In this document: piece by piece, positions 1-32,000 of the stretch
Layout: each line of letters starts with the position of its first letter
How positions within the stretch are numbered: the stretch's first letter is position 1
NCBI GenBank assembly: GCA_000503915.1
Contig: CP006915.1
Location: 660,001-692,000 of the forward strand
Length of the DNA stretch: 32,000 bases
DNA from: Candidatus Saccharimonadota bacterium
GTDB lineage: Bacteria > Patescibacteriota > Saccharimonadia > Saccharimonadales > Saccharimonadaceae
Direction of reading: 5' to 3'
Made by a program: the position numbers and the translations under genes
The notes under the pieces: generated by a model
The model's database searches: none
What the model was told of the DNA's origin: nothing
What the model saw: the letters and a program-made list of their open reading frames with translations, nothing else

Positions 1-160
1 TCATAAGAAACAGGAACCACCAGGCAGAGATAAAGTGAAAGTCCGGTACGAGGCCGGCCATCACCAAGACGCCGTAGCCAAGCAAAACAAGTGGCGCCAC
101 AAGCGCGACGAGCTTTGCGTTACGCGACGTCTTTAGATCGAGAATCCCACCAGACTTCAT
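1..160 (-). CDS. N-terminal part of a small membrane protein (3' end lies outside the window)
   Basis: Not in the ORF track because it runs off the window. The minus-strand ATG at 158-160 opens MKSGGILDLKTSRNAKLVALVAPLVLLGYGVLVMAGLVPDFHFISAWWFLFLM, which is hydrophobic. A TATACT box ends 7 nt upstream of the ATG. Confidence 0.4.
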   Translation of the reverse strand, partial: MKSGGILDLKTSRNAKLVALVAPLVLLGYGVLVMAGLVPDFHFISAWWFLFLM

Positions 161-180
161 ATACCGTAGTATACCCTTTT

Positions 181-870
181 TTAAACAGCCGGGCTATATT
201 TCTTCATCTCGGCTCTAGAGGTTTTATAATTCGGACAGGCAGTCTCGACTAGCGACCAGAATGCTGATGAATGGTTCATCTCCTTGGTGTGAGCAAGCTC
301 ATGGATGATAACGTAGTCGATCAGCTCAAACGGTACCTGCATGAGCGCGATATTCAAACTAATAGTGCCGGTCGTACTGCAGCTTCCCCAGCGCGTACCA
401 GCATGACTGAAACGGAGCTGATTAAAACGGAAGCCGTATTGCTCGGCAAGATAACCAACACGTTTGGGCAAGTAGTGCTTCGCCTCTTTACGAAGTGCGG
501 CAATTGAAGCCTTGCGTACCTCATCGGTAACCTCGCGTGTTTGAAGCGCCTGGTCGCTAGGCACGGAAAGCCACAACTCCTGCCCGCTTTTCTTGAGGCG
601 CATCACATCGCTGGCTACTCGTATGCGGAGCCGGTGGCTTTTGCCGATTGGCAAGCCATCATATAATTCACGGTTTGGTCGGTTTTCGAGAAGACGTCGC
701 AGCTCACGGCGGGATGTGGCGATCATTCGTTTGATACCGAAAAGTGGTACTAGTCTGGGTGCGGAGATGCGCAGTTGCCCATTCGGTGCAACGGTCACTT
801 TCATCGATGCCCGTGACGACGTGCGGCGGATTATGATATCGCCGAACTCATCATCATGAACATGTGTCAT
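181..870 (-). CDS. YgjP-like M48-family metallopeptidase (DUF45)
   Basis: 229-aa ORF. The C-terminal motif DYVIIHELAHTKEMNHSSAFWSLVE (HExxH followed by NHS..FW) is typical of the YgjP/DUF45 family. Its start lies 2 nt after the stop of the upstream gene. Confidence 0.8.
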   Translation of the reverse strand: MTHVHDDEFGDIIIRRTSSRASMKVTVAPNGQLRISAPRLVPLFGIKRMIATSRRELRRLLENRPNRELYDGLPIGKSHRLRIRVASDVMRLKKSGQELWLSVPSDQALQTREVTDEVRKASIAALRKEAKHYLPKRVGYLAEQYGFRFNQLRFSHAGTRWGSCSTTGTISLNIALMQVPFELIDYVIIHELAHTKEMNHSSAFWSLVETACPNYKTSRAEMKKYSPAV

Positions 871-871
871 A

Positions 872-1420
872 TTAGCGTACGACGATCCGTCCGCGTATCG
901 GTGCGCTGCTGTGTGCCGAAATCTCGGCGCGCGGGGCTGATAATTTTTTAAGAACTAGCTTGGCTTGTGAGGCATAGGTATGTTTTCCGCTAATGACCAG
1001 CGGTTGCTCGCTATGGTGAGGAGCAGAAAAACGCTCCGTTCTCTGGTCGAATTCTTGCGCGGTCATTTGGCGTGCCTTTAAGCTACGCTGCCTGGCCGTT
1101 GGCGCGTCCACCTGCACCCAGACGAACAACGGTATGTACCCGGCAGCACGCAGCGTTTTTGCCAGTAGTGTCCGCGCCTGGCGGGTGTCACTCTCGACCT
1201 CAAGAACGATTGACTGGTTGGTTTTTAACAGTTGGTGAAGGAAATGATCAGTCACTTCGGCGGCTTTTTTAGCGTCGTCGACATTCTTTTCGATATATGC
1301 CTGATCAAGGTACGGAGCATTGAAGGTCTCGGCGAACTTGTGTGCAAAGAAGGTTTTGCCGCTGCCAGGTATGCCGACCATCACGATAGCATGGGGAGAA
1401 GTTAAACTCAGCGATTTCAT
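872..1420 (-). CDS. P-loop NTPase/kinase-like ATP-binding protein
   Basis: 182-aa ORF with Walker A motif GIPGSGKT near the N-terminus. TGGTATAAT ends 7 nt upstream of the ATG and there is no Shine-Dalgarno (SD) sequence. Confidence 0.7.
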   Translation of the reverse strand: MKSLSLTSPHAIVMVGIPGSGKTFFAHKFAETFNAPYLDQAYIEKNVDDAKKAAEVTDHFLHQLLKTNQSIVLEVESDTRQARTLLAKTLRAAGYIPLFVWVQVDAPTARQRSLKARQMTAQEFDQRTERFSAPHHSEQPLVISGKHTYASQAKLVLKKLSAPRAEISAHSSAPIRGRIVVR

Positions 1421-1446
1421 ATAGGTGATTATACCAACTTCTGGAG

Positions 1447-2145
1447 CTAACGGCTAGGCATGTCGGTATCTTGGCCGATTTCGAGCAAGGTTTTTATCAG
1501 TTCCTCACGCGATAAATGCGAGGTATCGATCTTGTTGTGCTGCGCTATGACATAGCCTTGGATGATCTGTTTGAGATAAATCGCGTCTTTGCGCCAAAAG
1601 TAGTCAATTTCATAGTGGTCGGTAGAGTTCATGACGCGACTGGAGACGATCAGCGAGCCAAATAGTGGCCCAGTGCTACACGAAACATTCAGTACGTCTT
1701 CGATACGAATACTGATAACATTGGACGACCAAAAGAATGTCCGCTTGGTGATTGTCACCTTGGTGCGATCGACCGTTACCGAGTCTGGGAACAGATTGAT
1801 CGGCAAGATAACCGTTTTAGCACCAGCCAGTAACTGATGCGAAGCCGCCACAATACTGCGCAGGCTCTCTCGCGGGTCGAGAGTTTTACCGTTATGATTC
1901 CTCTTCGGCAACTCACCGCCATTATTATCGACTGGTTTTGGTCGGGCAGCTTGGCCAAACAGAAGACTGTCGGGATGGAGCGCGGAAACGTCTTGTTTGA
2001 GGAATTCTTTCGTCACATCGTAGGTTCTGGTGGCGAAATTGCCCATTTTGCGACTTTGGCGCATTAACATCTCATAGGCTGTCGGTCGCCTCGGTATGAG
2101 GTCGTCGGAAATAGGTGTTGGGTCCAGGAGCTTGTCATCGTCCAT
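1447..2145 (-). CDS. hypothetical protein (C-terminal half possibly bacterial PH-like)
   Basis: 232-aa ORF. Upstream are TGCTATACT and then a GGAGG SD. I recognise no diagnostic catalytic motif. Confidence 0.55.
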   Translation of the reverse strand: MDDDKLLDPTPISDDLIPRRPTAYEMLMRQSRKMGNFATRTYDVTKEFLKQDVSALHPDSLLFGQAARPKPVDNNGGELPKRNHNGKTLDPRESLRSIVAASHQLLAGAKTVILPINLFPDSVTVDRTKVTITKRTFFWSSNVISIRIEDVLNVSCSTGPLFGSLIVSSRVMNSTDHYEIDYFWRKDAIYLKQIIQGYVIAQHNKIDTSHLSREELIKTLLEIGQDTDMPSR

Positions 2146-2298
2146 GCCGCTACCTCCGTTTAGTGTACTTCCAGTATAGCATATAGGTAATCATGACAAC
2201 ATATCTGCCCCGTATTTAATGGATTTTTGTAAGCTTGCTTACACTTTCAGCCAATAAACCTACCTAAACTAAAGTAGTAAACTAAATAAGGAGGATGT

Positions 2299-2511
2299 AT
2301 GGCGGAAGAACGACGCGAGACGGTAGTAGTGGAAGGCGACAGCAAGCACTCCTCAAGTTACGGATGGCTCGTTGCACTGGCGGTCATCATCGTTTTATTT
2401 ATACTATTTTTCGCCTTCGGTGGCTTTAGTATGTTTGGGGGCGACACGAATACGACCGAGACGCCGAGCGTCAACGCCCCTGATACAATTAATGTCCAAC
2501 CTAGCCAATAG
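2299..2511 (+). CDS. small single-pass membrane protein
   Basis: 70-aa ORF. A strong SD (AAGGAGG, 2288-2294) lies 4 nt before the ATG. It has one hydrophobic helix, WLVALAVIIVLFILFFAFGGF. Confidence 0.6.
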   Translation: MAEERRETVVVEGDSKHSSSYGWLVALAVIIVLFILFFAFGGFSMFGGDTNTTETPSVNAPDTINVQPSQ

Positions 2512-2532
2512 CCAATAGCACTACGCGTAAAG

Positions 2533-2742
2533 TTATTCGCCGTTTTTCAGATACTTCCCTGCCACGCTTAGCGCGAAGGATGGCAGGATGATAAAGACGG
2601 TGATAAAGAGCAGCTTTTGCAGCAGCTTATTGAAGTCGGAGTTGTCATTGTCGTTATCGGCGGATGTCAGTATCATCAGAATACCAATGACTCCGAATGC
2701 CAGTGATGCGTAGATAAATACTTTGGTAGCGATTTTTTGCAT
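2533..2742 (-). CDS. small two-helix membrane protein (69 aa, internal start of the 120-aa track ORF)
   Basis: The start at M52 (2740-2742) is preceded by TGCTATACT plus 6 nt. The upstream part of the track ORF overlaps a better-looking ORF in another frame (2780-3145). Confidence 0.5.
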   Translation of the reverse strand: MQKIATKVFIYASLAFGVIGILMILTSADNDNDNSDFNKLLQKLLFITVFIILPSFALSVAGKYLKNGE

Positions 2743-2779
2743 GCCGCTAGTATAGCATGTGCTGATATGTTGGTAATTG

Positions 2780-3145
2780 CTAGGCTGTAATTTCAGGAAC
2801 TTTTTTATGTGTTCCCTCATGCTGTTGGTTCCACTGACGGATGAGAGCCGCGCGTACGCCGGTTTCAATGACTCCTCGCAAGTACAGAAACTCATTGAAC
2901 GTGGTGCCGGAATGCAGAGCTGCTGCCCATTCTATCGCCACTCTTTCCATCATTTCTGCCGCTATCTGCTCCGGGGTATCGTCCGTCTGTAGCCGATTGG
3001 CTACGTTGGTTGCACTCGCAAGCAGACCCTCGGGCGTACTGAGTTCGGGGTAGACCCTCTGCAGATATTCATCAAAACTCTCCTGAGCGATAAAATCTGG
3101 CCTCAGCGAAGGGTCGTCTTCTGGTTAAATCGGTGGCCGCTCCAT
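2780..3145 (-). pseudogene. ORF of unknown function interrupted by an in-frame TAA at codon 7
   Basis: Hand translation gives ATG(3143-3145) GAG CGG CCA CCG ATT TAA(3125-3127), followed by 114 open codons: PEDDPSLRPDFIAQESFDEYLQRVYPELSTPEGLL...IRQWNQQHEGTHKKVPEITA. TGTTATACT lies 6 nt upstream of the ATG. The first in-frame ATG after the stop would leave only 57 aa. Confidence 0.45.
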
Positions 3146-3205
3146 ACTATCAGTATAACACCATAAAAATCTCAGTAGACAAATTTTAATGTTCTATAAT
3201 CCAAT

Positions 3206-3238
3206 CATAAAATAAAACGTTCGCCTGCGGCGAACGTT
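3206..3238 (-). terminator. rho-independent terminator downstream of the SemiSWEET gene
   Basis: Perfect 10-bp stem AACGTTCGCC/GGCGAACGTT (3216-3225 with 3229-3238) and a 3-nt loop. On the minus strand it is followed by TTTATTTT. Confidence 0.65.
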
Positions 3239-3287
3239 ACTCATGCAAATTGGCAGCCCCCTAGTGGACGCAGTTAGAACTTTTGAT

Positions 3288-3593
3288 TTAACTAAAAAGC
3301 ACAATTCCTAATAGCATCGCTATGTATATTACAAGCCATAATGCGCCCTCGATTACTAATGGCTTTAATTTTTTACTTATCGCATATGCTAAAAATATTG
3401 AACCGAATATTACATAGAGTGCGAAGCTGACCAATGACAAACTTGTTACATCTTTAGAGCTGTACACTTGAATAATCTGAGGAACTGCAGTAAATGGATA
3501 TGCAAATGAAGCAAAATACATCAGCTTATCGATAGCTGTCATCTTATTTTTATTCTTGAGATGTTGGTGGAGTTGATGTCTGTGAAATATCAT
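3288..3593 (-). CDS. SemiSWEET / PQ-loop sugar transporter
   Basis: About 85-100 aa with three predicted TM helices and the motif FTAVPQIIQVYSSKDVTSLSL (PQ-loop). An alternative start is at M18 (3542). The gene is visibly AT-rich. Confidence 0.7.
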   Translation of the reverse strand: MIFHRHQLHQHLKNKNKMTAIDKLMYFASFAYPFTAVPQIIQVYSSKDVTSLSLVSFALYVIFGSIFLAYAISKKLKPLVIEGALWLVIYIAMLLGIVLFS

Positions 3594-3627
3594 TATTAGC
3601 TTAGTATATACTATCGTGCCTATGCTC

Positions 3628-3650
3628 GGCAGGGGCAGCAGGATCTGAAT
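3628..3650 (-). repeat. partial duplicate of the tRNA-Trp 3' end (att-like direct repeat)
   Basis: GGCAGGGGCAGCAGGA at 3628-3643 is identical to 3799-3814 (tRNA acceptor/T-arm 3' side). Similarity continues through TCTGAA versus CTTGAA. Confidence 0.6.
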
Positions 3651-3797
3651 GGACTTGCTCCTCGAATAACTGAAGCTATCTCGTCGGCCAAGCTCTTAAA
3701 ACTCAAACAGCCATACTAGGCTGTTTTCGCCTATCGGTTCAAATCGGCTGCTCTTTCAAAATAAAATCACCAACACAGGGTGCCGATGGTTTTATTT

Positions 3798-3873
3798 TGG
3801 CAGGGGCAGCAGGACTTGAACCTACGACACCTGGTTTTGGAGACCAGTGCTCTACCAACTGAGCTATGCCCCT
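3798..3873 (-). tRNA. trnW: tRNA-Trp (anticodon CCA), 3'-CCA encoded
   Basis: Minus-strand read: AGGGGCATAGCTCAGTTGGTAGAGCACTGGTCTCCAAAACCAGGTGTCGTAGGTTCAAGTCCTGCTGCCCCTGCCA. It has a 7-bp acceptor stem, anticodon loop CTCCAAA and T-loop GGTTCAAGTCC. Confidence 0.93.
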
Positions 3874-3911
3874 GTACATCATCAGATTGTAACAAATTTT
3901 ACTCTTTAGGG

Positions 3912-4877
3912 CTACTTGTCTTTTTGTTTTTGAATTCGCACAGCACGGCGGAAGCGTCGCTCGGTAGCCGGATCGGCATAGCGGACGATCGGATCGCTGA
4001 CGAGTGCGCGGTTTTTCTTTTGTGCGCTCCTATTGGCTTTTTGCAATGCGCTGACAAAATAGTTTTCGATCAGCCATTCCCTACCTGGTACGGTGTGACC
4101 TTCGATGGTAATCATCCAGAGATCGTCACTCCATTTCTCGACGTATTTGATCGTCAGTGCGCTAGCAATGAGCATTGGGCCAGTGGGCAGCGTTTTGATA
4201 GTCTTTTTGATGAGTCGCTCACCAATTTCCCGATCATTTACTAGCACATCGACTGCCAGGGTACGGACGCCATTGGGAGTTACATGCACAGCATCGATTT
4301 TCTGATTATGAACCCAGATCACTTCGCCGCTCAAGCTGCGTAATCTCGTAGAGCGCAATGTCAGACGCTCCACGACGCCAGTCATTTCGATGAATGGCTC
4401 AATCTTGATGTAGTCACCAACCGTAAACCAACGCTCGATGATCATGGTAGCTCCGGCGGTAATGTCACGCAACCAAGTACCAACGGTCTGCCCTGCTACT
4501 ACTATAAAGACGGCACTAGCACCAATAGCGGCTGCACCGCTACCACCGAGACGACTACTACCCTCTGGGCTGAGAATCCGCCAGACAATGTAAGCCACAA
4601 TGGCCACAATTAATACGCGCACAACAGCGACAGTCACCCCGAGATACGTTTCGACTTGTCGTAGACGCAAGGCTTTTAGCGCATCCGATTCATTATCCGA
4701 GCGAACCGATACCTGCTGGGCGATGATGATAATAAATTTGGCAACAAATCGGCTGAACCAATACGTTACCACGATCGATGCGAGAAGGATAAGAATAGAG
4801 CGATACGGGTTTGCATCGGTAAAGAAGCGGACGGTTTGGCTGGCGGCCTGGTCAATGAAGGAAGGGTCGTTGGTCAC
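3912..4877 (-). CDS. MscS-family mechanosensitive ion channel
   Basis: 321 aa with N-terminal TM helices and the beta-domain motif WFTVGDYIKIEP...GVVERLTLRSTRLRSLSGEVIWVHNQKI. GTG start, with TGTTACAAT ending 8 nt upstream. Confidence 0.8.
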   Translation of the reverse strand: MTNDPSFIDQAASQTVRFFTDANPYRSILILLASIVVTYWFSRFVAKFIIIIAQQVSVRSDNESDALKALRLRQVETYLGVTVAVVRVLIVAIVAYIVWRILSPEGSSRLGGSGAAAIGASAVFIVVAGQTVGTWLRDITAGATMIIERWFTVGDYIKIEPFIEMTGVVERLTLRSTRLRSLSGEVIWVHNQKIDAVHVTPNGVRTLAVDVLVNDREIGERLIKKTIKTLPTGPMLIASALTIKYVEKWSDDLWMITIEGHTVPGREWLIENYFVSALQKANRSAQKKNRALVSDPIVRYADPATERRFRRAVRIQKQKDK

Positions 4878-5011
4878 AGCTCTTTATTGTAACATGACGT
4901 GCCGAGTCCTACCCTGTGAGCAAGTAGCTTGCAAAAAGCATAAGCACCTCTGTATAATGTGGACAGAATTAAACATAAGGAAGTCTTCTTCGAAAAGCGC
5001 AAAAAGGTGGT

Positions 5012-6214
5012 ATGAACATATTGATGCTTGGGTGGGAGCTGCCGCCACATAACAGCGGTGGACTTGGCGTGGCTTGTTACCATTTGTCAAAAGCCTTAAG
5101 CCTTCAGGGTGCATCGATTGATTTCGTTGTGCCTTATCAGGGGACTCATCCCGAAGCTTCATTTATGAATGTACTGAGCGCGACAACTCTTTCTCCTCTT
5201 GAGCGTTATGGGCTTGGTGCTTACGATAGCGCCGTTGTCTCACCGGAGGAAACGAATCTTGGCGATATGCGTAGCGTCCAGAAACGCTATGGAAAGTTTG
5301 TCGAGAAGCTGCTCGAGACTTCTCGCCCCGATGCGATCCACGCGCACGACTGGCTAACGATGGAAGCGGGGATACTCGCCAAAAAACGCACTGGTGCACC
5401 GCTCATCGTACATGTTCATGCTACGGAGTTCGACCGTGCCGGCGGTACGTATGGCAACCCACTGATTCACGAGATCGAAGAACAGGGCTTACTGATGGCC
5501 GACCAAGTTATTGCCGTCAGCAATGTAACGAAGGCATTGATCGTCCAGCGCTATAAGGTGCCAGCGGAGAAAGTTCAGGTAGTCCACAACGCCTTTGAGG
5601 CGGCGGACTTCGTCGGTCACGAATATAATGAGCGAACGTACCGTTACCTAGAAAGTCTCAAGGACGAGGGTTATACGATCGTCGCCACGGTAACCCGCTT
5701 TACGCTGCAAAAAGGTCTGGTGCATTTGTTAAAAGCGGCGGCACGATCATTGGAGCGCTATGATAAACTAGTCTTCTTGCTGGCCGGTGATGGCGATCAG
5801 CGTGACGAACTGCTGCGACTCAGCGCCGACCTTGGTATTGCCGACAAAATAATTTTTACTGGTTTTGTGCGTGGACAACAGTGGCGCGACGTCTACCATG
5901 TGGCCGACATATTCGTTATGAGCTCAGTGAGCGAGCCGTTTGGTCTGACTGCGCTGGAAGCGGCTCATCATGATAATGCGCTCATCATCACCAAGCAATC
6001 CGGTGTCGGTGAAGTGCTCGACAGTATTTTTCGCTATGATTTCTGGGATGAAGAGAAACTAGCCGATCAGATCGTAGGGCTGGCGTTGTCAACGGCACTC
6101 ATGCACGAAATGCGCAGTAATATAAAGCAGGAATACGCTCGTTTATCCTGGGATCAGGTAGCCAGGACTTGCCTGGCGCTTTATCGCGGCGTGCCGTCTG
6201 GAGTGAAAATATGA
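5012..6214 (+). CDS. GT-B glycosyltransferase, alpha-glucan (glycogen) synthase-like (GT4/GT5 type)
   Basis: 400 aa. The N-terminus MNILMLGWELPPHNSGGLGVACYHLSKAL resembles the GGL motif of glycogen synthases. The C-terminal SEPFGLTALEA is the retaining GT-B motif. Confidence 0.8.
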   Translation: MNILMLGWELPPHNSGGLGVACYHLSKALSLQGASIDFVVPYQGTHPEASFMNVLSATTLSPLERYGLGAYDSAVVSPEETNLGDMRSVQKRYGKFVEKLLETSRPDAIHAHDWLTMEAGILAKKRTGAPLIVHVHATEFDRAGGTYGNPLIHEIEEQGLLMADQVIAVSNVTKALIVQRYKVPAEKVQVVHNAFEAADFVGHEYNERTYRYLESLKDEGYTIVATVTRFTLQKGLVHLLKAAARSLERYDKLVFLLAGDGDQRDELLRLSADLGIADKIIFTGFVRGQQWRDVYHVADIFVMSSVSEPFGLTALEAAHHDNALIITKQSGVGEVLDSIFRYDFWDEEKLADQIVGLALSTALMHEMRSNIKQEYARLSWDQVARTCLALYRGVPSGVKI

Positions 6215-7440
6215 TCAAGCCTGGCATTACTCTCTATCTCCATGTTCATCAGCCGTGGCGGGTACGACGCTACTCGATCTTTGATACCGCCCAGCGTCAT
6301 GATTACTTTAACGACCAAGACCACTCGTCCGAACGGAATAATCGCTATATTTTAGAAAAGGTCGCCGATAAGTCATACCGGCCGATGAATGCCCTGCTCG
6401 AAAAACTACTCGGGAGGCATCCGGAGTTCAAGCTTTCACTCAGTATTACCGGTACCTTTATCGAGCAATGCGAGCAGTGGGCACCGGATGTGCTGGCAAG
6501 TTTTCAGCGGTTGGTGGATACCGGCCGGGTTGAGATTGTGGCGGAGACGTACCACCATTCACTAGCGTTTTTCTACAGTCATGATGAATTTGAGCGTCAG
6601 GTGGCGCTGCACGAACAGAAGATCCAGGAGCTATTTGGCATCAAGCCGACAGCTTTTCGCAACACCGAGCTGGCGTATAATGATGAGCTGGCCAAATGGG
6701 CGGATAACCGTGGCTATAAAGCGATTTTGGCCGAGGGGTGGGATAAGGTGTTGGGCTGGCGAAGCCCTAATTATCTCTATAAACCAGCGAACACACACCA
6801 GATCGGCCTATTGCTCAAAAACTATCGCCTAAGCGATGATGTTGCCTTTCGATTTAGCGACAAACAGTGGCCGCAGTATCCCCTGTCCGCCAATACCTAT
6901 ACCGCGTGGGCAGAGACCGCTCTCAACAACGGACCACTTATCAACTTGTTTATGGACTACGAAACATTTGGTGAACACCAGTGGGAAGATACCGGTATCT
7001 TTTCATTCTTTGAACAGTTCGTCGGTCGGTGGCTGAGCGGCGGCCAGCATACTTTTTATACTGTTTCTGAGGCTGCGACGACATTTTCTCCTGCCGGAGA
7101 GATATCTATGCCAGAAACGGTTACTTGGGCCGATACAGAACGCGATCTCACCGCTTGGCTTGGCAATGGCATGCAGCGCGAGGCAATGCGCTACCTCTAT
7201 AGCATGGAAGACGATATTATCCGGACGGGCGACCTGGGATTGATCGCTGACTGGCGCAGTCTCCTTACTTCCGACCACGTCTACTACATGTGTACCAAAT
7301 GGTTCCATGACGGTGACGTACACGCCTATTTCAGCCCCTATGATTCTCCTTATGATGCATTTCTCTATGTTATGAATGTGATTAGAGACCTGCGCTACCG
7401 ATTAATGGCCTATCATCATGTGGGAGGCGGCCATGGCTAG
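6211..7440 (+). CDS. glycoside hydrolase family 57 protein
   Basis: The start at MIKPGITLYLHVHQPWR (H-x-HQP motif of GH57) overlaps the upstream stop as ATGA (6211-6214). FRNTELAY and MDYETFGEHQWE segments are consistent with the GH57 catalytic regions. Confidence 0.8.
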   Translation: MIKPGITLYLHVHQPWRVRRYSIFDTAQRHDYFNDQDHSSERNNRYILEKVADKSYRPMNALLEKLLGRHPEFKLSLSITGTFIEQCEQWAPDVLASFQRLVDTGRVEIVAETYHHSLAFFYSHDEFERQVALHEQKIQELFGIKPTAFRNTELAYNDELAKWADNRGYKAILAEGWDKVLGWRSPNYLYKPANTHQIGLLLKNYRLSDDVAFRFSDKQWPQYPLSANTYTAWAETALNNGPLINLFMDYETFGEHQWEDTGIFSFFEQFVGRWLSGGQHTFYTVSEAATTFSPAGEISMPETVTWADTERDLTAWLGNGMQREAMRYLYSMEDDIIRTGDLGLIADWRSLLTSDHVYYMCTKWFHDGDVHAYFSPYDSPYDAFLYVMNVIRDLRYRLMAYHHVGGGHG

Positions 7441-9379
7441 ACCGATCGTCCTATCAAACGGTGAACTGCATGTCGGCATCAACACCTATGGCATGGTGCA
7501 CGATTTTTACTTTCCTTATGTCGGCTTTGAAAACCATTCGGCTGGAAAGGATACTCGTCATAAGGTGGGCGTATGGTGTGATGGCCAAATAAGCTGGCTC
7601 GATGATTCGGATTGGCAGATTACGCAGCAAATAGCATCCGGAGCGCTGATCGGTCATACCAAAGCCTGGAATGAGCAGCTCGAAATACTACTCGAATTTG
7701 ACGACTTCATCACCACACACACGAATGCTTTTATCCGCAACATCCATGTTGTAAATCTGAAAAGCGAAGAGCGTGACATCCGTCTCTTTATGCATCAAGC
7801 GTTCGCTATCGGTGATTCGCGGAGCAATACAGATACGGCGCAGTATTTACCCGATAGTGACGCCGTACTTCACTACCGGGGTCGACGCGCCTTCATTATC
7901 GGTGGCAAGACAGCTCACGGCCTACCGTTTGACCAACACTCGATTGGTCTTTTCGGGATCGAAGGACGCGAGGGCACCTACCGAGACGCCGACGATGGCA
8001 ATCTGTCAGGGAGCAATGTCGAACATGGTCGCGTTGATTCGACGATTCGCTTTCAACTCTTAGTTCCAGGCCACGAATCACGACGAGTAAGTTACTGGAT
8101 TGCCGCTGGCACTTCGATGCGTGAAGCGCTAATGGTGCATCGTCAGATGCAGGAAAAGGACACTAGTTACCATCTGGCCCAGACTGTGAACTGGTGGGAC
8201 GAGTGGCTTCAGCCGGTGTACGTGGCTGCCGACAAACTGCCGACAAAATATCGCGAGTTGTTTATTCATAGTGCACTGGTGATCAAGGCGCACATCGACA
8301 AGCGCGGCGCAGTCATTGCGAGTAGCGACACCTCGATGCTCAACTATTCGCGCGATGCCTATGCCTATTGCTGGCCCCGTGACGGCGCCTATGCGCTGTG
8401 GCCACTGATGCGGCTTGGCTATGAGGCTGAAGCGCGCCAGTTCTTTGAGTTCTGTCGACGCGGGCTCCATCCAAACGGATACTTGATGCATAAATACCGG
8501 GCAGACGGCGCACTGGGCTCGAGCTGGCATCCTTATGTTCATGGAACGGAAAGCGCGCCGCCGATCCAAGAGGACGAAACTGCACTGACGCTCTTTATGT
8601 TTGCGCAGTATTATCATCAGCAGGAAGACAAAGCGCTGCTCGACGAATTTTACGACTCGATGGTACGACCGATGGCAGACTTCATGGCAAGCTATGTCGA
8701 TCAACTAACTGGCTTGCCGCGGCCAAGCTATGACCTATGGGAAGAAAAGTTCCTGACGACGACCTATACGACTGCGGTTGTGCAAGCCAGTCTTGCGGCG
8801 GCTGCCGAACTTGCTGAAATCATGGATGATGGAGATAATGCCGTCAAATGGCGAACTGCCAGCGATGACATGATCGTGGCGGCTCATAAATATCTTTACA
8901 ACCACAAGCGAGAGGCATTTTACAAAGGGCTTATCGTAAAGAATGACCAGATCGAATTCGATGAGACGATTGATGTCTCCAGTTTTTACGGCGTGTACAT
9001 GTTTGGACTTTTCTCGAGTCGCAGCGAGGAAGTGACGCAAATGTACCAGACATTGACCGATACGTTTCATCTTAGCGACAAGTCACCTGGCTTGCCTCGC
9101 TACGAATACGATGAATATCATCGGATCGATACTCATTCACTCGGCAATACCTGGGTAATTACGTCGCTTTGGCTGGCACAGTATTCACTTGAGGTACACG
9201 ATCAGCCACAGGCTATGGCTATTCTGGACTGGCTTGACCGAAACGTTGGCGCGGCGAACATGCTCGCGGAGCAAATCGATCCCAGCTCTGGTGCTCCACT
9301 GTCGGTCTCACCCCTCGTGTGGAGCCATGCAGAGTACATGGCTACCCTGCTCGATCTCACGATGGAGCAATCCTCATGA
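7433..9379 (+). CDS. glycoside hydrolase family 15 (glucoamylase/glucodextranase-like)
   Basis: About 648 aa. YCWPRDGAYALWPL and the (alpha/alpha)6-type C-terminal half are typical of GH15. I prefer the ATG at 7433 because of the GGGAGG SD 6 nt upstream. It overlaps the GH57 stop by 8 nt. Confidence 0.85.
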   Translation: MARPIVLSNGELHVGINTYGMVHDFYFPYVGFENHSAGKDTRHKVGVWCDGQISWLDDSDWQITQQIASGALIGHTKAWNEQLEILLEFDDFITTHTNAFIRNIHVVNLKSEERDIRLFMHQAFAIGDSRSNTDTAQYLPDSDAVLHYRGRRAFIIGGKTAHGLPFDQHSIGLFGIEGREGTYRDADDGNLSGSNVEHGRVDSTIRFQLLVPGHESRRVSYWIAAGTSMREALMVHRQMQEKDTSYHLAQTVNWWDEWLQPVYVAADKLPTKYRELFIHSALVIKAHIDKRGAVIASSDTSMLNYSRDAYAYCWPRDGAYALWPLMRLGYEAEARQFFEFCRRGLHPNGYLMHKYRADGALGSSWHPYVHGTESAPPIQEDETALTLFMFAQYYHQQEDKALLDEFYDSMVRPMADFMASYVDQLTGLPRPSYDLWEEKFLTTTYTTAVVQASLAAAAELAEIMDDGDNAVKWRTASDDMIVAAHKYLYNHKREAFYKGLIVKNDQIEFDETIDVSSFYGVYMFGLFSSRSEEVTQMYQTLTDTFHLSDKSPGLPRYEYDEYHRIDTHSLGNTWVITSLWLAQYSLEVHDQPQAMAILDWLDRNVGAANMLAEQIDPSSGAPLSVSPLVWSHAEYMATLLDLTMEQSS

Positions 9380-10032
9380 AACGTATTACCACTCGTCTAC
9401 AGAGCGCTCTGACAACGAATTCAGAAAAGAAGTTGATCACGAGTTTTGCCGAGCGCTGTGGCATGGTATACTTTGGATTTGTCAGCCAGCTGCGCGACGA
9501 ACACCGTATGGTGCGCGGCCTGACGGTATCCACGCGACATCGGGACAGGCACTACTGTATCGGAACCTATGAGGGCTATAATGTGACGTTTGTGGAGCGT
9601 AGCGATAGGATTCTGACGAATCACAGGCACAAGTGGCATATCCTCGAATTTGAGCTTAAGACAACCGCCGACCACCCGCATCTCTTTATCGGCTCGGATA
9701 AGCACGGTCTCGGCTTCCATGCACTTTTAAAAGCAAAGTATCCGATCATGAAACCACTACCGCTCGGGACAACTGCCGAATATCCAGCTGTGTTTACCGA
9801 CTATTTTCGTGTCTATACCCGACCGACGCATGCGGTCGAGGCAGAGCAACTCGTCACGCCCGAGATCGCCGGGCTACTCGGTGAGCATTTCAAGGGCTTG
9901 GCTGCCGAAGTGGCGCAACATTCCGTTTACGTCTACTCTGAACATGAGCAGATTACTAGTCGCCTACTCGACGTCATGATGGCCAACGGTATCTGGCTGG
10001 CGAAAGCGATCGATAAAAAATACCAGGCATAG
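9376..10032 (+). CDS. hypothetical protein, translationally coupled to the GH15 gene
   Basis: The start at MKRITTRLQSAL overlaps the GH15 stop as ATGA (9376-9379). 218 aa, His-rich, no motif I can name. It ends inside a strong terminator hairpin. Confidence 0.6.
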   Translation: MKRITTRLQSALTTNSEKKLITSFAERCGMVYFGFVSQLRDEHRMVRGLTVSTRHRDRHYCIGTYEGYNVTFVERSDRILTNHRHKWHILEFELKTTADHPHLFIGSDKHGLGFHALLKAKYPIMKPLPLGTTAEYPAVFTDYFRVYTRPTHAVEAEQLVTPEIAGLLGEHFKGLAAEVAQHSVYVYSEHEQITSRLLDVMMANGIWLAKAIDKKYQA

Positions 10033-10048
10033 GATGCCTGGTATTTTG
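10015..10048. terminator. bidirectional rho-independent terminator between convergent genes
   Basis: Perfect 11-bp stem ATACCAGGCAT/ATGCCTGGTAT (10020-10030 with 10034-10044) and a 3-nt loop. It is flanked by an A-run on the left and TTTT on the right. Confidence 0.75.
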
Positions 10049-10062
10049 CTAGCAGAGGTAGC

Positions 10063-10275
10063 TTATCCTTTGCGTGCTTTGACTTCGTTACGACCGAGGT
10101 TTTTCTTGGTTTCTTCGTAAACTGCGTGCTTACGTGCAATCGGGTCGTATTTGCGAATCGTTAATTTGCCAAGCCCGTTACGCTGCTGTGTATTGACGGT
10201 CGTGTAGTAGGTACGGTGACCAGTCAGTTGGCTCACTAAACCTATCAACTTTCGCTTTGTGTTCTTCTTTGCCAT
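10063..10275 (-). CDS. rpmG: 50S ribosomal protein L33 (cysteine-free form, unusually long at 70 aa)
   Basis: The core [36 protein letters not shown] matches the L33 pattern (..Y.T.KN....P.kLel.KY.P..rKH..h.E.K). There are no Cys residues. Confidence 0.75.
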
Positions 10276-10359
10276 AACTCTCTCTTAAATTGTATTGCTA
10301 GTTAGATATATTGTAGCATTTTTACACTTTAAATGCTAGCGTACGCTAAAAAATAAAAA

Positions 10360-10435
10360 TGGAGCCATCGTCGGGGGTTGAACCCGAGACCTCATCCTTA
10401 CCATGGATGCGCTCTACCAACTGAGCTACGACGGC
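10360..10435 (-). tRNA. trnT: tRNA-Thr (anticodon GGU), 3'-CCA encoded
   Basis: Minus-strand read: GCCGTCGTAGCTCAGTTGGTAGAGCGCATCCATGGTAAGGATGAGGTCTCGGGTTCAACCCCCGACGATGGCTCCA. It folds as a cloverleaf with anticodon loop ATGGTAA. Confidence 0.9.
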
Positions 10436-10506
10436 ATAGGGCCTCTGCCGCGCATGTGCTCTACGATTTTTACGCATGGAGCGGCGATGACACTAGCAAA
10501 TAAAAA

Positions 10507-10591
10507 TGGTACCGGAGGTAGGACTCGAACCTACGAAGCTTAAAAGCGGGAGATTTACAGTCTCCTGTCATTGCCACTAGACGACTCCGGC
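10507..10591 (-). tRNA. trnY: tRNA-Tyr (anticodon GUA), long variable arm, 3'-CCA encoded
   Basis: Minus-strand read: GCCGGAGTCGTCTAGTGGCAATGACAGGAGACTGTAAATCTCCCGCTTTTAAGCTTCGTAGGTTCGAGTCCTACCTCCGGTACCA. The anticodon loop is CTGTAAA. Position 1-72 would be a G-U pair. Confidence 0.85.
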
Positions 10592-10609
10592 ATGTACAGA
10601 TTGTTAATA

Positions 10610-10686
10610 TGGAGCCGCTTCTCGGACTCGAACCGAGGACCTACTGTTTACAAAACAGTTGCTCTAACCAACTGAGCTAAAGCGGC
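10610..10686 (-). tRNA. trnT: tRNA-Thr (anticodon UGU), 3'-CCA encoded
   Basis: Minus-strand read: GCCGCTTTAGCTCAGTTGGTTAGAGCAACTGTTTTGTAAACAGTAGGTCCTCGGTTCGAGTCCGAGAAGCGGCTCCA. The anticodon loop is TTTGTAA. Confidence 0.9.
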
Positions 10687-10730
10687 ACGATTGCTATTTT
10701 ACCAGATGTAAGGAGTCTAAGGCAAGCTCG

Positions 10731-11384
10731 TCACATAATAACGCGGCGGGGTCGACGCACCCGTTTGGGCTGACCTTGCGGGATAATCAGCTTGGCTGCC
10801 TCTTCACGTAGATTTGTGGCTAGCTCAGTCTGACCTGTCCGCTCGTAGGCGTCGGCAAGAATGGTGAGTGTCTGGGGGTTTTTCTCAAGCTCCATCGCAC
10901 GTTCCAACTCGGTAAGCATACGCTTTTGGTGGCCGAGCTTCTCGAGCACCTTGGCGTAAGCGATGTGACGTGCCGCCAGATCCTCTTCCATCGCTAAAGC
11001 TTGCTCAAAGGCCAGCGCAGCCTTGTCATATTGCCCAGTTTCATAATAAATCAGGCCGACGTTATGGAGGCTCGAAGCACTCGGCTCAAGGCTTTGTGCG
11101 ATCTCAAAACATTCGATAGCATCATTGTAGGCCTGTTGCTTGGCGTACAGGATACCGAGACGGTTATAGGCGGTGGCATTACGTTCATCGACGCGTAAAA
11201 TGGTCAGAAGCGCCTTTTCGGCTCGCAAATAACGCCGATCCTGAAGTGATTCCTGAGCGATCTCCCATAGGCGATCAAGCTTTTCGGTGATACGCACTGG
11301 CAGATCAAGCGCTACTTCGTTGATCGTCTGCCGCTGGTAGAGAGCCCAGGCTCCGAATAGAGCCAGTAGTAATAGTCCTAGCAT
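10731..11384 (-). CDS. membrane-anchored tetratricopeptide (TPR) repeat protein
   Basis: 217 aa with an N-terminal hydrophobic helix, followed by repeated A..Y..LG..Y......A...F..AL..P units. Confidence 0.7.
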   Translation of the reverse strand: MLGLLLLALFGAWALYQRQTINEVALDLPVRITEKLDRLWEIAQESLQDRRYLRAEKALLTILRVDERNATAYNRLGILYAKQQAYNDAIECFEIAQSLEPSASSLHNVGLIYYETGQYDKAALAFEQALAMEEDLAARHIAYAKVLEKLGHQKRMLTELERAMELEKNPQTLTILADAYERTGQTELATNLREEAAKLIIPQGQPKRVRRPRRVIM

Positions 11385-11395
11385 TGTGCTCTTTA

Positions 11396-12217
11396 TTATA
11401 CCATGACTGCGCTGAGCTGGAGCCGAATGTTTCCATTTGTTTGGATCGCCTCCGCGGCTTCGATAAGGCTTTGGATTAGCTTTGCCACATCGCGTGTCGG
11501 TGTACGCATGAATAAGCGCTCCAGAATAAGTAGCAGTATACGGATAAACGCTAACGCACCCACCCGGTCTTCCTTGAAGGTCTGGATGATTACCAGACGG
11601 TCGTAGGTAGTGCCCTCAATGAAACGGCGCGCCTGTCCGGCTCGCGCGGCTAATTCGTCAAAATAACGCTTATCCGCTGACAAGCGACTAATCTCTGCCG
11701 GCAGGCCAGAAGCAATATAGAGGATCTGTGCGCGTAATTTTTCGTCGGTAATACCAAGCGATTTCGTCAGGCGGCGACTTGTTATTTCATCGACTCGTGG
11801 TACGGTAAAGCGCTGTACGCGTGAACGAATTGTCGGCAGTAGCTTTTCGGGCTGATGAGTGGTCAGAATAAAATGCGTTGAGCGGTTGGGCTCTTCGAGC
11901 AGCTTCAATAGTGCATTTTGAGCTGAGAGCGTCATGCTATCGGCGTCGTCTATGATGATAAACGATGCCTTTAGCTGTCGGCTACGCGCCGTTTCGTATA
12001 GGTCACGAATTGCTTCAGTGGCGATAGAAGGCACACCGGCTTTTGTTTTAGCGATCGGTCGAATAATAGCGATGATTTGTCCGGCAGTTTCGGCCATGTG
12101 ATGGGCCAATGCGTAAAGGCCTATACCTTCCGTGCCGGCGAGTAGTTGTGCATGCGGCAGTGCCACTCTGAACCGTTCGAGGAAAGCCGTCGTTTCAGGC
12201 GTGACGACAAGACTCAT
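11396..12217 (-). CDS. holB: DNA polymerase III subunit delta' (clamp-loader AAA+)
   Basis: 273 aa. The segment FIIIDDADSMTLSAQNALLKLLEEPNRSTHFILTTHQPEKLLPTIRSRVQRF is the classic delta'/gamma-type clamp-loader segment (SRC-like SRV). Confidence 0.75.
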   Translation of the reverse strand: MSLVVTPETTAFLERFRVALPHAQLLAGTEGIGLYALAHHMAETAGQIIAIIRPIAKTKAGVPSIATEAIRDLYETARSRQLKASFIIIDDADSMTLSAQNALLKLLEEPNRSTHFILTTHQPEKLLPTIRSRVQRFTVPRVDEITSRRLTKSLGITDEKLRAQILYIASGLPAEISRLSADKRYFDELAARAGQARRFIEGTTYDRLVIIQTFKEDRVGALAFIRILLLILERLFMRTPTRDVAKLIQSLIEAAEAIQTNGNIRLQLSAVMV

Positions 12218-13065
12218 GCGGCTACCTGCTGACTAAACTCAGGTGGCAGTGGTGCTTCAAATGTCGTCCGCTTTCCGCCGGGCAAGGTAATCTCAAGAGC
12301 GGCAGCGTGTAGGTACATGCGTTCAGCCGTCTCAAAGCCGTAGACCGTATCACCAATGATCGGCGTGCCGACGTATGCCATATGGACACGTAGCTGGTGT
12401 GTGCGCCCTGTATGTGGCTGCAGCTTCACGAGAGCATGCCTATCGTCGTGATTGAGTACTTCATAATACGTTTCTGCTGGCTTGCCATTGGGATCAACTC
12501 GAAAAGTACTTGGCTTGGCAGGATTGCGACCAATCGGCAGGTCGAGGACGGCACGCGGCTCCGGAGGGATGCCGGATACGACCGCCATGTACATCTTTTT
12601 TACCTTTCGTTCGGAGAATTGGCGCTGAAGGTACGCCGCGGCTTCTTCGTTTTTAACACAAAGCAGCACGCCCGAGGTGGCGCGGTCGAGCCGATGAATA
12701 ATGCCCGGTCGGTTTGTATCGGCTTTATATGTCGTCTTCGGACGGACAAATTCAGCAACAGTGAACTCATCATTTAGAGCACCCTTACTATGCGTGAGCA
12801 CGCCGACTGGCTTATTGATTACAATGACGTCATCGTCCTCATAAAGTATCGGCAGGCTGTCCGCAGAAAAGTCTGGTGGTATCGGCTGCTCAACTGATAC
12901 GTAGTCGTCTTCCCCGAGTTCGTGCTTTGGCAGTGTAATCACCTCACCGTTGACCTTGACGGCACCGGATTTGATTAGTTTTTGCCAGGTAGAGCGAGAC
13001 TGTTCGGGCCAATATTCGGCGACATAGACGTCGAGACGCATGCTAAACCTTTGGCCGGAGGCCAA
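12214..13065 (-). CDS. rluD: RluA-family 23S rRNA pseudouridine synthase (RluD-like, N-terminal S4 domain)
   Basis: 283 aa with the catalytic motif HRLDRATSGVLL plus the downstream GRTHQLRVH. It shares a 4-nt overlap with holB and a 23-nt overlap with trpS. Confidence 0.8.
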   Translation of the reverse strand: MASGQRFSMRLDVYVAEYWPEQSRSTWQKLIKSGAVKVNGEVITLPKHELGEDDYVSVEQPIPPDFSADSLPILYEDDDVIVINKPVGVLTHSKGALNDEFTVAEFVRPKTTYKADTNRPGIIHRLDRATSGVLLCVKNEEAAAYLQRQFSERKVKKMYMAVVSGIPPEPRAVLDLPIGRNPAKPSTFRVDPNGKPAETYYEVLNHDDRHALVKLQPHTGRTHQLRVHMAYVGTPIIGDTVYGFETAERMYLHAAALEITLPGGKRTTFEAPLPPEFSQQVAA

Positions 13066-14167
13066 CGGCTTGTTGAACCTTGAGAAGCGTCACATTCGCC
13101 TGCGTGTTCATAACCTGCTCAGAAAAAAACTTCAGTTTGGTCATGACGGCTTCGTCGTCGACGCTCGCCAGCTTTCCCTGGAAGTCGATCAGGAACTGTG
13201 TCATTTCGTCGGCGACGACTTTCTTGAAGTCACCATATCGCGTCACGCCGGCAAATTCTTTGGCCGTCTCTTCTTTTGATTTCCCGCGAAGAAGTGCTAA
13301 AATCTCGAGTAGATTCGTCACGCCAGGCTGGTTCTCCCTATCGAGCTGTACGTTTGCTTTGTCGTCGGTGGTCGCGCTCATGATCTTCTTGGCTGCCGCT
13401 TCCGGGTCGTCGCCGAGGAAGATGACGCCTTTTTCGTTGGTGGCTGACTTGCTCATCTTCTTCGTCGGATCGGTCAAGTCCATGATGCGTAATCCCTGGT
13501 CTTTACCGAAGAATTCGTGCTGTTTATTGACAGGCTCAGGGATGATAAAGAGGTCACCGAAGCGGTTATTCAGACGCTCGGCAATATCACGGGTAAATTC
13601 AAGGTGTTGTGACTGGTCGTCACCCACAGGTACGTACTTTGCTCTGTACAATAGTATGTCGGCCGCCATAAGCACCGGATAATTAAAAAGACCGACCGAA
13701 ACGGAATTCGAGGCAGACATTTTTGCATAGCTAACTGAAGCTTCGCCAGGTATTTCAGTGGCGTCAACGGTTACGCCACCTTTCAAAATATTACGTTCAA
13801 GGAGGAGCGATTTGTCCTTAAACTGTGTCATACGGCTCATCTCACCAAAGCCGGTAAAGCAATCCAAAATCCACGTCAGTTCACTATGCGCCGACACATG
13901 ACTCTGGCGGTAAAGATAGATATTTTCATTATCAAGTGGTAAACCGGCAGCGGCGAAAAGCCGGGCATTATTTAATATCTGCTCATACAGCTGCGAATGG
14001 TCGATCGGCGTCGTGAAACTATGGAGGTCTGGGATAAACATGTTGATTTGATATTCATCCGAGTGGGTTTTCGCCATGTCGATCAGCGGCAACATAGCGC
14101 CAAAGTAGTTGCCGATATGGAGGTCGTTGTTGGCGCGGAGGCCGGTGAGAATTACAGGTTTAGTCAT
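13043..14167 (-). CDS. trpS: tryptophan--tRNA ligase
   Basis: Class I signatures HIGNY and KMSKS, plus RMTQFKDKS and GLFNYPVLMAADILLY as in bacterial TrpRS. I prefer the start at M4 (14165-14167) because TGGTATAAT ends exactly 7 nt upstream. The track ORF extends to 14176. Confidence 0.88.
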   Translation of the reverse strand: MTKPVILTGLRANNDLHIGNYFGAMLPLIDMAKTHSDEYQINMFIPDLHSFTTPIDHSQLYEQILNNARLFAAAGLPLDNENIYLYRQSHVSAHSELTWILDCFTGFGEMSRMTQFKDKSLLLERNILKGGVTVDATEIPGEASVSYAKMSASNSVSVGLFNYPVLMAADILLYRAKYVPVGDDQSQHLEFTRDIAERLNNRFGDLFIIPEPVNKQHEFFGKDQGLRIMDLTDPTKKMSKSATNEKGVIFLGDDPEAAAKKIMSATTDDKANVQLDRENQPGVTNLLEILALLRGKSKEETAKEFAGVTRYGDFKKVVADEMTQFLIDFQGKLASVDDEAVMTKLKFFSEQVMNTQANVTLLKVQQAVGLRPKV

Positions 14168-14174
14168 TGGCCTC

Positions 14175-14183
14175 ATTATACCA
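14175..14183 (-). promoter_or_regulatory. extended -10 box (TGGTATAAT) of leaderless trpS
   Basis: Minus-strand read: AATGGTATAAT-GAGGCCA-ATG. No SD is present. Confidence 0.5.
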
Positions 14184-14222
14184 TTTTCGTCTCAATGGTC
14201 ACTGTTAAACTACTTAAGCGTC

Positions 14223-14231
14223 TGTCATACT
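14223..14231 (+). promoter_or_regulatory. extended -10 box (TGTCATACT) of the leaderless lipid-kinase gene
   Basis: Plus-strand read: TGTCATACT-GTAGATA-ATG(14239). No SD is present. Confidence 0.45.
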
Positions 14232-14238
14232 GTAGATA

Positions 14239-15129
14239 ATGCCTGCTATCTTCTCGCATATTGCCATTATCTTCAACCCTGAGAGTACGGGAAACGCGCC
14301 AACGCTCGCCAAGAAGCTAGCGAAAGACTTGAAGGGGCGTGGCTACGCATCACGTTTAGAGCCGACGAAGCGCGTTGGTCACGCGATCGAGATAGCAAAA
14401 CGTATCAGCCTGAAACACAAACGGCCACTTATTATCTCCGTCAGTGGTGACGGCGGCTACAATGAAGTCATTAACGGGGTGATGGCCGCAAAAAGGGTGT
14501 CAAAGAAAGCGAACCCCGTCGTCTCAGTACTCGGTGCTGGCAACGCCAACGACCACTACCGTGTCATGCACGATGAGCCAATCATCGATCTGATTGCGAA
14601 GAACAGCGTCCAGCTGATGGATCTCATCTCCATCAGCGTCACTGCGCCGCGATTTTCACTGGAGCGCTACGCGCATTCGTATATCGGCTTTGGTATTACG
14701 CCAGAAATTGGTGACGAACTAAATCGCCATAGTAAAGATATATTTAGCGAAATCGTACTAGTGATAAAGAGTTTTATGAAGTTTAAGCCATTCACCATCT
14801 CGCATGAGGGGGTCAAGCGAGTTTGCGACAGTCTATTGTTTGCTAATATTAACGAAATGGCGAAATTTGTCTCATTGGATGATAAGAATACGACATATGA
14901 CAACCTCTTCACAATGATTGAGTTCGGCCATCGCGGTAAAACTTCCCTACTACTCACACTCCTCAAAGCAGCCACACTAGGCCTACGCAACCAACCAAGT
15001 TACAGAGAGTACACCTTTACCATTCTCGATGAGTTAGCCGTCCAGTGTGATGGAGAAATCGATACACTACAAGCAGGTGCGAAGGTGACGATAAAAAGCC
15101 GCCCACATGCTATCGACTCGCTGCACTAA
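14239..15129 (+). CDS. diacylglycerol-kinase catalytic-domain lipid kinase (YegS/LCB5-like)
   Basis: 296 aa. The motif LIISVSGDGGYNEVINGV (GDG.. motif of DAGK_cat) is preceded by an NAD-kinase-like N-terminal beta strand, IAIIFNPES. Confidence 0.72.
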   Translation: MPAIFSHIAIIFNPESTGNAPTLAKKLAKDLKGRGYASRLEPTKRVGHAIEIAKRISLKHKRPLIISVSGDGGYNEVINGVMAAKRVSKKANPVVSVLGAGNANDHYRVMHDEPIIDLIAKNSVQLMDLISISVTAPRFSLERYAHSYIGFGITPEIGDELNRHSKDIFSEIVLVIKSFMKFKPFTISHEGVKRVCDSLLFANINEMAKFVSLDDKNTTYDNLFTMIEFGHRGKTSLLLTLLKAATLGLRNQPSYREYTFTILDELAVQCDGEIDTLQAGAKVTIKSRPHAIDSLH

Positions 15130-15130
15130 G

Positions 15131-15155
15131 CAAAAACCGCCCAATAGAGGGCGGT
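15131..15155 (-). terminator. rho-independent terminator at the end of the rplM-rpsI unit
   Basis: Stem ACCGCCC/GGGCGGT (15136-15142 with 15149-15155) with a 6-nt loop. On the minus strand it is followed by TTTTTG. It also lies just after the convergent plus-strand gene. Confidence 0.65.
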
Positions 15156-15178
15156 CTTGAAACTCAAATGGTTGTTTT

Positions 15179-15577
15179 TTAACGCTTTGAGTATTGCTCA
15201 CGTTTACGAGCTGAACGTAGGCCGTATTTCTTGCGTTCCTTCTCGCGTGGGTCACGCTTCAGGAATTCGGCTTTTTTAAGCGTACTACGGAGGTCACTGT
15301 GCTCGGTGGTCAATGCTTTGGCGATTGCCAGCTTGATGGCGTCCACCTGGCCACTGAGACCACCACCCGAGACACGGATGGTAATATCGTAATCTTTTTG
15401 CTTGTTGACCAGCGCCAGTGGGTCGGTCACTTCGGCGAGCAGCGTCTTGTTGCCGTCTAGGTAATCGCTAGCTGTCTTGTCGTTAATCGTAATCTCACCC
15501 TTACCCTTAAACAGGCGGGCGCGTGCCGTGGCACTCTTGCGGCGGCCAAGGCCGTAGACATATTTACTATCTGCCAT
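15179..15577 (-). CDS. rpsI: 30S ribosomal protein S9
   Basis: 132 aa ending ...KKYGLRSARKREQYSKR, the typical S9 C-terminus. It contains GGGLSGQVDAIKLAIAKAL. Confidence 0.95.
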   Translation of the reverse strand: MADSKYVYGLGRRKSATARARLFKGKGEITINDKTASDYLDGNKTLLAEVTDPLALVNKQKDYDITIRVSGGGLSGQVDAIKLAIAKALTTEHSDLRSTLKKAEFLKRDPREKERKKYGLRSARKREQYSKR

Positions 15578-15578
15578 G

Positions 15579-16010
15579 CTACTTTACCTCAACTTTCTCT
15601 GGCGTCTGAGCGGTGTGGGCGTGATCGCTACCAGGGAAAACTCTCAGGCGCTGCATGCGCTCTGGTGACAGTTTATTCTTTGGTAACATACCCTTGACGG
15701 CGTTTTCGATAATGCGCTCAGGGAACTTCTCACGGACTTCCTTGAGGCTTGCGTCTTTGATACCGCCAGGAAAACCGCTGTGTCGGTAGTAGATCTTGCC
15801 TTCTTCTTTATCGCCAGTTACTTTAACTTCTTTAGCATTAATCACGACGACGTAGTCGCCACCGTCAATGTGCGGTGTGTAGGTCGGCTTGTACTTGCCG
15901 ATCAGATACTTTGCGATTTCCGTAGCAACGCGACCAAGAGGTGCGTCTTTGGCGTCAATCAGTACCCAGCGGCGAGTAACTTCACTTGGCTTTTGAGAGT
16001 AGGTTTTCAT
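15579..16010 (-). CDS. rplM: 50S ribosomal protein L13
   Basis: 143 aa. W.LIDA....LGR.A..IA..L.GK.KP.YTPH.D.GD.VVVINA is the L13 signature. Confidence 0.95.
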   Translation of the reverse strand: MKTYSQKPSEVTRRWVLIDAKDAPLGRVATEIAKYLIGKYKPTYTPHIDGGDYVVVINAKEVKVTGDKEEGKIYYRHSGFPGGIKDASLKEVREKFPERIIENAVKGMLPKNKLSPERMQRLRVFPGSDHAHTAQTPEKVEVK

Positions 16011-16426
16011 TATTTAGCCCCCGCCTGCCCTGCAGGGCGGGCAGGTCCTTCTTTAGGTTCTTCACTAAGCTTATCTACGAAGCTTATCGTTGCCATTTCA
16101 GCGCCATCACCCTTGCGGATACGAGTACGCTCAACGCGTACGTGTCCGCTAGTGCGGCCACCTAGTTGTGGGGCAATTTCATCCACCAGTTTGAAAGCGG
16201 CCGCCTGCGTACTGAGACCAGCGATCACTCTACGGCGGTTTGCGAGGTCACCTTTCTTTGCTTTTGTAATCAGCTTTTCGATGTAGCGAACCAATTCTTT
16301 TGCCTTTGGCAGGGTGGTTTCGATCTTGCCATGTTCAACAAGGCTCGTCGCCAAGCCTTTTAGCAAGGCGCGGCGCTGGTCGCGTTCTCGGCCGAATTTT
16401 CGTCCTTTATATCCGTGTCTGTGCAT
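16010..16426 (-). CDS. rplQ: 50S ribosomal protein L17 (with Pro/Gly/Ala-rich C-terminal tail)
   Basis: 138 aa, MHRHGYKGRKFGRERDQRRALLKGLATSLVEHGKIETTLPKAKELVRYIEKLIT. It overlaps the rplM start by 1 nt (TAATG). Confidence 0.93.
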   Translation of the reverse strand: MHRHGYKGRKFGRERDQRRALLKGLATSLVEHGKIETTLPKAKELVRYIEKLITKAKKGDLANRRRVIAGLSTQAAAFKLVDEIAPQLGGRTSGHVRVERTRIRKGDGAEMATISFVDKLSEEPKEGPARPAGQAGAK

Positions 16427-16427
16427 C

Positions 16428-17351
16428 CTACAGCTCCAACTCCGCTAGCTTTTCTTTCACTTCGTCGAGCGCTTTTGAGCCAAAGCCCTTGAGTTCGCGC
16501 AGATCCTGTTCAGAAAGTGTCACAAGGTCGTGGACGGTGCGGATGTCGTTGTTGACAAGCGCGTTTGCCGTACGAGCGCTGAGATTCAACTCTTCGATTG
16601 GCGTGTTCAGCTCGTTTGAGTCGTCCTCTTCGTCCTGACCAAGCGCAGGTGCAGCCTCGACGGTCGTACTACCAGCTAGAGCTGTGTATTGGTTGACCAG
16701 GATAGCAGCTGCTTCTTCAAAAGCTTCTTTCGGCTCAATAGTGCCATCAGTCTCGATAGTTAGACGGAGCTTGTCAAGATTGGTCTCTTGACCAACACGG
16801 GTTGGGTCAACTTTGTAGCGAACCCGAAGCACTGGGCTAAAGACGGCATCGAGTGCGATCATGTCGCTGTGAAGACGACTTGTCGAAGATTCTTCAATGG
16901 TGCGGTAACCGCGGCCAGATTCGACCACGAGATCCATAACTACCGACTTCTTCGGGTCATCGATTGTACAGATGACTTGTTTTGGGTTGACGACTTCTAC
17001 GTCTGCCGTGGTTTTGATATCACCGGCAGTGACCGCGCCAGCGCCTTTCTTCTCGAGGCGAAGCTCGATCGGCTCATCAGTGTGAACTTTCAGGCGAACA
17101 TTCTTGAGGTTAAGCATGATGTCGACGACATCTTCCTTGACGCCAGAGATGGTAGTAAACTCGTGTGATGCTCCTTCAACACGGAACGCCACGATCGCGC
17201 CACCACGAATGCTCGAGAGCAAGACGCGGCGCAGACTGTTTCCGAGCGTATTGCCATATCCAGCGTGGAGCGGCTCAATCGTAAAAGTAGCGCTCACGCC
17301 AGAGTGTTCGTCGATGCCAGCCAGTGCAGGGTTGTGAATAGCGTTTGACAT
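16428..17351 (-). CDS. rpoA: DNA-directed RNA polymerase subunit alpha
   Basis: 307 aa. The N-terminal domain has EPL..GYG.TLGN.LRRVLLSS..G and the C-terminal domain has ELNLSARTANAL....I.TV.DL. Confidence 0.95.
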   Translation of the reverse strand: MSNAIHNPALAGIDEHSGVSATFTIEPLHAGYGNTLGNSLRRVLLSSIRGGAIVAFRVEGASHEFTTISGVKEDVVDIMLNLKNVRLKVHTDEPIELRLEKKGAGAVTAGDIKTTADVEVVNPKQVICTIDDPKKSVVMDLVVESGRGYRTIEESSTSRLHSDMIALDAVFSPVLRVRYKVDPTRVGQETNLDKLRLTIETDGTIEPKEAFEEAAAILVNQYTALAGSTTVEAAPALGQDEEDDSNELNTPIEELNLSARTANALVNNDIRTVHDLVTLSEQDLRELKGFGSKALDEVKEKLAELEL

Positions 17352-17367
17352 TATTGATTCTCCTTAT

Positions 17368-17985
17368 TTAGCGTGAGTAGTACTCAACGATTAATTGTTC
17401 ATTGATATCAGTCTCGGCTTCTTCTCGCTTTGGCTGGCCAGTGATCTCGATAGTTAGCTTCTTGGTGTCGCTCTTTAGCCAGCTGAGTGGACCTTGGAGG
17501 GAGTTAGCAACGACATCATTGATCTGTGAGAAGTAGCCGCTCTTGACGCTTTTTTCACGAACGGTGATAACGTCGCCAGCTTTGACGCGGATCGACGGAA
17601 TGTCGACGCGGCGGCCGTTGAGCATAAAGTGACCGTGTGAGACAAGCTGTCGGGATGCGCGGCGTGAAGTCGCGAAACTTGCACGGTAGACAGCGTTATC
17701 AAGACGTAGCTCGAGAAGCTGCAGCAGGTTTTCGCCAGCCAGACCGTCACGGCGTGTGGCTTCTTTCATTAATTTGGCAAACTGCTTTTCGAGAAGACCG
17801 TACAGTCGGCGAACCTTCTGTTTCTCGCGTAACTGGATCTGGTACAGGCTTGGCTTACTCTGACGGCCGCCCGAGTGCTGCCCTGGGATACCAGGTTTCT
17901 TTACTAGAATCTTGTGCGCCTTAGGGTGAAGGGCATAGCCTTCACGGCGACTTTGTTTCACAATCGGTGATGTATCTCGTGCCAT
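17368..17985 (-). CDS. rpsD: 30S ribosomal protein S4
   Basis: 205 aa, with YGLLEKQF...LLQLLELRLDNAVYR and the S4 RNA-binding domain. Confidence 0.95.
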   Translation of the reverse strand: MARDTSPIVKQSRREGYALHPKAHKILVKKPGIPGQHSGGRQSKPSLYQIQLREKQKVRRLYGLLEKQFAKLMKEATRRDGLAGENLLQLLELRLDNAVYRASFATSRRASRQLVSHGHFMLNGRRVDIPSIRVKAGDVITVREKSVKSGYFSQINDVVANSLQGPLSWLKSDTKKLTIEITGQPKREEAETDINEQLIVEYYSR

Positions 17986-17987
17986 GA

Positions 17988-18395
17988 CTAGACTCTCCTT
18001 GCCTTTCGTGGACGGACGCCGCCATGCGGGACGCTCGTCACATCGGTAATACTGTCAACTTGCATGTCGAAGGCACTGACGGCACGAATAGCCGCATCAC
18101 GACCAAGTCCGACGCCTTTCACGAAGACATCGACACTCTTCATGCCGTGTAGGCTGCGAGCCAGCTCGGCTGCTTTTTCAGCGGCTACTTGAGCGGCGTA
18201 AGCCGTACCTTTTTTACTACCACGAAAACCGCAAGCACCGGCGCTTGAAGCGCAGAGTACCGCGCCCTTTTTATCGGTAAAGGTAATGATCGTGTTGTTA
18301 AACGATGCCTGAACATGCATCTGACCAGCCGGAACTGAACGACGCTGCTTTTTACGCGTGGTTGTCGGCTTTTGAGTTGTAGTTGCTTCTGCCAT
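17988..18395 (-). CDS. rpsK: 30S ribosomal protein S11
   Basis: 135 aa, with HVQASFNNTIITFTD..G......SAG..GF.GS.K.T.YAAQ. Confidence 0.95.
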   Translation of the reverse strand: MAEATTTQKPTTTRKKQRRSVPAGQMHVQASFNNTIITFTDKKGAVLCASSAGACGFRGSKKGTAYAAQVAAEKAAELARSLHGMKSVDVFVKGVGLGRDAAIRAVSAFDMQVDSITDVTSVPHGGVRPRKARRV

Positions 18396-18412
18396 AATCG
18401 GTCGCTCCTTTC

Positions 18413-18799
18413 CTAGGTCTTACTTGCTGCTTTAGGTTGTGTGCCGCCGACGGCTACTGCGCGCCCCTTACGAGTTCGTGCATTCGTACGGGTTCGCTGG
18501 CCATTAACCGGCAAGCCTGCCTTGTGACGTAGGCCACGGTAGGCACCGACGTCCTTGAGGCGCTTAATATTGTTAGTAACGAGACGTTGGAGATCGCCTT
18601 CAACGGTGTAACTGGAATCAATTACCTCGCGAAGTCGCTGTTCTTCAGCCTCGGTGAGATCTTTCACCCGAGTGGTCGGCTCTATCTTCGCCGCCGCAAG
18701 GATGTCTCGAGAGTGCTTTTTGCCAATACCGTAAATGTAGGTAAGAGCGATATGCACTTGCTTTTCTGATGGGATGGTTACCCCAGCAATTCGAGCCAT
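18413..18799 (-). CDS. rpsM: 30S ribosomal protein S13
   Basis: 128 aa, with [21 protein letters not shown] and GLPV.GQRT.TNART.KG. Confidence 0.95.
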
Positions 18800-18801
18800 G
18801 C

Positions 18802-18918
18802 TTAACCCTGCCTTTGCTTATTCTTAGGTTTTTTCTTGTTGATAACCCGCAGGCGGCCTTTACGGCGAACCAACTGGTCGTCAGGACTGATTTTCTTGAC
18901 GCTCGCACGAACTTTCAT
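18802..18918 (-). CDS. rpmJ: 50S ribosomal protein L36 (cysteine-free form)
   Basis: Absent from the ORF track because it is under 60 aa. Hand translation gives [38 protein letters not shown] (38 aa). It matches canonical L36 at both ends but lacks the Cys/His zinc ligands. Confidence 0.88.
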
Positions 18919-18955
18919 GAGGTCAGCTAAAAACCTTTCGCATTAATTTAATATA

Positions 18956-19201
18956 TTATGCAGCGACGCTTGGTCGCTCGTCTCGTAGGCGGAAGCTGAT
19001 TCGTCCCTTCGTGAGATCGTAAGGGGTCATCTCAACTTCTACCTTATCACCCGGTACCAGGCGGATATAGTGCTTGCGCATTTTGCCGCTGATGTGGGCG
19101 ATGATACTATGACCATTCTCCAGTTCCACCTTGAATTGGGTATTAGGCAGTGCTTCCACTACCGTACCTTGCATCTTAATTACTTCCTTTTGACTGGCCA
19201 T
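18956..19201 (-). CDS. infA: translation initiation factor IF-1
   Basis: 81 aa, with G.V.E.LPN..F.VELENGH...[27 protein letters not shown]. Confidence 0.95.
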
Positions 19202-19216
19202 AAATTACAATTGTTA

Positions 19217-19245
19217 ATTATACACGAAGAAGTGCCTAGCGTAAA
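19217..19245 (-). promoter_or_regulatory. infA proximal promoter (TTTACG-N17-TATAAT)
   Basis: Minus-strand read. The -10 box ends 15 nt before the infA ATG, and there is no SD in between. Confidence 0.5.
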
Positions 19246-19306
19246 GTGTTTTACAAGAGATTCTAACGTGAATTTTCTCACGCAGTGTTAGGTCGGATTA
19301 CATTCT

Positions 19307-19334
19307 ATTGTAGCGAAAATGATAATATCGTCAA
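19307..19334 (-). promoter_or_regulatory. infA distal promoter (TTGACG-N16-TACAAT)
   Basis: Minus-strand read. It is a near-consensus sigma70-type pair placed directly after the GC hairpin at 19343-19370. Confidence 0.5.
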
Positions 19335-19342
19335 GTTTGTAC

Positions 19343-19769
19343 GGGCGGGCGCTAATGAAAGCGCCCGCCCTTGTTGCCCTGAGTTTTTTGTCAACTTCGA
19401 TGTCCCTACGGAATGTGAGTACGAGACCCTGGGCGGTTACTCTGAGCTCACGCCATCTGATGTTTTCACATCCGTCAACCTCGAGCTTTAGGCTTGCGCC
19501 CGTGCTCGGCTCATCACTGCAACTTCAGGGCATTTCAACCCATACAGTAGGTGAGGTCACCGGGTATCTAATCCGGTAGCAGGAAGGCCAAGTATCCCAC
19601 CGTTTGAAGGATGTCAAACACTCCTTCAGGCCTAGATGAATGGAGTAATCCACTCACCGCCCTGCGATAGCTTTACGCCACCAATCTTGCGACCGCGCAG
19701 CACAGTTCTTTCGCAGACAGCAAACACTGTTTTTGGCATCCGCTACGGATCCTCCTTCCAGCGTTTGTT
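19343..19769 (-). ncRNA. candidate structured RNA of unassigned class (strand and ends provisional)
   Basis: The gene-bearing strand has no usable ORF. An extended -10 box lies at 19776-19784, followed by multiple hairpins, several with GNRA loops on the minus-strand reading. A terminal 10-bp G/C hairpin sits at 19343-19370. Details are in the findings. Confidence 0.35.
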
Positions 19770-19775
19770 GAGGCT

Positions 19776-19784
19776 ATTATACCA
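19776..19784 (-). promoter_or_regulatory. extended -10 box TGGTATAAT immediately after the sortase-like stop codon
   Basis: Minus-strand read: TAA-CCCTG-TGGTATAAT-AGCCTC. It has the same box type as the other promoters in this window. Confidence 0.45.
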
Positions 19785-19789
19785 CAGGG

Positions 19790-20473
19790 TTACTTACGGA
19801 CAGCACGGAGGATTGTACGGTAGCTATAGTCTGCATTTTTTGGCACCCAGTGACCACTTGACGTAATTACCGATAACCCTTCTTTAGTGTCATCGACGGG
19901 GTACATTGCCTGCGGGATGCCAGTCTTTAGTGCGTTTAGAGTCGGCATCTCGTGAACATCGTAGACAGTATAGGTAAATCTTTTACCGTCACCGCGCTCA
20001 AGCTTTATCACATCGCCTGTCTTTAGATCGGTAAGACGCGCTAGTACGCCGTTTCGCGCCTTGCCTCTACTATGACCATTGAGCACGACAGCTCCATAAT
20101 CTTGTCCCGGTTGCGCACTCTCGCTGTACCAGCCGACGTCGTCCAAATATTTAGGTTGTTCAAACTGACGGTGGCTGTCGAGCTTGATCGGAGTGATACG
20201 TGCGTTCTCTATGCCAAGCTTAGGGATCGAGAAGTAGCGTGGTTCATCAGCCTTGACAGTATAGTTCTTACGCTGCTCTTGACTCACCGGAGTCTCATTG
20301 ACGCTCGGGTCGGCAGAGGCTATCGGTAAATTAAACGGCAATTCGCCCGTGTTGTACCAACGAAGGCCATAGTAGCCGATGAGAATAATAAGGGCAAGAA
20401 ATATAAGACGTAAAATCCACCGCACTGGGCTAAAGCTACGTGTTTGTTTTATTTCTAGTCCCGTTGCCATCAC
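19790..20473 (-). CDS. membrane-anchored sortase-fold protein lacking the catalytic cysteine
   Basis: 227 aa with an N-terminal TM helix. It shows the class E/F sortase-like pattern: YFSIPKLGI...VGWY...PGQ.GAVVLNGHS...L..LK.GD.I......FTY.V. The expected L.TC.G site reads LSVITSSG, and the conserved Arg is present (YRTILRAVRK). The start is GTG at 20473 or ATG at 20470. Confidence 0.7.
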   Translation of the reverse strand: MMATGLEIKQTRSFSPVRWILRLIFLALIILIGYYGLRWYNTGELPFNLPIASADPSVNETPVSQEQRKNYTVKADEPRYFSIPKLGIENARITPIKLDSHRQFEQPKYLDDVGWYSESAQPGQDYGAVVLNGHSRGKARNGVLARLTDLKTGDVIKLERGDGKRFTYTVYDVHEMPTLNALKTGIPQAMYPVDDTKEGLSVITSSGHWVPKNADYSYRTILRAVRK

Positions 20474-20509
20474 AGGTTATTTTAGCACGAGCACTTTAGC
20501 TAGTAAACG

Positions 20510-21925
20510 CTACTTGTAGTCGTCGTAAGTGACCATCAGCGCCCGCGAGTTGATCTGTCGCAGGCTCTCGAGAGCCACTGATACGACGATCAGGATACCG
20601 GTGCCACCGATAGCCAGGTTGCTGTTTTGTACCCCAGCAAACTGATAAAGGATATACTCAGCGATATACGGCAGAACGGCGATGGCACCCAGTACGAACG
20701 AACCGAAGAGAATCAAGCGGTTCATAGTACTCGAAAGATATTTTTCGGTTTGCTCACCTGGCCTGATGCCTTCGATAAAGCCACCTTGTTTTTGCAGATT
20801 CTCGGCAATCTCGTTGGCATTAAAGACAATGCCGGTATAAAAGTAAGTGAAGGCGATCACAAGCAGAAAATACATACCAGGATAGATAAAGGCTTGCGCC
20901 GTACTGCCGGTAAACTGGCCAGGATTTGGCGTCTGAAACCAAGTGATAAGATTGTTGCCGATCTCAACGTAGTCAGCATTACCAGTAGCCTTTAGTACCT
21001 GTCCGATGAAGGCTGGCAAGCTAAGGAATGCCACGGCGAAGATGACGGGGATCACGCCGGCAGCGATCAGTTTCATCGGTAGAATACTTTTGACACCACC
21101 GTACGACGAGTTTCCCTGCACACGCTTGGCGTAATTGATCGTTACAACGCGCTGGGCTTCATTGATCTTTACGAGCAGGTACAAGACAGCCAGTGAGGCT
21201 AGCACGATCGCCAGGACGATCCAGAATGCCAGCGGGTTAATAGGTAGCTCAAACCAGCCGAAGACACTGAGGCCACCAGAAGACGTGTCAACGAGCGAAG
21301 CACCGATTGATTGCAGTGTCTGCGGCATCTGACTAACAATGCCGGCAAAGATCAGCAAGCTAAGTCCGTTACCGACACCTTGTTCGGTCATGATCTCACC
21401 GAGCCACATCAACAGAATCGAACCTGCAGTCATAGCACCAACGGCAACTACCCACTGCATTAGCGAGGTATGGTCGAGTGCCGTGGTAGTGTTGCCCGCA
21501 AGTACCGACTGACGCAGAATATAGACGAAGGCGATTGACTGCACCACGGCAAGTGGCACGGTAATGATACGTGTCCACTGCTGGATCTTACGTCGACCTG
21601 ACTCACCGTCTTTATGCAACTCCTCGAGCTTGGGTACGGCTTTTGTCAGTAGCTGCGTGATAACGCTGGCGGTAATAAATGGACTGAGGCCGACAAGGAC
21701 GACCGAGAAGCTAGCCAGTGCCCCACCGGATAATAAGTTCAAGAAGCCACCAAAATCGCTGCCACTGACAACGCTATTGATGACTTCTTTCATTTGAGCA
21801 GGCTCGGCGAGAGGTACGGGTATATGAGCCAGGAAGCGATAAATCACAACAAGACCGAGCAGCACCAGCAAACGCTTGCGCATATCGGTATTCTTCAGTG
21901 ATTTAATGATAGTTTTCCAGTTCAT
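20510..21925 (-). CDS. secY: preprotein translocase subunit SecY
   Basis: 471 aa with 10 TM segments. It contains LGI.P.IT and GG.I.GIRPG..T..YL motifs, and sits after rplO. Confidence 0.95.
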   Translation of the reverse strand: MNWKTIIKSLKNTDMRKRLLVLLGLVVIYRFLAHIPVPLAEPAQMKEVINSVVSGSDFGGFLNLLSGGALASFSVVLVGLSPFITASVITQLLTKAVPKLEELHKDGESGRRKIQQWTRIITVPLAVVQSIAFVYILRQSVLAGNTTTALDHTSLMQWVVAVGAMTAGSILLMWLGEIMTEQGVGNGLSLLIFAGIVSQMPQTLQSIGASLVDTSSGGLSVFGWFELPINPLAFWIVLAIVLASLAVLYLLVKINEAQRVVTINYAKRVQGNSSYGGVKSILPMKLIAAGVIPVIFAVAFLSLPAFIGQVLKATGNADYVEIGNNLITWFQTPNPGQFTGSTAQAFIYPGMYFLLVIAFTYFYTGIVFNANEIAENLQKQGGFIEGIRPGEQTEKYLSSTMNRLILFGSFVLGAIAVLPYIAEYILYQFAGVQNSNLAIGGTGILIVVSVALESLRQINSRALMVTYDDYK

Positions 21926-22007
21926 TATTGCTTCTACCCTCGCTCTCTCGGCCTGGATTAGGTTGCCATATCGGTAATACTATACGTAGTATACTACGGC
22001 TTGACTG

Positions 22008-22487
22008 CTATTTGTCGGCTTTTTCGGCTTCTTTAGCACTTTTCGGCAGTGGTGTGTCGGTTTTATTAAACGCACCACCGGCTGCCTTTACGGCCGCTTG
22101 TACGCTTGCACTGGCAGCTTGAACATTTAGTGTGACTTTTTCAGTCAGTTCACCACGTGCAATAACCTTCACTGTGTGAAATGGTGTTGCGATCAGGCCT
22201 GCTTCATACAGCGAAAAGTTGTCCGCGACTTTGCCCTTGAAGGCATTTAGGTGGTCAAGGTACACAACCTGTGCCGGTGTACGGAGGCTTTTGAAGCCAC
22301 GATTCTTCGGTATGGCCTGAACAAGGGCTCGTTGACCACCCTGGAAGGTAGCACGAAGCTTTTTACCAGTACGGGCATTCTGACCCTTTGTACCACGTCC
22401 AGCGGTCTTTCCCTGGCCGGCTGAAATACCGCGGCCAACGCGCTTGCGATCTTTGCTTGAGCTTACTTGGAGTTCATTGTATTTCAT
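22008..22487 (-). CDS. rplO: 50S ribosomal protein L15
   Basis: 159 aa, with K.RVGRG...G.GKT.GRG.KGQ.AR.G. Confidence 0.93.
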   Translation of the reverse strand: MKYNELQVSSSKDRKRVGRGISAGQGKTAGRGTKGQNARTGKKLRATFQGGQRALVQAIPKNRGFKSLRTPAQVVYLDHLNAFKGKVADNFSLYEAGLIATPFHTVKVIARGELTEKVTLNVQAASASVQAAVKAAGGAFNKTDTPLPKSAKEAEKADK

Positions 22488-22517
22488 AATACTTTTCTCT
22501 GAAAAGGAGCTATATTG

Positions 22518-23147
22518 CTACTTCTCGCCTCCTTCCTTTACCTTAGTCTTTGGCTTCTCAGTGTCCGTCGAGACGCTCTTTGGTGTTTTTGTGGATGAAT
22601 TCAGCCACTGGTCTTTTGGCACAAGGCTCTTTAGAGCTTCGATCGTTGCATAGGCGATGTTGACCTTGTTGGTCGAACCAAGACTCTTCGAGAGTAGATT
22701 GGTAATGCCGGTCACACCGATCACCTGACGGACGACACCACCGGCGATAATACCGGTACCGGGAGCCGCCGGCTTGATCAGTACACGAGCACCCGACAGC
22801 TTGACTTCAGCGTCGTGTGGAATAGTGGTATTGACGACCGGGATGATAATCATATTCTTCTTAGCAACATCTGTTGCTTTCGAGATAGCCGACTGGACGT
22901 CCGCGCCTTTTGAGACACCGACGCCGACTTTGGTCTTGCGGTCACCGACGACGACTAGTGCCTTAAAGCGGAAACGACGTCCACCCTTTACAACACGGGC
23001 AACACGGTCGATATTGATCACGACTTCTTCAAACTGTTTTGGCTCCTCAATGCGAGGGGCATTTCGCCGATCATCACGGCGACCACCACGAGGTCGTGAA
23101 GCCGAAGCTCCTGCGCGCGGGGTAGTACTTGCTGATATTTCAGCCAT
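22518..23147 (-). CDS. rpsE: 30S ribosomal protein S5 (Arg-rich N-terminal and Lys/Thr-rich C-terminal extensions)
   Basis: The core is VV.I.RV..VVKGGRRF.F.ALVVVGD..G.VG.G.GKA..V..AI.KA. I prefer the start at MAEIS (23145-23147), 1 nt after the rplR stop. The track ORF extends to 23207. Confidence 0.9.
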   Translation of the reverse strand: MAEISASTTPRAGASASRPRGGRRDDRRNAPRIEEPKQFEEVVINIDRVARVVKGGRRFRFKALVVVGDRKTKVGVGVSKGADVQSAISKATDVAKKNMIIIPVVNTTIPHDAEVKLSGARVLIKPAAPGTGIIAGGVVRQVIGVTGITNLLSKSLGSTNKVNIAYATIEALKSLVPKDQWLNSSTKTPKSVSTDTEKPKTKVKEGGEK

Positions 23148-23148
23148 A

Positions 23149-23502
23149 CTAGAACTCCAATCCTTCTTTACGAGCAGCGTCGGCGAGCGCCTTAAGCCGG
23201 CCAGCATACTGGCGGCCGTTGCGGTCGAACACTACTGATTTAATTTTTCCTTTAACGGCCTTCTTTGCGATCTCCGTACCGATAGTAGCGGCTTTTTCGG
23301 TCATCGTCCCGGTAGCTTTCTTGCCAACCGTCGTAGCTGAAGCGATCGTGGCGCTTTTGACGTCGTCAATTAGCTGGGCACTGACGTGCAAGTTGCTGAT
23401 CGTCACGCTGAGGCGTGGACGCTCGGCGGTGCCTGTAACTTTTGCGCGCACGCGGTTCTTGCGCAGATTCTTGTTGAGTAATTTTTTCTTGAGGTTATCC
23501 AT
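23149..23502 (-). CDS. rplR: 50S ribosomal protein L18
   Basis: 117 aa, with R.R.K..GT.ERPRL.V..S..H..AQ.IDD and DR.G..Y.GR.KALAD.ARE.GL.F. Confidence 0.93.
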   Translation of the reverse strand: MDNLKKKLLNKNLRKNRVRAKVTGTAERPRLSVTISNLHVSAQLIDDVKSATIASATTVGKKATGTMTEKAATIGTEIAKKAVKGKIKSVVFDRNGRQYAGRLKALADAARKEGLEF

Positions 23503-23504
23503 GA

Positions 23505-24038
23505 TTACTTACCTGTCTTTCCTGCTTTACGAAGAATCTGCTCGTCAGCATACTTAATCCCCTTGCCTTTGTACGGCTCAGGCTTCTTCAGGGCACGAAT
23601 TTCAGCAGCGGTCTGACCGACTTTTTGTTTGTCGATACCGCTAACGACGATTTCCATCTTGTTAACTGTCAGCTGGACACCATCTTGGGCCTTATACTTT
23701 ACTGGGTGTGAGAAACCGAGCTGCATGTCAATTTCCTGACCGCCGCCTGACACGCGGAAGCCAACACCGTTGACCTCTAGCTTCTTTTCAAAGCCTTCAG
23801 TGACGCCTCTCACCGCGTTGTTTAGCAGAGCGCGCTGCAGGCCGTGCTGGGCCTTCGCGATACGTTCGTCATCCTTGCGGGTGACCGTTGCGACTCCATC
23901 GTTGACTTTCACCGTCACGTCGCTCAGATGTGGTACCGTCAGTTCGCCCTTGGCGCCTTTTACGGAAATAACATCTGAATCGACCGTGATTGTCACGCCT
24001 GATGGGATCTGAATTGGTAGTTTTCCGATTCGACTCAT
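23505..24038 (-). CDS. rplF: 50S ribosomal protein L6
   Basis: 177 aa, MSRIGKLPI.IP.GV... and GVGF......L.L.LGFSHPV. Confidence 0.95.
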   Translation of the reverse strand: MSRIGKLPIQIPSGVTITVDSDVISVKGAKGELTVPHLSDVTVKVNDGVATVTRKDDERIAKAQHGLQRALLNNAVRGVTEGFEKKLEVNGVGFRVSGGGQEIDMQLGFSHPVKYKAQDGVQLTVNKMEIVVSGIDKQKVGQTAAEIRALKKPEPYKGKGIKYADEQILRKAGKTGK

Positions 24039-24070
24039 ATCTTATCCTTTCTTATTCGCAGAATATATTT

Positions 24071-24472
24071 CTAGTAGATCTTTAGCAGTACTTCACCGCC
24101 AAGACGCTGTTTAACCGCTTCGTAACCAGTCATGACACCTTTTGATGTCGAGACGAGAACGATGCCTCGGCCGCTTTTGACGCGCGGTATATCGCTAGCA
24201 CTGACGTACATGCGACGACCTGGCTTTGACATACGTGTCAACTCAGTGAATGTTGCGTTTTTGCCAGCTTCATTGATAGTAATCACGAGCGTGCCACGTG
24301 GCTTACCATCCTCGACTTTAACATCGGCGAGGTAGCCATTCTTCTTCAGTTGCTCAGCGACGACTTTTTTCAGTTTGCTGATTGGTACGCGGACTTCAGT
24401 CTTGCCCACCATTGCAGCGTTGCGGATCCGGGTCAGGAGATCAGCGATTGGGTCTGTAGATTGTAAACTCAT
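24071..24472 (-). CDS. rpsH: 30S ribosomal protein S8
   Basis: 133 aa, with DPIADLLTRIRNA and GGEVL..IY. Confidence 0.95.
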   Translation of the reverse strand: MSLQSTDPIADLLTRIRNAAMVGKTEVRVPISKLKKVVAEQLKKNGYLADVKVEDGKPRGTLVITINEAGKNATFTELTRMSKPGRRMYVSASDIPRVKSGRGIVLVSTSKGVMTGYEAVKQRLGGEVLLKIY

Positions 24473-24490
24473 ATTTTCTTCTCCTTTCCT

Positions 24491-24760
24491 TTACCAGCTA
24501 CTCTTTGTTATGCCTGGGATTTCACCCTTTGAGGCTTTTTCGCGGAAGTTAATACGGTTCAAGCCAAAGCGGCGCATGTAGCCGCGTGGGCGGCCGCTCA
24601 GGACGTCACGGTTTTTCCAGCGGGTTGGGCTACTGTTGAGTGGTAATTTCTGCAAGCCTTCCTGGTCGCCTAGTTCTTTGAGCTCGGCACGCTTTTCAGC
24701 GTATTTCGCAATCATTTTCTTGCGCTTTTCATCACGGGCAATCATCGATTTCTTAGCCAT
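24491..24760 (-). CDS. rpsN: 30S ribosomal protein S14 (long, cysteine-free form)
   Basis: 89 aa, [13 protein letters not shown]...RR.GL.RI.FRE.A..GEIPG..K.SW. It has no Cys. Confidence 0.93.
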
Positions 24761-25347
24761 TACCTGTTTCCTCCCTCTTTCTCAAACGGCATGCCGAATT
24801 TTTCTAGAAGTGCGCGACTGTGAGCCTTATCTTCATTCTTGATCACAAAGGTAATCTGCATACCGTGAATGACTTGAGTCTCTTCAAAGCTCAACTCTGG
24901 GAAAATAGACTGCTCGGTGATACCGAGGTTGTAGTTACCACCCTTGTCGAATGCCTTAACTTTTACACCGTGGAAGTCACGGACGCGGGGTAGTGACACG
25001 CTAAGGAATCTGTCGAGGAACTCATACATACGAGTACCCCGTAGCGTTACGGCCACGCCGATTGGCGCACCCATACCGGCACGAATTTTGAAGCCAGCAA
25101 TCGACTTCTTTGCCAGACGTTCGACCGGCGCTTGGCCGGTAACTTTCGTCAGAGTATTCTTGACGGTTTCAAGCGCACGCTTGTCGTCCTTTGATTTACC
25201 GGTTCCTACGCTTACGACGATCTTTTCCAGCTTTGGTACTTGGTGTACATTCGCTAGTTTGAGTTCGGCCTGCAGTTCCTTGACGTACGTCTTGTCGTAC
25301 ACGGCTTTCAAGCGAGGAGCGGTCATAGTAGCTGCTTTAGTAGCCAT
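24760..25347 (-). CDS. rplE: 50S ribosomal protein L5
   Basis: 195 aa. [15 protein letters not shown] and LR.FHG......D..GNY.LGI.EQ.IFPE are the L5 signature. Confidence 0.95.
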
Positions 25348-25667
25348 TATTTGATCTCCTTGTTTTTCAATGCGCGGGCGACACGGACTTTGCTACCATC
25401 CGTCTTGGTCAGAGTACCAACACGGCTAGTTTTGCTGGTCTTTTCATCAACCACGAGCGCAACTTTACTAATATCGACTGGGACGTGAATGTCCTTTTTG
25501 CCACCACGCGGGTTCAGCTGACTGGGCTTGACGTGACGGTGACCTTCACCAATACCTTCGACGAGTACCGTGCGGTTCTTCGTATTAACGGATAGAACCT
25601 TACCGGTCGTACCTTTTTTGCTGCCGGCGATGACTTTTACTAAGTCGCCCGAGTGAATACGTGCCAT
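25347..25667 (-). CDS. rplX: 50S ribosomal protein L24
   Basis: 106 aa with a KOW motif, GD.V.VIAG..KG..GKV. Confidence 0.93.
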   Translation of the reverse strand: MARIHSGDLVKVIAGSKKGTTGKVLSVNTKNRTVLVEGIGEGHRHVKPSQLNPRGGKKDIHVPVDISKVALVVDEKTSKTSRVGTLTKTDGSKVRVARALKNKEIK

Positions 25668-25668
25668 A

Positions 25669-26037
25669 CTAGAGTACCTCCGGAGCTAAGCTGATAATCT
25701 TGGCGTAACCAAGGTCGCGCAGTTCACGCGGTACTGGGCCGAACACGCGAGTCGCCTTTGGCGTCTTATCATCATTGATGATGACGACGGCGTTATCATC
25801 AAATGCGATCGTGCTGCCATCCTTACGTTTGATCTGATCTCGCGTACGAACAACGACCGCGCGCTGCACGGACTTTTTCTTGACGTTACCGGTCGGGTTT
25901 GCGTCTTTGATCGAGCAAACGATAATATCACCGACACGAGCATAGCGGCGGCGTGTACCACCGAGCACACGGATGCAGAGTACTTCCTTCGCACCCGAGT
26001 TGTCGGTTACCTTGAGACGGCTTTCTTGCTGAATCAC
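25669..26037 (-). CDS. rplN: 50S ribosomal protein L14
   Basis: 122 aa, [23 protein letters not shown]. Confidence 0.96.
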
Positions 26038-26348
26038 TGCGCATCTCCTTTGTCCTCGGTCTTCAGAACTTCAGGGACAATAACGTCCTCTTTCAGCTCA
26101 AGGCTACCGCGTGATTTTTCGTCAATCGACTTCAAGACAAAGGCTTTTGTCTTTGAGACTCGTCGAGCCTCTTCGATAGTTACTTTGTCGCCTTTACCTG
26201 CTTCATTCTTTTCATCATGAGCCTGGTACTTACGACTGACCGTGTACTGTTTCTTGTAAATCGGGTGGGTTTCCCGACTGGTTACGGTGACGGTAATCGT
26301 CTTGTCACGCTGGTCAGAGGTGACATAACCGGTCAATGTTTTTGCCAT
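26034..26348 (-). CDS. rpsQ: 30S ribosomal protein S17 (acidic C-terminal extension)
   Basis: 104 aa, with G.V.S....KT..V.V.....HP.Y.K.......K...HDE.N....GD.V.I.E.RP.SK.K. Confidence 0.92.
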
Positions 26349-26560
26349 TACTTTGCCTCCTTTTCAGCGTTAAGTTTGGTCATTAAACGGGCAATATCTT
26401 TACGGGTAGCGGTGAGGGCTCGTGGATTGACGAGTTCGCCTGCGGCGTGAGACTTCTGGAGCTCCAGGTAGTCTGCACGTTTTTCAGCGAGCTGCTGTTC
26501 GAGACTTTTTTCTAGCTTTGGAGCCGCTTTTTTGGTTGTGGTTCTCTTTGCGTCAGCCAT
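26348..26560 (-). CDS. rpmC: 50S ribosomal protein L29
   Basis: 70 aa, helical, with L.E...EL..L.........G.L.NP..L...RKDIAR. It sits between rplP and rpsQ. Confidence 0.88.
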   Translation of the reverse strand: MADAKRTTTKKAAPKLEKSLEQQLAEKRADYLELQKSHAAGELVNPRALTATRKDIARLMTKLNAEKEAK

Positions 26561-26564
26561 AGTA

Positions 26565-26978
26565 TTACGCCTCCTCCCGCTTGATAAACTTTGTCTTTAC
26601 CGGCAACTTGTGAGCTGCGAGGCGCATCGCTTCACGGGCAACCTCTTCGGATACACCCTTCATTTCAAACATTACCGTACCGGCTTTTACCTTAGCGGCA
26701 AAGTACTCAGGGTTGCCTTTTCCGCTTCCCATTTTGACGTCCTGCGGTTTTTTGGTCACGGGAGTATGCGGGAAGATACGGATCCAGATTTTACCACCAC
26801 GCTTGATGTAGCGGGTCATCGCCTGACGAGCAGACTCAATCTGACGGCTAGTAATGCGTTCGTTGCTTTGAGCTTGAAGCCCGTAGTCACCAAAAGCAAT
26901 GTAGTTACCACGAGTAGCAACACCGTCATTCTTGCCGATGCGAACTTTTCGATATTTGGTTTTCTTCGGTAACAACAT
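26565..26978 (-). CDS. rplP: 50S ribosomal protein L16
   Basis: 137 aa, [11 protein letters not shown]....R..G.A..G......G.YGL.A. Confidence 0.95.
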
Positions 26979-26983
26979 ATCGA

Positions 26984-27619
26984 TTAGCTCCTTTCGCCCT
27001 TGTTGATCCAGACCTTTACGCCGACGATACCGGCGCCATTTGGCATCTGAGCTCGAGCGGTGTGAAAGTCGATATCATTACGCAAGGTATGAAGTGACAC
27101 GGAACCTTCACTGATTTTTTCGCGGCGCGCCATTTCGGCGTTATTGAGACGCCCGGCTACCTCGATACGAATGCCCTTAGCTCCAGCATTCATCGTATTC
27201 TGTGCTGACATTTTGGTTGCCCGGCGGAAGTTGATACGACGTTCCAGCTGGCGGGCGATGTTTTCAGCCACCAATTTTGCAGAAAGCTCTGGTCGCTTTA
27301 CTTCTTCAATGTTGATACGAACCGGCAGACTGGCAATCTTTTCGATCTGGCCTTTCAGCTCGGTTACTCCGGCACCGCCCCGACCAATAACGACACCGGC
27401 TTTTGCTGTGTGAATTGTCACGGTGATAAGGTTGGCACTGCGCTCGATTTCAATCCGATGAATTGTCGGACGAGCTGCAAACTTCTTTTCGATGACTTCG
27501 CGAATCTTAATATCTTCCGCTAGCCAGTTCGCAAAATCTTTCTTGCTCGCAAACCAACGCGAGTCCCAGTTCTTGTGAACCTGGAGGCGGAAACTAATTG
27601 GGTTTACCTTTTGTCCCAT
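26984..27619 (-). CDS. rpsC: 30S ribosomal protein S3
   Basis: 211 aa, [11 protein letters not shown]......W.S.WFA, with a KH domain and G.LNGAE.AR.E....G.VPLHTLRADIDF-like motifs. Confidence 0.95.
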
Positions 27620-28026
27620 TACTTTGTCTCCTTAGCTTTCTCAGTAGCGGCTGGTTTAGCTGCTGGCTGTTTCTTGGGTTTTTCAGCTCCGGTTACCTCT
27701 ACTAAAATATTACTGGTCTTCTTTTCAAATGCGAGGGCACGGCCTTTTGCAACCGGCTTAAAACGTTTCAATCGAGTACCGACACTAACACTTAAGGTAG
27801 AAATAACTAATGTCTTGCCGTCAAGACCGTGGTTGTTGACCGCATTTGCCTGCGCAGAAGCGATCGCCTTTTTGACAGGCTCGCTGGCTCGTCGAGGCAC
27901 ATGGTCGAGAATCACAAACGCATCCGCTACCGTACGGTTACGTACGAGACTGGCGACGATCGCCACTTTGCGTGGAGCAATATCGACGCCCTTAGCATAG
28001 GAGCGAACGGTAAAGGTTTCAGCCAT
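27619..28026 (-). CDS. rplV: 50S ribosomal protein L22 (Lys/Ala/Pro-rich C-terminal tail)
   Basis: 135 aa, with ..S.RK......L.R...V..A..IL.....RA. It sits between rpsS and rpsC. Confidence 0.92.
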   Translation of the reverse strand: MAETFTVRSYAKGVDIAPRKVAIVASLVRNRTVADAFVILDHVPRRASEPVKKAIASAQANAVNNHGLDGKTLVISTLSVSVGTRLKRFKPVAKGRALAFEKKTSNILVEVTGAEKPKKQPAAKPAATEKAKETK

Positions 28027-28292
28027 TACTTCTTCTCCTTTCCGCCATGGCGACGGAACTTGCGTGTTGGTGAAAATTCACCGAGCTTGTGCCCTACCAT
28101 GTTCTCCGTCACGTAAACCGGCACGTGGACACGGCCGTTGTGAACCGCAAAGTTTTTGCCCACCATTTCCGGGGTGATCGTGCTGGCACGAGCCCATGTC
28201 TTGATAACTGCTCGGTCGTCACTAGAGAGCGCCGCTACTTTCTTTTGAAGCTTGGCGTCTACGAATGGACCTTTTTTAAGTGATCGGCTCAT
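28026..28292 (-). CDS. rpsS: 30S ribosomal protein S19
   Basis: 88 aa, [13 protein letters not shown] and F.VHNG.....[17 protein letters not shown]. Confidence 0.96.
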
Positions 28293-28295
28293 ATC

Positions 28296-29135
28296 CTACC
28301 TCTTCCTCTTCGCCTCATGGCGCGTTCGTACAATTAGATTGTTGGTGCTCTTACGACGGCGTGTACGGTAGCCGAGCGTTAGCTGACCCCATGGGGTACG
28401 GGGTGCTTTACCGGTACCGTGACGACCACCGTCACCACCACCATGCGGGTGATCGGCCGCGTTCATAACGACACCACGGACACCTGGTCGAATACCCTTA
28501 CGGCGATTGCGACCAGCGGAACCAATTTTGACGTTCTGGTGCTGGACGTTTCCGACGACACCAATCGCAGCGGTTGCTTCGACGCGGAAACGACGAACTT
28601 CACCACTAGGCATACGCACTTGAGCGTAGTCACCTTCTCGAGCCATCAGCTGAGCTTTGGTACCAGCGGCGCGAACCATCTGGGCGCCCTTGCCCGGGCT
28701 GACTTCGATGGCGTAAATCTGTGAGCCGACTGGAATCTTTGAAAGTGGCATACGGTTTGAGGTTTCGATCGGAGCGTTTTCGCCGCTTTCGATTTTCTTG
28801 CCTTTTACCATACTGGTGTCGGCCAAAATGTAGTGGTATAGACCATTTTGGTCTTTAACACGAGCAATGCGGGCTGAACGGTTTGGGTCGTATTCGATTT
28901 CTTCAATCGTCGCAACCGTACCAGGAGCAAGACGGTGGTTGACTAAGCGGTAGTGCCGCTTGACGCCACCACCACGGTGACGCACGGTAATACGGCCGGT
29001 ATTGTTGCGACCAGCATTCTGCTTTTTACTCTTAGTTAGACTCCTGAGCGGCTTACGTGTGGTAATGTCGCTGTAGTCTTCGCTCGTCATGCCGCGGCGA
29101 GCAGGAGTCGTTGGGTTATACGCTTTAATCGGCAT
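28296..29135 (-). CDS. rplB: 50S ribosomal protein L2
   Basis: 279 aa, with GRNN.GRIT.RHRGGG.KR.YR and MN..DHPHGGG.G. Confidence 0.97.
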   Translation of the reverse strand: MPIKAYNPTTPARRGMTSEDYSDITTRKPLRSLTKSKKQNAGRNNTGRITVRHRGGGVKRHYRLVNHRLAPGTVATIEEIEYDPNRSARIARVKDQNGLYHYILADTSMVKGKKIESGENAPIETSNRMPLSKIPVGSQIYAIEVSPGKGAQMVRAAGTKAQLMAREGDYAQVRMPSGEVRRFRVEATAAIGVVGNVQHQNVKIGSAGRNRRKGIRPGVRGVVMNAADHPHGGGDGGRHGTGKAPRTPWGQLTLGYRTRRRKSTNNLIVRTRHEAKRKR

Positions 29136-29449
29136 TACTTGTCTCCTTTCTCATCGGCGGGCTGTTCAAACATTTGAATTGAACTACCACTAGCGAGCGT
29201 TACATAGGCCTTTTTGCTGTCTTTACGGTTGGTTGTGCCAGGGTAGCGGTTTTTGCCGCGCGAGAAACGAATTTTCTTACCAGCTTGGACGGCAGTTGTA
29301 ACGTTAACGACCTTGACGTCGTATTGTGCAGCAATGTCGGCAGCAATCTGGTGCTTGTTGGCATCCATCGGTACATTGAATACGTAGGTGTTTTGCTGAG
29401 AAAGGCCATAGGCTTTTTCTGTCGCGCGGGGGGTTAATAGCATACTCAT
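29135..29449 (-). CDS. rplW: 50S ribosomal protein L23
   Basis: 104 aa, with ...P..TEK.......N.Y.F.V...A.K..I........Y.VKV..V.T. It sits between rplD and rplB. Confidence 0.9.
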   Translation of the reverse strand: MSMLLTPRATEKAYGLSQQNTYVFNVPMDANKHQIAADIAAQYDVKVVNVTTAVQAGKKIRFSRGKNRYPGTTNRKDSKKAYVTLASGSSIQMFEQPADEKGDK

Positions 29450-30063
29450 TATTTTTCACCTCCCTTAAGCCACGTTGCAACGACGCTAACAGCACTTGGC
29501 GCAATAACGATATGGTCAGCGTTCAAAATGTGATAGACGTTTAGGTAAGTTGCGCGGGTAAGAATCACATTCTGGATGTTTTTCGTAGCGCGAATCAACT
29601 CTGGTGTCTTTTCATCGACTACAATGAGTGTCTTACGTGATAATTTATTATCAGTTAGGAATTTTACGACTTCTGCTGTCTTGCCGGCGGTTTTGACGTC
29701 GCTCACGACAATCTTACCGGCCTTGTTTGCCAGACTTAGCGCCTGCTTGACAGCGACGCGCTTGCTGGCAGTTGAGATACGCTTGGTGTAGTTCTCGTTA
29801 CCAGTTGGACCGAAGACTATACCACCACCGCGCCAGATTGGGTTACGTGATGAGCCAAATCGAGCTCGGCCGGTACCCTTTTGCTTCCATGGCTTCTTAC
29901 CACCACCGCGGACGTCGCCGCGTTCGAGCGTCTTGGCGCTCGACTGACGAGCACCAGCGAGATAGCTGTCGTAGGCGAGCTTCAGTAGCTCGTGGTTTTC
30001 TACCGTTACACCAAAAATGTCTTTCGGTAGTGTAGGAGTCGAGGTTTTGGTTGTTTCAGCCAT
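29449..30063 (-). CDS. rplD: 50S ribosomal protein L4
   Basis: 204 aa, with GGGKKPW.QKGTGRAR.GS.R.P.W.GGG..FGP. Confidence 0.95.
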   Translation of the reverse strand: MAETTKTSTPTLPKDIFGVTVENHELLKLAYDSYLAGARQSSAKTLERGDVRGGGKKPWKQKGTGRARFGSSRNPIWRGGGIVFGPTGNENYTKRISTASKRVAVKQALSLANKAGKIVVSDVKTAGKTAEVVKFLTDNKLSRKTLIVVDEKTPELIRATKNIQNVILTRATYLNVYHILNADHIVIAPSAVSVVATWLKGGEK

Positions 30064-30680
30064 TACGCGTTACCTCCATTGACGATAACAAGACCTTTAC
30101 GAGGACCCGGTACTGCACCCTTGAGGCCGATCAAGTTGTTGGTAGCATCAAGATAGGCAACTTCAAGATTCTTAACCGTTACCTGCTCGTGGCCCATACG
30201 ACCAGCCATACGCTTGCCCTTGAAGATCTTTTGTGGATACATCGATCCGATACTTCCTGGCTTACGGACGTTACCGTTACCACCGTGGGTCTTTTTACTA
30301 GTATTAAAGTTGTGGCGTTTTACCGTACCGGCAAACCCCTTACCTTTGCTAGTGCCCGTCGCAGAGACGTGGTCACCGAGAGCAAACGCACTTATATCGA
30401 TAGCGTCGCCGACTTTGAGGTCAGCTGGTAGCTCATCGACACGAAATTCCCGAATATACTTCGGCGAAATTTTGCTGGACTTGACGTGTCCAGCGACGGC
30501 CTTGCTCAGGTTCTTACCCGATCCATAAGCTACCTGAACTGCGTTGTAACCGTCGATTTCGACGGACTTTACCTGAGTCACAGTCACAGGGCCGGCTTGA
30601 ATGAGGGTTACGGGCGTCGCCGTACCATCCTCAGCCAGAATCTGGGTCATACCAATCTTGGTACCGAGAAGTGCTTTCAT
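30063..30680 (-). CDS. rplC: 50S ribosomal protein L3
   Basis: 205 aa, with LG.K.GMTQI and G.SKGKGF.G..KRH.F......HG.....R.PGSIG. Confidence 0.95.
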   Translation of the reverse strand: MKALLGTKIGMTQILAEDGTATPVTLIQAGPVTVTQVKSVEIDGYNAVQVAYGSGKNLSKAVAGHVKSSKISPKYIREFRVDELPADLKVGDAIDISAFALGDHVSATGTSKGKGFAGTVKRHNFNTSKKTHGGNGNVRKPGSIGSMYPQKIFKGKRMAGRMGHEQVTVKNLEVAYLDATNNLIGLKGAVPGPRKGLVIVNGGNA

Positions 30681-30783
30681 GCCTTCTTTTCTCCCACTTA
30701 AAATTCTTGGTGGCGAGCGGTTTCCTTGCTAGCAGGACCTTCTTCATTCACCAAGAACGAGTTGTTATTACGTAATAAGTTAC
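30681..30783 (-). promoter_or_regulatory. structured 5' leader of the rplC operon (candidate r-protein autoregulatory element)
   Basis: A 9-bp helix TTCTTGGTG/CACCAAGAA (30704-30712 with 30749-30757) encloses 36 nt. There is also a 14-nt perfect palindrome TTATTACGTAATAA (30765-30778). The SD (GGGAGAAAAGAAGG) precedes the ATG. Confidence 0.4.
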
Positions 30784-30789
30784 CATATG

Positions 30790-30819
30790 AATATACCACA
30801 TTACTCCTTGAGGAGTCAA
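30790..30819 (-). promoter_or_regulatory. rplC operon promoter (TTGACT-N18-TATATT with TG extension)
   Basis: Minus-strand read: TTGACT (30814-30819), TGG (30796-30798), TATATT (30790-30795). Confidence 0.5.
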
Positions 30820-30861
30820 TAGATCTACGGTCTGCGTCGGCGGTAAGGTATACTAGATACC

Positions 30862-31725
30862 ATGTATCGTTTCGTCGCGCGACATAAACTCACCTTCGGC
30901 GTTACACTTCTCGCGTGTCTCAGCAGTGGCTTTTTTGTGCTTGTTGTTTCTCGAGTAGAACAAGGGCGAGCAAATGCTTTGAATAACAAACAGGACGCAG
31001 CATTTGCCAAACTGGACGAGGCGGTTCGTACACGACTTGCCAGGCAGAAAGCCACCCTAGCAGCTGAAGCCAAAGAGAGAAAAACAGCCGAAGCCATGCA
31101 GAATAAGCAGTCGTCGCTACCATCAGCTCGGGTGCCATCAGTCAATTCCGCACATTACGACCCTCATCGGCTTGATATTGTCGTCAATAAAAAGCATCCA
31201 CTCAACCCCCGAGACTTTGTGCCGAGCCTGTCGACTGTCACTTGTGCCGGGCGCGGCTCTACGACAATCAGTACCCAGGTAGTTGCGGACTTCCAAGCTC
31301 TCTGCCAGGCTGCTGTCGAGGCTGCCGTGCCGCTTGATAGTTCCAGTAGCTACCGTTCGTATCAAACCCAAGTCAATACCTACAATTATTGGGTATCCGT
31401 CAGTGGTAAAAGTGGCGCCGATACGTACAGCGCCCGTGCTGGCTATAGTGAGCACCAGACGGGGCTAGCAGTTGACTTCCGCGTACCGAGCGGCGCAACG
31501 CTTAGTGACTTTACTGGTACGCCTCAGCAGAAGTGGCTTGCCAAGAATGCCTGGCGATACGGCTTCATCCAACGCTACACCAACAGTAACCAGCGCGAAA
31601 CTGGTTACACAGCTGAAAGCTGGCACTATCGTTACCTTGGACGCGAGACTGCTGAAGCATACACCGCGAGCCATACCAATTCACTTGAGTCATATTGGGG
31701 CATTTCTGGGGGAGACTATGAATAA
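30862..31725 (+). CDS. M15-family D-alanyl-D-alanine carboxypeptidase (VanY-like), membrane-anchored
   Basis: 287 aa with an N-terminal TM helix. It contains VNKKHPLNPRDFVPSL, SEHQTGLAVDF and ESWHYRYLG, which are the VanY/M15B zinc-ligand motifs. TATACT ends 7 nt upstream of the ATG. Confidence 0.8.
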   Translation: MYRFVARHKLTFGVTLLACLSSGFFVLVVSRVEQGRANALNNKQDAAFAKLDEAVRTRLARQKATLAAEAKERKTAEAMQNKQSSLPSARVPSVNSAHYDPHRLDIVVNKKHPLNPRDFVPSLSTVTCAGRGSTTISTQVVADFQALCQAAVEAAVPLDSSSSYRSYQTQVNTYNYWVSVSGKSGADTYSARAGYSEHQTGLAVDFRVPSGATLSDFTGTPQQKWLAKNAWRYGFIQRYTNSNQRETGYTAESWHYRYLGRETAEAYTASHTNSLESYWGISGGDYE

Positions 31726-32000
31726 GCGTCACAAGCTCGTTGCGTGGCCGTTTTTTCTTCTTGTGTGCGGACTGTATCTTGTATGGTTCTACCCATTGCA
31801 AAAGGATACTGGAGTCTTACAGGAGACTGCCTATCATAAAGTCGCTGAGACGCTAAAACGCTACACTATATCTGTAAACGTGGCTCCCTCTGTACCTGCC
31901 ATCGTCATTGCCAGCGATCAACCGTTTCGTGCTACCTCAATCTGGGTCTATGTTGCCAAGACGGCTCTCCTGCCTGATACCTATCGACCGCAAAAGCTTG
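31718..32000 (+). CDS. N-terminal part of a second membrane-anchored protein, possibly another VanY-like peptidase (3' end outside the window)
   Basis: Not in the ORF track. The ATG at 31718 overlaps the upstream stop by 8 nt. Hand translation gives MNKRHKLVAWPFFLLVCGLYLVWFYPLQKD...VYVAKTALLPDTYRPQKL. The last segment resembles the L.P..Y.P..L entry motif of VanY proteins. Confidence 0.45.
   Translation, partial: MNKRHKLVAWPFFLLVCGLYLVWFYPLQKDTGVLQETAYHKVAETLKRYTISVNVAPSVPAIVIASDQPFRATSIWVYVAKTALLPDTYRPQKL

Follow-up and report, generated by a model that had tools for sequence, protein, structure and literature searches.

Ribosomal RNA mimicry is a hallmark of the leaders of ribosomal-protein operons (S8/spc, S15, L20 and others). 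The S8 site in the spc mRNA, the S15 and S6:S18 leaders and L20_leader (RF00558) are, like the element described here, short rRNA-copying RNAs beside ribosomal genes, and through the copy they capture a protein whose usual place is on the ribosome. We know of no leader that copies helix 24 (h24) of 16S rRNA together with helix 27 (h27). The logic proposed below, ligand imitation followed by titration, is that of decoy small RNAs (6S; CsrB/RsmZ; GlmY versus GlmZ), among which 6S RNA mimics open promoter DNA and GlmY is a decoy of GlmZ. Non-coding RNAs of Saccharibacteria and the wider candidate phyla radiation (CPR) are essentially undescribed, and our literature search for structured RNAs in these bacteria returned nothing.

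Here we examined a gene-free gap in the window, a stretch of 32,000 nucleotides from a Saccharibacteria genome, which a sequence-only reading had singled out as a candidate structured RNA. Its extent of 588 bp (19202–19789) was confirmed, with a sortase-like ORF and infA as its flanks; secY, previously named as the upstream neighbour, lies one gene beyond the sortase-like gene (PF04203), further upstream of the gap. The operon 3′ of the element, infA-rpmJ-rpsM-rpsK-rpsD, encodes IF1, L36, S13, S11 and S4. The usual location of adk and map is between secY and infA, and both are absent from that position in this genome. Most likely, the gap holds an undescribed, optional non-coding RNA in which two conserved hairpins closely match neighbouring hairpins of 16S rRNA. 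From upstream to downstream on the minus strand, the locus comprises the following parts:

19790–20473, minus strand: sortase-like ORF (PF04203), the upstream neighbour of the gap
19776–19784, minus strand: promoter-like extended −10 box TGGTATAAT, which begins 5 nt past the sortase TAA stop (19790–19792)
19581–19775, minus strand: variable, hairpin-rich 5′ domain of ~195 nt, which folds well in this genome
19738–19750, minus strand: hairpin ATCCG-TAG-CGGAT, within the 5′ domain
19683–19694, minus strand: hairpin GGUC-GCAA-GAUU, within the 5′ domain
19605–19628, minus strand: hairpin UGAAGGA/UCCUUCA inside AGGCC/GGCCU, within the 5′ domain
19559–19577, minus strand: P1 hairpin ACCGG-AUUAGAUAC-CCGGU, the best-conserved block, found in all six lineages
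19510–19555, minus strand: P2 helix CUCAcCuACUG/CAGUgAUGAG enclosing GGGU-UGAAAU-GCCC, with compensatory changes
19477–19511, minus strand: 35-nt GCAA helix containing P3
19483–19507, minus strand: P3, a GCAA-capped bulged hairpin (GAGC-AC-GGGC-GCAA-GCCU-AAA-GCUC) resembling h27 of 16S rRNA (900 loop)
19472–19478, minus strand: UUGACGG linker, like 16S nt 920–926 at the start of helix 28 (direct reading and alignment)
19459–19472, minus strand: P4 hairpin GAUGU-GAAA-ACAUC (direct reading)
19415–19451, minus strand: P5 helix GUGAG/CUCAC enclosing a variable hairpin, with pair changes relative to lineage L017
19343–19370, minus strand: terminal hairpin of 10 bp, all G/C, a candidate 3′ end or terminator
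19307–19334, minus strand: infA promoter TTGACG-16-TACAAT, outside the element and forming its downstream boundary
18956–19201, minus strand: infA, the downstream neighbour of the gap

Stops occur throughout all three minus frames, and the minus strand indeed lacks any ORF of at least 60 aa. A six-frame Pfam scan with stops masked returned no family at E ≤ 10, and a decayed adk, map or other protein gene was rejected on this result. A 35-codon minus-strand ORF (19632–19739, GGAGG upstream) was likewise discarded as not conserved, because the 5′ domain that hosts it is replaced in L017 and L018; the relatives show no conserved reading frame, their 5′ domain being replaced outright. Searching Rfam with both strands gave no family at gathering thresholds or at E ≤ 10, so that no tmRNA, SRP RNA, 6S RNA, riboswitch or intron was matched in the element, and ARAGORN found neither tRNA nor tmRNA in the region, in line with the earlier failure to recognize tmRNA, SRP or riboswitch features by eye. 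The small-subunit rRNA covariance model (RF00177) gave no match at E ≤ 10 over 19150–19850. The strongest sub-threshold Rfam match was to L20_leader on the plus strand (24 bits against a threshold of 58.7 bits) and was driven solely by the hairpin. The homologue from L014 was also put through the known-RNA model tests, with the same negative outcome. Of the two options left by the sequence-only reading, an undescribed RNA or a strongly divergent known one, the first agrees with the lack of any Rfam match and the second was not supported.

The minus strand folds at −178.4 kcal/mol, compared with −148.6 ± 5.6 kcal/mol for dinucleotide shuffles (z = −5.3, none of 100 shuffles being as good), while the plus strand reaches z = −3.2 and the L014 homologue z = −4.0. 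All hairpins listed by the sequence-only reading were found at their coordinates, and its preference for the minus strand was upheld, G-U pairs and GNRA loops being present in the minus reading alone. The proposal of a structured RNA was also substantiated: the fold is far better than that of shuffles, and helices are kept by compensatory changes in homologues.

Homologous elements were found at the same spot in five other lineages, all between a sortase-like gene and infA. Relatives were collected by scans of genome and metagenome collections with the sortase protein, which gave only distant ones, and by exact-protein look-ups, which gave closer ones. A covariance model, R1, was built from the window and L017 only; it matched L025 (35.6 bits), L014 (34 bits), L057/L058 (33.7 bits) and L018 (27 bits), in each case with the element directly downstream of the orthologous sortase gene, and gave no further match in the 32-kb window or the other loci. 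At one unrelated phage locus that happens to contain P1, the score rose to 25 bits through alignment of a tRNA arm. Comparison of the spacer among these relatives, as the sequence-only reading had proposed, revealed that homologues keep two sequence blocks and several helices; the conserved blocks are identical among lineages whose flanking sortase proteins are only 36–39% identical. Across homologues, 91% of cells are paired. Pairs changed on both sides numbered 13; shuffles gave 6.3 ± 1.7, none of 500 reaching this count, and slid controls gave 1–5, a comparison based on six sequences from about three independent clades and on an alignment fitted to the model structure. Between the window and L017, which are 91% identical, four of the five stem substitutions form two compensatory pairs. 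From these sequences, the element appears to be a small undescribed family, so far confined to Saccharibacteria and always located in the sortase-infA spacer.

The element is absent from the close relatives L002 and L020, and from L011 and L013. Because close relatives lack it, it cannot be essential; L002 and L020 encode an InfA identical to that of this genome, yet are without the element. The infA promoter and the ~130-nt infA leader downstream of the element are conserved in all loci, with or without it. The boundaries, read against the empty sites of L002 and L013, show neither terminal repeats nor duplicated target sites, and the 32-kb window holds no second copy; an insertion sequence or MITE was rejected on the lack of window repeats, terminal inverted repeats and target-site duplication. 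Phage and plasmid collections contained no element-like match (blastn, word size 11), and a phage or plasmid origin was dropped on this basis. The exact P1 hairpin was encountered at 15 loci in viral contigs, where two controls with scrambled loops gave 5 and 3, and viral P1-type hairpins often adjoin tRNA or tmRNA genes. No kissing partner for the P1 loop was detected: the window has no complementary 9-mer, and only single 7-mers far off. Elsewhere, the sortase-infA spacer holds other cargo, namely small ORFs and other non-coding inserts, the latter with the same −10 box and a terminator. The spacer is a slot for the exchange of varied small cargoes, amid the most conserved gene cluster of bacteria.

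Conservation is distributed unevenly along the element. The extended −10 box TGGTATAAT was confirmed at 19776–19784, and every homologous element has a box of the TGnTAnAnT type 0–5 nt past the sortase stop (TGCTATACT in L017 and L018, TGATATAGT in L014, TGTTAAAAT in L057). Having no −35 hexamer, it went unlisted in the promoter scan; it is the putative promoter of the element. Unrelated sequence takes the place of the 5′ domain in L017 and L018, and the domain is nearly absent in L057. P1 lies in a block with the consensus GGA(U/A)UAGA(U/C)ACCC in all six lineages, its stem having two covarying pairs (A-U/G-C and C-G/U.G/U-A). P2 shows one compensatory change between the window and L017 (C-G to U-A); L014 retains its base, where an A-U pair has become G-C, and its interior is replaced in L014 and L057. 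In P3, GCACGGGCGCAAGCCUAA(A/C)GC is invariant in five lineages (the window, L017, L014, L025 and L057), L018 having only a diverged equivalent of the block, and the lower stem covaries (A-U/G-C). The UUGACGG linker is present in the window and L017, with merely similar, displaced strings in L014 and L057. The covariance-model alignment is shifted at P4; in a manual alignment, L014 and L025 have CCUGU...ACAGG at the P4 site, which would amount to two compensatory pairs. P5 differs between the window and L017 by one compensatory change (U-A to C-G) and one broken pair, and its conservation is weak in L014 and L057. The terminal hairpin is retained in L003, L017 and L018 with one additional G-C pair, and L014 and L057 have an analogous G/C-rich hairpin at the end of the element. 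It was not listed by the terminator scan because no U tract follows it; it is probably the 3′ end or terminator of the element.

The two best-conserved hairpins resemble 16S rRNA. The P1 loop AUUAGAUAC is identical to the 9-nt 790 loop at the tip of h24 and, as there, is closed by G-C pairs; a scan of 25 Saccharibacteria loci, the window and E. coli 16S located the P1 motif in the elements and at 16S nt 782–800, and nowhere else. P3 shares the layout of h27 (lower stem, A-rich internal loop, 4-bp stem, GCAA loop) and was aligned by the covariance model to 16S nt 888–912; its 12-mer GGGCGCAAGCCU is, however, also identical to a stretch of h15 in E. coli 16S (nt 376–387). The element thereby reproduces the loop-and-stem architecture of the h24 tip and h27 in the order of 16S, and over 16S nt 779–926 its hairpins follow the same order and strand, with UUGACGG after P3 as in 16S. 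R1 scored 23.4 bits against E. coli 16S nt 779–936 (E from 3e-7 to 5e-6), compared with a best score of 5.4 bits in 23S, 5S and rnpB; P1 alone contributes 12–14 bits, over half of the 23. With ordinary local alignment, the core (element nt 210–335) against 16S 782–953 beats all 300 shuffles, whereas the similarity of the 5′ domains and 3′ tails to 16S does not exceed that of shuffles, and the 3′ tail is unconserved. A chain representing the whole element as a colinear mini-16S can be drawn with cheap gaps (z = 3.4), and was rejected since only the core is significant with ordinary local alignment; in relatives, 16S matches beyond the core either break the order of 16S or fall on the wrong strand. 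Because these extra matches are neither significant nor ordered, we claim the 16S likeness for the core alone. Tail segments resembling h45 or the 3′ strand of h28 are suggestive by eye (p ~0.03–0.1) and are not claimed.

The plus strand bears a resemblance to RNase P RNA, which the sequence-only reading had noted while declining to call rnpB. The 14-mer GGCCTAGATGAATG is present as described and identical to E. coli rnpB nt 323–336, and AAGGCCAA upstream of it is identical to nt 248–255, so that one 14-mer and one 8-mer are common to the element and E. coli rnpB in the same order. The caution proved justified. The P4 strands GAGGAAAGUCC and ACAGAACCCGGCUUA, both present in E. coli rnpB, are absent from both strands of 19200–19800, and the RNase P models RF00010 and RF00011 gave no match on either strand at gathering score or E ≤ 10. 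Alignment to rnpB is no better than chance, 191 of 300 shuffles scoring at least as high. Among 60 loci, only this genome and E. coli rnpB contain the 14-mer; none of the homologous elements has it, and here it falls on the opposite strand of the variable 5′ domain. A plus-strand RNase P RNA was rejected on these grounds, and the resemblance is a coincidence. More generally, a divergent known RNA (plus-strand RNase P, tmRNA, SRP or 6S) or a decayed gene of the adk or map type is very improbable: the shared rnpB strings and the missing adk and map speak for it, and against it stand the empty Rfam, ARAGORN and Pfam scans, the missing P4 strands and the lack of a conserved reading frame.

Three further readings take the 16S likeness or the patchy distribution as their starting point. 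The element could be a relic, that is, a partial and internally deleted copy of a 16S gene that decays slowly in an insertion-tolerant spacer. Such an origin would account for a core colinear with 16S nt 779–936, for an element that some lineages have and their close relatives lack, for the free replacement of the 5′ domain and P2 interior, and for the unrelated cargo in the same spacer elsewhere. We regard it as unlikely, given that the hairpin blocks remained identical across lineages with divergent neighbouring proteins while their surroundings were scrambled, and neutral decay would not spare blocks in this way. Moreover, recent substitutions within clades are compensatory, all lineages share the same departures from E. 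coli 16S (the CCGG/CUGG and GGGC/GCCU stems), the promoter-like box is conserved and the genome is streamlined (845-kb contig). Unlikely to the same degree is a cis-acting leader, in which protein-controlled read-through of the U-less terminal hairpin, from secY-sortase or from the −10 box, would feed infA-rpmJ-rpsM-rpsK-rpsD; a ribosomal protein or initiation factor from the operon would bind the rRNA mimic and so autoregulate read-through. Mimicry of rRNA is typical of such leaders, the element lies immediately upstream of the IF1, L36, S13, S11 and S4 operon, its terminal hairpin has no U tract, and L20_leader was the top sub-threshold Rfam match, though on the plus strand and hairpin-driven. 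A leader would, however, form part of the regulated gene's 5′ UTR and be conserved with that gene; here infA has its own conserved promoter and ~130-nt leader downstream of the element, and close relatives with identical InfA do entirely without the element. We also know of no protein of infA-rpmJ-rpsM-rpsK-rpsD that binds the h24 tip together with h27.

A slightly smaller chance is given to exchangeable cargo: a small RNA cassette swapped by recombination in the flanks, with a non-ribosomal function (for example in defence or host interaction) and a coincidental likeness to 16S. The element is patchily distributed in two distant clades, its 5′ domains are swapped between the window and L017, other inserts (small ORFs, and non-coding ones with the same −10 box and a terminator) use the same slot, and viral contigs are enriched in the exact P1 hairpin, which there often neighbours a tRNA or tmRNA gene. 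This picture is countered by boundaries free of terminal repeats and target duplications, by the single copy in the 32-kb window and by the empty search of phage and plasmid collections. Two independent exact matches to 16S hairpins that are adjacent in the 30S subunit are, in addition, hard to dismiss as chance.

The 16S-like hairpins suggest a decoy for something normally bound to the ribosome. We favour, tentatively and at a little less than an even chance, an accessory small RNA, expressed from a promoter of its own, that mimics the platform surface made by h24 and h27 on the 30S subunit and titrates a factor docking there. The RNA would be transcribed from the extended −10 box that directly follows the sortase stop, with its 3′ end at the G/C-rich hairpin immediately ahead of the infA −35 element. 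The RNA would present a copy of the surface formed by the side-by-side tips of h24 and h27, and this copy would bind, titrate or hold whatever normally docks on that surface. Candidate partners would be KsgA/RsmA (a dimethyltransferase), IF3, RbfA or another assembly factor, or a small molecule that binds the pocket there. A cryo-EM preprint on 30S-KsgA reports that A790/G791 (h24) and C899-A901 (h27) lie next to each other and together hold KsgA in place (doi 10.1101/2021.09.15.460497).

A more specific version, which we consider a long shot, is a natural rRNA decoy in these episymbiotic bacteria: a free-standing pocket of the 30S platform (790 loop, 900 loop and G926 region) that would absorb a pocket-directed factor (KsgA, IF3) or drug. 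In the drug case, the ligand would be a compound that targets the ribosome, for instance kasugamycin, edeine or pactamycin. A794/C795 and G926 belong to the footprints of these compounds, whose producers are the Actinobacteria that Saccharibacteria live on. An optional trait conferring resistance or fitness would match the patchy, cassette-like distribution. A decoy role towards the homing endonucleases of CPR rRNA introns was dropped because the rRNA genes of Saccharibacteria are reported to be an exception, mostly lacking such introns (PMC11270868). If transcribed, the element would be a free-standing, optional mimic of a ribosome surface, unlike known mimicry, which is built into the leader of the regulated gene. 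If such a mimic is real, titration of ribosome-binding factors or drugs could serve as regulation or protection in very small genomes, and the two conserved hairpins define a short RNA suited to binding assays.

The element departs from each of the systems it resembles. Compared with 16S rRNA itself, it totals only ~430 nt and goes unreported by the Rfam SSU model; a short variable hairpin stands in for the h25-h26 region, no other part of 16S is present, and the stems differ consistently (CCGG/CUGG in the element versus CAGG, and GGGC/GCCU versus GGCC/GGUU, in E. coli 16S). With decoy small RNAs such as 6S, CsrB/RsmZ and GlmY it has no kinship in sequence or structure, and it would mimic a ribosomal surface. 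The leaders of ribosomal-protein operons are 5′ UTRs co-conserved with the gene they regulate, whereas the element is optional and is set off from the operon by a hairpin and the infA promoter.

The gap holding the candidate structured RNA (the element; window 19343-19784, minus strand) is arranged with its neighbours as follows:

20510-21925, minus strand: secY
19790-20473, minus strand: sortase-like gene (PF04203), directly downstream of secY
19202-19789, minus strand: gap between the sortase-like gene and infA
18956-19201, minus strand: infA, next after the gap
Downstream of infA, minus strand: rpmJ, rpsM, rpsK, rpsD and rpoA, in that order

The sequence-only reading had the gap follow secY; its actual upstream neighbour is the sortase-like gene, with secY one gene further. 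In bacteria, adk and map usually sit between secY and infA. Neither is present in window 18956-21925 or in any related Saccharibacteria locus examined, and the sortase-like gene occupies their usual place in the window and in these loci. Contig DPRQ01000015.1 (assembly GCA_003537595.1) is identical to the window DNA, and Candidatus Saccharibacteria bacterium RAAC3_TM7_1 encodes a hypothetical protein with 100% identity to the one adjoining the gap. Among the window's sortase-like orthologues (related loci L002-L027 and L056-L058), the protein mostly lacks the catalytic Cys of the sortase TLxTC motif, reading VITSSG in the window, IIAPAG in L014 and IVSFSG in L005 at that position; only L004 keeps a Cys (ISCSG). 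An N-terminal MATGLEIK and one His are conserved, and the protein may be a pseudo-enzyme or use another nucleophile.

The sequence-only reading gave correct coordinates for the TGGTATAAT box and for every hairpin, the G/C one included, and its view that the minus strand is non-coding holds, with many stops breaking all three minus frames. The minus strand folds at -178.4 kcal/mol and its dinucleotide shuffles at -148.6 ± 5.6 (z = -5.3), compared with z = -3.2 for the plus strand; this confirms the hairpin density and favours the minus strand, as previously proposed. Rfam matches across the whole window comprise four tRNAs only, and the proposed Rfam search, run on 19150-19850, returned nothing credible on either strand, even at E ≤ 10. 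ARAGORN found no tmRNA, in agreement with the earlier view, and nothing matched Pfam in any of the six frames, scanned with stops masked. A sub-threshold Rfam match to L20_leader (19218-19382, plus strand; 24.4 bits versus a gathering score of 58.7) was taken as noise, since the G/C hairpin alone drives the score and the strand is opposite to the genes.

The plus-strand 14-mer GGCCTAGATGAATG (19629-19642), noted earlier as RNase P-like, is indeed an exact copy of E. coli rnpB nt 323-336, and both P4 strands are missing, as had been noted. When the region was aligned locally to rnpB, 191 of 300 shuffles equalled or bettered its best score, no covariance model matched the region, and none of the homologous elements found carries the 14-mer. 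RNase P RNA was rejected on these four grounds; the identity lies in the variable part of the element and is a coincidence. Within the reach of the tools used (Rfam, ARAGORN, six-frame Pfam and the rnpB comparison), the analysis excludes known RNA families and remnants of a protein gene.

Relatives were gathered by profile searches and by looking up exact matches to the InfA and sortase-like proteins. About 25 Saccharibacteria loci share the secY-sortase-infA arrangement; all keep the last ~130 nt before infA (promoter and leader), and the remaining spacer ranges from ~20 to ~800 nt. Homologues of the element occupy the same place in several:

L017: homologous element, 91% identical over the 3′ 250 nt, 5′ half unrelated
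L018: homologous element
L003: homologous sequence, at a contig end
L014 and L024 (mutually identical), and L025: homologous element
L057 and L058 (mutually identical): homologous element

L002 and L020 encode the same InfA protein as the window, but in place of the window's 455 nt they have only 27 nt. Because the element occurs in the L014 and L057 lineages, whose sortase proteins are only 36-39% identical to the window's, and is missing from their close relatives L011 and L013, it is, on this distribution, old or horizontally exchanged, and dispensable. Other material found in the spacer comprises:

L004, 3188-3916: 144-aa reverse-strand ORF in 60% G+C DNA
L011, 2688-3404: ~130-aa reverse-strand ORF
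L018, 3634-3963: 109-aa forward ORF, after the element
L056, 1146-1382: 78-aa reverse ORF
L005, 3188-3460: unrelated non-coding insert, TGnTATAnT box at its start, terminator hairpin at its end
L008, 1617-1960: unrelated non-coding insert, TGnTATAnT box at its start, terminator hairpin at its end
L006, 3194-3350: unrelated non-coding insert, terminator hairpin at its end

The ORFs of L004, L011 and L018 had no Pfam match (3/3). The sortase-infA spacer behaves like an exchange slot within the ribosomal-protein cluster. The infA promoter and ~130-nt 5′ leader (window 19202-19334, minus strand) are strongly conserved in all Saccharibacteria loci, at 72-98% identity even where the sortase protein is ~40% identical; the region holds two promoter-like sites, TTGACG-16-TACAAT and TTTACG-17-TATAAT, and may be a conserved regulatory leader.

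Two blocks recur among the elements. Block 1, GGA(U/A)UAGA(U/C)ACCC, forms hairpin P1 (19559-19577, minus strand; 5-bp stem, 9-nt loop) in 6/6 lineages, with covariation in the outer pair (A-U/G-C) and third pair (C-G/U.G/U-A). Block 2, GCACGGGCGCAAGCCUAA(A/C)GC, forms the GCAA-capped hairpin P3 (19483-19507, minus strand), invariant in five lineages, L018 having only a diverged equivalent; its lower stem covaries A-U/G-C. A covariance model, R1 (169 positions, 38 pairs), trained on the window and L017 only, gave scores of 27-36 bits (E 1e-7 to 1e-10) with L025, L014, L057/L058 and L018, and no further match in the window, other spacers or unrelated loci. The family-only alignment has standard pairs in 91% of cells and 13 both-side pair changes, versus 6.3 ± 1.7 when shuffled (0/500) and 1-5 in slid controls, figures biased towards the structure by the fitting of this alignment to R1. 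The window and L017 (91% identical) supply an independent signal: 4/5 stem substitutions make two compensatory pairs, and differences fall mostly in unpaired columns. In every lineage with the element, a TGnTAnAnT box lies 0-5 nt past the sortase stop and a G/C-rich hairpin just upstream of the infA -35.

In P1, the loop AUUAGAUAC is identical to the 790 loop of 16S helix 24 (h24); in a scan of 25 Saccharibacteria loci, the window and E. coli 16S, the P1 motif occurred in the elements, at 16S nt 782-800 and nowhere else. P3 shares the layout of helix 27 (h27), and UUGACGG follows it in the window and L017, as at 16S nt 920-926. Built without any 16S input, R1 aligns over its full length to nt 779-936 of E. 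coli 16S. The match scores 23.4 bits (E 5e-6 when 100 kb were searched and 3e-7 when 6 kb were), against a best score of 5.4 bits in E. coli 23S, 5S and rnpB. By ordinary local alignment, the h24/h27-like core scored above 300/300 shuffles against 16S 782-953. Beyond the core, similarity to 16S was neither significant nor consistent across relatives, and a miniature 16S was rejected on that ground. Since P1 on its own contributes 12-14 bits of the R1 score, one phage locus picked for carrying P1 scored 25 bits via an aligned tRNA arm, the exact 12-mer GGGCGCAAGCCU is also present in E. coli 16S helix 15, the Rfam SSU model does not call the region and the non-core comparisons were null, we limit the claim to a resemblance of the core to the h24 tip, to h27 and to the beginning of h28.

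P1-type hairpins also occur in viral contigs (L033-L047): exact CCGG-ATTAGAYAC-CCGG is found in 15, versus 5 and 3 for two scrambled-loop controls (examples: L033 3449-3493, L044 5145-5181, L036 6175-6191, L038 390-406, L042 7954-8000). Several stems run well past the pattern, with outer pairs covarying (L033 versus L044), and several adjoin tRNA or tmRNA genes: in L036 the hairpin precedes a tRNA by 40 nt, in L042 it comes directly after a permuted tmRNA, and in L040 it sits within a tRNA array. Downstream of the hairpin in L038, an unannotated tRNA-like sequence (273-345, minus strand) carries the T-arm GGGUUCGACUCCC, pairs GAUCUAGC with GCUAGAUC in an 8-bp acceptor-like stem and ends in CCA; it drew no Rfam call at the gathering threshold.

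The 790 loop and the h27 GCAA loop adjoin on the 30S platform, where A790/G791 and C899-A901 jointly anchor KsgA according to a cryo-EM and mutational study of KsgA-30S; the study also notes remodelling of this region for initiation factor and 50S binding (doi 10.1101/2021.09.15.460497). The simplest reading, because the only invariant parts of the element copy those two tips, is an RNA that would mimic the h24/h27 platform surface and bind something normally docking there. It would be transcribed from the -10 box after the sortase stop, with termination or 3′-end formation at the G/C hairpin. The evidence is entirely comparative (n = 6 sequences), and we hold this full mechanistic reading tentatively, at slightly under an even chance. 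That the element is optional favours a modulatory or protective role over a core one.

Decay of a 16S fragment would account for the colinearity with 16S and the patchy presence, but does not explain why the two hairpins are perfectly conserved while the sequence around them is scrambled, nor the compensatory changes or the conserved promoter box; we consider it unlikely. Just as unlikely is a cis-acting leader of the infA-ribosomal-protein operon: infA has its own conserved promoter and leader downstream of the element, and genomes with identical InfA lack the element, although such a leader would agree with the tradition of rRNA mimicry and with the U-less hairpin. A ribosome-unrelated cargo cassette, while compatible with the slot-like spacer, does not explain the double match to neighbouring 16S hairpins and seems quite improbable.

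The element is not described in any Rfam family or in the literature found. mRNA leaders that mimic rRNA are already known, as are decoy small RNAs; if the platform-surface reading is true, a free-standing, optional RNA that copies the platform surface of h24 and h27 would add a new variant to these kinds.

Follow-up and report, generated by a model that had tools for sequence, protein, structure and literature searches.

The window, that is, the whole 32,000-nt stretch of Saccharimonadaceae DNA analysed here, carries on its minus strand a gene for a sortase-fold protein without cysteine (19790..20470). The gene lies between the secY open reading frame upstream (20510..21925, minus strand) and infA (18956..19201, minus strand), its conserved downstream neighbour. 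The corresponding genes in homologous loci match Pfam SecY and eIF-1a, respectively. The stop codon of secY, at 20510, is on the same strand and 36-39 nt upstream of the sortase-fold gene. A first-pass annotation of this DNA had placed the gene directly downstream of secY, and this position is real: in all 18 distinct loci compared, secY is the immediate upstream neighbour of the sortase gene. The same annotation drew the reading frame from 19790 to 20473. That frame exists and gives 227 aa from a GTG at 20473, but the start codon is probably the ATG at 20470, which gives 226 aa, because the orthologs all begin with MATGLEIK and the database entry for the identical protein (P0001) has 226 residues. 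Residue numbers follow the 227-aa numbering throughout. The motifs quoted in the annotation (YFSIPKLGI, VGWY..PGQ, AVVLNGHS, GD.I, LSVITSSG, and YRTILRA) are all found in the translation, the codons ACG TCA AGT GGT occupy 19853-19864 as described, and the whole protein indeed contains no Cys. The identical protein occurs on five contigs from independent assemblies, and two of these contigs match the window over 6681 of 6681 nt.

The 37-nt spacer between secY and the gene holds a promoter-like element, TTTACT-17-TGCTAAAAT (20479..20507, minus strand), found by a consensus scan and by comparison of upstream regions. The -10 box stops 8 nt short of the ATG, the element is conserved in the homologous loci L006, L016, and L017, and a transcript from it may be leaderless. 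In locus L008, a terminator-like hairpin lies between secY and the sortase gene. Constitutive expression tied to the Sec translocon, as earlier suggested, agrees with the conserved synteny, but coupling to secY expression is only partly supported because the gene has its own promoter-like element, and the L008 hairpin also speaks against it. Toward infA there is a 588-nt spacer (19202..19789, minus strand) with no coding potential and strong predicted structure. It is a variable accessory slot, which holds other genes in relatives, and its central part is not conserved across lineages. Rfam searches of the window and seven loci, with gathering and E-value thresholds, gave only a spurious sub-threshold L20-leader match on the wrong strand, and ARAGORN found no tRNA or tmRNA in the structured spacer.

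The sortase fold proposed from the sequence is borne out, well beyond what chance would give, by several lines of evidence. The protein matches Pfam PF04203 with 51 bits (cutoff 26.6, E 1.5e-13), covering positions 3-124 of the 125 in the model. An AF2 model built on a 72-sequence alignment, which replaced an earlier one from 7 sequences (pLDDT 70.9), has a pLDDT of 93.5 and a pTM of 0.86, and the top 50 Foldseek matches in the PDB are all sortases with a probability of 1.00. A PDB search with the single sequence retrieved no sortase. The 72-sequence profile aligns the GH and T-S-S-G segments of the window protein to GH and T-C-T of Clostridium perfringens SrtD (4d70). The best subfamily model is NCBIfam class F sortase NF033748, at 79.7 bits (E 1.7e-22, 147 of 155 positions), a score that stays below the curated cutoff of 166 while still marking class F as the best-matching class. 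The class E model NF033747 gives a partial match of 24.8 bits, below its cutoff of 160. The secY-linked short lineage is defined as proteins of about 225-245 aa whose gene comes right after secY and which score at least 255 bits against profile A3. The window protein scores 319 bits and belongs to it.

The N-terminal membrane anchor, also named in the first-pass annotation, comprises residues 19-37 (WILRLIFLALIILIGYYGL; 20363..20419, minus strand). It is the best hydrophobic 19-mer of the protein, with a mean Kyte-Doolittle value of 2.16, and coincides with an AF2 helix at residues 16-42. Since the N-terminal tail is basic, the topology is probably type II (N-in). The anchor is followed by the juxtamembrane motif WYNTGELP (residues 39-46; 20336..20359, minus strand), identified by column conservation in alignments A1 and A3. 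For its residues W39, G43, and P46, conservation reaches 92-100% in the Cys-less clade, as against 18-40% in Cys-bearing relatives.

The class F annotation (NF033748) covers proteins of Actinomycetota, Chloroflexota, and Saccharimonadales. Like these, the window protein has an N-terminal membrane anchor, the segments PR.L.IP..G and D.GWY..S..PG, the GH segment, a glycine after the nucleophile position, and an R..V.A strand. A further likeness is that Cys-bearing secY-linked members can adjoin an [AT]PxTG substrate. In contrast to class F, the window protein has Ser205 in place of the TLxTC Cys, a degenerate HNGG motif, and a score far below 166. It also has an additional conserved WYxTGxxP after the anchor and a fixed place next to secY. 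The long class F sortases of Saccharimonadales have 300-400 aa, compared with 226 aa here, and are encoded elsewhere, beside their substrates. The solved sortases used for comparison comprise class C (Actinomyces oris SrtC-1, 2xwg, and GBS SrtC1), class E (Thermobifida fusca SrtE, 9iok), class D (C. perfringens, 4d70), class A (Streptococcus pyogenes, 7s4o), and Corynebacterium diphtheriae SrtF (5uus). The window protein resembles them in its eight-stranded beta-barrel (Foldseek probability 1.00, target-normalised TM-score 0.5-0.67), whereas the sequence identity is only 13-22%. To our knowledge, every solved sortase uses a Cys nucleophile, and Cys-less structures are engineered mutants only. 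Those in the list of fold matches are of this kind, e.g., SrtE C222A and SrtA C208A.

By alignment to the ortholog P0007 and to PDB 4d70, the nucleophile-Cys position is taken by Ser205, encoded by TCA at 19859..19861 (minus strand). The window reads VITSSG where P0007 has LITCSG and, by profile, SrtD has IVTCT. The catalytic-His position is His134 (CAT, 20072..20074, minus strand), aligned to 'iaGHR' of SrtD, and the catalytic-Arg position is Arg219 (CGT, 19817..19819, minus strand), which 43 of 45 Cys-less relatives retain. In the alignment, His134 and Arg219 are in place, as the annotation had it from their contexts, and the TLxTC Cys is replaced by Ser205. The HNGG motif that flanks the His is degenerate and reads HSRG. 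The annotation had taken the following AGT codon (Ser206) as the Cys site, a single substitution from TGT. This remark concerns the wrong codon, because the Cys column corresponds to TCA, from which two changes are needed to reach TGY.

The clade survey comprised 62 distinct members, of which 45 lack the Cys and 17 have it. Of the loci retrieved in the analysis, L005, L025, and L026 matched weakly and in part only (26-53% identity over 34-79 residues) and were set aside. The residues at the Cys column in the seven closest proteins are S, P, E, E, E, D, and C. The four closest alleles all lack Cys, and the nearest ones, with 66-69% amino acid identity and flanks that are 86-97% identical at the nucleotide level, have Pro or Glu there. 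Close orthologs that all carry Cys, which would have favoured a strain-specific change, are therefore not what is found. The 45 Cys-less members have 12 residue types at this column: besides Ser, Pro, and Glu, they are N, Y, T, D, A, G, Q, R, and V. In 22 of the 45, the catalytic His has given way to Y, R, N, or A, and L001 and L002 both have Tyr for His together with Pro for Cys. The HNGG motif is present in 17/17 Cys-bearing members versus 0/45 Cys-less ones. Among the best 150 representative clusters, 33 are without Cys. In neighbour-joining trees, Cys-bearing and Cys-less members interleave. This requires at least about 13 losses of the Cys, assuming no regain, a count that is approximate since it comes from crude trees without support values.

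The Cys-less genes evolve under purifying selection and still look functional. For L001 and L002, both catalytically dead, pN is 0.095 and pS is 0.74, and the proteins P0003 and P0004 give a dN/dS of 0.09. The Cys-bearing pair L003-L018 is comparable (pN 0.16, pS 0.75). An intact full-length reading frame, without frameshifts, is found in more than 40 diverged lineages with genomes of less than 1 Mb. The retained framework consists of P78, R79, R92, P107, D112, W115, Y116, S119, P122, G123, G161, and Y168, along with G207, R219, and A224. Conserved positions gained in the Cys-less clade are W39, G43, P46, and P211.

A divergent segment at 19585..20500 (unstranded), delimited by sliding identity, BLAST, and the contrast in dS, comprises the gene and part of the downstream spacer. 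Between the window and L006, the flank is 95-100% identical at the nucleotide level. Inside the gene, identity drops to 53-78%, and over the ~200 nt of spacer that come next downstream it is 20-48%; beyond 19585 it is back at 83-98%. The secY genes of the two are 97% identical (dS 0.15, dN 0.003), whereas the sortase-fold genes have a pS of 0.78 and a dN of 0.23, with saturated synonymous sites and sharp boundaries. L006 and L016 differ by an intragenic breakpoint, with a dS of 0.13 in codons 1-115 and a pS of 0.89 in codons 116-226, and this pair is an outlier from the trend of secY versus sortase identity. No such departure is seen in L001-L002 or L003-L018, pairs that are further apart. Judged by these comparisons, the gene, with just 55-78% identity between otherwise near-identical genomes, is a cassette replaced by recombination, which is a new observation. 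A search of JGI metagenomes with an exact 42-nt secY pattern, for further alleles with identical flanks, gave 0 matches. A target of a diversity-generating retroelement was also considered and rejected: 19150-20520 contains no template/variable repeat pair (no repeat above 22 nt), no reverse transcriptase occurs among the window ORFs scanned, and the divergence spans the whole gene and all bases.

Substrates with sorting signals accompany other sortases of this group. In locus L022, the gene after a Cys-bearing ortholog encodes a 655-aa protein that has a signal peptide and ends in LAPGTG, a transmembrane segment, and RRRDHRR. The long class F paralogs adjoin APDTG or TPNTG substrates, and predicted sorted proteins in the RAAC3 TM7 genome were reported by Kantor et al. 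(PMC3812714). Cys-bearing members of the secY-linked lineage are annotated as class F sortase or LPXTG-site transpeptidase. A permissive scan that recovered the controls in L027, L028, and L022 detected no sorting-signal ORF in the 32-kb window, and no active sortase was found in the window. Word-indexed protein searches returned no second sortase from the same contig, only the query, a weak negative. The window spacer holds no remnants of the L022 substrate gene.

The gene product is probably a catalytically dead sortase, or pseudo-sortase, which evolved recurrently and is retained for a non-enzymatic role. A non-catalytic pseudoenzyme was one of the two options of the first-pass annotation, which gave it a putative role in binding sorting signals; the lack of catalysis is supported by the residue loss, its recurrence, and purifying selection. 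A non-enzyme is the most likely state since relatives lost the Cys many separate times yet keep the gene. The other option, a serine-nucleophile sortase in which a Ser205-His134-Arg219 triad cleaves or ligates sorting signals via an acyl-O-enzyme, is improbable. The Ser is exactly at the Cys column, His134 and Arg219 are kept, and Ser also occurs in 4/5 Cys-less outliers of the unrelated long class F group. However, Ser is not conserved in the clade, being found in just 2 of the 45 Cys-less members, and the closest alleles have Pro or Glu. The variety of 12 residue types at the column, the loss of His in about half of the Cys-less members, and the degenerate HSRG also argue against it, as does a column-conservation scan, which identified no other conserved nucleophile specific to the Cys-less clade. 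Conceivably, some residual hydrolytic activity persists in the window allele alone, where Ser takes the nucleophile position while His and Arg are both present. A missing Cys due to strain-specific inactivation or to a sequencing or assembly error, which the annotation had allowed for, is refuted by the five contigs from independent assemblies, two of them identical over 6681 nt, by the four closest alleles without Cys, and by the two substitutions that separate TCA from TGY.

It is also unlikely, though less so than serine catalysis, that the gene is a decaying relic whose substrate is gone, whose catalysis is useless, and which is drifting toward deletion. The repeated loss of catalytic residues would fit such a decay. 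So would evolution much faster than that of secY and a downstream slot with a substrate gene in one Cys-bearing locus only (L022), with no trace elsewhere. Against this stand the strong purifying selection in dead pairs (pN 0.095 versus pS 0.74; dN/dS ~0.09), the frameshift-free reading frames in the diverged lineages, the ~15 framework positions kept together with Arg219, and the gain of W39, G43, P46, and P211. A last explanation is compatible with a pseudo-enzyme. It sees the product chiefly as a surface-exposed protein of the envelope on which diversifying pressure acts, for example because phages use it as a receptor or because hosts or competitors recognise it. Frequency-dependent selection, and no sortase-related role, would then drive the replacement of alleles. 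The cassette-like divergence with sharp boundaries and flanks of 95-100% identity is in line with this, as are the saturated synonymous sites, the intragenic breakpoint, and the variable content of the adjacent slot. In contrast, dN is far below dS wherever measurable, with nothing to indicate positive selection, and the conserved flanks secY and infA could favour homologous replacement without selection. The comparison covers a single group of close genomes, L001-L002 and L003-L018 lack the anomaly, and the short linker suggests a domain near the membrane, beneath the wall. Diversifying pressure is a doubtful account of the locus, but has better prospects than decay.

The reading preferred here, a dead sortase with a retained role, implies the following course of events. 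The lineage consists of short (~225-aa), membrane-anchored, class-F-like sortases that always stand directly after secY in Saccharibacteria. Its ancestral, Cys-bearing form is taken to be a true sortase with DGHNGG...ITC...R, and one such ortholog adjoins a secreted protein with an APGTG signal. The nucleophile Cys was lost in many sub-lineages, including that of the window, and often the His as well. The fold, the anchor, the active-site Arg, and the D-x-x-W-Y-x-x-S-x-x-P-G segment were kept after the loss, and the juxtamembrane WYxTGxxP motif was gained, while purifying selection persists. Outside the membrane, the protein would then serve as a module that binds or scaffolds without catalysing. 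Most likely it would hold a sorting-signal-like or cell-wall peptide near the Sec translocon, and it could be a partner or regulator of an active sortase. Exchange of alleles between strains would follow from the presumed exposure of the protein in the envelope.

Comparable losses are seen in iRhoms, which are dead rhomboid proteases, i.e., pseudoenzymes derived from membrane-associated hydrolases. Like the iRhoms, the window protein has kept its fold and remains under purifying selection in spite of losing catalytic residues. By this analogy, a substrate-binding or regulatory role appears plausible. It differs from them in the unrelated fold and organisms, and in the many losses within one orthologous locus. 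A link of sortases to the Sec export site has been described in Enterococcus faecalis and Streptococcus mutans, in which housekeeping sortase A co-localises with the Sec translocase, whereas Streptococcus pneumoniae SrtA does not (summarised in PMC3188284). The invariant secY-sortase order is in line with such a link. In those species, however, the link is spatial, involves active enzymes, and is not universal, while here it is genomic and concerns a protein that is inactive as judged from its residues. No account of such a pseudo-sortase was found in the searchable literature. A more specific and tentative proposal is that the dead sortase after secY is a non-enzymatic part of the secretion and envelope machinery. 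It could serve as a receptor or holdase for sorting-signal proteins as they emerge from the translocon, or it could regulate the active long class F sortase. This would imply some ten or more independent origins from an ancestor that was active and linked to a substrate, and the alleles would be swapped between near-identical strains, suggesting pressure from phages or host bacteria.

Sortases are known from textbooks as cysteine transpeptidases that pin proteins to the cell wall, and they are drug targets. That a natural clade has repeatedly discarded the nucleophile while selection still maintains the protein suggests that the sortase fold has a second function, apart from catalysis. Sortase matches have been taken as evidence of Gram-positive-like anchoring of surface proteins in CPR/Patescibacteria (PMC3812714, PMC6744442). 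With 45 of the 62 secY-linked members unable to do sortase chemistry, the active site should be checked before such a conclusion is drawn. Given its sharp allele replacement, the protein is a candidate source of envelope differences between strains, in an operon that is otherwise clonal and highly conserved. Cultivable and genetically tractable Saccharibacteria now exist, which makes the pseudo-sortase hypothesis testable, and the invariant linkage to secY offers a concrete hypothesis on the organisation of protein export in these ultra-small episymbionts.

The open reading frame at 19790-20473 (-) encodes a protein with the sortase fold and a cysteine count of zero. The first-pass annotation claimed both features, and all the sortase motifs that it quoted are found in the translation. 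Pfam PF04203 matches at 51 bits (gathering score 26.6), the top 50 of 50 matches in a PDB fold search are sortases with a probability of 1.00, and an AF2 model from 72 homologs has a pLDDT of 93.5 and a pTM of 0.86. The sortase assignment is no chance resemblance. Among NCBIfam models, class F sortase scores highest with 79.7 bits, far under the subfamily cutoff of 166, and the curated class F and class E cutoffs are both missed. The predicted N-terminal membrane anchor is borne out by a single strongly hydrophobic segment (residues 19-37), which is preceded by a basic tail and falls within a modelled helix (16-42). Because MATGLEIK is the start in all orthologs and the database copy of the protein has 226 aa, the start codon is probably ATG 20470, not GTG 20473, from which the residues are numbered here. 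The secY stop lies 36-39 nt upstream at 20510, on the same strand. The identical protein is found on five contigs from independent assemblies, which rules out a sequencing error; two of these contigs are identical to the window over 6681 of 6681 positions, and one is from a sediment metagenome. The nearest genomic relatives of the window, which has a GC content of 0.50, are Candidatus Saccharibacteria MAGs.

The nucleophile column, occupied by Cys in active sortases, contains Ser205 (TCA, 19859-19861). The Cys of the ortholog P0007 (LITCSG, against VITSSG in the window protein) aligns with this residue, as does that of C. perfringens SrtD (IVTCT) in a profile alignment. The AGT codon previously placed at this position is that of the next residue, Ser206, and the correct codon, TCA, is two changes away from a Cys codon. 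In a first search, six proteins had P, E, E, E, D, and C in the column. An exhaustive profile search gave 8750 relatives, and among the best 150 cluster representatives, in which residues were read, 33 lack Cys and have S, P, E, D, T, A, N, Y, V, Q, R, or W instead. The clade set comprises all sequences that reach 255 bits or more with the clade profile (62 distinct proteins), 17 with Cys and 45 without. Of the 45, 2 have Ser, 22 have Y, R, N, or A in place of the catalytic His, and 43 retain the catalytic-position Arg. The His-flanking motif HNGG occurs in 17/17 Cys-bearing and 0/45 Cys-less members. The Saccharibacteria MAGs UBA2951 and UBA2952 both have His replaced by Tyr and Cys by Pro, and a column comparison of 27 Cys-less proteins contains no conserved replacement nucleophile. 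The proposal that serine acts as the nucleophile fails on the Pro or Glu found in the alleles closest to the window protein (flanking genes 86-97% nt identical), the 12 different residues across the 45 Cys-less proteins, and the frequent loss of His. Judging from these columns, the function of the window protein cannot depend on a nucleophile at the Cys position. A separate group of long class F proteins has Ser in this column in four of its five Cys-less members (P0056, P0085, P0094, and P0137), with His kept in all but P0056, which has Gln. A true Ser variant would more plausibly be found among these four, or they may be single-base errors.

Gene decay is countered by low non-synonymous change between dead alleles and by full-length reading frames kept in dozens of lineages that are <50% identical to each other. 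Between two dead alleles (loci L001 and L002), 74% of synonymous and 9.5% of non-synonymous sites differ, and P0003 and P0004 have a dN/dS of 0.09. The Cys-bearing pair L003/L018 resembles the dead pairs, with a pN of 0.16 and a pS of 0.75. Conserved columns were compared among 27 Cys-less, 18 sister Cys-bearing, and 100 other class-F-like proteins. The three sets have in common P78, R79, R92, P107, D112, W115, Y116, S119, P122, G123, G133, G142, G161, Y168, G207, R219, and A224. H134, T204, C205, M186, and L147 are lost specifically in the Cys-less set, and P211 together with W39, G43, and P46 of a juxtamembrane WYxTGxxP motif are conserved in that set only. This pattern is that of a pseudoenzyme, with the scaffold kept and a new constraint acquired near the membrane. 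The cytoplasmic N-terminal tail (residues 2-8, window ~20450-20470) has a conserved G-L-x-I; among Cys-less members, G5 and L6 are at 100% and I8 at 90%. Such conservation in the tail of a type-II membrane protein is a hint of a contact on the cytoplasmic side. The alternative first suggested alongside the Ser nucleophile, a pseudoenzyme, gains support from the lost Cys and His, the kept scaffold, and purifying selection.

NJ trees place the Cys-less proteins, together with a Cys-bearing minority, in one clade of ~225-245-aa proteins, within which the two states interleave. At least about 13 separate losses are counted when the catalytic columns are removed and Cys is regarded as not regainable, on crude trees without support values. 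Clear sister pairs are P0198 (HCR) with P0017 (YYR), P0170/P0009 (HCR) with P0011/P0026, and the L003/L018 group (HCR) with L001/L002 (YPR).

The active, Cys-bearing relatives are real sortases. [quoted passage not shown] Its gene occurs in no other locus, the window spacer contains no trace of its remnants, and a scan with positive controls detected no sorting-signal substrate in the 32-kb window. At other loci, Saccharimonadales also encode long class F sortases of 300-390 aa. The gene just before each of them codes for a secreted protein with APDTG or TPNTG, a membrane segment, and a basic tail at its C-terminus. Examples are L027 (3925-7047) and L028 (4369-6969), in which sortases of 322-348 aa follow secreted proteins of 686 and 530 aa. 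This suggests [AT]PxTG as the sorting signal of the order. Kantor et al. 2013 (PMC3812714) report sortases and predicted sorted proteins in the closed TM7 genome RAAC3.

The sortase-like gene lies directly after secY (20510-21925 (-) in the window) in 18/18 distinct readable loci from NCBI, ENA, JGI, and Logan, Cys-bearing and Cys-less alike, and in most of these infA (18956-19201 (-) in the window) is next after a variable interval. In bacterial spc operons, the genes adk and map are usually found between secY and infA. Neither is present in 18956-21925 or in any related locus, and the sortase-like gene and a variable slot stand there instead. Expression had been proposed to be tied to the Sec translocon. 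The secY adjacency is conserved, yet co-transcription is not guaranteed, because spacing varies and putative signals intervene. The gene overlaps the secY stop at L014 and L004, and the gap is 8-9 nt at L011 and L013. The window group has a 37-nt gap with a promoter-like TTTAC-N17-TGCTAAAAT that stops 8 nt short of the ATG; transcripts from it would be leaderless. L008 has a terminator-like hairpin followed by TGGTATAAT.

The 588-nt spacer to infA (19202-19789 (-)) lacks coding potential and matches no Rfam family, tRNA, or tmRNA. It is predicted to fold much more stably than shuffled controls, with z = -4.3 (19325-19770); the long spacers of five other loci (L006, L016, L007, L003, and L009) give z = -3.5 to -5.8, and the short ones of L017 and L011 give z near 0. 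It contains a promoter-like TGTGGTATAAT directly after the stop codon of the sortase-like gene, a perfect GC hairpin GGGCGGGCGC-N8-GCGCCCGCCC near the 3' end of the folded stretch (estimated at about 19330-19360), and a 16S-like 13-mer GGATTAGATACCC in the region. Conservation across lineages is limited to the 50-150 nt adjoining infA. One Saccharibacteria group has a family of small antisense ORFs between the sortase, or its substrate, and infA (L001 7246-7563(-), L002 ~7159-7377(-), L018 3644-3868(-), and L022 3019-3306(-)). These encode 75-106 aa, are 40-64% identical, have a repeated motif of the type MSDExVKQxLMxLR, and are absent from the window. Elsewhere, the window contains a glucan-metabolism cluster (GT4/GT5 glycosyltransferase, GH57 enzyme, and GH15 glucoamylase-like enzyme, 5012-9379 (+)), a VanY-type D-Ala-D-Ala carboxypeptidase (30862-31725 (+)), three of its four tRNA genes in a cluster (10363-10686 (-)) and the fourth at 3801-3873, and ORFs at 1447-2145, 2533-2895, and 9319-10032 with no Pfam match.

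Evidence for allele replacement comes from one group of near-identical genomes. The 13-kb contig of L006 has 95-100% nt identity to the window over the ribosomal-protein operon, secY, and infA. The drop to 53-78% coincides exactly with the secY stop; identity then remains low across the gene and for about a further 200 nt, and recovers near 19585. For secY, dS is 0.15 and dN 0.003; for the sortase-like gene, pS is 0.78 (saturated) and dN 0.23. The pair with secY at 99.4% and sortase at 66.8% identity is a clear outlier from the general trend (secY 96.6% with sortase 84%; secY 91% with sortase 64-74%). Between L006 and L016, codons 1-115 are shared (dS 0.13) but the other 111 (pS 0.89) and the downstream spacer differ, which therefore places a breakpoint inside the gene. 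The divergent segment does not differ in GC content. A retroelement mechanism is rejected, as no repeat pair points to it. The simplest reading is that homologous recombination replaced this cassette with alleles that are old and divergent and that each evolve under purifying selection; the driver may be selection (phage or host pressure) or just the conserved flanks. The sole other break in the otherwise 95-97% identical 10-kb alignment is a ~180-nt insertion between rpsH and rplF (L006 2185-2364, window ~24054-24071), which is absent from the window and contains a 59-aa ORF with no Pfam hit.

The window protein is a membrane-anchored, secY-linked protein of the sortase fold without a nucleophile, kept by selection, with alleles exchanged by recombination. 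It probably acts as a non-catalytic extracytoplasmic module. It keeps the active-site Arg and the D-x-x-W-Y-x-x-S-x-x-P-G segment, which line the signal-binding side of the sortase barrel, so the most economical hypothesis would be that it still binds a peptide, which could be a sorting signal or a cell-wall stem peptide. The juxtamembrane WYxTGxxP and the cytoplasmic GLxI tail could mediate membrane contacts, with the translocon as one conceivable partner. Co-localisation of sortase A with SecA is found in some Gram-positive cocci, though not in all (PMC3188284).

By sequence and fold the protein is a member of the sortase superfamily, but the defining catalytic feature is missing; for this reason, and because the class F and E thresholds are failed, it should not be filed as a sortase enzyme. 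Database annotations read 'hypothetical protein' for Cys-less members and 'class F sortase' or 'LPXTG-site transpeptidase' for Cys-bearing ones. The literature searched, in which subscription journals are thinly covered, yielded no account of Cys-less sortases, a secY-linked sortase, or sortase pseudoenzymes. Enzyme families commonly have dead members; this case stands out because the loss recurs at a single orthologous locus, linkage to secY is invariant, a motif has been gained, and allele replacement is cassette-like. For CPR genomes this calls for caution, as the presence of a sortase does not equal wall-anchored surface proteins.
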